Positions 1 to 64,000 of a DNA stretch of 64,000 nt are shown here, piece by piece. The notes under the pieces are model-generated. The model did no database searches. It saw only the letters and a program-made list of their open reading frames with translations, and was not told where the DNA came from. How positions within the stretch are numbered: position 1 is the stretch's first letter; the number at the start of each line of letters is the position of its first letter. This DNA comes from an uncultured Pelagibacteraceae bacterium (GTDB lineage: Bacteria > Pseudomonadota > Alphaproteobacteria > Pelagibacterales > Pelagibacteraceae): contig CABXOW010000001.1 of the NCBI GenBank assembly GCA_902513955.1, positions 44,278-108,277 on the forward strand, in the 5' to 3' direction. The position numbers and the translations under genes were made by a program.

Positions 1-46
1 TTAGCTTCCAAAGAACTTTTGGTTCTAAAGTTTTAATTTTATTCAT
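1..46 (-). CDS. 5' end of a gene running off the window (MNKIKTLEPKVLWKL...), possibly an SMP-30/gluconolactonase
   Basis: ATG at 46-44 overlaps the stop of the upstream enolase gene, and the frame is open to the edge. The product guess rests on 15 aa and on context only. Confidence 0.4.
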   Translation of the reverse strand, partial: MNKIKTLEPKVLWKL

Positions 47-1211
47 TAATCTCAAATTCTTTAATAAAATCTTTATTAGGAGTTATTCCTATTCCGGCAT
101 TATCACTTACTGAAGCATATCCATTACTTTTACTAACTTGATCTAAAATCGAGAAATTCTCAGTTGGTAAATCTGTAATAAATATATTCTTTTCTGTGGT
201 ATCAAATTCTAACATTGATTTTGAAGGAAATAATCCTCCGGGCATATCAGGTTGTGCTGTTAACAAATGTAAATTAACACTTATACTTATTGCAGATCCC
301 CAAACATGATTTATAACAGGAATAAAATTTGCCTGTGCTAGAGCTGAAACTTTTAAATACTCTGTAATTCCTCCTAATCCGCAAACTTCTGGTTGAGCAA
401 TATCAATACATTTGTTTTTAATTAATTCGTTCCAACCATATTTTGTAAACTCTGCTTCACCGCCTGCTATATTTGTATTAATTTTTTGTTTTAACTCTCT
501 ATATCCATCATAATCTTCTGGTGCTACTGGCTCTTCAAACCAAAATATATCAAGCTCATCTAGACCTCTGCCAACATATAAAGCATCATTTATGTTATAA
601 GCGTGATTTGCATCTACCATTAATTTAAAATCTTTTCCGATAACATCTCTTACAGCTTTAACCAACTTTAGATCTTCAACTGGACCTAATCCAACCTTCA
701 TTTTCATTGCTTTAAAGTTCTTAGATTTAATTTGTTTGGCTTCTTCTTTAAATAAATCTATCAATTCTGATGTAGATTTTTTTTGTAACATCATACCATA
801 ACCATAAACAGGGATTTGATTGTTGCACTTACCTCCAACTAATTGATAAAGAGGAGTTTTAGTTTTTTTTCCTAGAATGTCCCATAATGCAATATCAACA
901 CCTGATAATGCTTGAATTGGCATTCCTTTTTGTCCACTATCTCTTAAAAGATTATAAACTTTATGCCAAATATACTCTTTATTTAAAGGATCTTCTCCAA
1001 TGATTAGTGGTTGAATTACTTTTTCAACTATAAATTTGTTAGCTAAAGCAATATTGCCAGGACCAAAGCATTCACCCCATCCAGTGATACCTTCGTCTGT
1101 TTCAACTTCTACAAGATGAGCAGTACGATGTTTATAGTATTGTTGCGAATAACCTAGTTCTTTCTCTAACTCATATCTAAGTACATGACTTTTAATAGAA
1201 GTTATTTTCAC
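39..1211 (-). CDS. Mandelate racemase/enolase-superfamily enzyme, D-galactarolactone cycloisomerase (Gci)-like
   Basis: GWGEC, YNLLRDSGQKG, SGVDIALWD, KMKVG, DANH, WFEEP, GGE and HVWG motifs match my recollection of Agrobacterium Gci. Confidence 0.8.
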   Translation of the reverse strand: MKITSIKSHVLRYELEKELGYSQQYYKHRTAHLVEVETDEGITGWGECFGPGNIALANKFIVEKVIQPLIIGEDPLNKEYIWHKVYNLLRDSGQKGMPIQALSGVDIALWDILGKKTKTPLYQLVGGKCNNQIPVYGYGMMLQKKSTSELIDLFKEEAKQIKSKNFKAMKMKVGLGPVEDLKLVKAVRDVIGKDFKLMVDANHAYNINDALYVGRGLDELDIFWFEEPVAPEDYDGYRELKQKINTNIAGGEAEFTKYGWNELIKNKCIDIAQPEVCGLGGITEYLKVSALAQANFIPVINHVWGSAISISVNLHLLTAQPDMPGGLFPSKSMLEFDTTEKNIFITDLPTENFSILDQVSKSNGYASVSDNAGIGITPNKDFIKEFEINE

Positions 1212-1217
1212 AATTAA

Positions 1218-2060
1218 TTATAAAGCAACTACTTTCGAGTTTTGCTCTCCTAAGTTTTCTATTGATAATTTCATTGTATCTCCAGCCTTTAAAAATTGTT
1301 GAGGTTTCATTCCCATACCTACTCCAGGAGGTGTTCCTGTAGTAATAATATCGCCAGGCTGTAACGACATAAATTTACTTACATAAGATACAATTATATC
1401 AACATTAAAAATCATTGTACTTGTATTACCTGTTTGCATCCTATTGCCATTTACGTCTAAGCTCATTTTTAGATTATTAATATCTGCAATTTCATCTTTA
1501 GTAACTAAATAAGGGCCTATAGGACCATAAGTGTCATGAGATTTTCCTTTAACCCACTGGCCCATTTTTTCAATTTGCCATTCTCTTTCACTAACATCGT
1601 TTACTAAACAATATCCTAAAATATGATCTTGTGATTGACTTTCGGAAATATGTTTTGTTTCTTTACCAATTACAATTCCAAGTTCCACTTCCCAATCTAA
1701 TTTTTTTGATCCAGAAACAATTTCGACATCATCATTAGGTCCTGTTATACAACTTGTAGCTTTCATAAACATAATTGGCTCAGATGGTACCTCTGCTCCA
1801 GTTTCAGCAGCATGATCAGAATAATTTAAACCTATTGCAACAAATTTAACTGGTTTAGTTATGCAAGAACCAATTCTATCACTTGAAGATAATTCAGGAA
1901 GTGATGATAAATCAGCACCTTGTAATTTTGATATAGTTTCAAAATTAACATTATCAGGGTTTAAGTCAGTAATATGCGAACTAATATCTCTAATTTTACC
2001 GTCTTTATCTAATGCCGCAGGTTTTTCATTTCCTCTTGGTCCAACTCTTAATAATTTCAT
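1218..2060 (-). CDS. Fumarylacetoacetate hydrolase family protein (2,4-diketo-3-deoxy sugar-acid hydrolase-like)
   Basis: IGLNYSDHAAE, LDWEVELG, NDVSER, GKSHDT and TGTPPGVG motifs; adjacent to a keto-deoxy acid SDR. Confidence 0.85.
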   Translation of the reverse strand: MKLLRVGPRGNEKPAALDKDGKIRDISSHITDLNPDNVNFETISKLQGADLSSLPELSSSDRIGSCITKPVKFVAIGLNYSDHAAETGAEVPSEPIMFMKATSCITGPNDDVEIVSGSKKLDWEVELGIVIGKETKHISESQSQDHILGYCLVNDVSEREWQIEKMGQWVKGKSHDTYGPIGPYLVTKDEIADINNLKMSLDVNGNRMQTGNTSTMIFNVDIIVSYVSKFMSLQPGDIITTGTPPGVGMGMKPQQFLKAGDTMKLSIENLGEQNSKVVAL

Positions 2061-2082
2061 ATATCTCCCTTTTTTAAATTAA

Positions 2083-2826
2083 TTAAATTGTCATTCCACC
2101 ATCAACAGAAAAAGTATTTCCAGTTGTAAATGTAGATTCATCTCCAGCTAAATAAATTGCCATAGCCGCTATTTCTTCAGCAGTGCCTAATCTTCCCATA
2201 GGTTGTCTAGCTATAAAATCTTTTTTCGCCTGAACTGGATCAGGACTTTGATTAACTCTATCTTGCCAAGATGGTGAAAAAACTGTGCCTGGAGCAATAG
2301 AATTACATCTAATATTTTGTTTTACAAAATCTGAAGCAATTGATTTTGTTAAACCAATAATTGCTGCTTTTGATGCGCCATAAACAAATCTATTAGGCAA
2401 ACCTTTTAAACTTGAAGCTATTGAAGAAATATTAATTATACTTCCACCATTTTGTTTAACCATTAAAGGTAATATTGCTTTACACATGAAATACATAGAT
2501 TTAATATTTACATCAAAAGAAAAATCCCAATCTTTTTCTTCACAGTCAAGTATAGTTCCATGATGAACAAAACCTACTGCATTAAATAATACATCAACTT
2601 TATCTAGAGTTTTAACAAATTCTAAAATTGCGTTGTTATCTGTTGAGTCTAGTGTTTTAACTCTAATATTAGGATATTCTTTATTTAAATCAGCTAAGGT
2701 TTTATCATTTAAGTCTGTTGCAATAACATTTGCTCCTTCATTATGAAAAGCAATTGCGGTAGCTTTTCCAATTCCTTGGCCAGCTGCAGTTACTACAATT
2801 TTTTTACCTTCTAATCTTCCGCTCAT
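2083..2826 (-). CDS. SDR, 2-keto-3-deoxy-L-fuconate dehydrogenase/BDH2-like
   Basis: TAAGQGIG, GFVHHGTILDC, NRFVYGASKAA and RQPMGRLG are typical of this subfamily. Confidence 0.8.
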   Translation of the reverse strand: MSGRLEGKKIVVTAAGQGIGKATAIAFHNEGANVIATDLNDKTLADLNKEYPNIRVKTLDSTDNNAILEFVKTLDKVDVLFNAVGFVHHGTILDCEEKDWDFSFDVNIKSMYFMCKAILPLMVKQNGGSIINISSIASSLKGLPNRFVYGASKAAIIGLTKSIASDFVKQNIRCNSIAPGTVFSPSWQDRVNQSPDPVQAKKDFIARQPMGRLGTAEEIAAMAIYLAGDESTFTTGNTFSVDGGMTI

Positions 2827-3695
2827 TTTTTATTTATCCTTTCAATTTCTTTGTACAAAGAACTATGATCTGTTTCTCCATGTCCATTTTCAACAAGAGT
2901 TTTATACATTTCTTTAACTAAATTTGAAATAGGTAAATGAGTATTGTAGCTATTTGCACAATCCAAAATATTATTCATATCTTTTAAATGCGTATAAGTT
3001 CTACCTTTTGGAGTAAAATCTTTTTCGATCATTCTTTTTCCATGTGTTTGAAGAATTTTACTATCTGCCCACCCACCTGACAGAGCTTTAATCATTTTAT
3101 TTGGATCTGCTCCAGCTTTTTCACATAATGTTATTGCTTCAGCCACAGCACCTATAGTTAACCCAACTATAATTTGATTTGCTAATTTAGAAACTTGTCC
3201 ACTCCCTACTGGGCCAACTAAAGTTGGATTACCCATTGTTTTTAAAACATCAAATGCGTTATCAAAATCTTTTTGATCTCCTCCAACCATTATTGCTAAT
3301 GATGCTTCTTCAGCACCATTAGTTCCTCCTGAAACAGGAGCATCTAAATAATTAATATTTTTAATTTTTAAATTATTTCCATGTTTAGTTGCTGTAGATG
3401 GCTTTACAGAGCTCATGTCAATAACTGTAGCTTTTGATTTTAAATTTTCTAAAAAATCAGAGCTATTCATGACATCATCAACAGATACATCTTCAGTTAA
3501 CATTGTTATTACAATATCGCACTCTTTAACAAGATCTTGAATTGTGTTTGTTATTTTAGCACCATATTCTTTTAGTGGTTCTGCTTTACTTTTTGTTCTG
3601 TTAAATACTTTTAAGTTATATCCAGCTTTTAATATGTTTTTAGCCATAGGTAGACCCATCAAACCTATGCCTATAAAACCTATTTTTTTACTCAT
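2823..3695 (-). CDS. garR: 2-hydroxy-3-oxopropionate (tartronate semialdehyde) reductase / beta-hydroxyacid dehydrogenase
   Basis: GFIGIGLMG, DAPVSGG, KLANQ motifs. Confidence 0.75.
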   Translation of the reverse strand: MSKKIGFIGIGLMGLPMAKNILKAGYNLKVFNRTKSKAEPLKEYGAKITNTIQDLVKECDIVITMLTEDVSVDDVMNSSDFLENLKSKATVIDMSSVKPSTATKHGNNLKIKNINYLDAPVSGGTNGAEEASLAIMVGGDQKDFDNAFDVLKTMGNPTLVGPVGSGQVSKLANQIIVGLTIGAVAEAITLCEKAGADPNKMIKALSGGWADSKILQTHGKRMIEKDFTPKGRTYTHLKDMNNILDCANSYNTHLPISNLVKEMYKTLVENGHGETDHSSLYKEIERINKK

Positions 3696-5018
3696 TTATT
3701 TTTTGGGAATAAATTCGTGGAAATTTTGTGTAGTAAATTCTGGAAAGAACATAACACATGCTAAAACAATTAACTGAATTACTATAAAAGGACCAAATCC
3801 TCTGAAAATATCTGTTAATGATATATGAGGTGGTGCAACAGATTTTAAATAGAAAGCAGCAGGGCCAAATGGCGGACTTAAAAAAGAAACCTGCATATTT
3901 ACACAGAATAAAATTCCAAACCATATAGGGTCAAAGCCAAGAGCTAATACTATTGGTAAAAATACTGGCATCGCTAATAAAACAATTCCAACCCAATCCA
4001 TAAAAGCACCCATTATCAAAAACATCACTTGCATCATAAAAATTAAATACATTGGTCTTAAATCATAAGCTAAAATCGTCTCAGCAACATAAGTTGGTCC
4101 ACCTGCTAGTGAGTAAGCTCCTGCTAATACTGTTGCACCAAAAGTAATAGTTAAAATTGTTCCTGAAGCTTTGAATGTTCTAATTAATGCATCTTTAAAT
4201 AAAAACCATGTAAGTTCTTTTCTTGCATATATTATAATTAATGTAGCAACTACACCCATACCTGCTGCTTCAGTGATACCAGTTATTCCAGAATAAATTG
4301 AACCTAAAACAATTATTACTATTCCTATTGGAGGTAAAAGACCCGGTAGATATGACATTTTTTCTTTAAAAGTTAAAGGTGGTTCATCGCTTATTGGTGC
4401 AAGATGCGGTTGTAATCTTGTTCGAACAAGAATGTAACTAATAATTAAACCTGAAATCATCAAGCCTGGAACTATCGCCTCTTGGAATAACATTGTAATT
4501 GAAGTTTCTGTTGTTAATCCATAAATAATTAAAACAATAGAAGGAGGTATCATTGTACCTAAAGAACCTGATGCACAAATAATACCAATGGACATATCCT
4601 GATCATATTTCAATCTCAACATTTGAGGCAGTGCAATCAATCCTAATAAAACTATTTCTCCTCCAATAATTCCACTCATCGCAGCCATAATTGTTGCCAT
4701 TATTGCTGTGACTACTCCTACTCCACCTCTTGTTTTTCTTAACCAAGCATTTAATGCATCATATAAATCTCTCGCAATATTCGAGCGTTCAAGCAAGGAG
4801 GCCATAAATATAAATAAAGGGACTGATAAAAAAGAATAAGTTACAACAAGTGAATAATATCTTGAAAGTAAAATACCTAAAGCATGCTCACCAATATATA
4901 GAAACACAAGTACTGCTCCCATAAAACCTGAGGCAAAACCCATTGGAACACCAATGGAAATAAGAGCTAATAATCCTACTAAAAGTATTATCGAGAGTGT
5001 TCCTATTTCAAATTCCAT
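3696..5018 (-). CDS. dctM: TRAP transporter large permease
   Basis: Highly hydrophobic 440 aa; GSLGTMIPPS and SPPFG motifs. Confidence 0.92.
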   Translation of the reverse strand: MEFEIGTLSIILLVGLLALISIGVPMGFASGFMGAVLVFLYIGEHALGILLSRYYSLVVTYSFLSVPLFIFMASLLERSNIARDLYDALNAWLRKTRGGVGVVTAIMATIMAAMSGIIGGEIVLLGLIALPQMLRLKYDQDMSIGIICASGSLGTMIPPSIVLIIYGLTTETSITMLFQEAIVPGLMISGLIISYILVRTRLQPHLAPISDEPPLTFKEKMSYLPGLLPPIGIVIIVLGSIYSGITGITEAAGMGVVATLIIIYARKELTWFLFKDALIRTFKASGTILTITFGATVLAGAYSLAGGPTYVAETILAYDLRPMYLIFMMQVMFLIMGAFMDWVGIVLLAMPVFLPIVLALGFDPIWFGILFCVNMQVSFLSPPFGPAAFYLKSVAPPHISLTDIFRGFGPFIVIQLIVLACVMFFPEFTTQNFHEFIPKK

Positions 5019-5019
5019 T

Positions 5020-5589
5020 TTATTCTAAATCTTTAGCGGGATCGTATTGTTTTTCTTTAGGGTTTTTCCAATCAATTATTAAATTATTTATAGATTGAAG
5101 CGCAATAAGAAATACACATATAAGTGTAAGTGGTTTCATAGTTGCAGGAATTGGTGGATCCCAATATGTTGCAAATCTCTCCCAATTTATAAATGATCTA
5201 TATGCATCTTCAAGACCACCATAAATTACGGCAGCTGCAAACGTAACAATTATAATAGTGCTAATTAAATCAAAAATTCTTTGTGTTGGTCTACTCACAT
5301 AGTCATATAATAGTACAATTCTGATATGACTTCTTAATCTTGTTGCATATATTCCGCCTACTAAATAACAAATTCCAGCCAGCCATAGACATAATTCATT
5401 CACCCACATTGTTGGCATTTCCATGATATATCTCATAAAAATTTCGTACATCATTACAAGTACGATTATTGGGATTAAATATTTGATTGTATGACTTAAA
5501 AATAAACTAATTCTATCAACCCAATTTATTGGAAAATCATCTTTACTTGCAACTTTTTCAGTTTGTTCTTGCAATGATTTATCAAGCAT
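5020..5589 (-). CDS. dctQ: TRAP transporter small permease
   Basis: Four TM segments, HIRI motif, located between dctP and dctM. Confidence 0.88.
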   Translation of the reverse strand: MLDKSLQEQTEKVASKDDFPINWVDRISLFLSHTIKYLIPIIVLVMMYEIFMRYIMEMPTMWVNELCLWLAGICYLVGGIYATRLRSHIRIVLLYDYVSRPTQRIFDLISTIIIVTFAAAVIYGGLEDAYRSFINWERFATYWDPPIPATMKPLTLICVFLIALQSINNLIIDWKNPKEKQYDPAKDLE

Positions 5590-5609
5590 AGGCTAAAAAA
5601 TTTTAAATT

Positions 5610-5636
5610 AAAAAGAAGGGCCTTTTCAGGCCCTTC
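5610..5636 (-). terminator. Intrinsic terminator-like hairpin after the TRAP SBP gene
   Basis: GAAGGGCC-N6-GGCCCTTC stem (5615-5636) followed by a U-tract on the minus strand. Confidence 0.8.
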
Positions 5637-5659
5637 AAGATTTTATTATGTGCTTATAA

Positions 5660-6676
5660 TTATAGGATACCGTTAGCTTTCATGTAAGCTGTATGTATAT
5701 CTATAAGAGCAGCAGCTTCAGGAGATTTCTTTTTCCATTCCTGCCAAGCATTAAGTGCAGCATTTCTGAACTTTAGTCTATCTTCTCTAGACCAGTCATG
5801 AAGTGTAACACCATCAGCAAGTAGCGCTTTAACTGCTTCTGCATTTTTTCTTTCAACTAAGCTAGTGATAGTTCTACCAGCAATTTCTATTCCCGCTTTC
5901 ATTGCTCCTCTTTCATGAGGTTTTAGCTTTTTCCAAACTTTGGTATTACAAGCTAAGTGGTCAGCTGGCATAGAGTGAAAACCTGGATATGTAGCATATC
6001 TATTTTGCTCATAGTGTCCACCTGCAAAGTTAGTTGCTAAACTAGAGTAGTCAGCACCATCAATTAGACCAGTTTGTAAAGCAGTTGGAACTTCACCAAA
6101 ATCCATTACGATTGGTTTAGCACCTAAAGCTTTAAAGATCATACTTTCCATTCCTGGAGGTGATCTGAATTTAAAGTCTTTGATTGAAGGTACATCTGGA
6201 ATAGGTTTGCTAGATATTAAAGACTCATGTCCAGGTATCCACCAACCAATAAGTGTCATTCCATATTTGTTATAAAGTGCATCAACAGCATCTTGAGCTC
6301 CTGGGAACTTTAAGAAATCGTATTGTTGATAAGGGTTATCATATCCACCCATTACGTCACCTGCGAATTGGAATGCTGCATTTTTACCAGTTTGGTAACC
6401 AGCACCAGTCATATCACAGTCAATAATTCCAGTTTGCGCAGAATTAAATACTTCAGCAGATTTTCCTGTTACTGAAGCTGAGTAAAACATTTGTACTTTT
6501 AAACTTCCGCCAGAAAATGATTCAACATTTTTAGCGAATTGGGCTGCAACTTCACCATTTGGTGAGCTAGCAGTAAAGTGAGTTTCAATCTTTAAAGTTT
6601 TTGCATAAGCAGAACCTAATAAAGCGATTGAAGCTACAGCTACTGTAGCTATAGTTTTTGTTATTAATTTTAACAT
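5660..6676 (-). CDS. dctP: TRAP substrate-binding protein (DctP/TakP-like, probably for keto/sugar acids)
   Basis: Signal peptide, KFRSPPG, ALQTGLIDG motifs; strong GAGG RBS. Confidence 0.9.
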   Translation of the reverse strand: MLKLITKTIATVAVASIALLGSAYAKTLKIETHFTASSPNGEVAAQFAKNVESFSGGSLKVQMFYSASVTGKSAEVFNSAQTGIIDCDMTGAGYQTGKNAAFQFAGDVMGGYDNPYQQYDFLKFPGAQDAVDALYNKYGMTLIGWWIPGHESLISSKPIPDVPSIKDFKFRSPPGMESMIFKALGAKPIVMDFGEVPTALQTGLIDGADYSSLATNFAGGHYEQNRYATYPGFHSMPADHLACNTKVWKKLKPHERGAMKAGIEIAGRTITSLVERKNAEAVKALLADGVTLHDWSREDRLKFRNAALNAWQEWKKKSPEAAALIDIHTAYMKANGIL

Positions 6677-6806
6677 TATCTTCCTCTCGTTTATGTTTTT
6701 AATTCTTGAAGTTAATCATAAATGATTTTTAATATCAAACGAAACGGTAATATAAATTAAGTATAGCAATTATATATATTAACTATATAAACAACTATTA
6801 GTTGTA

Positions 6807-7775
6807 TTAAACAACTTCTGAAATTAATTTTTTATTATTAAAATAACAATAAATATTATCAACTGCCATCATACTCATTGCTAAACGAGTTTCATGAGTA
6901 GCACTTCCAACATGTGGTAAGACAAAACAATTATCTAATTTCATATATCTTTCATCTAAATTTGGTTCATTATTAAATACATCTAACCCAGCTGCATAAA
7001 TTTTTTTCTTTTGTAAAGCATCAATCAGAGCGTCATCGTCAATAGTTGATCCTCTTGAAGTATTAATTACTACTGCATGTTTAGGTAATAAGTCTATGGT
7101 TGTAGCATTTAAGATATGCTTAGTCTCAGCCGTAGCCGGAGTGTGAATACTTACAAAATCACATACTGGCATCATAGAGTTTATATCTGAATAATATTTA
7201 GCTCCATCTTCTAAATCTTCTGAAAGCTTATTTCTATTATAATAAATTATTTTCATACCAAATGCTTTAGCACATTTAGCTGCCATTCTACCAATACGAC
7301 CCATTCCTATTATACCGAGAGTTTTACCTGTAACTGAATTACCAATCATAAATTTAGTTAAATCTGGCTTTTGATCTTTCCATGTTCCTGATCTTACAAG
7401 ATTATAAGCCTCACCTATTCTTCTTGATGCAGCTAAAATCAAAAGAATAGTTGTTTCAGCAACAGCTTCATTTAAAACATTTGGTGTATTAGTAACTTTA
7501 ATTTTTTTACTTTCAGCAGATTTAACAGAGATATTATCGTAGCCTACTCCAACCTGAGCTATAATTTTTAATCTTCCATTTAAATCTTTAAAAAACTCTT
7601 CTCCAATTTTATCAAAGCCTGTAGAAATAATTCCATCATATTCATTAGCCATCTTGATAAGATCATCATTTGTAATCGGTTCATCTTTTAAATTAAGAGT
7701 TACATCAAAGTTTTTGTTTAATTTCTCCTCTGCTCTATCTGATAATTTTCTTGTAACTAGTATTTTTGGTTTCAT
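6807..7775 (-). CDS. D-2-hydroxyacid dehydrogenase (glyoxylate/hydroxypyruvate/2-ketogluconate reductase, GhrB-like)
   Basis: GVGYDN, NTPNVL, GMGRIG, NTSRG, LDVF..EP and PHVGSAT motifs. Confidence 0.85.
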   Translation of the reverse strand: MKPKILVTRKLSDRAEEKLNKNFDVTLNLKDEPITNDDLIKMANEYDGIISTGFDKIGEEFFKDLNGRLKIIAQVGVGYDNISVKSAESKKIKVTNTPNVLNEAVAETTILLILAASRRIGEAYNLVRSGTWKDQKPDLTKFMIGNSVTGKTLGIIGMGRIGRMAAKCAKAFGMKIIYYNRNKLSEDLEDGAKYYSDINSMMPVCDFVSIHTPATAETKHILNATTIDLLPKHAVVINTSRGSTIDDDALIDALQKKKIYAAGLDVFNNEPNLDERYMKLDNCFVLPHVGSATHETRLAMSMMAVDNIYCYFNNKKLISEVV

Positions 7776-7776
7776 T

Positions 7777-9561
7777 TTAATGAGAATTTCTTGGAAGACC
7801 TTTTTTATTAGAAATATCTAAATATGTTCCACGTGATTTAATACAAGCACCATCTTCAAGTTGGCTCACTGTATTTCTAAAAATTTCTTGCCATGGAGTT
7901 TGGTTGTTTGCTTTAAACAATTTTTTATTTTTTCTTCTTTTTTTAAATTCAAATTGAGAAATCAATAAATCTACTCTTCTTTTATTTAAATCTATTTTCA
8001 TTTTATCACCTGTTTTAATAATCCCTAAATCACCTCCTACCGCAGATTCTGGTGAAACATGAAGAATTGATGGACTTTCAGAGGTACCACTTTGTCTACC
8101 GTCTCCAAGAGTTGGTAAATGTACAATTCCTTTTTTTAACAGTCTATCAGGTGGTTGCATATTAACTACTTCGGCAGATCCTGGATAACCAACTGGTCCA
8201 CAGCCTCTGATAATAAGAATAGAGTTTTCATCTATTTTCAACTTTTTATCATTAATTCTTTTATGATAGTCCTCTGGCCCCTCAAACACAACGGCTTTAC
8301 CATTAAAAACATTAGGTTTTTTTGCATCAGAGAGATATCTATCTCTAAATTCTTTGCTGATTACTGAAGTTTTCATAATAGCTGATGAGAAAAAATTACT
8401 TTTCATAACTAAAAACCCTGCTTTATCTTCCATACTATTTTTGAAATTTTTAATTACTTTAGGATCTACATCTATTTTTCTTTTTAAATTTTTACCCACT
8501 GTCTTTCCTGTAACAGTCATTATATTAGTGTGAATTTTTTTATTTCTTATCAATTCTTTCATAACAGCAGGTACTCCACCTGCTCTATAAAAACTTTCCA
8601 TTAAATATTTTCCAGCTGGTTGGCAATTGACTAAAAGTGGAATATTGTGTCCTATCTTTTGCCAATCAGATAAATTGAATTTAATTCCCATATGCTTTGC
8701 AATTGCACTTAAATGAGCTGTACAGTTACTTGAGCCACCAATTGCACTTGCAACAACAACAGCGTTTTCAAATGCTTTACGAGTCATAATTTTAGATGGA
8801 GTTAAGTCTTCATTAACCATTCCCACAATTCTTTTACCAGTTTCAAAAGATATTTGTTCTCGCTCTCTATATGGTGCAGGTATAACAGCACAACCAGTTA
8901 AAGACATTCCTAGTGCCTCAGCAACTGAATTCATAGATGATGCAGTACCCATTGTATTACAATGACCAACGGATGGAGCTGATGATGCGACCATATCCAT
9001 AAATTCTTCATAATTAATTTCACCTTTAGCTAAAAGTTTTCTAGCTTCCCAAACTACCATACCTGATCCGGCTAACTTACCTTTATAAATTCCATCTAAC
9101 ATTGGCCCACCTGACAAAACAATTGCAGGAATATTTACTGTTGCTGCAGCCATTAATGCTGCTGGAGTTGTTTTATCACAACCTGTTGTTAGTATTACTC
9201 CATCAATTGGATAGCCATACAAAACCTCGACTAAAGATAAATAAGAAAGATTTCTATCTAACATTGCTGTAGGTCTTTTGCCAGTTTCTTGAATTGGATG
9301 AGTTGGAAACTCCATTGGAATACCACCGGCTCTTCTAATTCCATCTTTTATTCTTTTGCTTAAAGATAAAAAGTGTCTGTTACATGGTGAAAGATCACTT
9401 CCAGATTGAGCAATTCCAATTATAGGATTTCCAGATTGTAATTCTTTTCTAGTTAATCCATAATTCAGATATCGCTCTAAATAGAGAGCCGTCATTTCAG
9501 GATCTTTTGGATTATTGAACCATTTCTGACTTCTTAAATTTTTTTTACGTTTTAATGACAT
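7777..9561 (-). CDS. xylD: IlvD/Edd-family sugar-acid dehydratase, D-xylonate dehydratase-like
   Basis: MTALYLERYLNYG, SPCNRH, TTGCDKT, GHCNTMGTAS, DGRQSGT and C-terminal LPRNSH closely follow Caulobacter XylD as I recall it. Confidence 0.82.
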   Translation of the reverse strand: MSLKRKKNLRSQKWFNNPKDPEMTALYLERYLNYGLTRKELQSGNPIIGIAQSGSDLSPCNRHFLSLSKRIKDGIRRAGGIPMEFPTHPIQETGKRPTAMLDRNLSYLSLVEVLYGYPIDGVILTTGCDKTTPAALMAAATVNIPAIVLSGGPMLDGIYKGKLAGSGMVVWEARKLLAKGEINYEEFMDMVASSAPSVGHCNTMGTASSMNSVAEALGMSLTGCAVIPAPYREREQISFETGKRIVGMVNEDLTPSKIMTRKAFENAVVVASAIGGSSNCTAHLSAIAKHMGIKFNLSDWQKIGHNIPLLVNCQPAGKYLMESFYRAGGVPAVMKELIRNKKIHTNIMTVTGKTVGKNLKRKIDVDPKVIKNFKNSMEDKAGFLVMKSNFFSSAIMKTSVISKEFRDRYLSDAKKPNVFNGKAVVFEGPEDYHKRINDKKLKIDENSILIIRGCGPVGYPGSAEVVNMQPPDRLLKKGIVHLPTLGDGRQSGTSESPSILHVSPESAVGGDLGIIKTGDKMKIDLNKRRVDLLISQFEFKKRRKNKKLFKANNQTPWQEIFRNTVSQLEDGACIKSRGTYLDISNKKGLPRNSH

Positions 9562-9609
9562 AAATTATTTGTAATGGTTTGTTTAGAATATTAACTATAT
9601 AATAAAAAT

Positions 9610-11115
9610 ATGAATAATCTAATAGTTTTAAACCAAAATGACAACGTAGGCGTAAGTCAATTTATTATTCCGGAAAAAACTAAAATAGAAGGGCATGAAA
9701 TTAGTACACTAGACCCTATACCTTTTGGTCATAAAGTTTGCTTAAAATCTATCAATAAAGGAGATCCTATTATTAAATATGATCAAATAATAGGTTTTGC
9801 TCTTAATGATATTAAGCCAGGAGAGCATGTTCATTCACATAATCTAGAATTTAGAGAATTCAAAAGAGATTTTAAAATTACAGATAAAAAAAATATCGTT
9901 AGTGAAAAAGCAGATACTTTCTTCAATGGAATTTTAAGAGACAATGGTCAAGTAGCTACCAGAAATTATATCGGTTTAGTAAGTACAGTAAATTGCTCTG
10001 CGACCGTTACTAAAATGATTGTTGAGAAAATTAAATATTCTAATATTTTAAAAGATTACCCTAATATTGATGGAATAGTTCCAATTACTCATTCTACTGG
10101 ATGTGGAATGAATACAGAAAGTGAGGGGATGCAAATGTTTCAAAGAACTATTGATGGATTTAAAAATCACCCAAATTTTTCACATGTTTTTGTAATTGGT
10201 TTAGGTTGTGAATGTGCTCAAGTAAGTTTGTTTGATGAGTCTATCAAAAAACATAATAGAATTCATTTTTTAACAATTCAAGATGAAGGTGGAACAAAAA
10301 AAATTGTGGATAAAGTATTTTCTCAAATTAAAAATTTGTTATCTGAAGCAAATAAAATAGAAAGAACATCGCAGCCTGTAAATCATCTAAATCTTGCATT
10401 ACAGTGTGGTGGATCTGATGGATATTCTGGAATTACTGCAAACCCTGCATTAGGTGTTGCTGCAGATCTTTTGGTTAAAAAAGGTGGTAGTTCAATATTA
10501 GCTGAAACACCAGAAATATATGGAGCTGAACACTTGCTAATTAATAGAGCTAACTCACAAGAGACTGCTGATAAGTTAATTAAAAGAATTGAATGGTGGA
10601 GACATTATACTTCAATCAATAATAGTTCGATGGATAACAATCCTGCACCAGGTAATAAAAAAGGAGGTTTAACTACAATTTTAGAAAAATCTTTAGGAGC
10701 TGTTGCTAAAGGAGGCAACTCTGTACTTCAAGATGTATTATTATATGCAGAGCCTCTAAAAAATAAAGGTTTTAATTTTATGGACTCTCCAGGTTATGAC
10801 CCTGTATCAGTAACTGGTCAAGTGGCATCAGGAGCAAATGTTATTTGTTTTACTACTGGTAGAGGATCATGTTTTGGATGTAAACCAGTTCCAAGTTTAA
10901 AACTTTCAACTAATTCAGCCATGTATGAAAAAATGTCAGAAGATATGGACATCAACTGCGGAACCATCGCTGAAGGTAAAGAAAAAATAGAAGAAGTAGG
11001 ACAAAAAATATTTAAATTAATAGTAAATACAGCATCTGGAAATAAGTCAAAAAGTGAGATCAACGGCTACGGTGACGAGGAATTTAATCCTTGGCAAGTA
11101 GGCGTGGTAATGTAA
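9610..11115 (+). CDS. uxaA: UxaA/GarD-family altronate/galactarate dehydratase with N-terminal SAF domain
   Basis: GHKV..GEHVHSHN SAF domain; STVNCS, HSTGCG, LGCE, CGGSDG.SG.TANP, FTTGRG motifs. Confidence 0.85.
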   Translation: MNNLIVLNQNDNVGVSQFIIPEKTKIEGHEISTLDPIPFGHKVCLKSINKGDPIIKYDQIIGFALNDIKPGEHVHSHNLEFREFKRDFKITDKKNIVSEKADTFFNGILRDNGQVATRNYIGLVSTVNCSATVTKMIVEKIKYSNILKDYPNIDGIVPITHSTGCGMNTESEGMQMFQRTIDGFKNHPNFSHVFVIGLGCECAQVSLFDESIKKHNRIHFLTIQDEGGTKKIVDKVFSQIKNLLSEANKIERTSQPVNHLNLALQCGGSDGYSGITANPALGVAADLLVKKGGSSILAETPEIYGAEHLLINRANSQETADKLIKRIEWWRHYTSINNSSMDNNPAPGNKKGGLTTILEKSLGAVAKGGNSVLQDVLLYAEPLKNKGFNFMDSPGYDPVSVTGQVASGANVICFTTGRGSCFGCKPVPSLKLSTNSAMYEKMSEDMDINCGTIAEGKEKIEEVGQKIFKLIVNTASGNKSKSEINGYGDEEFNPWQVGVVM

Positions 11116-11129
11116 TAAAGATCTGTATT

Positions 11130-12005
11130 GTGCCTCAACAAACCCCTTTATTTAATGTAATTTTATTAGCTGCTGGTGGTTTTTTTATGTTTGTCTGTAT
11201 GGACTCTACAGCAAAATACCTAGGAACTGTAATGCCAATTACTCAAGCAATTTGGGGAAGATTTTTTTTTCATTTAATATCTCTAATTATATTTTTTTTA
11301 ATCTTCAAACCAAAAATAAATTTAAAAAAAAATTTCAAACTGCAAATAATAAGATCCTTATTGATGGTGACAGCCACAACATTCATGTTTTATTCTTTAC
11401 AAAAATTTGACTTAGTAGATATATATGTCGTTTTCTTTTCTGCACCCTTAATAGTTTCATTGCTATCTGCATATTTTTTAAAAGATATTTTATCTTTTAA
11501 AGGAATAATGTTAATGCTTCTAAGTTTTGGTTCAATTATCTACGCAGTAGGACCAAGCATGAAAATATTTAGTGTAGACTTAATTTTTCCGATTGTGCCT
11601 CCTATTTGCTGGGCTCTTTATCAGTTTTTTACAAAAGTTATATCGACTGACAACGATCCTTTTGCTGCAATTTTTTATACTTCAATTTTAGGAGCAATTA
11701 TTTTTAGTATTTTTATATCTTTTAATTGGGTACCCTTAGAAAAAAATATTTATTGGCTTTATTTAATATTACTTGGTGTAGCAGGATTTATAAGTCATTC
11801 ATTAATAATTTATGCAATACAATTATCTAACTTATCATTTGTCACTAATTTTCAATATTCGCAATTAATATGGTCTACTATTGTAAATTTCTTAATTTTT
11901 GGTGTACCTTTTGATTATAATAAAATTATAGGTGTAATTGGAATCATTATATTTGGATTATTATTTATTCGTACAGAAGGTAATAAAGATAAGGTTAAAG
12001 TCTAA
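11130..12005 (+). CDS. DMT/EamA family transporter
   Basis: About 10 TM segments. Start placed at the GTG after the uxaA stop. Confidence 0.8.
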   Translation: MPQQTPLFNVILLAAGGFFMFVCMDSTAKYLGTVMPITQAIWGRFFFHLISLIIFFLIFKPKINLKKNFKLQIIRSLLMVTATTFMFYSLQKFDLVDIYVVFFSAPLIVSLLSAYFLKDILSFKGIMLMLLSFGSIIYAVGPSMKIFSVDLIFPIVPPICWALYQFFTKVISTDNDPFAAIFYTSILGAIIFSIFISFNWVPLEKNIYWLYLILLGVAGFISHSLIIYAIQLSNLSFVTNFQYSQLIWSTIVNFLIFGVPFDYNKIIGVIGIIIFGLLFIRTEGNKDKVKV

Positions 12006-13029
12006 TTTTTTTTCCATTCTTTGCACTTTTCGTAATTGCTGCAAAAATTTTAAGTGACACTAAACCATCATTACCATTAACTTTTGGTTTAACTTTTTTA
12101 TTAACTACATCAGAAAAGTGATTAATTTGGTTAACAAGAGTATTGTCATCTTTCTTATTCTTGTCTTCATTAACTAAAATTTTATTCCACCAACTTCTTT
12201 CTTTTTTGTAAAACCAATTTTTTAAATTTGGAAATTGAATTGATCCTTTTGTTCCTCCAATCATATAAGCTGATTGATTAGTGATTGGATAAGCTGGATT
12301 TTCACCTGCAGTTAATTCATAGCTCCATGGTGCCACAATAGTATCGGAAATATTTAAAGTACATAAGGCTCCAGATTTAAACACCAAACTTACTGTTGCC
12401 GTATCTTCAATTTTAAATTTTCTAGTTTTATTGGTTGTAAACGCTTGAACATATTGAATTGGACCAAGCAAATAACAAATCATATCAATATCATGCACCA
12501 GATTAATACCTAATGGACCTCCCCCCTTACTAACTCTCCATTTTTCTTTGTAGTATTGTTTGTGTTTATAAAGCCAACATAAGACATTTGCAGATACAAT
12601 GTTACCAAGCTTGCCTTTAGTAATAATTTTTTTTACCTTTGAAACAATAAAATTGTGTCTTCTATGATAACCAATTAATAAAGGTGTTTTATTTTTTTTT
12701 GAACTATCAATAATTTTTTTTGCTGATTTAATGTTATCCGATATAGGTTTTTCTAATAAAACAGGAATTTTTTTTTTTAAAAAACTTACTGTATGCGTTT
12801 CGTGAAGTTGATTTGGTGTAGCTACAATTACAGCATCTAGATTTTTTGAATTTAAGAGTTTTTTAACATTTGGATAAAGTTGAACTTTATATTTTTTTGC
12901 TAAATTTTTTGCATTCTTACTTATATCTACTATTGAATGTAAATTTGCTTTTTTAGATTTTAAAATTGCTTTAATGTGTTGTAAACCCATTAAGCCTGTT
13001 CCAACAATTGAAATGTTTATTTTTTTCAT
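11995..13029 (-). CDS. Gfo/Idh/MocA oxidoreductase
   Basis: GTGLMG, ATPN..H, LEKP, GYHRRH, INLVHDID motifs. Confidence 0.88.
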   Translation of the reverse strand: MKKINISIVGTGLMGLQHIKAILKSKKANLHSIVDISKNAKNLAKKYKVQLYPNVKKLLNSKNLDAVIVATPNQLHETHTVSFLKKKIPVLLEKPISDNIKSAKKIIDSSKKNKTPLLIGYHRRHNFIVSKVKKIITKGKLGNIVSANVLCWLYKHKQYYKEKWRVSKGGGPLGINLVHDIDMICYLLGPIQYVQAFTTNKTRKFKIEDTATVSLVFKSGALCTLNISDTIVAPWSYELTAGENPAYPITNQSAYMIGGTKGSIQFPNLKNWFYKKERSWWNKILVNEDKNKKDDNTLVNQINHFSDVVNKKVKPKVNGNDGLVSLKIFAAITKSAKNGKKIRL

Positions 13030-13104
13030 CTTTGATTTCTTCTAGAAAATTTCAAAACTTGTAAGATATATATCTTTTTTTGATTTTAATATACTGAACT
13101 AAAA

Positions 13105-13866
13105 TTAAGTAATTCCACCATCAACTACAAAACTTTGTTTTGTACATCCTGAAGATTGATCAGAAGATAAAAATAATACCAGTCTTGCCACATCATTAGG
13201 CTTTAGTTGGCGCTTTAAAGCTTGGCTATCTAAAATAAGCTTTTTATATTTTGGCGTTAACCAATGTTTGATCTGTCTTTCTGTAGCAATTGAGCCAGGT
13301 ATTACTGAATTAGTTCTAATATTATATTTTCCAAACTCTTGAGCAAAAGATCTAGTTAATCCAATTACTGCTGATTTCGCAGTTTCATAAACTACTTTAT
13401 CACCCTCTCCAAGCATCCATGATACAGAGCTTAAATTCACAATTGATCCTGACTTAATTTTTTTCATTCCTTTTACGACTGCTTGAGCTGCAAAAAAATA
13501 ATGTTTTAAATTTATACCCATTCTATTTTCCCAATATTTTTCATCAACTTGCTCGGTAGTATGTCTATCATCATTAGCGGCACTATTTATCAAACAATGT
13601 ATTGGTCCCTTTTTGGTAATGATTTCTTTAATTATATTTTGTAGTTTTTTAATGTCTAAAATATTGCACTCAATAAAATTAGGGGTTTTTAGTTTTTTTT
13701 TTTTGATTTTTTTTACTAATTTTTTTGAAGCTTTAATATCTATATCTATAAAATAAACTTCACTATTTTGTTCACAAAATTGCTCTACTATAGTTGCACC
13801 AATACCTGATCCACCTCCTGAAATAAAAACTCTTTTATTTTTTAAATCAAAATATTTTACTTTCAT
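13105..13866 (-). CDS. SDR aldose dehydrogenase, D-xylose 1-dehydrogenase (Caulobacter XylB/Xdh)-like
   Basis: SGGGSGIG, ANDDRH, YETAK, ERQ..W and QALKR features are shared with XylB. Confidence 0.8.
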   Translation of the reverse strand: MKVKYFDLKNKRVFISGGGSGIGATIVEQFCEQNSEVYFIDIDIKASKKLVKKIKKKKLKTPNFIECNILDIKKLQNIIKEIITKKGPIHCLINSAANDDRHTTEQVDEKYWENRMGINLKHYFFAAQAVVKGMKKIKSGSIVNLSSVSWMLGEGDKVVYETAKSAVIGLTRSFAQEFGKYNIRTNSVIPGSIATERQIKHWLTPKYKKLILDSQALKRQLKPNDVARLVLFLSSDQSSGCTKQSFVVDGGIT

Positions 13867-13868
13867 AA

Positions 13869-14963
13869 TTAAATTCTTTCTTGTGAATTAGCATCAAACA
13901 TTGAAACTTGAGTTAAATCAAAATATAATTTAGTTTCTTTGCTTAATTCTATTTTTATAGTCGAAGAAAATTTAGCTAAAAGTTCTTGATTTGCCAAATT
14001 AAAAGTTATTATTTGTTCATGACCAATGTATTCACTTAAATCAGCTTTTAAATTTACCTCAAAATCATCTTCGTTAGATTTTTTAAAGTAAATATGTTCT
14101 GGCCTAATACCAAAATATACCTCTTTATTATTTAATTGAGAAGTATCATCAAAATCATAACTATTAATTGGAATATCAAAATTTGCTCCTTCAGCAGTAA
14201 ATAAAATTCTATCTGAACTTTGTTTTAAATTTCCCTTAATTAAATTCATCGAAGGAGATCCAATAAAATCAGCCACAAAAGTATTGCTAGGTTTATTGTA
14301 AATATTTTCAGGTGATTCATTTTGTTGAATTACTCCGTGATTCATGATCGCAATTTTAGTCCCTAAACTCATGGCTTCTGTTTGATCGTGAGTTACATAT
14401 ACGACTGTTGTTTTAAGTTGTTGATGAAGTTTTTTAATTTCTCTTCTCATCTCAACTCTTAATTTTGCATCTAAATTTGATAAAGGCTCATCAAATAAAA
14501 ATATTCTTGGCTCTCTAACTAATGCTCTTCCAATTGCAACACGCTGTCTTTGACCACCTGACAATTGTGAAGGTTTTCTCTCTAATAAAGCATCTACTTG
14601 TAAAAATTTTGACACTTTTTCCAACTGTTCTTCTATTTTTTCTTTAGATACCTTTGCTTGCTTAAGACCAAAAATCATGTTTTCGCGAACATTCATTGAA
14701 GGATATAAAGCGTATGATTGAAAAACCATTGCAATATTACGGTCTTTTGGCTCTACTTTACTTACATTATAGTCGTCAATGTAAACATTTCCTTCATTAA
14801 TAGTCTCTAATCCTGCAATAATATTTAACAGCGTTGATTTTCCACAGCCTGAAGGTCCCAAAAGAACCAAAAAGTTTCCTTCATCTATTTCTAGGTTAAT
14901 TTTTTTTAAAACTTCTGTTGAACCAAAGTTTTTTGATAATTCTTCAATTTTTAACGTTTTCAT
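13869..14963 (-). CDS. CUT1 sugar ABC transporter ATPase (MalK/GtsD-like)
   Basis: GPSGCGKS, LSGGQRQR, DEPLSNLD motifs; C-terminal TOBE domain (GIRPE). Confidence 0.93.
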   Translation of the reverse strand: MKTLKIEELSKNFGSTEVLKKINLEIDEGNFLVLLGPSGCGKSTLLNIIAGLETINEGNVYIDDYNVSKVEPKDRNIAMVFQSYALYPSMNVRENMIFGLKQAKVSKEKIEEQLEKVSKFLQVDALLERKPSQLSGGQRQRVAIGRALVREPRIFLFDEPLSNLDAKLRVEMRREIKKLHQQLKTTVVYVTHDQTEAMSLGTKIAIMNHGVIQQNESPENIYNKPSNTFVADFIGSPSMNLIKGNLKQSSDRILFTAEGANFDIPINSYDFDDTSQLNNKEVYFGIRPEHIYFKKSNEDDFEVNLKADLSEYIGHEQIITFNLANQELLAKFSSTIKIELSKETKLYFDLTQVSMFDANSQERI

Positions 14964-14965
14964 TC

Positions 14966-15871
14966 TTATCCTTTCACTGCTCCTGATGTTAATCCTCTAA
15001 TAAAATATTTACCTGCTAAAACATAAACTATAAGCGTTGGTATACCTGCAATAATAGCAGAAGCCATATCAACATTATATTCTTTGACACTTGTACTTGA
15101 TAAAACCATATTATTTAAAGCCACTTGAATTGGTGCAGCTTCACCAAATGAAAATGTAGATCCAAATAAAAAGTCATTCCAGATTTGAGTAAATTGCCAA
15201 ATCACCGTTACAACAATTATTGGTGCAGAGATTGGTAGTAATATTTTAAAAAATATTTTAAAAAATCCTGCTCCATCTATTCTAGCAGCTTTAACTAATT
15301 CAGTAGGTACTGAAACATAATAGTTTCTAAAAAATAAAGTTGTAAATGGAATTCCATAAACAGTATGAACTAAGACTAGCCCTATTACAGAATTTGATAT
15401 TCCTAAAACCCCAAGAGTTCTAGCCATTGGAAGCAAAATTGCTTGAAAAGGAATAAAACATCCAAACAATAAAAAAAGGAAGACCCATTGATCTCCTTTA
15501 AATCTCCATTTTGTTAAAACATATCCAGTCATAGCTCCTATGAATGTAGAAAAAAATACAGCTGGCACTACCATCTTAATTGAATTCCAAAAATATGGCC
15601 TTAAAAAAGTATCCCCTGCTCCATAGCCTCTTCCACCCCAGGCAACCAACCATGAATCAAAATTTAAAGAACTTGGCCAAGTAAGAAGTGTTCCTTGACG
15701 TATTTCCTCCATTGTCTTTAATGAAGTTACAACCATCACATACAATGGAAAAATAAAGTAAGATGCAAAAAGAATTAAAACAAAATACAAAAACCATCTC
15801 AAAAACATATTTGTATATTTAGATTTTTGTTCAAGTTGCTTGTAAGAAGATGTTTGTAAATTATCTTGCAT
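14966..15871 (-). CDS. CUT1 sugar ABC permease (GtsC-like)
   Basis: EAA loop (KAARIDGAG), WNDFL motif. Confidence 0.9.
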   Translation of the reverse strand: MQDNLQTSSYKQLEQKSKYTNMFLRWFLYFVLILFASYFIFPLYVMVVTSLKTMEEIRQGTLLTWPSSLNFDSWLVAWGGRGYGAGDTFLRPYFWNSIKMVVPAVFFSTFIGAMTGYVLTKWRFKGDQWVFLFLLFGCFIPFQAILLPMARTLGVLGISNSVIGLVLVHTVYGIPFTTLFFRNYYVSVPTELVKAARIDGAGFFKIFFKILLPISAPIIVVTVIWQFTQIWNDFLFGSTFSFGEAAPIQVALNNMVLSSTSVKEYNVDMASAIIAGIPTLIVYVLAGKYFIRGLTSGAVKG

Positions 15872-16736
15872 TTTCTCTCCTTAATTCAGAATATAAATAT
15901 GGAATAATTACTGCCGCAACTGCCATAAACATCATCATCGCACTCGCTGCAGATAATCCTACTTGACTTTTGTGAAATGCAGCTTGTGTCATAAATAAAG
16001 CTGGCATTGTAGTTGAAATACCTGGTCCACCCTGTGTTAAAGCAACAATTAAATCGTAACTTTTAATTGAAATGTGAACTAATATTACAAAACTTGTAAA
16101 AAATACTGGTCTCATCATTGGAAGAAGTATTTTCCAATAAACTGTAAATAATCCTGCACCATCAATTTTGGCAGCTTTGACAATTTCATCCTCAACAGAT
16201 CTTAAACCAGCTAAAAATAATGCCATCACAAAACCCGCAGATTGCCAAACACCAGCAATAACAATAGTATAAATGGCCATTTCTCGATTAACCAGCCAAT
16301 CAAAGGTGAAATTTTCAAAACCCCAATCAATAAACATTTTTTGAAGACCTAGAGTAGGGTTTAAAATCCATTTCCAAGCAGTACCTGTGACAATAAAAGA
16401 TAAAGCCATAGGATATAAATAAATCGTTCTTAAGACACCTTCGGCTCTAATCTTCTGATCTAAAAAAATTGCCAGAATAATTCCAATAACTATACAAAAA
16501 ATTAAAAATAACGCCGTGAAAACTAGTAAATTATCTACTGAAATAAGCCATTTACGAGAAGCCCATAACTTAACATACTGACCAACTCCCCATAATTCAT
16601 ACTTTGGTAAAATTTTAGAATTTGTAAAAGATATATATAAAGTCCAAAGCACAAAACCATAAACAAACCATCCTATCAAACCAACAGCTGGTGCCATTAC
16701 AATTTTAGGTAAATTTTTTTCTAACCATTTGAACAT
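15861..16736 (-). CDS. CUT1 sugar ABC permease (GtsB-like)
   Basis: YLYPMALSFIVTG, KAAKIDGA, GGPG motifs. Confidence 0.9.
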   Translation of the reverse strand: MFKWLEKNLPKIVMAPAVGLIGWFVYGFVLWTLYISFTNSKILPKYELWGVGQYVKLWASRKWLISVDNLLVFTALFLIFCIVIGIILAIFLDQKIRAEGVLRTIYLYPMALSFIVTGTAWKWILNPTLGLQKMFIDWGFENFTFDWLVNREMAIYTIVIAGVWQSAGFVMALFLAGLRSVEDEIVKAAKIDGAGLFTVYWKILLPMMRPVFFTSFVILVHISIKSYDLIVALTQGGPGISTTMPALFMTQAAFHKSQVGLSAASAMMMFMAVAAVIIPYLYSELRRENAR

Positions 16737-16760
16737 TATAAATATTTTTTAGTTTTGATT

Positions 16761-16794
16761 AAAAAAAAGGCCACTTAGTTAAAAGTGGCCTTTT
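16761..16794 (-). terminator. Intrinsic terminator-like hairpin after the CUT1 SBP gene
   Basis: AAAAGGCCACTT-N6-AAGTGGCCTTTT with an 8-U tract on the minus strand. Confidence 0.82.
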
Positions 16795-16806
16795 AATTTT
16801 TTTGAA

Positions 16807-18063
16807 CTACATGTTAGCTAGAACTGAATCAGCTAATGCGTTAGCAGCATCTACTGAAGACATGTCAGAATTAAAATGTTCTGTGATTATATCTTGTAGA
16901 GCGGCTTTCATAGTATTACCTTGAGCCATACCATGAGCAAAACTTGGAACTAATCCACCTTTTGCGCCTGCAGTTTTAATATCTGCATTAGATGCTTTTG
17001 CACAATCGTCAAATTCATCCATTGGTACATCTAAACGAGCAGGTATTGATCCTTTGTATAAGTTAAAAACTTTTTGGAAGTTTTTACCCATCATAAGTTT
17101 AGCTAATAATTTTTGACCAGCTTGTTTATCAGGATCGCTAGTTTTATAGAAAATAAAACTATCTACATTATATAAGTACCCGTTGTTTGAAGGTGTTGGA
17201 GAACACATATAATCCCAACCTGGTGATTTACCAGCAGCTGTAAATTCTCCTTTAGCCCAGTCTCCCATAATTTGAAAACCAGCTTTACCTTCTATAACCA
17301 TACCAGTTGCAACGTTCCAATCTCTACCTGGACTACCTGGATCAGTATAGCCTTGTAGTTTTCTCATTTGATCAAAAACCTTAACTGTTGTTTCGCTTCT
17401 TAGACAACTTTCTTCCAATTTTACATAACAATTTTTGTAATAATTGTTTCCACCAATACCCATAGCAACTGCTTCAAATACTGTAGCATCTTGCCAAGCT
17501 TGACCACCATGAGCAAATGGAATTATTCCAGCTGCTTGTAATTTATCAGCTGCAGCATTTAATTCATCCCAAGTTGTTGGCATAGAAAGGCCATTTTCAT
17601 CAAAAACTACTTTGTTAGCCCATATCCAATCAATTCTATGAATGTTTACTGGGGCTGCACAATAAGGACCGCTATTGTTTTGACATTTATGAACAGCTGC
17701 AATCATTGGGTCTAACAAATTATCCCATCCTTCTGCTTGAGCTATTGAATCAATGTTATATGGAGCTACTACACCTTCTTGGTCATATTCTTGAATTGTA
17801 GGACCTTTAATTTGAGAAGCAGATGGTGGATCTCCAGCAACTATTCTTGCTTTTAATGCAACGTTAGCAGCGTCACCACCACCACCTGTTACAGGCATGT
17901 CCAGCCATTCACCGCCATTAGCAGCAAAATCATCTTTTAATACTTTAAGAGCAGCAGCTTCACCACCTGAAGTCCACCAGTGCAACACCTCAATTTTTGG
18001 TCCTGCAATAGAAGAAGTAGAAGTAAACGCCAATGTAATTAAAGCGATTATTATTTTTTTCAT
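16807..18063 (-). CDS. CUT1 sugar-binding protein (glucose-type, GtsA-like)
   Basis: Signal peptide; EVLHWWTSGGE, PVNIHR, MGDWAKGEF motifs. Confidence 0.9.
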   Translation of the reverse strand: MKKIIIALITLAFTSTSSIAGPKIEVLHWWTSGGEAAALKVLKDDFAANGGEWLDMPVTGGGGDAANVALKARIVAGDPPSASQIKGPTIQEYDQEGVVAPYNIDSIAQAEGWDNLLDPMIAAVHKCQNNSGPYCAAPVNIHRIDWIWANKVVFDENGLSMPTTWDELNAAADKLQAAGIIPFAHGGQAWQDATVFEAVAMGIGGNNYYKNCYVKLEESCLRSETTVKVFDQMRKLQGYTDPGSPGRDWNVATGMVIEGKAGFQIMGDWAKGEFTAAGKSPGWDYMCSPTPSNNGYLYNVDSFIFYKTSDPDKQAGQKLLAKLMMGKNFQKVFNLYKGSIPARLDVPMDEFDDCAKASNADIKTAGAKGGLVPSFAHGMAQGNTMKAALQDIITEHFNSDMSSVDAANALADSVLANM

Positions 18064-18251
18064 GTCTTTCCTCTTATTTATTAAGTTAACTTATTTTTAT
18101 ATAAAAAATAATTATAGGTAGAATGATTGATAATTCCTAACTAAAAAAAATATATCAACTAAGAGTTGTTAATTTTTTTATCTAAAAATTTATCAATTTT
18201 AATAATAATATAAGCAAGGATAACTTTTTTAATTCAACTAAAAATTGAATC

Positions 18252-19154
18252 TTAATATGTTGCACTCCGTCCAAGTCTTGCCGCACCTCTAACACCGCTA
18301 GCATCACCAAATTTAGGTTTTAAAAATACACCATCATACTCTTTGCCTATAACAAATTTTTTAATCATTGACTCAATTTCACTTAAAAAGTCAATTTCAT
18401 TTGAAACACCTCCACCAAAAATAAAAGTGTCTGGGTCTAAAATATTTATTATTGCTGATAAAGACATGGCTAAGTTTAATTTAAATTCATCAATAAATCT
18501 TTCTGCGTCTAAATCGTGTTTTCTATACATTTCAAAAATTTCATTTGTTTTTAAATTCTTTCCATAAATTTTATTAAATCTTTTAGCCAAAGCAAGGCCA
18601 GAGATAAAGCTTTCAACTTCAGCATCTCTCGCATTATTAGAATCAAAATTTTCTTTTTTAGCTGCAAAATAAGGTATTTGATTATGACCCCATTCACCTG
18701 CCACTCCGTTTGGTCCACTTACAATTTGTTTATCAATGACAAGTCCACCACCAGCGCCAGAACCTAAAATTATTCCATAAACAATTTTATAATGTTTTCC
18801 AGAACCATCTATTGCTTCTGATAGCGCAAAACAATTTGCATCATTTTCACAAAACACTTCTTTACCTAAAGCTTTTCTTAAATCTCCTTGAAAAGGCTTT
18901 TTTTCTAACCAATTACAATTAGGAGCATTTTTAACTAGACCTGTTTGTGGAGAATGAATTCCTGGATGACAAACACCGATTGGTAATTCTTTTTGAAATT
19001 CTTTTTCTAATTTATGATGAACATCTTTAATAGCGCTGATAATTTTAAAATAGTCTTTTGGACAAGCTATTCTAGATCTATGTTTTTCTTGTCCGCTTTC
19101 TTCAAGTACAACAGTTTCAATTTTAGTTGCACCTACATCAACTCCTATTTGCAT
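18252..19154 (-). CDS. ROK-family sugar kinase (Mak/fructokinase-like)
   Basis: GVDVGATK, ENDANCFALSEA, GEWGH, GDASGVRGAA motifs; the zinc cysteine motif is absent. Confidence 0.85.
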   Translation of the reverse strand: MQIGVDVGATKIETVVLEESGQEKHRSRIACPKDYFKIISAIKDVHHKLEKEFQKELPIGVCHPGIHSPQTGLVKNAPNCNWLEKKPFQGDLRKALGKEVFCENDANCFALSEAIDGSGKHYKIVYGIILGSGAGGGLVIDKQIVSGPNGVAGEWGHNQIPYFAAKKENFDSNNARDAEVESFISGLALAKRFNKIYGKNLKTNEIFEMYRKHDLDAERFIDEFKLNLAMSLSAIINILDPDTFIFGGGVSNEIDFLSEIESMIKKFVIGKEYDGVFLKPKFGDASGVRGAARLGRSATY

Positions 19155-19156
19155 AA

Positions 19157-19906
19157 CTAATAAGTGGCTCTTCCACCACTTAAATCAAATACAGCCGCTG
19201 TTGAAAATGAATTCTCTTCACTAGATAACCATGTAACTAAAGAAGCTAATTCTTCAACTTTTGCAAATTTATTTCTAGGAATTTTAGACAACATATAATT
19301 AATATGTTCATCAGTCATTTGATCAAAAATCCTTGTTTTTGCTGCTGCTGGGGTAACACAATTTACAGCTATATTTTTTAAAGCTAGTTCTTTTCCAAGT
19401 GATTTAGTAAGACCAATAACCCCTGCTTTTGATGTACTGTAGGCACTTGCATTAGGATTTCCTTCTTTTCCAGCAATTGAAGCAATATTAACTATTCTTC
19501 CATAATCATTTTTAATCATAAAAGGAACAACTGCTTTGCAACAATAAAATACTGAGTTTAAATTTAAATCCATAACTTTTTTCCATTCATCTAGTGGATA
19601 TTCTTCAACTGTAGTATTCATACCTGCTATACCAGCATTATTTATAAAGATGTCTATCTTTCCATGTTTGTTTTCAGTTTCAGTTAGATTTTTATTAATA
19701 TTTTCAAAATTACTTACATCTACAATTTGATAACTAAGATTATCTGAATTTATTTTTTCTAATGCTTTTTTAACCGCATCTTCATCAATGTCCCAAATAA
19801 CAACCTTAGCACCTGCCTCAACAAATCTCTCTGTAATAGCTAAACCAAAACCTTGGGCACCACCAGTTACAATTGCTACTCTGTTAGTTAAATCAAATTT
19901 AATCAT
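19157..19906 (-). CDS. SDR, 2-keto-3-deoxy-L-rhamnonate dehydrogenase (LRA5)-like
   Basis: GKEGNPNASAYSTSKAGVIGLTKSLGKELA and C-terminal FDLSGGRATY. Confidence 0.75.
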   Translation of the reverse strand: MIKFDLTNRVAIVTGGAQGFGLAITERFVEAGAKVVIWDIDEDAVKKALEKINSDNLSYQIVDVSNFENINKNLTETENKHGKIDIFINNAGIAGMNTTVEEYPLDEWKKVMDLNLNSVFYCCKAVVPFMIKNDYGRIVNIASIAGKEGNPNASAYSTSKAGVIGLTKSLGKELALKNIAVNCVTPAAAKTRIFDQMTDEHINYMLSKIPRNKFAKVEELASLVTWLSSEENSFSTAAVFDLSGGRATY

Positions 19907-21381
19907 AATATCTTTTTTCTTTTTTTTGATCTTAATAATGGAAAAGCTAAAGCAATTAAAGATAAAATAAAAAATGTTAGTGCTATAGGTCTAGCTAAAA
20001 ACATTAACCAATTACCATCAAATATCACCAAAGACTGTCTGAGAGTTCCCTCAACCAATTCTCCTAAGATTAACCCAATTATCACTGGAACTACTGAAAA
20101 ACCATATCTTCGCATAAAAAAACCAATCACCCCAAATAAAAGCATTATCCAAACATCAATAATAGATTGACTTAGTGAATAGGTTCCACAAACAGAAACT
20201 GCAAATATCATTGGCCACAAAATTTTATTTGGTACTAAAGTTATACGGGCAAAAATTTTAGCACCAAAAAAACCAAATATAAAAAAGAGGACATTGGCAA
20301 TTAACATTGCGCCAAAAATTCCATATAAAAATTCTGGTTGCTCTCTAAATAAATCGGGCCCAGGTCTTACTCCATGAATAATTAGGCCTGTTAATATTAC
20401 AGCTGTAGTAGCACTTCCTGGAATTCCTAAAGCAAGAGTTGGAACCATTGCACCACCCGTTGCAGCATTATTAGCAGCTTCAGCTCCTGCTATTCCTTCA
20501 ATTGAACCTTTACCAAAATCCTCTGGCTTCTTTGAAAATCTTTTTGCTTCAGAATAACCTATTAATGATGCTACAGTTCCTCCTTCTGCAGGCAATACTC
20601 CTATAAAAGATCCAATACCAGATGATCTCAATATTGTTTTCCATGTTAATTTATAATCATTTAAAGAAGGTAATTTTACTGCTTTTAAAGCAACTCTTTT
20701 AAAAACTTGGTTTAGTAATGTTGATTGAGTTAACATTTCACTTATAGCAAATAAACCTACTACAACAGGAATAAAACCTATACCTTCTGATAATTCATTA
20801 ATCCCATAGGTAAATCTATCTATAGAAGTCATGAAATCTTTTCCAATTGTTGAAATTAATATTCCAAAAGCTCCCGCTATTAAATTTTTAATCGGGCTAC
20901 CGTCACCAATAGAGGCAAGCATAGTTAAACCAAAAATAGCTAGCGCAAAATATTCAGGTTGTCCAAACTCATAAGCAAGTTTTGCAAGTAAAGGTGCAAA
21001 AAAAACTAATATAATTACACTAAAAATTCCACCTACCGTACTAGAAACAGTAGCCATCCCCAACGCTCTTCCTGCCTCTCCTTTTTGTGCCAATGGATAA
21101 CCATCTAAACATGTTGCTGCTGCAGCTGGTGTTCCTGGTGTATTAATTAAGATTGCTGTGATTGCTCCACCATAAGTACCCGCACAATAAATAGAGGTCA
21201 ATAATACAATTGCTGAAAGAGGATCAAGTGTCATGGTAAAAGGTAAAATTAATGCACCACCTGTTGTCGGCCCTAGACCTGGTAAAACTCCTAAAATTAA
21301 TCCAAATAAAGTTCCAAAAAATAAAACTAACATTAGTTTTGAACTAAATAGAGGTGCCAACATTAATAATAAATTATCCAT
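19903..21381 (-). CDS. tctA: Tripartite tricarboxylate transporter large subunit
   Basis: PGLG, YGGAITAILINTPG, EAANNA, LGIPGS motifs. Confidence 0.93.
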   Translation of the reverse strand: MDNLLLMLAPLFSSKLMLVLFFGTLFGLILGVLPGLGPTTGGALILPFTMTLDPLSAIVLLTSIYCAGTYGGAITAILINTPGTPAAAATCLDGYPLAQKGEAGRALGMATVSSTVGGIFSVIILVFFAPLLAKLAYEFGQPEYFALAIFGLTMLASIGDGSPIKNLIAGAFGILISTIGKDFMTSIDRFTYGINELSEGIGFIPVVVGLFAISEMLTQSTLLNQVFKRVALKAVKLPSLNDYKLTWKTILRSSGIGSFIGVLPAEGGTVASLIGYSEAKRFSKKPEDFGKGSIEGIAGAEAANNAATGGAMVPTLALGIPGSATTAVILTGLIIHGVRPGPDLFREQPEFLYGIFGAMLIANVLFFIFGFFGAKIFARITLVPNKILWPMIFAVSVCGTYSLSQSIIDVWIMLLFGVIGFFMRRYGFSVVPVIIGLILGELVEGTLRQSLVIFDGNWLMFLARPIALTFFILSLIALAFPLLRSKKRKKIL

Positions 21382-21888
21382 CTAATTATAATAAATGTTA
21401 GTTATTATTCCTGGTGGAAATCTTAAACCTAAAATTGTTTCAAAAAAAATAAATACTATAATAGGAAAGATTACACTAACTAGTATCAAATAAAGTATCC
21501 GTCTTTCGCCCCAATAGTATGAAACAAAGACAGATAATAAAGAAATTGCCAAAAAGAAGTCTAAAGTTTTTGAAACAATGACAAAAATTAAAAAACTCAA
21601 TAATGTTAAAAAAAAAGTCTTTGGTAATTTTTTTTCAACTTTCCAAGGTTTTTTTATTGATAAATAATATATGATTAAAGTTAAGCCTATTATTAAAATT
21701 AATAATCCTTTTGGAAAAGTTGCAGGCTGTATACCTCTATTTAAAATTGGAGGAACAATATCGAAAGTAAAAGTGGTAATTAATAAAATAGTTGAGATAA
21801 ATATAATTATAAATGAAACTTTAAATTCATCTTTAAAAAAAAAGGGCAAACTTTTGTTCGCCCTTTTTTTATTTTGTACATTATTCAT
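21382..21888 (-). CDS. tctB: Tripartite tricarboxylate transporter small subunit
   Basis: 4-5 TM segments, P..FP and LGLRFPPG; located between tctC and tctA. Confidence 0.82.
   Translation of the reverse strand: MNNVQNKKRANKSLPFFFKDEFKVSFIIIFISTILLITTFTFDIVPPILNRGIQPATFPKGLLILIIGLTLIIYYLSIKKPWKVEKKLPKTFFLTLLSFLIFVIVSKTLDFFLAISLLSVFVSYYWGERRILYLILVSVIFPIIVFIFFETILGLRFPPGIITNIYYN
21835..21870 (-). terminator. Terminator-like hairpin after tctC, lying inside the 5' end of tctB
   Basis: Minus strand reads GGGCGAAC-AAAA-GUUUGCCC followed by 9 U. Confidence 0.7.
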
Positions 21889-21910
21889 TTAAAAAATGTA
21901 CAACAAATAG

Positions 21911-22882
21911 TTAATTTGTATAACCCAAAGCTTTAAGTTGAGCAGTCATTTCATCAAGCATTACTTCCATTTGCGCTCCCCACTCATCAGCACCTACTAC
22001 ACTTGTTTCATCAAGACCAATTTCTGTTAAGAAATTTTTGTAATAGTTATGGCTCATTGCTTTCATCATTCCAGCTTCTAACTCTTTAACTCTTTCAGCT
22101 GGAGCTCCTTTTTTAGTTACAAATCCTCTAACTGTAGACAAAACAACAGGTATTCCTAACTCTGTAGCTGTTGGACTATCTCCTATTTTTGCCATTCTAT
22201 TGTTCGCAAGAACTATTGAAACACAAAGTGTTCCTTCATTAATTTCAGTTAATGCTTCTCCCAAGTTTAAAACACCTACATCAATATCTCCTTTGATAAG
22301 GTTAGTTTTAATTGGAGCAACACCTTTGTAAGCAACAATAGTTGGATCTTTTAATCCACCTTTTTTAGTAAAAGCAATTGCACTTACATCATCAATTCCA
22401 CCAACATGAGTTGTTCCATATTTAAGTGATTTTGATTTTTGTGCACTAATAAATTTTTTAGCATCTTTGATGTCTGCTTTACAATTTACTACAAATAATT
22501 GAGGATCGTCAGTTCCTCTTGCTAATGGCTGCATGTCGCTTAATTTAACTTTAGTTTTGCCTAATGCCATTGATACAGCATGACCAGTAGTCCATGTTAA
22601 AGTGTGCTGACCGTCAGCAGGTAAGCTCATCATGTAATCCATAGATACAGCTCCACCACCACCTTTTTTGTTAACTAATTGCATGTCTTGTTTAAGAACT
22701 CTTCGAGCTCTTAAAAGCATCATTCTAGTTGTTACATCAGTACCACCACCGAAACCAGCGTGAGTGATTGCTTGTATAGCACCATCTGCTCTTGCAGAAG
22801 TAGTAAGCATTGGTAATGCTATAACAAAAAATTCAGTCACTAAAAACGCAGCAGCTAAGAAAAGTTTAAAACTTTTTTTCAT
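21911..22882 (-). CDS. tctC: Tripartite tricarboxylate transporter binding protein (Bug/TctC)
   Basis: Signal peptide; GGGTD, NKKGGGG, ADG, YKG motifs. Confidence 0.88.
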   Translation of the reverse strand: MKKSFKLFLAAAFLVTEFFVIALPMLTTSARADGAIQAITHAGFGGGTDVTTRMMLLRARRVLKQDMQLVNKKGGGGAVSMDYMMSLPADGQHTLTWTTGHAVSMALGKTKVKLSDMQPLARGTDDPQLFVVNCKADIKDAKKFISAQKSKSLKYGTTHVGGIDDVSAIAFTKKGGLKDPTIVAYKGVAPIKTNLIKGDIDVGVLNLGEALTEINEGTLCVSIVLANNRMAKIGDSPTATELGIPVVLSTVRGFVTKKGAPAERVKELEAGMMKAMSHNYYKNFLTEIGLDETSVVGADEWGAQMEVMLDEMTAQLKALGYTN

Positions 22883-22950
22883 TATTTCCCTCTTTTGTTA
22901 GTTTATATTTAATTATTTAAACATAATCTGGTACAAAGTTTAAGGAAAAA

Positions 22951-23946
22951 ATGAGCGTAAATAAAATTAACATAGCAATATTATTAGGAGATCCGTCAGG
23001 AATTGGACCCGAATTGGTTTCTAAACTTTTATCAGAACAAATTACTAATAAAGCAAATATTGTTGTTATTGGTGAAAAAAATATTTTAGAAAATGGGAAT
23101 AAAATTTCTGGTAATTCACATAATTTAAAATTTGTAGATAATTTTGATAAAATTAATTTTCAAGATGGAAACAAATATTTTTTAGATATTTCTAAAGGAA
23201 AAAATCATCATTATAAAATTGCAGAACCTTCAAAAGAGTCTGGCGAAAGTATTTTGGAGGCTCTTGATCTTGCTTTAGAATTAGCTAAAAAAAATAAAAT
23301 TGATGCGATCAATTTTGCTCCATTTAACAAAACTAGTTTAAAACTAGGAGGAAATAGATATTCTGATGAGTTGCAACTAATGGCTGATAAACTAGAAGTG
23401 AAAAGTTTTTGTTGCGAATTTAATGTTATAGACAATTTTTGGACTGCCAGAGTTACATCTCATATTCCTATAAAAGAAGTTGCAAGCAAAATTACAAAAG
23501 AAAATATTTTAAAACCAATTAAGTTAATTGATGAAGTAATGAAATTAAATGGAGTAAAAAATCCTAGAATTGCTGTTCAAGCACTTAATCCTCATGCTGA
23601 GTTTGGAACTGAGGAAAAGGATGAAATTATTCCTGCGATAGAAGAGGCAAAAAAACTTGGTCTAAATACAGATGGACCATTGCCTTGCGACACATCTTTT
23701 ATCGTAGCTTATAAAAATAAAAAACATGATTGTATGGTCGGTATGTATCACGATGCTTTACAATCTGGTCTTAAAGCATTTGGTTTTGATAGAGGTGTAA
23801 CAGTTCAAGGCGGTTTAACAGTGCCTATTACAACCACAGCTCATGGAACTGCTTTTGAAATAGCTGGGAAAAATATAGCAAATTTAGAACCTTTATTAAA
23901 TTCATTTAAAATTGCTTTATCAATGGCTGAGAATAAAAAAAATTAA
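22951..23946 (+). CDS. PdxA-family (decarboxylating) dehydrogenase, divergent
   Basis: GDPSGIGPE, TSHIP, LNPHA, MYHD, HGTAFEIAG motifs. Confidence 0.85.
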   Translation: MSVNKINIAILLGDPSGIGPELVSKLLSEQITNKANIVVIGEKNILENGNKISGNSHNLKFVDNFDKINFQDGNKYFLDISKGKNHHYKIAEPSKESGESILEALDLALELAKKNKIDAINFAPFNKTSLKLGGNRYSDELQLMADKLEVKSFCCEFNVIDNFWTARVTSHIPIKEVASKITKENILKPIKLIDEVMKLNGVKNPRIAVQALNPHAEFGTEEKDEIIPAIEEAKKLGLNTDGPLPCDTSFIVAYKNKKHDCMVGMYHDALQSGLKAFGFDRGVTVQGGLTVPITTTAHGTAFEIAGKNIANLEPLLNSFKIALSMAENKKN

Positions 23947-23956
23947 AATTTAGTTA

Positions 23957-24871
23957 TTAATATTTATCAACCTCATTTAAAATTGGCATTGAGCTTGCTG
24001 CTCCTCGTCTAGTAGTAGATATACCTGCAACTTTATTAGCAAAAGTTAAGGCGTCTCTATTATCTTGATTTTTAGATAGCGCATACGCAAATGCACCATT
24101 AAAAGCATCTCCAGCTCCAGTGGTATCCAAAACCTTATTTTTTAATTTAAAAGCTTCAATAAAATAACTCTCATCTAAATTAGCAAAGTAAACTCCCTTG
24201 GATCCTAAAGTTATAATTATATTTTTCACTCCTTTTTCTAAAAAACTTTTTGCAGCTCTTTCTATTTCAACTTTGCTCTCTACTTTTTCATTTAAATAAT
24301 AACTTGCTTCTGTTTCATTGGGTGTAAAATAATCAATAAATTTAAAGTCATCTTCTCTGATATCTGAAGCAGGTGCAGGATTGAATATTGTAATTGAACC
24401 AGTTTCTTTTGCTTTGTTTAAAGCATAACTAGTAACTTCATAAGGTGTCTCTAATTGTGTTAAAAAAATTTCAGACTTTTTAATAAATTCTAAATTTTGA
24501 TCTATATCTTGTTTAATTAAAGTAGCGGCAGCTCCTGGCACAACGTTTATTGCATTCTCGCCAGTTTTTTCGTTAATCATTATTCCAGCAACACCTGTTA
24601 AATGATTATCATCTTGTATTATTGACTCAGTATTAATTCCTACTTCTTTATATAATGATAATGCCATAACAGCATTTTGATCTTTTCCTATCTTGGTTAT
24701 AAAATTTACTTTACCTCCAAGCCTAGCAGCGGCAATTGCTTGATTTGACCCTTTTCCCCCTGGACCAACTATATGTTTATTTCCTAAAATTGTTTGTCCC
24801 TTTTCTGGAATTGAATTACCTATAAAACATAGATCAGTAACAAATACACCAAAAACACAAATAGATTTCAT
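23957..24871 (-). CDS. rbsK: Ribokinase-like PfkB kinase
   Basis: GGKGSNQAIAAARLG, NPAPA, PNETE, DTTGAGDAFNG motifs. Confidence 0.85.
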   Translation of the reverse strand: MKSICVFGVFVTDLCFIGNSIPEKGQTILGNKHIVGPGGKGSNQAIAAARLGGKVNFITKIGKDQNAVMALSLYKEVGINTESIIQDDNHLTGVAGIMINEKTGENAINVVPGAAATLIKQDIDQNLEFIKKSEIFLTQLETPYEVTSYALNKAKETGSITIFNPAPASDIREDDFKFIDYFTPNETEASYYLNEKVESKVEIERAAKSFLEKGVKNIIITLGSKGVYFANLDESYFIEAFKLKNKVLDTTGAGDAFNGAFAYALSKNQDNRDALTFANKVAGISTTRRGAASSMPILNEVDKY

Positions 24872-24874
24872 TTT

Positions 24875-25336
24875 TCAAGACCAGACCTTGCCATCCGGCA
24901 AAATCACACCTTTTGTAAGAACAAAACAACCAAAAGGTCTCGCATCTGTAGTTGTTACAATGCAGTAAGCATTTTTTGCTTCAGTATAAAAATTTTGTCT
25001 TGAAATTGAACCAACTTTCCAATTCTCTCCAGATATTTTTTTAACTACATCAATAAATTCTTTATGTGTTTCTGTTAGTTCGTCAGGCTTGTTATCTACT
25101 TCCATTCTAAGAACAGGAGAGTCACCTTGTGATACAATAAAACTGTCTAATGGAAATACTGATAATATTGCTGAAGCTGCATCTTTAATATTAACACCAT
25201 CTAATCTTATAACTTTATCATTTATTGAATTGGCAGGAAAATTTGCATCTGCTAAAATTAATTTCTCCCCATGTCCCATTGATCTCAAATGAAACAATAA
25301 ATCAGGACTTAATATTGGGTTAATATTTATTAACAT
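24875..25336 (-). CDS. RbsD/FucU-family mutarotase/pyranase
   Basis: MGHG..LILADANFP, FY..AK, C-terminal KGV. Confidence 0.88.
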   Translation of the reverse strand: MLININPILSPDLLFHLRSMGHGEKLILADANFPANSINDKVIRLDGVNIKDAASAILSVFPLDSFIVSQGDSPVLRMEVDNKPDELTETHKEFIDVVKKISGENWKVGSISRQNFYTEAKNAYCIVTTTDARPFGCFVLTKGVILPDGKVWS

Positions 25337-25354
25337 TTAAAGACTATAATACAT

Positions 25355-25389
25355 AAAAAAAAAGGGTGGAATAAAAATTCCACCCTTTT
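25355..25389 (-). terminator. Intrinsic terminator-like hairpin after the CUT2 SBP gene
   Basis: AAAAGGGTGGAAT-AAAA-ATTCCACCCTTTT with a U-tract on the minus strand. Confidence 0.85.
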
Positions 25390-25410
25390 AATTTTAATTT
25401 TTTCTAAAGA

Positions 25411-26334
25411 TTATTTAAAATCGTTAGCGTTTTCTTTAGTTACTAATTGAGTACCAGTATCAATATTTATATCAATACTTCCACCATTAGCTAACTCAAG
25501 TGCATATTTAACACCGTAAGCACCCATGTTGTAAGAAAACTGAGCAATTGTTGCTGTCATCTCTCCCGCTAAAATACTCTTAGCTGCATCTGGAGTAGCA
25601 TCAAATCCAACTACTACTACATCATTCATATCAGCATCTTTTAGTGCTTGCATAGCACCTAATCCCATGTTGTCATTTGATGCAAATATAGCCTTAATAT
25701 TTGGATTTTTAAGAATGATTGATTCAGTTACCGATCTTCCTTTTGCTGTATCCCATTCTGCAGTTTGTGTAGCTACTAGATTTAGACCACAATCTTTAAG
25801 TCCTTGAACTGCTCCGTCTCTTCTAAGTAGAGCTGTAGACTGAGACTCAATTCCAGTTAAAACCGCAACATCAGCACCTTTTGGAGTTTTATCACAAATA
25901 AACTTAGCAGCTAATGCAGCGCCATTTTTGTTATTTGTTCCAATAAAAGTTACACCTTCATTAATTCCTTTAGTATCGACAAATACTACTGGTACTCCAC
26001 TTTTGATAGCGTCATCAACGATTGGAGCAAAAGCATTTGGATCACCAGGTGCAAGTGCTATTGCATCAACACCTTTTGCAAGTTGATCTTCTACTTGGTT
26101 AATCTGAGCTTGAACATCACCTTCTTGAGGTGGTGCTACTAAAATTAAATCTACACCTAATTTTGCAGCTTCTTCTTTAGCTCCTTTTTCTACAGATGCC
26201 CAAAATGGGTTTCCTGATCCAGGACCTTTAATACTGAATAATATTTTTTTTCCAGCATTAGCTCCTGTTGAAATACTTGCTAAAAGAAAGACAGACGTAA
26301 TAAATACACTAATTATTTTTGTTAAGTTTTTCAT
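25411..26334 (-). CDS. CUT2 sugar ABC binding protein (ribose/inositol-type)
   Basis: Signal peptide; NPFW, VVFVD, ASNDNMGLGA, VGFD motifs. Confidence 0.88.
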   Translation of the reverse strand: MKNLTKIISVFITSVFLLASISTGANAGKKILFSIKGPGSGNPFWASVEKGAKEEAAKLGVDLILVAPPQEGDVQAQINQVEDQLAKGVDAIALAPGDPNAFAPIVDDAIKSGVPVVFVDTKGINEGVTFIGTNNKNGAALAAKFICDKTPKGADVAVLTGIESQSTALLRRDGAVQGLKDCGLNLVATQTAEWDTAKGRSVTESIILKNPNIKAIFASNDNMGLGAMQALKDADMNDVVVVGFDATPDAAKSILAGEMTATIAQFSYNMGAYGVKYALELANGGSIDINIDTGTQLVTKENANDFK

Positions 26335-26448
26335 TTATTTTTCCCTCTTAGTTATTTGAATAAATTAAATTAAATAAAACTTTTAATAAAATTTCAACTA
26401 ATTATAGAAATACTTTCAAAAAATATTAAAACAACTTTAACGTGTAAT

Positions 26449-27462
26449 TTACTTTCTTGTTCCTAAATCTCTTCTTAAAACATCTATATACACAGCTAAG
26501 ACAATAATAGAACCTATTAAAACTTGTTGCCAAAAAGAACTAACATCCATTAAATTGAGTCCATTTCTTAATATTCCCATAATCATTACACCGGCAAATA
26601 CTCCAAGCACCGTTCCTCTTCCTCCAAAAAAACTAGCTCCTCCGATAATACATGCTGCTATAGCATCTAGCTCTGACTGAAGTCCAGCGTTTGGATATCC
26701 TGAATCTGTTCTTCCAGCTAAAATCAACGCACCTATTCCAGATAAAAATCCACAAAGAGAATAAACGATTACTAAAATTTTATTAACATTTATACCAGAA
26801 GCTCTAGCTGCATTAGGATTTCCTCCAATAGCGTATATCCATTTACCTGTTCTGGTATGATTCATGAAAGCCCAAAAAATAAAATAGACAATAGCAATTA
26901 AAACTAAACTTACAGGGAGATATTGGGACTTCTCTAATCCCAGCCAAGTAAGATCTATTCTGCCATGTCCCAAATATCTCACTTCATCTGTAAAACCACT
27001 AATTGGAGTTCCTCCTGATACAAGATTTCCAGTACCTCTAAAAATATATAATGTCCCTAATGTCATTATGAATGGATGTGGCATTCTTAACAATGTAATA
27101 CCTAGACCATTAATCAATCCGCATAAAAATCCAACTATTAAAGGTGTTAAAACTACTATAAACCAGGGGGCTCCTGCTTTAGAGACAATTGCTAAAACCA
27201 TTAAAGATAACATCATAATAGATCCAACTGAAAGATCTATTCCAGCAGTCACAATGACCATAAAAACCCCTAAAGCCAACATTGATTGCCATGATATTTG
27301 TTTAAAAACGTTTGTAACATTTCGCCAAGATAGGAAAACATCTGGCTGTAAGATTTGCATTACTACTATCATTAATAATAGTAAAATTAAAATTCCATAC
27401 TTATCAAAATAAGGAATTAATTTTAAATGTAAGCTCTCTTTTTTTTTATCTTTATCTTCCAT
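26449..27462 (-). CDS. CUT2 sugar ABC permease (RbsC-like)
   Basis: GIDLSVG, GGNPNAARASGI, ELDAIAACIIGG motifs. Confidence 0.92.
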   Translation of the reverse strand: MEDKDKKKESLHLKLIPYFDKYGILILLLLMIVVMQILQPDVFLSWRNVTNVFKQISWQSMLALGVFMVIVTAGIDLSVGSIMMLSLMVLAIVSKAGAPWFIVVLTPLIVGFLCGLINGLGITLLRMPHPFIMTLGTLYIFRGTGNLVSGGTPISGFTDEVRYLGHGRIDLTWLGLEKSQYLPVSLVLIAIVYFIFWAFMNHTRTGKWIYAIGGNPNAARASGINVNKILVIVYSLCGFLSGIGALILAGRTDSGYPNAGLQSELDAIAACIIGGASFFGGRGTVLGVFAGVMIMGILRNGLNLMDVSSFWQQVLIGSIIVLAVYIDVLRRDLGTRK

Positions 27463-27464
27463 GA

Positions 27465-28214
27465 TTATTTTTTACCCATAATCCATCCAATAACTTCATC
27501 TCTTGAAGTGCTTGAAAGTTCAGATTCTGCAAAATTTGTACCTTGAAATAAAGCCATCACTCGATCACATACTGCAAATATATCATCCATCCTATGACTA
27601 ATTACAATTACACCTACTCCAGTTTTTTTTAAACTATTAATAAGATCAAGAACCTTTCCAACTTCTTTAATTGCTAATGCTGCTGTAGGCTCATCCATAA
27701 TTACTACCTTTGCATTAAATGCTGTTGATCTTGCAATTGCAACTGCTTGTCTTTGACCTCCAGATAGTTCTTCAACTTTTTGATCAGCACTTTTTACATT
27801 AATTTTTAGTTTTTCTAAATGAGCATCTGTTAATTCTTTAATCTTTTTAAAATCTAAAAATTTTATTAATCCTAAGTTTTTTGTTGGTTCTCTTCCTAGA
27901 AATATATTTTCTCCTATTGGAAGATTTCCAGCAAGTGCAAGATCTTGATAAACCATTTCTAAACCTAAATTTTGAGAATCTCTTGGGCTTTCTAAAACTT
28001 TTTCATTTCCTTCAAAAAATAAAGAACCAGCACTTGGTTTATAAAGCCCTGATAAAACTTTCATTAAAGTAGTTTTACCAGCACCATTATCTCCTACAAC
28101 TCCCAAACACTCTCCACCATGTATTTTTAAATTGACATTTTCTAAAGCAGTGATGGTACCAAAATATTTTGTTACTCCTTTTGCTTCTAGGAGTAGATTT
28201 TTTGTTATGGACAT
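27465..28214 (-). CDS. CUT2 sugar ABC ATPase (single domain)
   Basis: GDNGAGKTT, LSGGQRQ, MDEPTAAL. Start placed at MSITK. Confidence 0.9.
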   Translation of the reverse strand: MSITKNLLLEAKGVTKYFGTITALENVNLKIHGGECLGVVGDNGAGKTTLMKVLSGLYKPSAGSLFFEGNEKVLESPRDSQNLGLEMVYQDLALAGNLPIGENIFLGREPTKNLGLIKFLDFKKIKELTDAHLEKLKINVKSADQKVEELSGGQRQAVAIARSTAFNAKVVIMDEPTAALAIKEVGKVLDLINSLKKTGVGVIVISHRMDDIFAVCDRVMALFQGTNFAESELSSTSRDEVIGWIMGKK

Positions 28215-28236
28215 AAATAATGAAAATATAAAAAAA

Positions 28237-29259
28237 TTAATTAATTGCAACAGGTTTTGATGCCAACAAACCTACCGTTTTATGTTCAGCTCTTTTGCAG
28301 AATTTTGGTTGTAAATTTTTAGAAATTAAATTCATATCTTTTAAGACGATATTTCCCATATTAAAGAAGGCTGATTCTAAGGCTCCTGCTCTGTGTGCTG
28401 AAAATAGAATATTTTTAACTTTTCTAATTGGATTATTTTTTGTCACAGGTTCCTCTGGAAATACATCTGTTGCAACAAATAAATCACCTTTTTTTACTCG
28501 TTTGATTAAATCCTTAAAATTTACAACAGCAGCTCTGCTCATTATGATAAATAATGAATTGGATTTCATTTTATTTAATAATTTTTTATCTATCAGATTT
28601 TTATTTTTTGTAGTTACTGTAGCCAAAACATAGATAATTTCACAATTTTTAAACATTTGGTTTAAACTCATTGAGTTAAATCCTAACTTTTTAATTTTTT
28701 TTTTAGGTATCCATGGATCATATACATTTATATCTTTAGTAAATGGTAATAACAGTGGATATAAGGATTTAGCTAAATCTCCAAAACCCAATAGTCCTAT
28801 TTTTTTTTCTGATAACAATGAAGCTTTAAGATTACTCTCTAACCCATAACTTTCTTTTCCTTTGATAAAATCTGAATGAGCAATATGGATATTTCGCAAT
28901 AAGGATAAAGTCATTCCTAAAGCAATTTCCGCAACTGGTTTTGAAAATACAGGAGATGTTGCTATTACATGAATGCCTTTTTTGAAACAATAATCATAGT
29001 CTATATTATCCATGAAGTTACTTTCTACATTAATAATAGCTTTTAGTTTTTTTGCTTTAGATAGAAGTTTTTTATCTAAACTTGGCTGACCCATTATAAA
29101 TGTGGCTTTATGTATATTGTTTTCATAAAATTTTTTTGGATTTTTTTTTGAAACAGTTAAAACTTTATACTTAGATTTAAGTTCCTTAAGTTTTTTTTTT
29201 GTAAAAATGAGTTCGAGTGTTCTGGGAAAAGGATCAGATATAACTACTAATTTTGACAT
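28237..29259 (-). CDS. D-2-hydroxyacid dehydrogenase family protein
   Basis: GFGDLA, YDPW, SRAAVV, DVFPEEP, HRAG motifs. Confidence 0.82.
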   Translation of the reverse strand: MSKLVVISDPFPRTLELIFTKKKLKELKSKYKVLTVSKKNPKKFYENNIHKATFIMGQPSLDKKLLSKAKKLKAIINVESNFMDNIDYDYCFKKGIHVIATSPVFSKPVAEIALGMTLSLLRNIHIAHSDFIKGKESYGLESNLKASLLSEKKIGLLGFGDLAKSLYPLLLPFTKDINVYDPWIPKKKIKKLGFNSMSLNQMFKNCEIIYVLATVTTKNKNLIDKKLLNKMKSNSLFIIMSRAAVVNFKDLIKRVKKGDLFVATDVFPEEPVTKNNPIRKVKNILFSAHRAGALESAFFNMGNIVLKDMNLISKNLQPKFCKRAEHKTVGLLASKPVAIN

Positions 29260-29277
29260 AAATTGTTATTCAAAAAA

Positions 29278-30435
29278 TTATTTTAGTATTTTTCTTATTT
29301 GTTTTAAAGAAAAAGGTAGAGGTTTTGCGCAAGTTGTTTTGATTGATTGAGATTTGCCTGACACACAAGCTTTCATTGTAGATTTGATAATATCTAAAAC
29401 ATGTAATGAAAGTTCACCATTGCATTTATTAACTTTTTTATTTTGAATTGAATAAGCCATTTCTGCTAATCCTACTCCTCGATAATTTGCATTTGTTGAA
29501 GACTCGTTTGCTCTAGAACTTTGTGATCTAATATTAATTTTTCCTAAAGGCATCTTGTTAGTTTTGTGCTCTTTCCAAGGATCTCCCAATTTTTTACAAA
29601 CATAAACGGAACCGCCAAACATATTTGGATCTGGTACGATCATCGAACCTTCGTTACCATAAAGCTCAATATGATTTTTTTGATGAACGTTTACATCAAA
29701 TGATAGTGTTAATCTAATAACTGTACCATTCTCAAAAGTAATTGTAGATAGATAAGTTGTTGGGCATTCAACTTTAAATGTTTTGTTTTTTCTTGGTCCT
29801 ATTCCAATAATTCTTCTCTTCACCCCATTAACAATACTACCTGATACTTTTTTAGCTGGTCCAAGTAAATTTACTAAAGCAGTTAAATAATAAGGACCCA
29901 TATCAATTACTGGGCCACCTTCTTTTTTTGCAAACCAAGGTTCAGGATTTGGATGATAAGACTGTACTCCTGGGAAAGCAAAAAAAGCATTTCCTAGATT
30001 AATTTTACCAATAATTTTTTTATCGACTATCTCTTTTGATTTTTGGATGCCACCACCTAAAAATGTATCTGGTGCATTACCAATATAAAGTTTTTTCTTT
30101 TTTGCTAATTTTAAAAGGTCTTTTCCATCTTTAAAATTTATAGATAATGGCTTTTCTGAATAAACATGTTTCCCATTACTTAAAGCTTTTTTTGCTACTT
30201 GATAATGTGCTTTAGGTATTGTTAGATTGAGAATAATTTCTATTTCTTTGTCTTTTAACAGCTCTTTTACAGTTAATGCTTTAATCTTATAGGTTTTTGC
30301 ACATTTTAATGAGTTTTTATGATTTATATCTGCACATTTAATAATTTTAATATTATTAAAATATTTTTCGGCTCTAAAATAAGTTTCAGAAATATGCCCA
30401 CAGCCTATTAAACCAACTTTAAACACTTTATTCAT
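29278..30435 (-). CDS. Gfo/Idh/MocA oxidoreductase
   Basis: GCGHIS, LNLT.P..H, YSEKP, GGPVIDMGPYY motifs. Confidence 0.88.
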   Translation of the reverse strand: MNKVFKVGLIGCGHISETYFRAEKYFNNIKIIKCADINHKNSLKCAKTYKIKALTVKELLKDKEIEIILNLTIPKAHYQVAKKALSNGKHVYSEKPLSINFKDGKDLLKLAKKKKLYIGNAPDTFLGGGIQKSKEIVDKKIIGKINLGNAFFAFPGVQSYHPNPEPWFAKKEGGPVIDMGPYYLTALVNLLGPAKKVSGSIVNGVKRRIIGIGPRKNKTFKVECPTTYLSTITFENGTVIRLTLSFDVNVHQKNHIELYGNEGSMIVPDPNMFGGSVYVCKKLGDPWKEHKTNKMPLGKINIRSQSSRANESSTNANYRGVGLAEMAYSIQNKKVNKCNGELSLHVLDIIKSTMKACVSGKSQSIKTTCAKPLPFSLKQIRKILK

Positions 30436-30442
30436 AAAAGAA

Positions 30443-32287
30443 TTATACGCCTTGTCTTTGTTTTGACTTTCCTTCTTTATGCAGTTTTAAAGCTTCTTTA
30501 TTCTCTTCAGTTATAGGTGCCTCTAATGTTGGACTGTCCCAAAAAGCTGAACCTTCCATCCATTTATAAGCATGAGTTTTTATTGAAATTACATAAGTTA
30601 TGTCTGATTTTTTTGCTCTCTTAAATGCTTCTTCAAGATCTGATAGTGAGCTTACTTCTTCTGATTTGGCTCCCATACTTGCTGCATGTTTGGCAAAATC
30701 AATATCAACTAGTCCAGGAGTTTTTGAGCTCTTTAATAAATTATTAAATTCTTTTCCACCTTTAAATAATTGAAGTCTATTTATAACTGCAAAACCACCA
30801 TTATCGCAAACAATTATGATAAGTTTATTTTTAGTGATAACAGAAGAATATATATCTGTATTATTTAAAAGATAAGATCCATCACCAACAAAAGAAATAA
30901 CTTCTTTGTCGGGATTTGCCATTTTGATTCCTAAAGCTCCAGATATTTCATAACTCATACAACTAAAGCCCCACTCTGTTTCATGGGTGTTTAATTCTCT
31001 AGGTCTCCAAACTTGGGCCACTTCTCCAACTAATCCACCTGCAGCTGTTACAGCAATATCTGAAGGATCAGAATTTCTATAGACAGAACCTATCACTTGA
31101 ACATAACTTGGTATTTCTTGATTAGAAGGTGCGCTCACATTATCTACATGCTCATTCCAAGCTTTTAATTCTACTTGAGATTTTTTATTCCATTCATCTT
31201 CTGCTTTCCAGTCACCAAGTGCTAATGAAAGCTCATTTAATGAAACTTTTGCATCTCCTACTACTGCTTGAGCCAAATGTTTGTTTGCATCAAATCTAGA
31301 AACATTTATTGAAACAAGTTTAAAATTTTCATTTTCAAAATTTGCCCATGATCCAGTTGTAAAGTCTGCAAGTTTTGTTCCTACTGCAATCGCGAGATCT
31401 GTTTTTTTAGCAAGAGAATTTGTATTTTTTCCTCCTAATCCTCCTATTTGACCTGCATAATGCGAATGATCCCTCTTCATTGTAGAATAACCCATTACAG
31501 TTTGAGTAACTGGAATATTGTGTTTGATTGCAAAATTGCTTAACTCCTCCATTGCATCAGAATAAAAAACTCCTCCACCAGAAATAATTATTGGATTTTT
31601 CGAGGACTTAATTTTTTGAGCCGCTTCTTTAATTTGAAATTCATCTGGTCGAGGTCTTCTAATAGTATGAATTTTTTCTTTAAAAAAATCTTCCGGATAA
31701 TCAAATGTCTGACCTTGGACATCTTGGCTTAAAGCTATACAGGCTGGACCGCAATCTGCCGGATCCAACATTGTTTGAACTGCCGTAGGAAAAGATTGGA
31801 TTATTTGTTCTGGCCTTGTAATTCTGTCAAAATACCGAGTTACTGGTTTAAAAGCGTCATTTACTGTAATTCCTGGATTATTAAAATGTTCTACTTGTTG
31901 TAAAACTGGATCTGGCATTCTATTTGCATAAGTGTCTCCTGGTAAAAATAAAATTGGTAATCGATTGCTCATCGCTACTGCAGCTGCTGTAACCATATTT
32001 GTCGCTCCAGGACCTACTGATGATGTTGCTACAAATATCTGCTGCCTTCTTTTTGCCCTAGCATAACCGATACCTGTTAAAGCCATATTTTGTTCATGAT
32101 GACCTCTATAAGTTGGAAGTTCTTTTTGATTTTCCTCTAACGCTTGTCCTAAACAAGCTACATTTCCATGACCAAAAATTCCAAATACACCTGGAAACAA
32201 AGGTTCTTTTTTCCCATTAATTAATATTTTTTGAGAAATTAAGTATTTAACAATTGCATGAGCACAAGTTAGTGTAATTTTTTTCAT
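30443..32287 (-). CDS. iolD: 3D-(3,5/4)-trihydroxycyclohexane-1,2-dione acylhydrolase (ThDP)
   Basis: GIFGHGNV, PDPVLQQ, DFTTGS, GFSCM.YEI, GDGSY motifs. Confidence 0.92.
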   Translation of the reverse strand: MKKITLTCAHAIVKYLISQKILINGKKEPLFPGVFGIFGHGNVACLGQALEENQKELPTYRGHHEQNMALTGIGYARAKRRQQIFVATSSVGPGATNMVTAAAVAMSNRLPILFLPGDTYANRMPDPVLQQVEHFNNPGITVNDAFKPVTRYFDRITRPEQIIQSFPTAVQTMLDPADCGPACIALSQDVQGQTFDYPEDFFKEKIHTIRRPRPDEFQIKEAAQKIKSSKNPIIISGGGVFYSDAMEELSNFAIKHNIPVTQTVMGYSTMKRDHSHYAGQIGGLGGKNTNSLAKKTDLAIAVGTKLADFTTGSWANFENENFKLVSINVSRFDANKHLAQAVVGDAKVSLNELSLALGDWKAEDEWNKKSQVELKAWNEHVDNVSAPSNQEIPSYVQVIGSVYRNSDPSDIAVTAAGGLVGEVAQVWRPRELNTHETEWGFSCMSYEISGALGIKMANPDKEVISFVGDGSYLLNNTDIYSSVITKNKLIIIVCDNGGFAVINRLQLFKGGKEFNNLLKSSKTPGLVDIDFAKHAASMGAKSEEVSSLSDLEEAFKRAKKSDITYVISIKTHAYKWMEGSAFWDSPTLEAPITEENKEALKLHKEGKSKQRQGV

Positions 32288-32377
32288 AAATTAAGTTTAA
32301 CTTTAATTATGTATAATGTTTATATATAATTAAACTATAAATTATAAAACCCAATTAAGTAAACTTAAAAAAAATCT

Positions 32378-33820
32378 ATGTATAACAAATTTGGACAATT
32401 CATTGACGGTAAATGGCAGCAAGCAGAAAAAAATGAAACATATGACGTAATTAACCCAGCTACTGAAGAAGTAATTGGAAAAGCATCAAAAGCATCATCT
32501 GTTGAAGTGCAGAGAGCTTTAAAATCTGCAGAAAAAGGTTTGGAAGTTTGGAAAAATACTGCACCATGGCAAAGAGCTTATACACTTAGAAAAATTGCTG
32601 ACTTAATGAGGAAAAAAAAAGATATTCTTGCAAAATGGCTAACTCTTGAAGTAGGAAAGCCTCTTGCAGAAGCTGTTGGTGAAGTTGGTGGTGGGGCTGA
32701 TATTTTTGAATGGAATGCAGAAGAGACAAAAAGAATTTATGGTCAAACACAACAAAGTAGATTCCCAGATACAAGAGTTCATGTTTATTATCAGCCAGTA
32801 GGAGTTGTTGCTGCTTTAATTCCTTGGAATTTTCCAATAGTTTTAGCATCAAGAAAAATTTCTACAGCTTTAGCAGCAGGATGTTCTGTTATTTGTAAAC
32901 CAGATACAATTACTCCTGGTGCAGTAATGGAATTAGTTAATATATGTAAAGAAGCGGGTGTACCAGATGGAGTAGTAAATCTTCTATCAGGTGATCCAGC
33001 TGAGATATCTAATGAACTAATGGAATCTGATATAATCAAAAAAGTTTCAATTACCGGCTCAACGAGAGTTGGTAAAATAATTTTAAAAAAAGCAGCTGAT
33101 AAAGTTCAAAGAGTTACAATGGAACTAAGTGGACACTCTCCTTTTATAGTATGTGAAGATGTGGACATGAACAAAGTTGCTGACATAGCGATTACTGGAA
33201 AGTTTAGAAATAATGGACAAGTATGTATCTCACCTAATAGATTTTATATCCAAGAAAATAGAAAAGATGAGTTTGTGAGTGCTTTTATGGATAGAGCAAA
33301 AAAATTAAAGATAGGTAATGGTATGGACGAAGGTGTTGAATTAGGGCCATTAAGTACCGCAAAAAGATTAGAAGAAATTGAAAAATTAGTAGAGAAAACA
33401 AAAAGTGAAGGTGCAAAAGTATTAATGGGTGGAAAAAGACCTGCTGGTTTTAATAAAGGTTACTATTATGAACCAACAGTTTTTGATGATGTAAAAGATA
33501 ATTTTACAATTATGAAAGAAGAACCTTTTGGTCCACTTGTGCCTATTTTAACTTTTAAAACCTTTGACGAAGTTATTGAAAGAGCAAATGATAATGATTT
33601 AGGTTTATGTAGCTATCTTTACACAAATTCAATGGACCAAGCTCATATTGGTTCTGAAAAATTAGAGTCTGGATGTGTTGCAGTTAATACTGGTGTAGTA
33701 GCATTGGCTGAAGCTCCTTTTGGAGGTATTAAACAAACTGGTTATGGACGCGAAGGTGGTTCTGGAGCAATCAAAGATTACTTAAATGTAAAATATACTC
33801 ATATGGGTCTAAAAATATAA
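32378..33820 (+). CDS. NAD-dependent aldehyde dehydrogenase, SSADH/alpha-ketoglutaric semialdehyde dehydrogenase (AraE)-like
   Basis: PWNFP, GDPAEIS, TGST, MELSGH, KFRNNGQVCISP, EPFGP motifs. Confidence 0.85.
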   Translation: MYNKFGQFIDGKWQQAEKNETYDVINPATEEVIGKASKASSVEVQRALKSAEKGLEVWKNTAPWQRAYTLRKIADLMRKKKDILAKWLTLEVGKPLAEAVGEVGGGADIFEWNAEETKRIYGQTQQSRFPDTRVHVYYQPVGVVAALIPWNFPIVLASRKISTALAAGCSVICKPDTITPGAVMELVNICKEAGVPDGVVNLLSGDPAEISNELMESDIIKKVSITGSTRVGKIILKKAADKVQRVTMELSGHSPFIVCEDVDMNKVADIAITGKFRNNGQVCISPNRFYIQENRKDEFVSAFMDRAKKLKIGNGMDEGVELGPLSTAKRLEEIEKLVEKTKSEGAKVLMGGKRPAGFNKGYYYEPTVFDDVKDNFTIMKEEPFGPLVPILTFKTFDEVIERANDNDLGLCSYLYTNSMDQAHIGSEKLESGCVAVNTGVVALAEAPFGGIKQTGYGREGGSGAIKDYLNVKYTHMGLKI

Positions 33821-33822
33821 CT

Positions 33823-34614
33823 ATGAGAAAAAATAAAGTTAAAGAAATGATGAAGGCAGGAAAACCTGTTGTTAATGGTTGGCTTCAAATACCAAGTACT
33901 GTTTCAGCTGAAGTAATGGCCCATCAAGGTTGGGACTCTCTAACAATTGATATGCAGCATGGTTTAGTTGATTACACTAATGCTCTTCCAATGCTGCAAA
34001 CGATTTCAACAACAGATGTTACTCCACTTGCTAGAGTCAATTGGAATGAACCAGGTCAAATAATGAAAATTCTTGATGCAGGTTGTTATGGTATTATCTG
34101 TCCAATGGTAAGCAATAAAGAAGAGGCAGAAAGATTTGTACAAGCATGCATGTATCCACCAAGAGGTTATAGAAGTTTTGGTCCAGTAAGAGGTTTGATT
34201 TATGGTGGTTCTGATTACGCAAAACATGCAAATGATGAAATGCTTAAATTAGCCATGATAGAAACAAAAGAATCTTTAGATAAGCTTGATGAAATTATGT
34301 CAACACAAGGTGTTGATGGAATATACATTGGTCCTGCAGATTTAAGTTTGGCTATAGGTGAAGAGCCAGGTTTCGATAGACCAGAAAGCACAAAAGCTTA
34401 TTCAGAAATTTTAAGAATTTTAGAGCACGCTAAAAAAAATAATATTTTTGCTGGTATTCATAACGGTACTCCAGAATATGCCAAAAAAATGATCGATAAA
34501 GGTTTTAATTTTGTAACAATTGGTGCTGATCAAAGAGCATTAAGCGCAGGTGCAAAAGCAGTAGTTGAACAAATGAAAGGTTTTTCTAAAAAAGAAGAAT
34601 CTAAAGCTTATTAA
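33823..34614 (+). CDS. HpcH/HpaI class II pyruvate aldolase (GarL/RhmA-like)
   Basis: IDMQHG, LDAG..GII.PM, YPPRGYRS, MIET, IGPADL motifs. Confidence 0.9.
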   Translation: MRKNKVKEMMKAGKPVVNGWLQIPSTVSAEVMAHQGWDSLTIDMQHGLVDYTNALPMLQTISTTDVTPLARVNWNEPGQIMKILDAGCYGIICPMVSNKEEAERFVQACMYPPRGYRSFGPVRGLIYGGSDYAKHANDEMLKLAMIETKESLDKLDEIMSTQGVDGIYIGPADLSLAIGEEPGFDRPESTKAYSEILRILEHAKKNNIFAGIHNGTPEYAKKMIDKGFNFVTIGADQRALSAGAKAVVEQMKGFSKKEESKAY

Positions 34615-34630
34615 TAAATTTTTACTATAT

Positions 34631-35038
34631 TCATTTGTAAAGAATATCTCTTCTATCAATAAACCCTTCAAAAGTTTTTATTGTAATTACAGATGGTAAA
34701 ATAAAAATAGATCTTTTGTCTTGTTCATTTCTAATTATTCTAAAATATCCTTTTTTAATTGCTGTATCAATATAAACATTTGACGTTAAATAAGATTTTT
34801 CAATTACTTTTAATAATTGATTTTTTGTAATTGATTTATTTTTATAATAAGCAAGCATTACCATATGCAACATAATCCAATGCTGAGGTGTTGTAGAAAA
34901 CCAATTAAGTAATTCATTCTCTAATCTACCTTCAAAATCACCTAGAGATACTTCAGCTAATTTAATTCTTTTTTGAGTAATTTTTGGAATTTTTTTCTGT
35001 TCTTCAAAATGTTTAGGGTACTTAAACTGTTTCTTCAT
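34631..35038 (-). CDS. Putative MarR-like winged-helix DNA-binding protein
   Basis: Helix pattern followed by KKGY....DKRS wing motif; 135 aa, basic. Confidence 0.55.
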   Translation of the reverse strand: MKKQFKYPKHFEEQKKIPKITQKRIKLAEVSLGDFEGRLENELLNWFSTTPQHWIMLHMVMLAYYKNKSITKNQLLKVIEKSYLTSNVYIDTAIKKGYFRIIRNEQDKRSIFILPSVITIKTFEGFIDRRDILYK

Positions 35039-35073
35039 TTTAAAATGTTATCTTAAAGAAAGTTAAATTAATA

Positions 35074-36042
35074 TTATTTTTTGTTAGCTAATTTCTTATA
35101 TATATTATTAACTCTATATACTTCATCAGCAGTATTAAAATAAGCCTCATATTCTATTTCTTCAGGTGTTACATCAAAGTGATAATGACCAGCAACATTG
35201 TCTTTTGTATAGGAATAAAAATGTGTGTGCTCACCAGACTCTCTTAAGTTGAGATCACCCCCAGAAGGGTCGCCTGTCCAAAGTATGCTATAACCTTGCA
35301 ATTCTGGTCCAACAGGTTCATAAAATTGTAAAAAATCTTTTACACACTTCATTTGTTTCGGATCATAGTATTCGTGCTTAATATCAGCGTAATCAGGTTG
35401 TACATGAGATCTAATTTTTCCATTTAAAATTCTAAAAACGCCTGCCAAAGCAATTTGGTTATTACCTTTAATTTGTAAATTATTAGACAAAGCTTTTCTC
35501 ATTGCTTGTGGCAAAGAACCCTGTTCACCAGATCTTCCTTTTATCTTAATTTTAATAACTTTTCCTTTAACACCATCAGTATAATAAACATTTCCTAAGC
35601 CACCATGTTTTCTTGCTGTATATTTTTCAGCAATACACTCTTTATTTAATCCAACTCGTGCTATTATTGATTTTGACTCAGAAGTAATCAAATTTTCATT
35701 TATTACTAGCTCTCCACAATGACCGTCTAGACATGACATTGCACCTGAACCAGCTCCTAGAGCATAAGATTTTTCAGAACCAATCATTTTTGAAATTTCC
35801 TCATAATCAAATTCAGCACCAATGAATTTAGGATCGTGCATATAAGGCTCTCCACCAACATCGATAATCTTTTGATTTCCACTAATACCTTCTGATGGAC
35901 AATCCCACTTTCTTAAGTTTGGACATTCAACAACTGATACCTCAACTGTTTTATAATTTTGTGATAAGCCTAATTGTAAAGCTTCAGAAATTTTTTCTAA
36001 TGGATATTCTGTAAATTTTGCTTTTTCTATTTCCAATTGCAT
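35074..36042 (-). CDS. DUF1907/C11orf54 (PTD012)-like zinc enzyme, candidate beta-keto-acid decarboxylase
   Basis: VSVVECPNL, DVGGEPY, LGAGSG, SHVQP, EHTHF, GHYHFDVTPE.IEY..YF are colinear with human C11orf54 as I recall it. Confidence 0.85.
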   Translation of the reverse strand: MQLEIEKAKFTEYPLEKISEALQLGLSQNYKTVEVSVVECPNLRKWDCPSEGISGNQKIIDVGGEPYMHDPKFIGAEFDYEEISKMIGSEKSYALGAGSGAMSCLDGHCGELVINENLITSESKSIIARVGLNKECIAEKYTARKHGGLGNVYYTDGVKGKVIKIKIKGRSGEQGSLPQAMRKALSNNLQIKGNNQIALAGVFRILNGKIRSHVQPDYADIKHEYYDPKQMKCVKDFLQFYEPVGPELQGYSILWTGDPSGGDLNLRESGEHTHFYSYTKDNVAGHYHFDVTPEEIEYEAYFNTADEVYRVNNIYKKLANKK

Positions 36043-36131
36043 TACTGTATTAAGCTATATTTTATTTTGCATAATGTCTATAGATAATATATATAATATC
36101 TATACATAAATTAATTTTGGAAAAGGCTTTA

Positions 36132-37076
36132 ATGATAAATAAAGATTTAAAAGTTGCTGTTTTAGGCGCTGGTGCAATGGGTTGTCTGTTTGGAGGTTTG
36201 TTAGCTGAAAAAGGACTAAACGTAATCCTAATAGATGTTTGGAAAGAACATGTAGAAGCTATAAATAAAAATGGTCTTAAAATGGATGGTCATGGTGGCG
36301 ATAGATTTATTAAAGTTAAAGCAACAACAGATCCATCAAGTGTAGATCCTGTTGATGCTATAATTGTAATGTGCAAAGCAACTGTCTTAGAGCCCGCTCT
36401 CAAAAGTATCAAAAATATCATTGGAGAAAAAACTGTATTTATGTCTTTTCAAAACGGTATTGGTCATGAAGCAATTATACAAAAAATTGTTGGCAAAGAA
36501 AAAGTATTGGGCGGAACTACGACACAAGCATCAAATATATTAGGCCCAGGTCATATAAAAAATCATGCTGCTCTACCTTCCTGGATTGGAGAATACGATG
36601 GTGGAGTAAGTGACAGGGTAAAAGAAATTGCTGACACATTTACAGCTCATGGTTTAGAAATGATTGCTGCTGAAGATGTTAAAAAAAGAAAATGGATGAA
36701 ATTATTTGCGCTTACTGCAATTGGCCCTTTATCTGCAATTTTTGATCTAAATCACACGGAACTTTATATTGATAATAATAATCAGTCTATTTCTAGATCT
36801 TTAGGCAAAGAAATAATTCTAGAAACTAGAAAAGTTGCTTTAGCTGAAGGAATAGAGGTTTCTGAAGATGAATGTCTGTTTATGTTCAATAAAATAGTGG
36901 ACTCAAAACAAACCAATAAATCATCGATGGCGTTTGATGTCCTATATAAAAGAAAAACAGAAATTGATTTTATTAGTGGTGAAGTGTCTAGGCTTGGAAA
37001 AAATCATAAAATCCCAACTCCTTTAAATGATCTAATGTATAAAATGATTAAAGTTAAAGAAGGAATGTATAGTTGA
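36132..37076 (+). CDS. Ketopantoate reductase (PanE/ApbA) family oxidoreductase
   Basis: GAGAMG, QNGIG, KWMKL, SSMAFD...RKTEID. Start placed at ATG 36132 after an AAGG RBS. Confidence 0.85.
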   Translation: MINKDLKVAVLGAGAMGCLFGGLLAEKGLNVILIDVWKEHVEAINKNGLKMDGHGGDRFIKVKATTDPSSVDPVDAIIVMCKATVLEPALKSIKNIIGEKTVFMSFQNGIGHEAIIQKIVGKEKVLGGTTTQASNILGPGHIKNHAALPSWIGEYDGGVSDRVKEIADTFTAHGLEMIAAEDVKKRKWMKLFALTAIGPLSAIFDLNHTELYIDNNNQSISRSLGKEIILETRKVALAEGIEVSEDECLFMFNKIVDSKQTNKSSMAFDVLYKRKTEIDFISGEVSRLGKNHKIPTPLNDLMYKMIKVKEGMYS

Positions 37077-37943
37077 ATGATAAATATAGGAAAATTAAAA
37101 AAAATTAAAAATAATTTTCCTGTTTTAGTTGCTGAAAAAGCTATTCCTAAAAATATCTGTAAAAATTTAATCTCTGAAATAAGTTCATCTAAATCATTTG
37201 ATGATATAATAATGGGAGGAAGAAGTAGAATAAACAAAGGTTCAAAAAATTTCAAAATTTATTTAAAAAACTCTAAATATTCATTAAAGTTATTTAAGAA
37301 ATTTAATAATAAAATTTTTTTTAAAAAAATAGAAAAAATATTTAAATCAAAATTTAAAGAAAATACTTGGACAAATTTATACAATCCAAGATCATTTAAT
37401 TCAAAGAAGTTTACACTTAAAAGAAAAGTTAATTCCAAAGAGCTAACAAAATTATTAGGTGATAATTATAGAAATCCGATACTTAATTTGGATATAGATT
37501 TTTCAGTTTCTAAGGGTGGTTATCGTTTAAAACCTCATAGAGATGATGTTAATAGATTATATAATTTTTTAATTTATCTTACAGATATACCTAAAAAAAA
37601 TGGTGGTTCACTTACTCTATATAAAAAAAAATATAAGAAAATTATAAGAAAAAGTTTTAGAAGATTTCCAAAAGGTAGTGAGCTAAAAATTGTTAAAGAA
37701 TTTACTCCCAAACAAGGAACTGTTATCTTTTTTAAGTCTACACCGAATTCATATCATGGAGTTAAAAGATTTAAAGAATTTAACTGTCCAAAAAGATTTT
37801 TTATTTATGGAAGTTATGCATTAAACAAACCTGTTATCTGGTCATTTAAAAATAATAATTATTTTCCGACTATTGTACCTAATAATAAAAGAATGCTTAC
37901 TTCTTTTCATGATTCAAATTATCTGCTAAAAAAGACTAGCTAA
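37077..37943 (+). CDS. Fe(II)/2-oxoglutarate oxygenase superfamily protein
   Basis: PHRDD (HxD), LIYL, GGSL, distal SYHGV and R. Confidence 0.78.
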   Translation: MINIGKLKKIKNNFPVLVAEKAIPKNICKNLISEISSSKSFDDIIMGGRSRINKGSKNFKIYLKNSKYSLKLFKKFNNKIFFKKIEKIFKSKFKENTWTNLYNPRSFNSKKFTLKRKVNSKELTKLLGDNYRNPILNLDIDFSVSKGGYRLKPHRDDVNRLYNFLIYLTDIPKKNGGSLTLYKKKYKKIIRKSFRRFPKGSELKIVKEFTPKQGTVIFFKSTPNSYHGVKRFKEFNCPKRFFIYGSYALNKPVIWSFKNNNYFPTIVPNNKRMLTSFHDSNYLLKKTS

Positions 37944-37944
37944 A

Positions 37945-38940
37945 ATGAAGAGCAACTCAAAAATTAAAGAAATCTTAAAGAGAGATGGGTTTGTAAAAGT
38001 AAAAAACATTTTAAATTTCAATAAAGATTTAAAACCTATCATGAAGGACATGGAATTCGTTATGGACTGCCTCATCCAAAAGTTCGCTCCCAAAATTTAC
38101 AAAAATAGAGCATTAAATTATGATTTTAGAAAAAAATACACATATGTATCTAAATTAAATATTTATGATCTGGATCAATATTTCAATACGAGATTACCTA
38201 GAGATCATGTTAAGAAAGATAGTGATTACTTTGCTTCACATTCACTTTGGAATCTAATTACAAATAAAAAAATATTAGATGTTGTGGAAAAAATTTTAGG
38301 TTCTGAAATTTTATCTAGCCCAGTACAAAATACTAGAATTAAACAACCAGAAAAAAAATTGCCTAAAGGATCAGTGCATGATGGTTTGAGTGGCAGAACA
38401 CCTTGGCATCAAGATGCGGCTGTATTGTCTACTCACGGTCAAAAATTTTGTGATATGGTTACTGTTTGGATACCATTCACTAAAACAACTAAAAACAACG
38501 GGTGCATGATTACGGTTAAAGAAATTAATAAAATGGGATTACTAAACCATATATCTGGATACAAAGGACAAGTAGAAATTAAAAATAGTAAACTTTTAGA
38601 TAAATTTAAACCAATATATCTACAGGCCGATGTGGGTGACATTATACTTTTGCATAAACATTCAATACATTGCTCGCTTCCAAACAAATCTAATAATTTT
38701 AGAATTAGTGCTGATTTAAGATATAATAGAGCTGGAACACCTTCGGGACGTAAACCCTTACCTAACTTTTATGTCAGAAGTAAAAACAAAAAAAATATTA
38801 AAATTCATAATTACAAACAATGGGTAGCTCTTTGGGAAAAAGCTAAAAATAAATGTATACCAAGAAAATATGCTTTTAAATATCCTTTACCAACTTTTAA
38901 ACATAACAATAGAGATCTATCAAATTTATTAACAAAATAA
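37945..38940 (+). CDS. Phytanoyl-CoA dioxygenase (PhyH) family Fe(II)/2OG oxygenase
   Basis: RDGFV, TPWHQD, VWIP....NGC, GD....H...H.S.PN...RISADLRY motifs. Confidence 0.85.
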   Translation: MKSNSKIKEILKRDGFVKVKNILNFNKDLKPIMKDMEFVMDCLIQKFAPKIYKNRALNYDFRKKYTYVSKLNIYDLDQYFNTRLPRDHVKKDSDYFASHSLWNLITNKKILDVVEKILGSEILSSPVQNTRIKQPEKKLPKGSVHDGLSGRTPWHQDAAVLSTHGQKFCDMVTVWIPFTKTTKNNGCMITVKEINKMGLLNHISGYKGQVEIKNSKLLDKFKPIYLQADVGDIILLHKHSIHCSLPNKSNNFRISADLRYNRAGTPSGRKPLPNFYVRSKNKKNIKIHNYKQWVALWEKAKNKCIPRKYAFKYPLPTFKHNNRDLSNLLTK

Positions 38941-38951
38941 ATTTTCCTAAT

Positions 38952-39908
38952 ATGAAAAAAATATTAATTATACAACCTATTCATGAAGCTGGTATTGAAT
39001 TATTAAAAAAAAATCCAGACTATGAATTTGAAGTTGTTGAAAAAATTGACCCTGAATTTTTAAAAACAAAAATAAAAAATTGTGATGGCGCATCTATTAG
39101 AACTGCAAAATTACCCGGTAATGTAATTGAAACTGCAAACAATTTAAAGATTATTTCAAGACATGGTGTTGGATACGACAATATCGATTTAGAAGTTTCT
39201 AAAAAAAAGAACTTAACTCTTGCTATTACTGCAACAGCTAATGCAATTGCTGTAGCTGAACATGTAATGTTTATGCTGCTAAATATATCCAAAAGAAAAA
39301 ATATGTATGATGACACTGTTAAAGAAGGAAAATTTAATGATAGAAATAAACTGCCTAAAACTGTTGAACTATGGAATAAAAATATCCTAATTGCAGGATT
39401 TGGGAGAATAGGTAAAGCTTTAATAAAAAGATGCCTTGGATTTGAAATGAAAGTTTTTGTTTATGATCCCTTTGTTTCTCAAGATATAATAGAAAAACTA
39501 GGCGGAATCAAAGTAGATAGCATGGAAGAAACTTGCAAAGAAATGGATGCTATATCTCTTCACATCCCTTTAAATGATAAAACTAAAAATATAATCAATT
39601 ATGGTTTACTTCAATCTATGAAAAAAAATTGCATCGTAATTAATGCTGCCCGAGGTGGAATTGTTAATGAAGTTGATTTAGATAGAGCTTTAAAAGAAAA
39701 TTTAATTTTTGGCGCTGGTTTAGATGTTTTTGAAACCGAACCACCTGAACAAAATAATCCTTTATTAAAAAATGATAAAGTTTTTTTAAGTCCACATACA
39801 GCTTCTTTCACGGAAGAATGTATGACTAGAATGGGTAAAGAAACTATACAAAATATTATTGATTTTTTTGATAATAAATTAGAAACGTCAAAAATTGTAA
39901 AATTATAA
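38952..39908 (+). CDS. D-2-hydroxyacid dehydrogenase (SerA-like, no ACT domain)
   Basis: RHGVGYDN, GFGRIG, NAARGG, LDVFETEP, SPH motifs; 318 aa. Confidence 0.85.
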   Translation: MKKILIIQPIHEAGIELLKKNPDYEFEVVEKIDPEFLKTKIKNCDGASIRTAKLPGNVIETANNLKIISRHGVGYDNIDLEVSKKKNLTLAITATANAIAVAEHVMFMLLNISKRKNMYDDTVKEGKFNDRNKLPKTVELWNKNILIAGFGRIGKALIKRCLGFEMKVFVYDPFVSQDIIEKLGGIKVDSMEETCKEMDAISLHIPLNDKTKNIINYGLLQSMKKNCIVINAARGGIVNEVDLDRALKENLIFGAGLDVFETEPPEQNNPLLKNDKVFLSPHTASFTEECMTRMGKETIQNIIDFFDNKLETSKIVKL

Positions 39909-40802
39909 AATAATATCTAAATCTACTTCTTTACAAACTTTAGACAAATAATTAAATCCGATTTTGGCATACTCTAAAGGATTTGCTTTAGACGGATCCT
40001 GTTCTGCTTCAACTACTAACCAGCCATTATAATCATTTCTTTTTAAAAAATTTAATAAAGGTTTATAATCAATACATCCATCTCCAGGAACTGTAAAAGC
40101 ACCTTCTAAAAAAGCTTGTCTAAAACTTAAATCTTTTTCTAATGATTTATTTAAAATATTTTTTCTCATGTCTTTGCAATGAATGTGAACAACTCTTTCT
40201 TTAAAATTTTCAGCTACTTCAATAGAATTTCCTCCAGCAAAAAGCATATGTCCAGTGTCTAAAATTAATTTAACTTGATCATTAGTGCTTTCTAAAAGTC
40301 TTTCTGTATCTTTTTGTGATTCAATTACTGTCCCCATATGATGATGATAAGCTAATGGCATACCCTGGTCTTCTAGATATTTTCCAATTTCTGAAATTTT
40401 TCTACAAAAATTACTCCATTCTTCATTATCCATTTGAGGTCTAGTTGATAAAGGTCTATTTGGATCACCCGCAATAGAATCAGAAACTTCTGCAAAAACT
40501 ATACAAGGTGCTTTACAGTCTTGAAAAAGTTTTAGCTGTTCTTGAATTGCAACAATTTCATCTTTCACAGAATTTTTTCTTAAATTTGCTCCATACCATC
40601 CTGAACATAATCTTAAGTTATATTTTTCTAATAAAGGGATAAGTTCTTCAGATTTTTTTGGGAATTTACCACCAGACTCTATTCCTGAAAATCCAGCTTC
40701 ATTTGCCTCTGAAAGACATTGTTCTAAAGGAGTGTCTCCTCCTAGTTCAGGCATGTCATCATTGCTCCATGCTATTGGTGCTATTCCTAATTTTACTGAC
40801 AT
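39903..40802 (-). CDS. iolE: myo-inosose-2 dehydratase
   Basis: GIAPIAWSNDD, YHHHMGT, DTGH, HCKD, VPGDG, VVEAEQDP. Start placed at MSVKL. Confidence 0.93.
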   Translation of the reverse strand: MSVKLGIAPIAWSNDDMPELGGDTPLEQCLSEANEAGFSGIESGGKFPKKSEELIPLLEKYNLRLCSGWYGANLRKNSVKDEIVAIQEQLKLFQDCKAPCIVFAEVSDSIAGDPNRPLSTRPQMDNEEWSNFCRKISEIGKYLEDQGMPLAYHHHMGTVIESQKDTERLLESTNDQVKLILDTGHMLFAGGNSIEVAENFKERVVHIHCKDMRKNILNKSLEKDLSFRQAFLEGAFTVPGDGCIDYKPLLNFLKRNDYNGWLVVEAEQDPSKANPLEYAKIGFNYLSKVCKEVDLDIIL

Positions 40803-40842
40803 AATATTTCTTTTTGTTATGATATATGAAACTGTAAACACA

Positions 40843-41976
40843 ATGAAAACAAAAAAATTATCTTTAGGAATAGTTGGTGGGGGTCCAAATTCTTGGATTG
40901 GCCATGTACATAGAATTTCAGCGAGATTTGATGATCGTTATAAAATAGTTGCTGGTGTTTTTTCAAGAAATTCAAAATTATCAATAAGTTTTGGGGAAAG
41001 TATAGGGATTAAAAAAGACAGATGTTACTCAAACTACAAAGAAATGGCTGATAAAGAGTCCAAAAGAAATGACGGTATTGAGGTAGTTTCAATAATGACA
41101 CCTCCTGCAAGTCATCAAGTTATAGCTGAAAAATTTATAGATAAAAATATTCACATTATCTCTGATAAGCCTTTTGCAGGAAATTTAAAGCAAGCTAAAA
41201 AATTATATAAAAAAATTAAATCTAATAAAAAAATTAAATATGCTCTAACTCATAATTATTCCTCTTATCCTATGGTAAGAGAAGCTAAGGTGCTAATTGA
41301 AAAAGGAAAAATTGGTAAGGTTGAATATATTAACGTTGAATATATTCAAGATTGGTCTGGAGGAGCAAAAATAACTTCTAAAAATGCAAAGAAAAAATTA
41401 AAATGGAAAATAGATAATAAAATAGTTGGAGCTTCGGCTGTACTTAATGAAATTGGAACACACGCATATCATTTAGCCTTATATATTTCTGGATTAAAAG
41501 GAAAACAAGTATTTGCTGATATAAAACAAATTTCAAATAAAATTAAGATGGATGATAACGCCCAAGTAATGATCAATTTTACTAATGGAGCTAAAGGGAT
41601 GTTTTGGACTAGCGTAATGGCAAGAGGCGGTGTTTATGGTTTAAAAATAAGAATATTTGGTTCTAAAGGTAGTTTGGAATGGGTACAAAACGATCCTGGT
41701 TATTTAAAATTAAACCCTGGAAAAGGAGCTGTTAAATTGCTTGAAAGAGGATTTCATAATGCAGAATTATCTAAAAAATTTTCAAGAATTAAATTTGGTC
41801 ATCCGGAAGGTTATTTAGATGCTTTTGCAAATATCTACAAAGAATTTTCTGACTCATTAAAAACTAAATCTAAAAAAAGATTTTTTTACCCAAATGAAGA
41901 TGAGGGACTAGAAACGGCAAAGTTTATAAATGCCTGCAAAGTTTCTTCTAGAAGAAAAAGATGGGTAAAAATATAA
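40843..41976 (+). CDS. Gfo/Idh/MocA oxidoreductase (inositol-cluster type)
   Basis: GGG..SWIGHVHR, DKP, HNY..YPMV, EYIQDW, GTHA, GHPEGY motifs. Start placed at MKTKK. Confidence 0.87.
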   Translation: MKTKKLSLGIVGGGPNSWIGHVHRISARFDDRYKIVAGVFSRNSKLSISFGESIGIKKDRCYSNYKEMADKESKRNDGIEVVSIMTPPASHQVIAEKFIDKNIHIISDKPFAGNLKQAKKLYKKIKSNKKIKYALTHNYSSYPMVREAKVLIEKGKIGKVEYINVEYIQDWSGGAKITSKNAKKKLKWKIDNKIVGASAVLNEIGTHAYHLALYISGLKGKQVFADIKQISNKIKMDDNAQVMINFTNGAKGMFWTSVMARGGVYGLKIRIFGSKGSLEWVQNDPGYLKLNPGKGAVKLLERGFHNAELSKKFSRIKFGHPEGYLDAFANIYKEFSDSLKTKSKKRFFYPNEDEGLETAKFINACKVSSRRKRWVKI

Positions 41977-42974
41977 TTAATATCGCCTTATTTGGCCTTG
42001 GAAGGATTGGTCAAATGCATGCTGAAAATTTAATCAATCATCCTGAATTTAATTTAAAATATGTTTTTGATATAGATAAAAAATTAACAAAAAAATTATC
42101 CAAAAAATATCAATGTATACCTATTAAAAACCCTTCTATAGCTTTGAAAGATAAAAATATTAAAAGTATTTTTATATCTACAAGTACCAAAACTCATTTA
42201 AAATTTATAGAAGAGGCAGTTAAAAATAAAAAAATCGTTTTCTGTGAAAAACCTTTGGACTTAAATTTAAAAAAGATTAATCAATGTAAAAAAAATATTG
42301 CTAAATATAATCCTAAAATTCAAATAGGCTTTAATAGAAGATATGACCCTGCGCATAATTCTTTAAAAAAAAATTTACTTAAAGGTAAAATAGGCAAATT
42401 AGAAAAGATAATAATAACAAGTCGTGACCCTGCTCCACCTCCATTGAATTATTTAATGACATCTGGTGGTATATTTAAAGACATGATGATACACGATTTT
42501 GATTTAGCCAGGTATTATGCTGGATCAGATGAATTTAATTCTTTATTTGCAACAGGTAAATATTTTACTGATAAAAAATTTAAAAAAATTAAAGATTTAG
42601 AATTAGCCACTGTAGTAATGAAGTCAAAAAAAGGTGTGCAATGTATCATTACAAACTCTAGACACTGTAGCTTTGGATATGATCAACGAATTGAACTCTT
42701 TGGTTCTAAAGGTATGATAATTTCTGACAATCAAAGAGATCAGGAGACTTCCTTTTATTCTAAAAATTCAACTAATAATAAATCTACTTTCAAAAATTTT
42801 TTTATTGAAAGATATTCTGACGCTTACAAAATTCAGTTAAATGATTTGGCAAAACTCTGCAAAAAAAATATTAAACCATTAGCAAATTTTGAAGATGGTA
42901 GATTATCATTAATCTTAGCAGAGACTGCTAATAAGTCTTTAAAAACAAAAAAATTAGAGAAAGTTAAATTTTAG
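41961..42974 (+). CDS. iolG: myo-inositol 2-dehydrogenase
   Basis: GLGRIG, FCEKP, GFNRRYD, TSRDP, SGGIFKDMMIHDFD, GYDQR.E motifs. Confidence 0.88.
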   Translation: MGKNIINIALFGLGRIGQMHAENLINHPEFNLKYVFDIDKKLTKKLSKKYQCIPIKNPSIALKDKNIKSIFISTSTKTHLKFIEEAVKNKKIVFCEKPLDLNLKKINQCKKNIAKYNPKIQIGFNRRYDPAHNSLKKNLLKGKIGKLEKIIITSRDPAPPPLNYLMTSGGIFKDMMIHDFDLARYYAGSDEFNSLFATGKYFTDKKFKKIKDLELATVVMKSKKGVQCIITNSRHCSFGYDQRIELFGSKGMIISDNQRDQETSFYSKNSTNNKSTFKNFFIERYSDAYKIQLNDLAKLCKKNIKPLANFEDGRLSLILAETANKSLKTKKLEKVKF

Positions 42975-43040
42975 TTAATAATTTCATAAAGAATTTTATG
43001 CATGTTATTTTAAATTAGAATATATTATAAAATATAACTT

Positions 43041-44033
43041 ATGAATATTCTTAAAGATAGTTTCGGCAGAACATTTCCTTATATTAGAATGTCAATTACA
43101 GATGTTTGTAATTTTAAATGTGGTTATTGTTTACCAAATGGTTATCAAATTGATAGGAGTGATAGTAGAAAATTTCTTCATTTGGATGAAATTAAACGTC
43201 TTGCAAAATGCTTTTCCGAATTAGGAGTTCGTAAAATTAGAATTACAGGTGGTGAACCAACAGTAAGAAAAGATTTTTATGAAATTATCAGAATTTTAAA
43301 AATTGAATCTGGAATAAAAAATGTTGTAATTACGACAAACGGTTATCACTTAGATAGAAAAGCAAAATTTTTAGCAAATACTGGCCTAAATGGAATAAAT
43401 ATAAGTATAGACAGTCTTAACCGTGAAACTTTTAAAAATATTACCGGTCATGATAGATTGCCAGAAATTTTGCAAGGAATAAAAAATTTACAAGACTTTG
43501 GGTTTGAAAATATTAAAATTAATGGTGTTCTTCTAAATGAAATTAACTCAACAAAAAAAGATTTTGATGAATGGTCAAACTTTATTCAAAATAATAAAAT
43601 TGATTTTAGATATATAGAATTAATGCAAACAGGTGACAATTTAGAATATTTCAAAAAATACCATATTCCATCTAAAGTATTTAAAAATTATTTAGATGAA
43701 AATAAATGGATTTACCAAACTTTCGGAAAAGATGCGGGTCCTTCTTTAAATTATATAAATCCCGAATATAAAGGTAAGTTTGGAATAATTGCTCCTTATT
43801 CAAAAGATTTTTGTAAAAGTTGTAATCGTTTAAGAATTACATCTAGGGGAGATTTAAGACTTTGTTTATTTGGAAATACTGGAATAAGCGTTAGGCACTT
43901 ATTACAAAACGATAATCAACTTAGTGAATTAAAAGATCTTATCTTAAAACAAATGCAATTTAAAAAAGAATCTCATTACTTAGAACTTGGAAAAACAGGT
44001 TCTACTAAAAATTTATCTAAAACTGGAGGATAA
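43041..44033 (+). CDS. moaA: GTP 3',8-cyclase
   Basis: CNFKCGYC radical SAM motif, TGGEP, FCKSCNRLR...C, C-terminal GG. Confidence 0.95.
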   Translation: MNILKDSFGRTFPYIRMSITDVCNFKCGYCLPNGYQIDRSDSRKFLHLDEIKRLAKCFSELGVRKIRITGGEPTVRKDFYEIIRILKIESGIKNVVITTNGYHLDRKAKFLANTGLNGINISIDSLNRETFKNITGHDRLPEILQGIKNLQDFGFENIKINGVLLNEINSTKKDFDEWSNFIQNNKIDFRYIELMQTGDNLEYFKKYHIPSKVFKNYLDENKWIYQTFGKDAGPSLNYINPEYKGKFGIIAPYSKDFCKSCNRLRITSRGDLRLCLFGNTGISVRHLLQNDNQLSELKDLILKQMQFKKESHYLELGKTGSTKNLSKTGG

Positions 44034-44579
44034 TTGACTAAATTAAAAATAGTTAAGCAAAATGAATTAAAAGATTGGGCAAAAGAAATTTTTAAAAAAA
44101 ATTCTTTTAATATGGTTGATGTTTCATCAAAAAAAGAAACATTTAGAAGAGCTTTAGCCTCTGGAAAAATTTTTGTTGGTAACAAAGTTTTTGAATTAAT
44201 TAAAAATAAGCAAATGCCAAAAGGTGATCCTATAACTTTAGCGGAAGTATCTGCTGTATTAGGTGTTAAAAAAACAAGTGAACTAATACCACTTTGCCAT
44301 CCTTTACCGATCGATCATACAGCTACTAAGATTATTATGCATGACAAAGATAATTCGCTTGAAGTTTTTTGTGTAGTATCTGCTTATGCAAAAACTGGTG
44401 TAGAAATGGAAGCAATTATGGGAGTAAATGCTGCGCTAATTACAATTTATGATTTGAGCAAAATAGTTAACCCTCATCTTAAAATTGATAACGTTAAACT
44501 GTTGATTAAAGAAGGTGGTAAAAGTGGTTTATGGACAAACCCTGATGGTCTACCAAAGTTTTTAAAAGATTTATTTTAA
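44034..44579 (+). CDS. moaC: Cyclic pyranopterin monophosphate synthase
   Basis: MVDVS.K, LIPLCHP, TGVEMEA, KEGGKSG motifs. Confidence 0.93.
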   Translation: MTKLKIVKQNELKDWAKEIFKKNSFNMVDVSSKKETFRRALASGKIFVGNKVFELIKNKQMPKGDPITLAEVSAVLGVKKTSELIPLCHPLPIDHTATKIIMHDKDNSLEVFCVVSAYAKTGVEMEAIMGVNAALITIYDLSKIVNPHLKIDNVKLLIKEGGKSGLWTNPDGLPKFLKDLF

Positions 44580-44583
44580 TTTA

Positions 44584-44853
44584 ATGAAGATAAAAATAGA
44601 ATTATTTGGATCAAGCAGAGATTTTAGCAATCAAGGTTCATTAGAATTTAATGTCGATAATAATTCAACTATTAAAGATATCAGATCTAAAATAATAAAT
44701 TATTTAGATAAAAATTTTAATGGTAATAAAAATTTTAAAAAAATAGTAAATTCGTCTGCGTTTTGCTCAGAAAAAAATAAGATCGTAAGTGATAATTATA
44801 AAATAACAAACAATGAGAAGATTGCTATTATACCACCTATCGGAGGGGGTTAA
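44584..44853 (+). CDS. moaD: Molybdopterin synthase sulfur carrier
   Basis: Small ubiquitin-like protein ending IIPPIGGG. Confidence 0.88.
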   Translation: MKIKIELFGSSRDFSNQGSLEFNVDNNSTIKDIRSKIINYLDKNFNGNKNFKKIVNSSAFCSEKNKIVSDNYKITNNEKIAIIPPIGGG

Positions 44854-45305
44854 TGCTTCATAGTAAAATAATTAATTCAAAAGATAATAAATTATCAATT
44901 TCAAAAGCTGAAAATTTTATCTCATCTTCTAAGTTCGGAGCTTCAATTTTTTTTACCGGAACAGTACGTGATCAAAATAATAATAAAACTGTAACTGGTA
45001 TTACTTATGATAGTCATGATGAATTAGTCGTTAAAAGTTTTGAAGAAATCTACAATGAAGTAGATAAAAAATTAAATATCAAAGATAAAGCAGTATTTAT
45101 TGAACATATTAAAGGTTACTTAAAACTTGGAGAAATTAGCATTATCATTGCTGTTGCTTGCAAACATCGTGAGGAATCTTATGTTTTATCAAGATATATA
45201 ATTGAAGAAATTAAAAAAAAATCTCCTATATGGAAAAAAGAACATTATACCAATGATGAAAGCGCTTGGTTAAAAGGAAACCCCATACTACATGAAAAAA
45301 ATTAA
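44853..45305 (+). CDS. moaE: Molybdopterin synthase catalytic subunit
   Basis: FTGTVR, HR, PIWKKE motifs. Confidence 0.92.
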   Translation: MLHSKIINSKDNKLSISKAENFISSSKFGASIFFTGTVRDQNNNKTVTGITYDSHDELVVKSFEEIYNEVDKKLNIKDKAVFIEHIKGYLKLGEISIIIAVACKHREESYVLSRYIIEEIKKKSPIWKKEHYTNDESAWLKGNPILHEKN

Positions 45306-46203
45306 ATATTCAGAAATCACACCTGAAAAAATATATAATAGAAGAAGAGAGTTTATTAAAAGATTTGGAATAACTACTGGTTCATTAATTATAGGTCAAA
45401 ACATAATTAATACGGCAAATGCATCAACTAACAACTTGGAGAAAAAAATTACTGAATATAGATATATCACTACTTATAATAATTACTATGAATTTGGGAC
45501 TAGAAAATCCGACCCAGTAGAAAAATCTCAAAACTTTAAGACAAAACCCTGGGAAATAACAATAGATGGTGAAGTTGAAAAAAAAATTACTTTAACTATT
45601 CAGGAAATAAAAAACATGTTCCCAAGTGAAGAACGAATTTACAGATTAAGATGTGTTGAAGGATGGTCAATGATTATACCTTGGCTTGGATTTTCTCTAA
45701 GTAAAATTTTAGAAAAAGCCTCACCAACAAGTAAAGGTAAGTTTGTTGAATTTACTTCTGTCTATGATCCAGAACAAATGCCTGGTCAACGTTATCCAAT
45801 TCTCAAATGGCCATACAAAGAAGGGTTAAGAATTGATGAAGCGTTGCATCCTTTAACAACGCTAGTAACAGGTCTTTATAATAAAGATCTTCCAAATCAA
45901 AATGGAGCACCATTAAGACTAATTATTCCTTGGAAATATGGATTTAAAAGTACAAAAGCGATAGTAAATATTAAATTAGTTGAAAAAATGCCAACCTCCT
46001 CTTGGATGAGAGCCTCACCAAAAGAATATGGATTTTATTCAAATGTTAATCCTAACGTAGATCATCCAAGATGGTCTCAAGCTTCAGAGCGAGTTGTTGG
46101 TTCAGGAATTTTGAGCGAAAGAATTCCTACTCAAATGTTTAATGGTTATGGAGACGAAGTAGCTAATCTTTACTCAGGTATGGATTTAAAAAAATATTTT
46201 TAA
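45292..46203 (+). CDS. msrP: Periplasmic protein-methionine-sulfoxide reductase, catalytic subunit
   Basis: SEITP, Tat RRREF, YNNYYEFG, RCVEGWS, QNGAPLR, NPNVDHPRWSQ motifs. Confidence 0.93.
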   Translation: MKKIKYSEITPEKIYNRRREFIKRFGITTGSLIIGQNIINTANASTNNLEKKITEYRYITTYNNYYEFGTRKSDPVEKSQNFKTKPWEITIDGEVEKKITLTIQEIKNMFPSEERIYRLRCVEGWSMIIPWLGFSLSKILEKASPTSKGKFVEFTSVYDPEQMPGQRYPILKWPYKEGLRIDEALHPLTTLVTGLYNKDLPNQNGAPLRLIIPWKYGFKSTKAIVNIKLVEKMPTSSWMRASPKEYGFYSNVNPNVDHPRWSQASERVVGSGILSERIPTQMFNGYGDEVANLYSGMDLKKYF

Positions 46204-46213
46204 ATAAATTACA

Positions 46214-46798
46214 TTGATAAAATATTCCAAAATTTTCATTTTTATTTTATGTTTATGGCCATTAACTACAATTTCTTTAGATATTTATAATAATCAATTA
46301 GGAGCAGAACCTATAAAAAAAATCATGAAGCATTTTGGTGAATGGACTCTAATTTTTATTTGTATAACTTTAGCCATGAGCTCTCTTAAGAGATTTACAA
46401 ATTTTAACTTTTGGATAAAATTTAGAAGAATGTTTGGCTTATTTGTTTTTTTTTATGCAACTATCCATCTGTTAACATATGTGGGTCTAGATTATAGATT
46501 TGATTGGAAGCCAATTTTAAATGATGTTCTGAAAAAGAAATATATTTTTATTGGATTTTCTACTTGGTTATTACTAATTCCTCTAGCAATAACATCTTCT
46601 CAAAAAATGACAAAATTATTAAAACATAACTGGAAAAAATTACACAGACTTATATATGTAATTGCCGTTTTTGGATCTCTTCACTATATTTGGTTATCAA
46701 AGACTATTTTTTTTAAACCATTAATTTACTCTGTAATTATACTTGTTTTGCTTGCTTTAAGAATTAAAATAAAAAAAAAAGATATCAATTATGGATGA
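46214..46798 (+). CDS. msrQ: MsrQ heme-binding membrane subunit
   Basis: RRMFGL, YAT.H, LAITS, WKKLHRLIY motifs; directly after msrP. Confidence 0.9.
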   Translation: MIKYSKIFIFILCLWPLTTISLDIYNNQLGAEPIKKIMKHFGEWTLIFICITLAMSSLKRFTNFNFWIKFRRMFGLFVFFYATIHLLTYVGLDYRFDWKPILNDVLKKKYIFIGFSTWLLLIPLAITSSQKMTKLLKHNWKKLHRLIYVIAVFGSLHYIWLSKTIFFKPLIYSVIILVLLALRIKIKKKDINYG

Positions 46799-47036
46799 TA
46801 ATATAAAAAAAGAAATTCAATCAGCAACTCTTGATAGGTTAATAAAACATCTAGATGAAAGAAAAGATGTTCAAAATATTGATATAATGAATCTTGCTGG
46901 CTTTTGTAGAAATTGTTTATCAAGATGGTTCCGAGAAGAAGCGGAAAAAAAAGGAGTTACAATTTCAGATCCAGATGCAAGAGAACACATTTATGGAATG
47001 CCTTACTCTGAATGGAAAGAAAAATATCAGAAATAA
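46791..47036 (+). CDS. DUF1244 family protein
   Basis: DVQNIDIMNLAGFCRNCL and IYGMPYSEWK signature. Confidence 0.85.
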   Translation: MDDNIKKEIQSATLDRLIKHLDERKDVQNIDIMNLAGFCRNCLSRWFREEAEKKGVTISDPDAREHIYGMPYSEWKEKYQK

Positions 47037-47537
47037 TTATTTTTCTTTTAATCTTGGAAATAACTCAACAAAATTACATGGTTTATGATTAATATCTAGT
47101 TGATGTTTCAAAATTCCATCCCAAGCATCTGTTACACCACCAGAAGAACCAGGTAGAGCAAAAATATATTTTCCATTAGCTAAAACTGCACAAGCTCTTG
47201 ATTGAATTGATGAAGTACCTACAGTTTTTAAACTAATTGTTCTAAAGACTTCACCAAAACCAGGTATATGTTTATCCGCTATTTCATCGATTGCTTCTGG
47301 AGTTATATCTCTTCCTGTTAAGCCTGTTCCACCTGTGGTAATAATAACATCAATATCTTTATGATTAGTCCAATCTTTTAAAATCGTTATAATATCTTCT
47401 TTTCTATCTTTGCAAATTTTTCTATCAATCAATTTATGATTAGCTTCTTTAATCTTATCTACAAGAATACCCCCTGATTTATCATTATCAAAAGTTCTGG
47501 TATCTGTTACAGTTAATAAAGCTATATTTACATTCAT
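47037..47537 (-). CDS. moaB: MoaB/Mog molybdopterin adenylyltransferase
   Basis: TVTDTR, DKSG, TTGGTG..GRD.TPEA, LPGS, PCNFVEL motifs. Confidence 0.88.
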   Translation of the reverse strand: MNVNIALLTVTDTRTFDNDKSGGILVDKIKEANHKLIDRKICKDRKEDIITILKDWTNHKDIDVIITTGGTGLTGRDITPEAIDEIADKHIPGFGEVFRTISLKTVGTSSIQSRACAVLANGKYIFALPGSSGGVTDAWDGILKHQLDINHKPCNFVELFPRLKEK

Positions 47538-47553
47538 AATAAATTTTATAAGT

Positions 47554-48300
47554 ATGATTATATTATCAATATTTTTTTTTATAACAGCAATTTTATATTC
47601 TAGCGTTGGATTTGGTGGAGGATCTACTTATCTTGCACTGATGTTAATTTGGGAATTGCCCTACTATATTTTTCCTATTATAGCTTTATTTTGTAATATC
47701 ATTGTTGTTTCTGGAAACTCAATTAACTACTTAAGATCAGGTGATATAAATCTTAGATTACTAATTCCATATCTCTTTGGATCTATTCCCTTTGCTTTTT
47801 TTGGAGCATCAATCTCAATAGAAAAAGATTTATTTGAAATATTATTATTTTTTGTCTTGGCGATAGCTGGCATCTTCCTATTTATTGAAAACAAAACATT
47901 AAATAATGAACAATTTGAAATCAAAAAGGTTTCCAATATATTGTCTATTTTTATTGGATCTATAATAGGGTTTGTCTCAGGTATTGTTGGGATTGGTGGC
48001 GGAATATTTTTGAGTCCAATATTATTTTTAATGAGAGCAGGATATCCAAAACATATTGCTGCTACTGCATCTTTATTTATCTTAATAAATTCAATTTTTG
48101 GTATAACTGGTCAACTTACTAAAAACATTGTATTTGATGAATTTTTAAACTTTTGGCCTCTTTTCTTGTGTGTTTTAATTGGAGGACAAATTGGAAACTA
48201 TTTAAATATAAAGTTTTTGTCTAATAAAACTCTTGCCTTAATTACTTCACTGCTAGTTATTTTTGTAGCTATAAGAATGGGTGTAAGACTGATATCGTAA
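47554..48300 (+). CDS. TSUP (TauE/SafE) family membrane transporter
   Basis: SSVGFGGGS and GIVGIGGGIFLSP duplicated motifs; about 8 TM segments. Confidence 0.85.
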   Translation: MIILSIFFFITAILYSSVGFGGGSTYLALMLIWELPYYIFPIIALFCNIIVVSGNSINYLRSGDINLRLLIPYLFGSIPFAFFGASISIEKDLFEILLFFVLAIAGIFLFIENKTLNNEQFEIKKVSNILSIFIGSIIGFVSGIVGIGGGIFLSPILFLMRAGYPKHIAATASLFILINSIFGITGQLTKNIVFDEFLNFWPLFLCVLIGGQIGNYLNIKFLSNKTLALITSLLVIFVAIRMGVRLIS

Positions 48301-48338
48301 ACTTGATTTAAGTATCTATTAATATATTTAATTTTGAA

Positions 48339-48929
48339 ATGAAAAATATTAAACCATTTGGTCCTTCTATTGGAAAAACTAAAATTTCAAAAAAATTTTC
48401 TGATAAATTAAACAATGAATTTGATAATAAATCTAATGTAAAAAAAGTTGATTATAGTTCAAAATTAGCAAGTCAAATTAAAAATGAGTTAAAAATTTCA
48501 GACAATTTTATTAAAAAAAATTTAGAAAAAGAACTAAAAAAAAGTATTAATAAATTTTTATCTAACGAAAAAATTAATAACATTAAAGAAATTAAAATTC
48601 TAAATCTTTGGGTAGTTCGTCAATTTAAAGGTGAATACAACCCTATTCATTACCATGAAGGAGATTTATCAGGTGTTGGCTATTTAAAATTACCAAAAGG
48701 TATGACTAATAATAAAATGGTAAAAAATAAGAAGTTGAAAACAAATGGAACAATTGATTTCATAAATGGACAAAAGGGATTTTTAAGTAAAAGTATTTAT
48801 AACGTGGCACCAAATCTTAGAGATTTATTAATTTTTCCAAATTATTTAATGCATACTGCTTACCCTTTTAATATTGAGGGAGAGCGTAGATCTTTTTCTT
48901 TCAATGCAAAAATTATCTTAAAAAAATAA
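48339..48929 (+). CDS. Putative Fe(II)/2OG oxygenase (TIGR02466-like)
   Basis: W.V......YNPIHYH, LSGV.Y, FP..L.H...PF, RRSFSFN motifs. Confidence 0.72.
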   Translation: MKNIKPFGPSIGKTKISKKFSDKLNNEFDNKSNVKKVDYSSKLASQIKNELKISDNFIKKNLEKELKKSINKFLSNEKINNIKEIKILNLWVVRQFKGEYNPIHYHEGDLSGVGYLKLPKGMTNNKMVKNKKLKTNGTIDFINGQKGFLSKSIYNVAPNLRDLLIFPNYLMHTAYPFNIEGERRSFSFNAKIILKK

Positions 48930-48962
48930 TTTACAATTAATCAATAAAGTTTTATAAAGTAA

Positions 48963-49005
48963 TTGCCGATTTGATCCAATTGCGGGCATTAACTGCTAAA
49001 AAGGA
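48963..49005 (+). ncRNA. SAM-II riboswitch aptamer
   Basis: TGCC-GATTTGATCCAATTGCG-GGCA...GCTAAAAAGGA fits the SAM-II consensus, with P1 and a TCC/GGA pseudoknot. Confidence 0.85.
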
Positions 49006-49029
49006 AATTCCCACATAAAATCAATAAGC

Positions 49030-49088
49030 AAGGTAGTTGAACTATATTGTGCACCTAGCATATTGCTAAAGCACTAAAAAAGTAAGGA
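49030..49088 (+). ncRNA. SAM-V riboswitch aptamer adjoining the RBS
   Basis: AGGT-AGTTGAACTATATTGTGC-ACCT, a TAGCA/TGCTA hairpin, then AAGCACTAAAAAAGT-AAGGA. Fits the SAM-V consensus and ends 5 nt before the ATG. Confidence 0.87.
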
Positions 49089-49093
49089 ATAAA

Positions 49094-49999
49094 ATGGACT
49101 TAAATTTTTTCAAACAAACAAGAATATTAGATGGTGGAATGGGTCAAGAACTTCTGGCAAGAGGTATGCAACCTTATGGTACTATATGGAGTGCTAATGC
49201 AATCTTAAATGAAAATTATCATCAGTTATTATTAGATACCCATAGAGATTTTGTAAAAGCAGGGGCTGAAGTAATAGTAACTACTACCTTCACAACGCGA
49301 AGAAAAAGATTAAAAGAAAATAACATTGAAAATAAATTTGAATATTTGAATAAAAAAGCAGGTGAAATTGCAAATCAATTAAAAAAAGAATTTCCAAATT
49401 TACTTATAGCAGGGGGTTTGCCTCCCCAAGAATTAACTTATGAAGCAGATGAAAAAAATGAAGAAGAAATCACTAAAACTTTTAATGAACAAGCTAAATT
49501 GTTAAACCCATATATTGATTTTTTTTATTTTGATGTGTGGAGCAGTATTAAAGAATTTAAATGTGGAATTGAAGCAATTAAGGAATTCAAAAAACCATAT
49601 TTAATTGGAATACATATATCAGAAGGAACAGCTTTACCAAGTGGAGAAAAGATTTCAGATATTAAAAGAATACTCGATGATCAATTGCTAGGTGTAATGC
49701 TTTCTTGTGTTTCACCTGAAAATTATGAAAATAATTTAAAAGAATTAAAAGATTTAAATGTACCATTTGGTTTTAAATTAAATGGTTTTATGACAACAAA
49801 ACCAAAAAAAGGATATACATCATCTTTTTTTAAAAATTCAGGCGGAAACCCCAATGAATTTCTTGGTAAAAGACATGATCTTACACCAGATAAAATAGGA
49901 AAAATTGCTAAAAAGTTTAAAGATAGCGGAGCAACAATATTGGGTGGTTGTTGTGAAACAAGACCTTCACATATTGAAGCAATTGCAAAAATTAAGTAA
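49094..49999 (+). CDS. Homocysteine S-methyltransferase family (MmuM/BhmT-like)
   Basis: LDGGMG, WSA, AGAEVI, zinc ligands SC and GGCC; preceded by SAM riboswitches. Confidence 0.9.
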   Translation: MDLNFFKQTRILDGGMGQELLARGMQPYGTIWSANAILNENYHQLLLDTHRDFVKAGAEVIVTTTFTTRRKRLKENNIENKFEYLNKKAGEIANQLKKEFPNLLIAGGLPPQELTYEADEKNEEEITKTFNEQAKLLNPYIDFFYFDVWSSIKEFKCGIEAIKEFKKPYLIGIHISEGTALPSGEKISDIKRILDDQLLGVMLSCVSPENYENNLKELKDLNVPFGFKLNGFMTTKPKKGYTSSFFKNSGGNPNEFLGKRHDLTPDKIGKIAKKFKDSGATILGGCCETRPSHIEAIAKIK

Positions 50000-50879
50000 C
50001 ATTTTTATAATCTGCTTTTCTTGCTAAATATATTCCAATAAATACTGCAATTAATGCAACTATAATTTTTGAAGTAATTATTTCATTGAGAAATATATAT
50101 CCTAAAATAATTCCAAATATTGGAATGATATATGAAACTTGTGAATGAAAAATAAGTCCATTAGTTTTTAAAATCTTAAATCTCAACAACCATGCTATAC
50201 CGGTAGGAAATATTCCTAAATAAATTACAGACAAGATAGAGTCCATTGAAGGATTAAGCTGCCAAGGTTTTTCAAAAATTAAAGTTAACGGAAAAAGCAT
50301 AATCGTTGCCCAAATTAAAATCGAACCGGTAACATTTTCATTTTTTTTATTACTTATTTTTAAAGTTATTACTCCTCCAATCACATAACAAGTTGATCCT
50401 AGTAGAATTAAAAGTGCAGCTATAAAGTTATTTTCATTAATTAAAAAGTTATCTGAAAATAAAAATACTATTCCTGAAAAACCTATTAATAAACCAATTG
50501 TTTTTAATAGATTAAATTTTTCTCCTTTTAAAAAAAAGTGAGCTAAAACAGTTGAACTTAGTGGTGTTGTAGACATTAAAATAGCTGCCAAATTACTTTG
50601 AACAAATTTCACTCCATATGATATTAACATAAATGGAATAACTAAATTTACCAATCCTATAACTGCAAACCATTTCCAATCTTTTGAAAAGGCTTCAATT
50701 TTTATCTTTTTAAAATAACATAATAATAAAACTGGAAATGCTCCAAAAAAAACTCTCAAAAAAGCAATAGTTACAGGTCCAAATGAATATGTTGCAATTT
50801 TAATATTAAAAAAAGCTGAAGCCCATATTAATGACAATAATGTTAATAACAAGTAATCAGTTATTTTTGGTTTTCTCAT
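49992..50879 (-). CDS. DMT/EamA family transporter
   Basis: LIWAS.F, P...AFLR; about 10 TM segments. Confidence 0.88.
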   Translation of the reverse strand: MRKPKITDYLLLTLLSLIWASAFFNIKIATYSFGPVTIAFLRVFFGAFPVLLLCYFKKIKIEAFSKDWKWFAVIGLVNLVIPFMLISYGVKFVQSNLAAILMSTTPLSSTVLAHFFLKGEKFNLLKTIGLLIGFSGIVFLFSDNFLINENNFIAALLILLGSTCYVIGGVITLKISNKKNENVTGSILIWATIMLFPLTLIFEKPWQLNPSMDSILSVIYLGIFPTGIAWLLRFKILKTNGLIFHSQVSYIIPIFGIILGYIFLNEIITSKIIVALIAVFIGIYLARKADYKNVT

Positions 50880-51358
50880 TCTGTTATTTCTTTTACTTCA
50901 CCTGAAGTTAATGCTTTTAAATTTTCAAAGTCTATTTCAAAAACTGCGTTAGGATGTCCTGCAGCTGCAAATACAGATGTAAAATTTTTTAAATTTTTAT
51001 CAATAAAGATTTTTGTTTTCACTAAGTGACCGGTTGGTGATACTCCACCAATTGTATAACCGGTAATTTTTTTAACCTCCTCTGGATTAGCCATCGAAAT
51101 ATCTTTTTCATCTAAGATTTTTTTAAGTTTATTTAATGAACACCTTTTATCTCCAGATACTAAACAAAGAACAAAACTATTTCCGGCACTAAAAAGCAAA
51201 CTTTTAACAATTGCTCCTACATTGCAACCTAAAGCTGTAGCTGCATCCTGAGCTGTCCTAGCTGTTTGCTCCAAACATAAGATTTTAAGGTTTTCATCAA
51301 ATTCTTTAATTGATTTTTCCGCTCTTTTAACAGGTTCTTTATTGAGTATTGAATTCAC
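50876..51358 (-). CDS. YbaK/EbsC aminoacyl-tRNA deacylase family
   Basis: TAQDAA, IVKSL, TGYTIGGVSP, AAGHP. Start codon is GTG. Confidence 0.88.
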   Translation of the reverse strand: MNSILNKEPVKRAEKSIKEFDENLKILCLEQTARTAQDAATALGCNVGAIVKSLLFSAGNSFVLCLVSGDKRCSLNKLKKILDEKDISMANPEEVKKITGYTIGGVSPTGHLVKTKIFIDKNLKNFTSVFAAAGHPNAVFEIDFENLKALTSGEVKEITE

Positions 51359-51498
51359 TAGTTTTAATATATTGATTAAATATTATTGCATAAATACACC
51401 ACTTATGTGAAAATTGCATAGGTGTTATTTATTAAATAAGCAATATTTTTCGTGATTATTTTGTTAATTACCACTAATAAAATTATATAGGAGACAAA

Positions 51499-52905
51499 AT
51501 GAGCGCAGCAAATGTTTTAAAATTTATAAAAGATAAAGAGGCAGAATTTGTGGATCTTAGGTTCACAGACCCGAGAGGTAAACTACAACATTTGACAATG
51601 GATGCAACTATTGTTGATGATGAAATGCTTGACGATGGTGTGTTCTTTGATGGATCTTCGATAGCCGGTTGGAAAGCTATTAACGAGTCTGACATGATTT
51701 TAAAACCAGACACTTCAAGAATGATCATGGATCCATTTACATCTCATAATACTGTTGTTCTATTTTGTGATATTTTAGATGCTGTAAAAAAATCTCCTTA
51801 CGAAAGAGACCCTAGAGGAACTGCTAAAAAAGCTGAAGAGTATTTAAAATCATCAGGTATTGGCGATAAAGCATTTTTTGGTCCAGAACCTGAATTTTTT
51901 GTTTTTGACGATGTAAGAATAAGTAATGATCCAAATAATACTGGATTTGTTTTAGATAGTAAAGAAGGCCCATATAACTCTGGAAAAGTTTATGAAAATG
52001 GAAACATGGGTCATAGACCTCCAGTAAAAGGAGGATATTTTCCTGTACCACCAGTTGATAGTGAACAAGATATGCGAGGAGAATACCTTAAGAATTTAAA
52101 AGAAGTTGGAATTAAAGTTGAAAAACATCATCATGAAGTTGCTCCAAGTCAACATGAACTTGGTATGTATTTTGGAACTTTAGTTGATCAAGCTGACAAC
52201 GTACAATTATATAAGTATGTGGTACAAATGGTTACGCATTCATTTGGCAAAACGGCAACATTCATGCCAAAACCTGTAGCTGGTGATAATGGATCGGGTA
52301 TGCACATTCACCAATCTATTTGGAAGGGTGATACACCAGTATTTTCTGGGGATGCTTATGCTGGCTTATCAGAAACTGCATTGCATTACATAGGTGGTAT
52401 TTTAAAACATGCTAAGGCAATAAATGCTTTTGCTAACTCTACAACAAATAGCTATAAAAGATTAATCCCAGGTTTTGAAGCTCCAGTTCTTCTTGCTTAT
52501 TCAGCAAGAAATAGATCTGCATCATGTCGTATACCAATTACTCTTAGTAAAAAAGGTGCGAGATGTGAAATAAGATTTCCTGATGCTTCAGGAAACCCTT
52601 ATCTAACTTTTGCTGCGATGCTAATGGCTGGACTTGATGGAATTAAAAATAAAATTCATCCAGGTGAGTCTTTTGATAAAGATTTATATGAATTACCGCC
52701 TGAAGAAGTTAGTGCTATTCCAACTGTATGTGGTTCATTAAGAGAGGCCATGGAAAGTTTAGACAAAGATAGAGAGTTTTTAACTCAAGGTGGTGTATTT
52801 ACTGATGATCAGATAGATGCTTACATTGCACTTAAGTTTGAAGAAATTCACAAATTTGAACATGCTCCTCATCCCGTTGAGTTTGAGATGTATTACAGTA
52901 GCTAG
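51499..52905 (+). CDS. glnA: Glutamine synthetase type I
   Basis: [34 protein letters not shown], adenylylation-site region KDLYEL; GGAG RBS. Confidence 0.97.
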
Positions 52906-52912
52906 TTATTAA

Positions 52913-53083
52913 TTACTGTCTAGTTGTTGCAATTGTATCTTTGTTAACACCCTTTTTAACAACGTAGTCTTGTGTGCCGTTTGCACCAGTTTCTACTTCT
53001 TTTCGAAGATCTTTAAAAAAAGTTCTTTGTTTTAAAGAATTTTTAAGGTTTTTAACAAGATTTTTAAATTCAAATTTGTTCAT
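52913..53083 (-). CDS. Small 56-aa hypothetical protein missed by the ORF track
   Basis: Hand translation gives MNKFEFKNLVKNLKNSLKQRTFFKDLRKEVETGANGTQDYVVKKGVNKDTIATTRQ*. It fills the glnA-sufA gap and stops 7 nt from the glnA stop. Confidence 0.65.
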   Translation of the reverse strand: MNKFEFKNLVKNLKNSLKQRTFFKDLRKEVETGANGTQDYVVKKGVNKDTIATTRQ

Positions 53084-53149
53084 ACAGAATCTATATATTA
53101 GTTATGCATATAATGCAATACTGATATGCAAATATTGGGATAATATAAC

Positions 53150-53485
53150 TTACTCGATTTTAAAGGACTCTCCGCACCCACATCTTTCTGTTTCATTGGG
53201 GTTATTGAATACAAAAGATGAGGAAAGTTCCTCTTTTTTATAATCCATTTCAGTGCCAAGTAGATACATTATAGCAGATGAATCGACGAACACTTTAACT
53301 CCTTTTTCTTCAATAACCTCGTCGCTAGGATTAACTTCTTTAGTATATTCCATGACATAAGACATTCCAGCACAACCACCTGCTTTAACAGACACTCTTA
53401 CTCCAAGTGAGTCTTTTTCAGCACTAGACATTATTTCTTTAATTCTTAATGCTGCGTTGTCGCTTAATTTTATTATAGGGTTCAT
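53150..53485 (-). CDS. sufA: A-type Fe-S carrier (SufA/IscA)
   Basis: GGCAG and CGCGESF motifs. Confidence 0.92.
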   Translation of the reverse strand: MNPIIKLSDNAALRIKEIMSSAEKDSLGVRVSVKAGGCAGMSYVMEYTKEVNPSDEVIEEKGVKVFVDSSAIMYLLGTEMDYKKEELSSSFVFNNPNETERCGCGESFKIE

Positions 53486-53784
53486 TATAAATTTAATTCT
53501 AATTTCGCTGCTTCTGACATCATGTCTTTATTCCAAGGAGGATCCCAAACTAATTCAAGATCAACATCCTCTATTCCTTCCACTTGCATTGCACCTTCTT
53601 TTACTTCTTTTGGTAAACTTTCTGCTACCGGGCAATTTGGGGTAGTTAAAGTCATTTTAATTATAGCAAACTTTTCATCCTTTACTTTAATATCATAAAT
53701 TAAACCTAATTCGTAAATACTTACAGGTAATTCTGGATCATAAATTTTTCTAATTTCTTCAATTATTTCTTCTTTTTTAGACAT
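53485..53784 (-). CDS. DUF59/SufT-type Fe-S assembly protein
   Basis: DPE....IYELGLIY, TLTTPNCPVA, WDPPW motifs. Confidence 0.9.
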   Translation of the reverse strand: MSKKEEIIEEIRKIYDPELPVSIYELGLIYDIKVKDEKFAIIKMTLTTPNCPVAESLPKEVKEGAMQVEGIEDVDLELVWDPPWNKDMMSEAAKLELNL

Positions 53785-53789
53785 ATTTT

Positions 53790-54254
53790 TTAATTTTCTG
53801 TTTTAACCTCTTCCTCTTTTTCATCAAAAGCAGACACTAATGTGTGCCATGATAATGTTGCGCATTTAACTCTCATTGGATATTGTTTTACACCTGACAA
53901 ACACATTAATTTTGTTTTTTCATCTTCATGTAAATTTTCTGATTTAAGTTCAGGATTTTCTTTAATCATTCCTAAAAAATCTTCAACTATTTCTTTAGCT
54001 TCATTCTCATTTTTACCTTTGATTAAATCCGTCATAATAGATGCGGAAGCCATAGAGATAGCACAACCACTACCTTCAAAAGAAATATCTTCTACAATTC
54101 TCTGTCCATTAAGTTTTAAATAAACATGCACATTATCACCACACAAAGGGTTGTTACCTTTTGCATCTTTATTAAAGTCTTCTGTCTTGCGAAGATTTCT
54201 TGGATTTTTACCATGTTCTAATATTATTTCTTGATAAAGCTCTTTTAAATTCAT
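53790..54254 (-). CDS. sufU: SufU-type Fe-S assembly protein
   Basis: LYQEIILEH, NPLCGD, GCAIS.ASAS, RVKCATL motifs, with the SufU-type insertion. Confidence 0.88.
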   Translation of the reverse strand: MNLKELYQEIILEHGKNPRNLRKTEDFNKDAKGNNPLCGDNVHVYLKLNGQRIVEDISFEGSGCAISMASASIMTDLIKGKNENEAKEIVEDFLGMIKENPELKSENLHEDEKTKLMCLSGVKQYPMRVKCATLSWHTLVSAFDEKEEEVKTEN

Positions 54255-55471
54255 TATAAGTTAAATATTTTTTTACAGTTGTTTATTGAGTTGTTAAGTT
54301 GATCTAAATCTTCTTTAGTATTATATATTCCCACTGACGCTCTAGCACTAGCAAGAATGTTTAATTTGTCATGTAAAATTTGACAACAATGATGTCCTGC
54401 TCTTATTGCTACCCCATCTTCATCTAATATAGTTGCTATATCATGAGGGTGAACTCCTTCTATAGTAAATGATAATACTCCTCCTTTATTTTTTGGATTT
54501 CCTATAAGTTTAACTGAATTATTTTTCTTTAATAATTCTTGTCCATATTCAACTAAATCAGCTTCATGCCTCATTACGTTTTCTATACCAATACTCTCTA
54601 AAAATTTAATTGATTGGTCAAAAGCAATTACCTGCGCTGTTGCCATCGTTCCTGCCTCATACTTGTTGGGCAAATCACCATAGGAAATTCTATCTTTTTT
54701 AACTTCACTTATCATCCCTCCTCCACCTTGATAAGGTGGAAGCTCTTCGAGCCACTTTTTTTTACCATATAAAACTCCTAATCCAGTTGGTCCATACATT
54801 TTATGACAAGAAATAGCATAAAAATCACAATCTAAATCTTGCATATCCAGTTTTAAATGTGGTCCACCTTGACAACCATCTACTACTACAATTATGCCTT
54901 TTGAATGTGCAAGCTCAGTAATTTCTTTTACTGGTAAAATAGCACCAGTTACATTTGATAAATGAGTAATAGATATTAATTTTGTTTTTGGAGTTATTTT
55001 TTTTTCTATTTCTTCTAGTGTAATTTCACCATCTTCATTTATTTCAGCAAAATTAATTTTTATATTTTTTGATTTTCTTAAAAAATGCCATGGTACATAA
55101 TTTGAATGATGCTCAAGTTCTGTGATTAATACTTCGTCGCCTTCTTTAAAATAATTTTGACCTAATGTATTTGCAACTAAATTTAATGCTTCTGTTGCTC
55201 CTTTTGTAAAAACAATTTCGTTTTTGTCTTTAGCATTAATATATTTTTGTACAGATGTTCTTGTATTCTCATATAGATTAGTTGCAGCAACCGCAAGGTA
55301 ATGAACACTTCTACCGACATTTGAGAATTGTTTTGTATAAAATTCATTAATTCTATCTATAACAATTTTTGGTTTTTGAGATGAATTAGCACTATCTAAA
55401 TAAACTAAATCATTATTTTCAATTTTTTTATCGAAAATTGGAAATTCTTTTTTTATATTGTTAATATTCAT
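54254..55471 (-). CDS. sufS: Cysteine desulfurase (group II)
   Basis: YLDSA, EHHSN, SCHKMYGPTG, RAGHHC motifs. Confidence 0.93.
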   Translation of the reverse strand: MNINNIKKEFPIFDKKIENNDLVYLDSANSSQKPKIVIDRINEFYTKQFSNVGRSVHYLAVAATNLYENTRTSVQKYINAKDKNEIVFTKGATEALNLVANTLGQNYFKEGDEVLITELEHHSNYVPWHFLRKSKNIKINFAEINEDGEITLEEIEKKITPKTKLISITHLSNVTGAILPVKEITELAHSKGIIVVVDGCQGGPHLKLDMQDLDCDFYAISCHKMYGPTGLGVLYGKKKWLEELPPYQGGGGMISEVKKDRISYGDLPNKYEAGTMATAQVIAFDQSIKFLESIGIENVMRHEADLVEYGQELLKKNNSVKLIGNPKNKGGVLSFTIEGVHPHDIATILDEDGVAIRAGHHCCQILHDKLNILASARASVGIYNTKEDLDQLNNSINNCKKIFNL

Positions 55472-56715
55472 TCTTTAATTCCAATCATATTTTTAATTAA
55501 GTTTTTTATTTCTGAATCAGTTATTTTTTCTACTACATCTAATAAAAAACCATTAATTAATAACTCTCTTGATTGCTGATGACTTAAACCTCTAGTCATT
55601 AAATAAAATATAGACTCTTCATTTAAGCTACCTGATGCTGAGCCGTGTGAACACTTAACATCATCTGCATAAATTTCCAGTTCTGGCTTAGCATTGAACT
55701 CAGCCTCTTTATTTAATAATATTGCCTTACTCAATTGATATCCATCTGTTTTCTGTGCTTTTGAATTAACAAATATTTTTCCCTGGTACACGGCTTTAGA
55801 ACTTTCTTCTAAAACACTCTTAATTAATTGGTAGCTCTTTGTGTTTTCAGTTAAATGATTTATTGTTGTTCTGATTTCATGATGTTTATCATTCTTAAGA
55901 GAAAAAATACCATTAACAAAAGCAGATGAATATTCTCCTTTTAAATCACAATTAATTTCATTTTTAATAAAATTTGATCCTGAAGATAAAATAAATGTTT
56001 CTGAGATACTATTTTTATCTTGTTCAATATTATTAAAAAAATATTTAATATTTTTATTTTCAAATCTATCTACTTTATAATTTTTTAAAACTGCATTTTC
56101 TTTTAAATCAAAATTATAAAAAATATTTAAAAAATTTTTTTCAGAGGTATCTTTAAATAAGTCTATTACTTTTAGTGAGCTATCTTTATCTAGCTCAAAA
56201 TCTAATCTTAAATTTATATTTTTGGACCAAATTTTTGAGTTAGTTGTATGATAAATAATAAGGGGTTTTGCTAATTGATAACCCTTTTTTACCAATATTT
56301 TAAAGGATTTGTTGTTAAAGGCATTATTTAAATCAGATAAAGAATTATTATTATCAAATTTATTAATAGTCTCTGATTGATCAATTATTTCTATTTGGTC
56401 TTTTTTTTCATAATCAAAATCAATTTTTTCAATTCTATCGTTTATAAAAACTATTTTATTATGCTCTAGTCCGTCAACAAATACAGAGGTATCAACTTTG
56501 TTGGTAGATGAGTAATCGCTATAAAAACTTAATTCTCCAATATTTTTTTTTATAATTTGATTAAGGTCTGAGAATTTCCAATCTTCTTCCTTTTTATTAG
56601 GAAAACCTTTGTTCATAAAATTAGATAAGCAAAATTTTTTTATTTCAATATCTTTTTGAGATAAATTTAAATTTCTGATAATATTTTCGAAATCTTTTTG
56701 TAATTGTTCTTTCAT
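55468..56715 (-). CDS. sufD: Fe-S assembly protein SufD
   Basis: EDWKFS, KPELEIYADDVKCSHG, FYLMTRG motifs. Confidence 0.93.
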   Translation of the reverse strand: MKEQLQKDFENIIRNLNLSQKDIEIKKFCLSNFMNKGFPNKKEEDWKFSDLNQIIKKNIGELSFYSDYSSTNKVDTSVFVDGLEHNKIVFINDRIEKIDFDYEKKDQIEIIDQSETINKFDNNNSLSDLNNAFNNKSFKILVKKGYQLAKPLIIYHTTNSKIWSKNINLRLDFELDKDSSLKVIDLFKDTSEKNFLNIFYNFDLKENAVLKNYKVDRFENKNIKYFFNNIEQDKNSISETFILSSGSNFIKNEINCDLKGEYSSAFVNGIFSLKNDKHHEIRTTINHLTENTKSYQLIKSVLEESSKAVYQGKIFVNSKAQKTDGYQLSKAILLNKEAEFNAKPELEIYADDVKCSHGSASGSLNEESIFYLMTRGLSHQQSRELLINGFLLDVVEKITDSEIKNLIKNMIGIKE

Positions 56716-57450
56716 CTAATTATAATTTTCGTATCCTTTTTTTTCTAATTCTATAGCAAGATCTGGTCCTCCAGATTTGACAATTTTCCCATTCATTAAA
56801 ACATGTACAAAATCAGGTTTTATATAATCAAGTAACCTTTGATAGTGAGTAATGATTAAAAATGATTTTTTTTTATCTCTTAATGAGTTAACTCCGTCTG
56901 CAACTATCTTTAAAGCATCAATATCTAAACCTGAGTCAGTTTCGTCTAAAATTGATAATTTTGGAGATAACAATGACATTTGTAAAATTTCATTTTTCTT
57001 TTTTTCTCCACCTGAAAAACCTACATTTAATTGTCTATTTAATTTATCTTCATCAAATTTTAATTCTTTAGATTTCTTTTTAACTAATTTTAAAAATTCA
57101 ATTGCATCGAGTTCTTTTTCTCCTCTGGCTTTTTTTATTGCATTTAAAGAAGTTTTTAAAAAAATATTTGTATTTACTCCCGGGATCTCTAGAGGATATT
57201 GAAAAGCTAAAAATATTCCTTTATGTGCTCTTTCTTCGGTTTCAAGTTCAAATAAATCTTTTTCCTCAAAAAGAACCTCTCCTGAAACTTCATAACCTTT
57301 TTTTCCAGATAAAATATTTGATAATGTACTTTTTCCAGATCCATTAGGACCCATAATTGCGTGAACTTCACCAGGATTTATGTCTAATGACAATCCATTT
57401 AAAATAGACTTATTATCAATAGTTGCATTTAAATTATTTATTTTAAGCAT
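56716..57450 (-). CDS. sufC: Fe-S assembly ATPase SufC
   Basis: GPNGSGKS, FSGGEKK, DETDSGLD, ITHYQRLL motifs. Confidence 0.96.
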   Translation of the reverse strand: MLKINNLNATIDNKSILNGLSLDINPGEVHAIMGPNGSGKSTLSNILSGKKGYEVSGEVLFEEKDLFELETEERAHKGIFLAFQYPLEIPGVNTNIFLKTSLNAIKKARGEKELDAIEFLKLVKKKSKELKFDEDKLNRQLNVGFSGGEKKKNEILQMSLLSPKLSILDETDSGLDIDALKIVADGVNSLRDKKKSFLIITHYQRLLDYIKPDFVHVLMNGKIVKSGGPDLAIELEKKGYENYN

Positions 57451-58892
57451 TAACCCACACTTCCTTCTAAACTAATACCTACAAGTTTTTGCGCTTCTAC
57501 AGCAAATTCCATAGGCAATTGTTGTAAAACCTCTTTACAAAAACCGTTAACAATTAACCCAACAGCTTCCTCTGCATTTAATCCTCTTTGTTGACAATAG
57601 TGTAATTGCTCTTCACTAATTTTGGATGTGGTAGCCTCATGAGCAATATTTGACTCTGAATTCTTATTTTTTATATAAGGAACGGTATGAGCTCCACATT
57701 TATTGCCCATTAATAAAGAGTCACATTGAGTATAATTAGTTGAATTTTTAGCTTTCGATGAAATATCGACTAGGCCCCTATATGTCATATCTGAACTACC
57801 AGCTGAAATTCCTTTTGAAATAATTTTACTTTTCGTATTTTTACCAAGATGTATCATTTTGGTGCCTGTATCAGCTTTTTGATGATTATTTGTAATTGCT
57901 ATGGAATAAAATTCTCCTACAGAGTTATCTCCTTTGAGAATACAGCTTGGATATTTCCAAGTTATCGCAGACCCTGTTTCAACCTGTGTCCAAGAAATCT
58001 TTGAGTTTTTTCCTTTACATAAACCTCTTTTAGTAACAAAATTATAGATCCCTCCTTTTCCATCTTTATCTCCCGGATACCAATTTTGAACTGTTGAATA
58101 TTTTATTTCAGCATCATCGAGCGCAACTAATTCTACATTTGCAGCGTGCAATTGATTTTCATCTCTCATTGGTGCTGTGCAACCTTCTAAATAACTAACA
58201 TAACTTCCTTTATCAGCTATGATTAAAGTTCTTTCAAATTGACCTGTGTTTGATGCATTAATTCTAAAATATGTTGATAATTCCATTGGACATCTAACAC
58301 CTTCAGGAATGTAAACGAAAGAACCATCAGTGAAAACAGCTGAATTTAATGTTGCAAAAAAATGATCGCTAGTTGGTATTACAGATCCTAAATATTTTTT
58401 AACTAATTCAGGATGATTTTGAATTGCTTCTGATATTGGACAAAAAATAATACCTTGTTTTGTTAATTCATCTTTAAAAGTAGTCGCAACAGAAACAGAG
58501 TCAAATACTGCGTCTACTGCTATTCCATTTAATCTTGCTTGCTCTTGAAGAGGAATTCCAAGTTTTTTATATGTTTCAAGAAGTTTGGGATCTAATTCAT
58601 CAAGACTTTTTGGTTTATCTTTCATGCTCTTAGGAGCTGAATAATAATAAATATCTTGATAATCAATTTTTGGAAATTTAGGTTTTTGCCAATCTGGTTC
58701 TTTTAATACTTTAAATCTTTCGAAAGCTTTTAACCTAAACTTTAGCATCCACTCAGGTTCTTTTTTAATATTTGAAATAAATTTAATTACATCTTCGTTT
58801 AATCCTTTAGGAGCTTGAATATTCTCTATATCAGTAGAAAAGCCATACTTATAATCTTTTAAATTATTTATTTTTTTTTGTCTACTATCCAT
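57450..58892 (-). CDS. sufB: Fe-S assembly protein SufB
   Basis: [33 protein letters not shown] motifs. Confidence 0.96.
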
Positions 58893-58894
58893 TT

Positions 58895-59320
58895 TTAAAT
58901 CCTTGTTTCTTTTTTATTTTTAATTAAATCTTCTAGACTTTTATTTTTAAAAAAACTATTAATATGGTTTTCTAATTCATCCCAAAGATCATGAGTAATA
59001 CATTTTGTGGCTTTGCCGTTACAACCCTTTTTTGATTCTTTTTTGCACTGGACAGTTTTTACTTTTTCGTCAACAGCATAAAAAATATTTGTTAACTTAA
59101 TATCGTTTGGATTTTTGTTAAGAATGTAGCCTCCCTGAGTTCCTCTAATACTTTTAACAATATTGTTTTTTTTTAATTTTGAAAAAATTTGTTCTAAATA
59201 ATCTAGCGAAATGTTTTGTCTTAGAGATATATCTCTTAGTGAAACAGGATTGATGCTATCAAACCTTGCTAAATCCACCAATGCCATTACGGCATATCTT
59301 CCTTTTGAAGTTAGTTTCAT
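58895..59320 (-). CDS. iscR: Rrf2-family regulator, IscR-type
   Basis: [20 protein letters not shown], three Cys plus THDLW. Confidence 0.88.
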
Positions 59321-59350
59321 TTTTTACCCTTAAATTGTGGCTTTTTAACC

Positions 59351-59375
59351 ATACCTGACTAAATTGGTCAAGTAT
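59351..59375. promoter_or_regulatory. IscR type 1 binding site
   Basis: ATACCTGACTAAATTGGTCAAGTAT matches ATASYYGACTRWWWYAGTCRRSTAT at 24 of 25 positions, 30 bp upstream of iscR. Confidence 0.85.
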
Positions 59376-59457
59376 AGATTGCAATAAAAAAACTAACATT
59401 TTGTCGCTCAGTTGTGATAAACGTAGTTTTTTTTGAGAATAATAATCAATATCGCAT

Positions 59458-60114
59458 ATGGATAATAAAATTTTAGAAATATTTATTCCAGGTCCTGCTG
59501 GAAGACTTGAAGCCAAATATTATAAGAGTAAAAAAAATACATCTCCTATTGCATTAGTATTACAACCACACCCCCAATATGGAGGAACTATGAATAATAA
59601 AGTTGTTGTAGATACTTTTCATACATTTATGGATAATGATTTTTCAGTGTGTAGAGTTAATTTTAGAGGTGTTGGCAAGAGTGATGGGGAATTTGATAAT
59701 GGTCAAGGTGAGCTTGCTGATGCAGCTGCTGCATTAGATTGGCTTGAAAGAGAAAATTTTGATAACTCGCAATGCTGGGTATCAGGATTTTCTTTTGGTT
59801 CATTAATAGCTATGCAATTATTAATGAGAAGACCAGAGATAAATAGATTTATTGCAATATCTCCACAACCAAATGTTTATGATTTTTCTTTTTTATCACC
59901 GTGCCCAACATCTGGTTTAATGATTTACGGTAAAAAAGATGAATTAGTACCTTTGGAATATATCGCTGAATTAAATAAAAGATTAAGTGCTCAAAAAGGT
60001 ATTCAAGTAGAATTTCAATCTGTCCCTGAAGCAAATCATTTTTTTTCAAAAACCGATGAGTCTTTAATTAAAAATCTTGATAAATATATAAAAAAAGAAA
60101 CTGCTCTTTACTAA
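59458..60114 (+). CDS. Alpha/beta hydrolase (alphaproteobacterial suf-associated)
   Basis: PHPQYGGTMNN, GFSFG nucleophile motif, D and HFF triad residues. Confidence 0.9.
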   Translation: MDNKILEIFIPGPAGRLEAKYYKSKKNTSPIALVLQPHPQYGGTMNNKVVVDTFHTFMDNDFSVCRVNFRGVGKSDGEFDNGQGELADAAAALDWLERENFDNSQCWVSGFSFGSLIAMQLLMRRPEINRFIAISPQPNVYDFSFLSPCPTSGLMIYGKKDELVPLEYIAELNKRLSAQKGIQVEFQSVPEANHFFSKTDESLIKNLDKYIKKETALY

Positions 60115-61259
60115 AAATTTTTAACTAATTTACCACCAACCGTAGGGATCGTACAACCTGTGGTCTTTGGATAAGAAATTGGTAATTTCAAAAATGATCT
60201 GATTGCAAGATAACCAAATGCCTGGGACTCTATATAATCTCCATTTAAATTATAGTCATCAATAGAATTTAAGTTAATATTTTTTTTATGTAACAAATAA
60301 TCTTTAATATTTTGGATAAGAAAACTATTTTTTCTACCCCCACCACAAATTAAATATTTTATAGGTTTATTATTATTGCCATTAGCATATTCGATCCCTT
60401 TTGCTATGAGGTAAGCAGTAAAATTAGTTATTGTTGCACAACCACCCTCTAATGTTAACCCTCTTGCAAATGAAATATCAAAATCTTTTACATCTAAAGA
60501 CTTCTCGAATGAGTCTATTTTGAAATTATCAATAGCTTGATTCAAAATTAATTGATCAATTTTACCTGATTTTGCAATTGAACCGTTTTTATCAAAATTA
60601 TTTTTAGAATTTTTTCTTATCCAGTCATCAATCATACAATTACCAGGACCTGAGTCAAAAGCTTCTAAATTTTCCTCTAAGTTTTCATCTTTTTTAATTA
60701 TTTTAGTGATATTTGAAATTCCACCAATATTAAGAAAGCAAATAGGGAACTCTATTTGGTACTTTTCATTTATATATTTAGACAATAAGTTATGAAAAAT
60801 AGGTGTTAGTGGGGCACCTTGACCACTATTAACCATGTCTTCTTGTCTAAAATCATAAATTACTTTTCTTTTAATTAATTGAGACATTAGCTTTCCATCT
60901 CCTAATTGTTTTGAAATTTTGTTTTCAGGACTATGAAAAATTGTTTGTCCATGAAAACCTACAAAATCTATCTCATCTTGATATTTTGATGATATCTCGC
61001 TAACAATTTTGCTATGAAATACAGTAATTTCTCTCTCAACTTCGTTTAATCTAGAAGTGTACTGCTTCAAATCATCAATGCTTAAAATTAAATTTCTTAA
61101 TTCAATTAATTGCTGGTGTAAACTTTCGTTATATTCAAAATATTCATCTAAAACACTGCTAAATTGATTGAATCCATCCGACCTAATTAATGATACATCA
61201 ACCCCATCCATTGAAGTTCCGCTCATTAATCCTATAGCCGTATATAATTTATTTTTCAT
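60111..61259 (-). CDS. anmK: Anhydro-N-acetylmuramic acid kinase
   Basis: GLMSGTSMDG, GFHGQT, GQGAPL, NIGGISN, FDSGPGN motifs. Confidence 0.93.
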   Translation of the reverse strand: MKNKLYTAIGLMSGTSMDGVDVSLIRSDGFNQFSSVLDEYFEYNESLHQQLIELRNLILSIDDLKQYTSRLNEVEREITVFHSKIVSEISSKYQDEIDFVGFHGQTIFHSPENKISKQLGDGKLMSQLIKRKVIYDFRQEDMVNSGQGAPLTPIFHNLLSKYINEKYQIEFPICFLNIGGISNITKIIKKDENLEENLEAFDSGPGNCMIDDWIRKNSKNNFDKNGSIAKSGKIDQLILNQAIDNFKIDSFEKSLDVKDFDISFARGLTLEGGCATITNFTAYLIAKGIEYANGNNNKPIKYLICGGGRKNSFLIQNIKDYLLHKKNINLNSIDDYNLNGDYIESQAFGYLAIRSFLKLPISYPKTTGCTIPTVGGKLVKNF

Positions 61260-61306
61260 TGATATTCTTTTTAATAAAAATTTGTATATTGTGTAACTAT
61301 AAGCAT

Positions 61307-62536
61307 ATGAATAAATTTTTAAAAGAATTTAAAGATAGAGGTTTTTTCTATCAATGTACAAATGAAGAGGAATTGTCCAGTTTAATGGATAAGGAAAAAA
61401 TTAAAGCGTACATCGGATTTGATTGCACCGCTGAAAGCTTACATGTCGGTAGCTTATTACAAATCATGTGTCTTAGATTATTACAAAAGAATGGCCATAG
61501 ACCAATTGTGCTACTAGGTGGAGGTACTACTAGAATTGGGGATCCATCAGGAAAAGATAAAACAAGAAAAATATTGAGTGAAGAAGAGATAGAAAAAAAT
61601 ATTAAAAATATAAAAGATATACTTAAAAAATTTTTAGATAATGATAACCCTAAAACAAAACCAATTTTTGTAAATAATTATACGTGGCTGAAAAATTTGA
61701 ATTATATCTCTTTTCTTCGAGATATAGGTAAACATTTTACAATTAATAAAATGTTAACTTTTGATAGTGTTAAATTAAGATTAGAAAGAGAGCAATCTTT
61801 AAGCTACATGGAATTTAATTATATGATTTTGCAAGCTTATGATTTTTTAGAGCTTAATAAAAAAGAAAATTGTGTTTTACAAATTGGTGGTTCAGATCAA
61901 TGGGGAAATATTGTTAATGGTGTGGATCTTATCAAAAGATATTCAAATAAACAAAGTTATGGTCTAACTACACCCTTAATTACTCTGGCCACGGGAGCTA
62001 AAATGGGAAAATCTGAAAATGGGGCGATCTGGTTAGATAAAAAATTTTTATCAGCTTATGACTATTGGCAATTTTGGAGAAATACAGATGATAGAGACGT
62101 TTTAAAGTTTTTAAAAAATTTTACTGATTTAGAAGTTGAGGATATAAAAAAAATTGAAAATGATAATATCAATGATTTAAAAATACTTTTGGCTAATGAA
62201 ACAACAGCCATGCTTCATGGTGAAAATGCCGCTAAAAATTCAGAACAAGCTGCTAAAGAGGCATTTTCGGGTAATTCACTTGGATCTAACTTGCCTTCTA
62301 TAAAGATTAATTCAAAAGATATTGATAATAAATTGGATATAATTGATCTAATAATTCTATCTAAATTAGAAAAGTCTAAAAGTGAAATAAGAAGATTAAT
62401 TAAAGGTAACGCAGTAAAAATTAATGATAAAATTATATCTGATGAAAAATTAATTGTTACATATGAAATTTTTAAGGAAAACTACCTTAAACTTTCTATT
62501 GGAAAAAAGAGACATTTAAAAATTGAATTAGATTAG
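61307..62536 (+). CDS. tyrS: Tyrosine--tRNA ligase
   Basis: YIGFD..SLHVG, QIGGSDQWGN, KMGKS motifs; C-terminal S4 domain. Start placed at MNKF. Confidence 0.96.
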   Translation: MNKFLKEFKDRGFFYQCTNEEELSSLMDKEKIKAYIGFDCTAESLHVGSLLQIMCLRLLQKNGHRPIVLLGGGTTRIGDPSGKDKTRKILSEEEIEKNIKNIKDILKKFLDNDNPKTKPIFVNNYTWLKNLNYISFLRDIGKHFTINKMLTFDSVKLRLEREQSLSYMEFNYMILQAYDFLELNKKENCVLQIGGSDQWGNIVNGVDLIKRYSNKQSYGLTTPLITLATGAKMGKSENGAIWLDKKFLSAYDYWQFWRNTDDRDVLKFLKNFTDLEVEDIKKIENDNINDLKILLANETTAMLHGENAAKNSEQAAKEAFSGNSLGSNLPSIKINSKDIDNKLDIIDLIILSKLEKSKSEIRRLIKGNAVKINDKIISDEKLIVTYEIFKENYLKLSIGKKRHLKIELD

Positions 62537-64000
62537 TTTTTTTTAATCTTTTCTATTGTCCTAGTTATAAATCTTGGAGTTAATGTTTTTATTGGATTTA
62601 CAGTTGTTTCAAGTTTTTTTGGAGGCCCCTTCACTTTAAAGCTTACTCCAAAAACACCTTCACCAACTTTTTTTCCAATAAGCAAATCTCCAATTAATGG
62701 AATTGAAGCAATGGATCTATTAATTGTAGTCGCTGGAACCAATGTACCTCTTAAACTAATTATATTATCTTCCTCAATATAACCTTCAATTAAAATAGAT
62801 ATTGCCGGTCCAATTGCATACAACTCTTGAATCGTCATAAGTTTATTTTTATTTGTAAAATTCATTTGAAAATCTGTAAATCTAATACCTTCTCCAGTTA
62901 GTAAATCTGCTATTCCTTGAAGAGAAGCGAGAGAGAGTAATTTTGCTAATGCTGGAATTTCTTTGACTTTAAAATTGTCTATAATCAATTTTGAATTTGA
63001 AATACCATCCTTTTTTGAAGAATAAAAATCTAAATACCCTTCATTACCATCTTCGAACCCTTTTATGAATTTATATCTTTTTACAAGTGGTTTAGCTCTT
63101 GAAGAGAATAGAGTAGTAATTTTTTCTTCATCTTTAGTATTTATTGTAAATGTTAATTTTTCATCCTTATCAAATAGTGCCGATATGTTAGCTTGATTTA
63201 CTTTATTGTCTACTATTCGAAGTTTACCATTTAAATCTTTAACAATATTATCATTACCAATATAAACATTGGAAAAATTTAGCGTCATATTTATATTTTC
63301 TTTAAAAATATCTAATTGTTGATCATCTTTACCTTTTAATAGATTCGTAATGAGACTATCAGCATTTAATAATGATCCATTTAGCTCATAATAATTATTT
63401 TTAATTCTACTAAGTACAAATTTGTTTCTCTTTTCACTATTATCAAAATAATCTAAATCAACTTTATCTACTTTAGCAATTTTATTTTTGTTATCTAATA
63501 TTAAATTATTAATCATAATTCTGTTATTTTTTGAAATAAGACTAATTTTTTTAAGATCAAGTCCAATTTTTTTTGTATAGCTACCAATTATTTTTATTTG
63601 GGAATTTAATTTCTTATCCTTTTCATAATTAATGAAATCTATTTTTAAAGGTGCATCATTTACTTCTAAGTCTGTTTCAAAATTATATTTTTTATTTTTC
63701 TTTGAAAATGAATATTTTATTTTATTAAATTCTTTCTCTAATTTAATTTTTCCTGAACCTTCCATTGATAGGATATTGTCTTTATAATTAATTTTAATCT
63801 TTTGATCCTTTAGATTCAAAGTGTCTTTTGTATTAGGTAAATACTCTTTTATTAAATTTTGGTTTTTAATATTTATTTCGCTTAATTCAATATTTGACAC
63901 TAAATCAAAATCTGAACCTTTATTCACAACTTCATAATCAATAAGCTCAAATTTATCTACAAGTTTGACTTTACCACTTCCCTCAATTGATAATTTTTTA
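62533..64000 (-). CDS. AsmA-like/YhdP-type protein, 3' part (gene begins beyond the window)
   Basis: The frame is open to the window edge. C-terminal AsmA-like motifs GEGI.F, G.LVPA, GEGVFG, VNP..TLTP. Confidence 0.78.
   Translation of the reverse strand, partial: KKLSIEGSGKVKLVDKFELIDYEVVNKGSDFDLVSNIELSEINIKNQNLIKEYLPNTKDTLNLKDQKIKINYKDNILSMEGSGKIKLEKEFNKIKYSFSKKNKKYNFETDLEVNDAPLKIDFINYEKDKKLNSQIKIIGSYTKKIGLDLKKISLISKNNRIMINNLILDNKNKIAKVDKVDLDYFDNSEKRNKFVLSRIKNNYYELNGSLLNADSLITNLLKGKDDQQLDIFKENINMTLNFSNVYIGNDNIVKDLNGKLRIVDNKVNQANISALFDKDEKLTFTINTKDEEKITTLFSSRAKPLVKRYKFIKGFEDGNEGYLDFYSSKKDGISNSKLIIDNFKVKEIPALAKLLSLASLQGIADLLTGEGIRFTDFQMNFTNKNKLMTIQELYAIGPAISILIEGYIEEDNIISLRGTLVPATTINRSIASIPLIGDLLIGKKVGEGVFGVSFKVKGPPKKLETTVNPIKTLTPRFITRTIEKIKKN

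Follow-up and report, generated by a model that had tools for sequence, protein, structure and literature searches.

Decarboxylation of 2-hydroxy-3-oxo acids at a zinc site formed by three histidines has been described for both characterised branches of one protein fold (PMC12337341). The first branch is represented by human C11orf54 (PTD012; EC 4.1.1.34; PDB code 1XCR). Residues H266, H268 and H278 of this enzyme are the Zn ligands, H217 and R263 are essential, and D315, the C-terminal Asp, contributes but is non-essential. The human protein also has a weak esterase activity, and in rotifers a DUF1907 domain is fused to the dehydrogenase CRYL1 (PMC12337341). The second branch is acetolactate decarboxylase (AlsD/BudA; PDB codes 4BT2 and 4BT3), which shares the fold family, the three-His Zn site and the substrate class. 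The part of the main text of PMC12337341 on which this comparison is based mentions neither bacteria nor prokaryotes nor Pelagibacter; its supplements could list bacterial sequences. Besides this paper, parts of PMC10127515 and PMC3478992 were drawn on. In the portion of the DUF1907 literature that was covered, bacterial homologues are mentioned once and without a function, and a marine paper merely tabulates DUF1907. Nothing was found on SAR11 inositol in connection with panE, iolB or iolD in a search that most subscription papers lay outside.

The window is the whole stretch of 64,000 nucleotides of Pelagibacteraceae DNA that was analysed. At positions 35074..36042 of its minus strand it encodes a protein of 322 amino acids, which is assigned as a predicted Zn decarboxylase of the DUF1907/C11orf54 family on the basis of Pfam, a PDB match, alignment and a structural model. 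The original prediction had called this protein colinear with C11orf54 and had ascribed a zinc-binding motif to it; VSVVECPNL, VGGEPY and LGAGSG as well as EHTH and GHYH are indeed all present in the translation. The family assignment was borne out by the Pfam profile search, in which PF08925 (DUF1907) was matched end to end (positions 1-285 of 285, E 1.5e-59, 202 bits versus a cut-off of 25). Human PTD012 (1XCR, E 7.4e-36) was the sole sequence match in the PDB. An AlphaFold model, for which an alignment of 67 sequences served as input, had a mean pLDDT of 96.8. Superposed on PTD012 it displayed the same fold (Z 42.1, rmsd 1.9 Å over 296 residues, TM 0.81, 33% identity); acetolactate decarboxylases followed with Z 14-15 and about 10% identity. 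The protein matches PF08925 only, an acetolactate decarboxylase family match was not obtained, and it contains His/Arg instead of the Arg/Glu of those enzymes (PMC12337341).

According to the sequence alignment, the predicted Zn ligands H272, H274 and H286 correspond to human H266, H268 and H278, and in the multiple alignment H213 and R267 take the places of the essential H217 and R263. Positions were counted on the pairwise alignment with the human chain, whose numbers are one above those of the paper, except for the Arg, which was taken from the multiple alignment; the pairwise alignment sets the gap at this residue differently. The three-His site is invariant and the catalytic His/Arg pair nearly invariant in the 67 aligned sequences. 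Two residues are inserted after R267, ahead of the Zn histidines. The C-terminal Asp is missing, as the protein ends in Lys; this Asp was found in only one of 120 SAR11 matches and in none of 120 other bacterial-type matches. The window protein is thus a true C11orf54 homologue with an intact predicted active site. The 33% identity to the sole characterised member, the insertion beside the catalytic Arg and the weak esterase activity of the human protein (PMC12337341) could also fit a Zn enzyme that shares the fold but catalyses a different reaction, for instance as a hydrolase, an isomerase or an enzyme of acyloin rearrangement. This is considered quite improbable, given that the two branches characterised so far are both decarboxylases of 2-hydroxy-3-oxo acids (PMC12337341), that the His/Arg pair marking a decarboxylase is so well conserved, and that the pairing with a dehydrogenase described below parallels that with CRYL1.

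Among the best 80 of 195 confirmed stretches, the nearest relatives of the window protein belong to the Pelagibacteraceae. DUF1907 is present in 69 of 301 sampled Pelagibacterales genomes and in three of 11 genera, and in a random sample of Pseudomonadota it was detected in none of 400 genomes besides the window genome. Cultured carriers include HTCC8051, nBUS_29 and HIMB1444. With a non-SAR11 DUF1907 query, relatives were found in Woeseiaceae, Arenicella, Gammaproteobacteria and Caldilineaceae. Of the 80 loci kept (from 255) in a metagenome scan for non-SAR11 contexts, 78 were SAR11-like with low GC and two had a high GC content. Plasmids yielded no DUF1907; their PanE matches were generic (about 35%), and the one PhyH match lay in an unrelated cluster. 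Contigs from four marine RNA libraries hold pieces of the DUF1907 gene in small shares, and such contigs cannot show transcription.

Besides its low identity to C11orf54 and the lack of the C-terminal Asp, the window protein differs from the human enzyme in belonging to a separate clade. It contains the motif RxxGEHTH, not RxEHTH, and the alignment reveals an insertion of about eight residues after HxxPD, which is common to the marine clade. RxxGEHTH was found in 120 of 120 SAR11 matches and in 119 of 120 other bacterial-type matches. The clade was set apart from the RxEHTH sequences with SH-aLRT values of 96 (82 rows) and 98 (56 rows) in quick, midpoint-rooted trees that did not include the human sequence and were calculated without an AU test. 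It also contains DUF1907-PanE fusions, whose host organisms are probably protists, and the EukProt protein P0285. Of the two origins raised in the original prediction, the phylogeny favours a marine bacterial clade, which spans several phyla, and speaks against the capture of an animal gene by SAR11 alone. Nor do these quick trees, in which the clade lies apart from the animal-type sequences, support an animal-like 3-keto-L-gulonate step.

Two groups of fusion proteins deserve mention here. The DUF1907-PanE fusions P0158, P0309 and P0311 have a strongly biased composition, P0158 lying uninterrupted on a 71-kb contig, and could stem from AT-rich protists or from giant viruses. When viral contigs were scanned three times for a giant-virus source of P0158 and P0311, no relative with DUF1907 was found, and the ESM Atlas contributed no further taxa for the fusions. 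In P0128, P0285 and P0187, DUF1907 domains of both clades are fused behind a similar 2OG-dioxygenase-like domain, for which BLAST revealed no relationship to the SAR11 oxygenases. In P0128, the Pfam match of this PhyH-like domain was below the cut-off.

A PanE/ApbA-like oxidoreductase is encoded divergently from DUF1907 at positions 36132..37076 of the plus strand (314 amino acids from the ATG common to relatives; the longest reading frame starts at 36117). The 89 bp between the two genes (36043..36131) are presumed to be a shared promoter region; in a promoter scan of this interval, consensus signals were at chance level. The original prediction had named the PanE-like protein as a candidate partner, and its distribution agrees with this proposal. 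The 69 of 301 Pelagibacterales genomes that contain it are precisely those with DUF1907, and its gene lies immediately upstream in 77 of the 80 DUF1907 loci whose neighbourhood was checked, the other three ending within 400 nt. In two other genera the module sits at other chromosomal sites, and in eight of their genomes its two genes are separated by about 6-9 kb or distributed over different contigs. On a non-SAR11 contig with 55% GC, genes for a TRAP permease, PanE and DUF1907 stand in tandem. Furthermore, 17 of 25 matches to a fusion query contain both domains in one protein, and these fusions mirror the CRYL1-DUF1907 fusion of rotifers (PMC12337341). At least two DUF1907 branches can thus be distinguished by the dehydrogenase with which they are paired, and for this reason the designation EC 4.1.1.34 on bacterial members is probably wrong.

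The PanE-like protein matches TIGR00745 with 247 bits versus a cut-off of 141. It shares the fold of ketopantoate reductase and of PanE-type D-2-hydroxyacid dehydrogenases, and the catalytic Lys and Glu are kept: N108, K190, S264/S265 and E277 are the equivalents of Asn98, the catalytic Lys, Ser244 and Glu256 of the E. coli enzyme. The substrate side is different. In the E. coli enzyme, the carboxylate of the substrate is bound by Asn184 (PMC10127515). Across the PanE-like subfamily this position is occupied by Gly or Ser, and that of Asn180, which also binds pantoate, by Leu in SAR11: Leu and Gly were found in 126 of 127 sequences parsed, with one unparsed, and Ser at the Asn184 position in the DUF1907-PanE fusions where it is readable. 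The loss of the Asn184 equivalent makes pantoate chemistry unlikely. As is general for Rossmann folds, an Asp where the second strand ends, here Asp35, suggests that the enzyme uses NAD(H), and such a preference would point to a catabolic role. PanE-family enzymes act at C2 (PMC10127515); for the oxidation at C3 proposed below, a changed regiochemistry or a tautomerisation must therefore be assumed.

A role of the locus in pantothenate synthesis was considered and rejected, because the PanB-like neighbour is a paralogue distinct from core panB and is absent from the window genome. This paralogue is found in 12 of 20 carriers and in one of 60 non-carriers, there at a contig end in the position of the cassette. 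The PanE-like gene is lacking in 232 of 301 SAR11 genomes, and most of those sampled keep core panB. PanC was not found in the window genome, which is 83% complete. In P0313 and P0314, the same PanE subfamily, with 39-48% identity to the partners, is fused to a histidine phosphatase and a 3-dehydroquinate synthase; the fusion forms a cluster of 15 members on contigs of up to 7.5 Mb.

The co-occurrence of further genes was assessed in 20 carriers and 60 non-carriers, a panel hand-picked from the 301 genomes. A PhyH-family 2-oxoglutarate/Fe(II) dioxygenase (37945..38940, plus strand) is present in all 20 carriers and in none of the 60 non-carriers. It is the third steady member of the module in SAR11 and had been overlooked by the earlier note. 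A second 2OG-Fe(II) oxygenase (37077..37943, plus strand) is optional, with 16 of 20 carriers and one of 60 non-carriers, the latter containing a relative with 41% identity. Downstream of DUF1907, a reading frame of 135 amino acids (34631..35038, minus strand) is found in 77 of 80 loci and encodes a probable winged-helix regulator, whose Sar/Rot match is below the cut-off (E 0.0018). Because related genomes were counted and most of the genes are linked, these figures delimit the module and do not amount to independent tests. PhyH is not visible on the short non-SAR11 contig and is lacking in the PanE fusions; the trio is therefore established for SAR11 only. Module-side transporters vary by lineage between Liv-type ABC, TRAP and sugar ABC systems.

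Tartrate dehydrogenase was rejected as a member, being present in seven of 20 carriers versus 27 of 60 non-carriers. In one lineage, 11 metagenome loci (e.g. L100, 3807-4871) nevertheless have a tartrate dehydrogenase gene above the equivalog cut-off on the downstream side of DUF1907. A recurring flank, exemplified by positions 161-6149 of L025 and shared by about 25 similar loci, consists of a TRAP transporter, a reading frame of 587 amino acids and a Gfo/Idh/MocA gene; by eye, the C-terminal part of the 587-residue product resembles a di-haem cytochrome c peroxidase.

The window itself contains a Gfo/Idh/MocA dehydrogenase gene at 11995..13029 (minus strand), a candidate unlinked member. Its product is 70% identical to that of a gene which other SAR11 lineages have in 18 DUF1907 loci, where it often stands between PanE and DUF1907, and its best family match is a sugar 3-dehydrogenase model, below the cut-off. 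The gene was found in five of five carriers, about 19-28 kb away, and one close orthologue was found in five non-carriers. The module might thus be wired differently: the Gfo/Idh/MocA enzyme would make the 3-keto acid, and the PanE-like protein would act elsewhere, with the decarboxylation product or a 2-oxo acid as conceivable substrates. This wiring is regarded as unlikely. The co-occurrence sample comprises 10 genomes only, and the gene occurs in no fusion, whereas PanE is fused 17 times; nor is it seen on the non-SAR11 contig.

In the window, the cassette of five genes resides among inositol genes, as the original prediction had stated. iolD (30443..32287, minus strand) and iolE (39903..40841, minus strand) were assigned by NCBIfam matches above cut-off, and iolG also exceeds its cut-off. 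The cassette lies exactly between the HpcH aldolase gene, which together with an aldehyde dehydrogenase gene belongs to the flanking host cluster (32378..34614, plus strand), and a D-2-hydroxyacid dehydrogenase gene at the other border (38952..39908, plus strand). Among the 15 loci examined, all eight iolD loci from non-carriers of the window genus have the 2-hydroxyacid dehydrogenase gene right after the HpcH aldolase gene. Counting G511, which is flagged as unpublished, as one non-carrier, iolD occurs in 121 of 301 genomes; 65 of 69 DUF1907 carriers have iolD, and 56 of 121 iolD genomes are without DUF1907. In genus g216, five of six carriers have iolD versus a base of 14 of 21. The overlap in the window genus is largely due to physical linkage. 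The cassette is thus separable from inositol breakdown: the neighbourhood of iol genes claimed at the outset was found, but a tie of the decarboxylation step to inositol is not supported, as 56 iolD genomes do without the cassette.

IolB/KduI was detected in none of 80 iolD genomes (40 cassette carriers, 40 non-carriers), and IolC above cut-off in none of six SAR11 iolD genomes. Taken together with the position inside the iol cluster of the window, this could mean that the cassette replaces IolB/IolC and finishes myo-inositol breakdown after IolD. However, IolB is lacking irrespective of the cassette, which is therefore not the missing lower inositol pathway. The many iolD genomes devoid of DUF1907 and the direct succession of the two border genes in the eight non-carrier loci are also at odds with a replacement, which is largely refuted by this distribution and considered very improbable.

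The aldehyde dehydrogenase and HpcH aldolase genes flank iolD in 15 of 15 loci (window 30443-34614 and 38952-42974; L177-L191). Together with the absence of IolB and IolC, these flanking genes suggest that the lower inositol route of SAR11 is kinase-free. A certain connection with cyclitols persists even so. In g216, the PanE operon contains genes for a CoA ligase, a BadI/MenB-type crotonase that is below both the BadI and the MenB cut-off, an enolase-family enzyme and a CitE-like lyase, and it ends with as many as three genes of the inositol dehydrogenase family. One of these dehydrogenase families was found in the panel only in iolD genomes (none of 20 iolD-negative genomes); it is present in five of six g216 carriers versus one of nine g216 non-carriers. 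The CoA ligase/crotonase block is absent from all five carriers of the window genus, the window genome included. In L148, DUF1907 abuts iolE.

For the window protein, the original prediction had favoured the reaction of the human enzyme. In such an animal-like route, DUF1907 would decarboxylate 3-keto-L-gulonate to L-xylulose, and the PanE-like protein would oxidise L-gulonate or reduce 2,3-diketo-L-gulonate, a breakdown product of ascorbate, at C2. All five mapped active-site residues are kept, and the C2 reduction of a 2,3-diketo acid would fit the normal regiochemistry of PanE. A CRYL1-family gene does exist in the window genome (E 3e-33 to lambda-crystallin), but it is located on another contig among betaine/carnitine genes, and such genes are no more frequent in carriers (six of 20) than in non-carriers (22 of 60). 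Unlike human C11orf54, the window protein has PanE-like and PhyH partners instead of CRYL1, and a xylulose kinase is not consistently present. In a search of 58 genomes, an FGGY kinase was absent from 10 of 34 carriers, five of which are single-contig genomes; the sole FGGY kinase of the window genome, which is incomplete as noted, is the glycerol kinase GlpK. On the other hand, a second FGGY kinase occurs in four of 34 carriers, in the variable flank at a distance of about 13 kb, and ROK or PfkB kinases could stand in. The missing FGGY kinase therefore only lowers the probability of an animal-type route. As this route also leaves the steady PhyH dioxygenase unexplained, and as the marine clade has its own substrate-side insertions, it is judged to be improbable, and 3-keto-L-gulonate is probably not the substrate of the module.

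Two loci touch on these enzyme families. At positions 10337-11785 of L210 (G429), a second FGGY kinase gene stands beside ribokinase and FucU/RbsD genes. The CRYL1/3HCDH-family dehydrogenase of the window genome (L199, 7973-8914, contig C19) lies beside a betaine-type ABC transporter and is presumably a carnitine dehydrogenase, judging from its context and its motifs.

With modest confidence, it is proposed instead that the module ends in a phosphate-free, Zn-dependent decarboxylation of a 2-hydroxy-3-oxo acid generated by PhyH and the PanE-like enzyme. First, a polyhydroxy compound taken up by the cell would receive a hydroxyl group from the PhyH-type dioxygenase. Its oxidation by the PanE-like NAD dehydrogenase would give the 2-hydroxy-3-oxo acid, from which the DUF1907 enzyme would release CO2 without prior phosphorylation, leaving an alpha-hydroxy ketone. 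The chemistry of the last step is likely by analogy to the human enzyme and acetolactate decarboxylase; the order of the steps and the preference for NAD are presumed. Of the decarboxylation originally predicted, the phosphate-free loss of CO2 from a beta-keto acid thus persists as likely chemistry, whereas an animal-like 3-keto-L-gulonate step tied to inositol is not supported. The bacterial decarboxylase UlaD/SgbH also acts on a beta-keto sugar acid; this TIM-barrel Mg enzyme converts phosphorylated 3-keto-L-gulonate-6-phosphate, and the window cassette contains no kinase gene. C1 removal by an oxygenase in combination with a dehydrogenase or decarboxylase is known from sterol C4 demethylation and from thymine hydroxylase with iso-orotate decarboxylase, and the D-apionate route runs via 3-oxo-isoapionate. 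These routes have only the logic in common with the module (oxidation, beta-keto acid, loss of CO2); families and substrates are unrelated.

This oxygenase-dehydrogenase-decarboxylase module of SAR11 is likely an undescribed catabolic module that removes one carbon from a polyhydroxy acid. SAR11 genomes are streamlined, and the retention of the module in 69 of 301 species points to a dissolved organic compound of the ocean that has not yet been linked to SAR11. An orphan route is thereby narrowed to three constant enzymes, the last of which has a predictable reaction.

As a guess, the lead candidate for the substrate is a cyclitol-type acid, i.e. a hydroxylated cyclohexane carboxylate or a C-branched inositol that is oxidised to one; loss of CO2 from such an acid would yield an inosose that IolE/IolD could use. 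With a ring substrate, the inositol-type dehydrogenases, the BadI-like enzyme, the location in iol clusters and the fusion to 3-dehydroquinate synthase would be accounted for, none of which is specific. The alternative with the same chemistry is a tetronate- or glycerate-type acid, short and linear. Extended to a common route, the cyclitol proposal becomes speculative and has a rather low probability: about one quarter of SAR11 species, other marine bacteria and probably protists would remove C1 from cyclitols, the 2OG dioxygenase and the PanE-like enzyme generating a ring 2-hydroxy-3-oxo acid, and DUF1907 an inosose which IolE, for instance the one encoded in the window, would accept and pass to IolD. 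Starting compounds could be a quinate-like acid, a C-methyl inositol (laminitol, mytilitol) or the hydroxymethyl ring of gadusol and mycosporine; laminitol and mytilitol appear in the marine and chemistry literature. The optional PanB-like paralogue might salvage a hydroxymethyl group; in other genera, the CoA-ligase/BadI-like block might instead open the same ring ketoacid.

Two further gene clusters were observed. In G540, positions 8339-15104 of L198 contain two additional PanB-like paralogues near genes that, by eye, encode a membrane desaturase/hydroxylase, a Rieske ferredoxin and a reductase; by the same inspection this appears to be another oxygenase plus hydroxymethyltransferase cluster. 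Positions 39-23946 of the window hold a dense set of sugar-acid genes, which comprises an enolase-family dehydratase, an FAH hydrolase, SDRs, a TRAP transporter, IlvD/EDD, GarD/UxaA, a sugar ABC transporter, a ROK kinase, a tripartite tricarboxylate transporter and a PdxA-like dehydrogenase.
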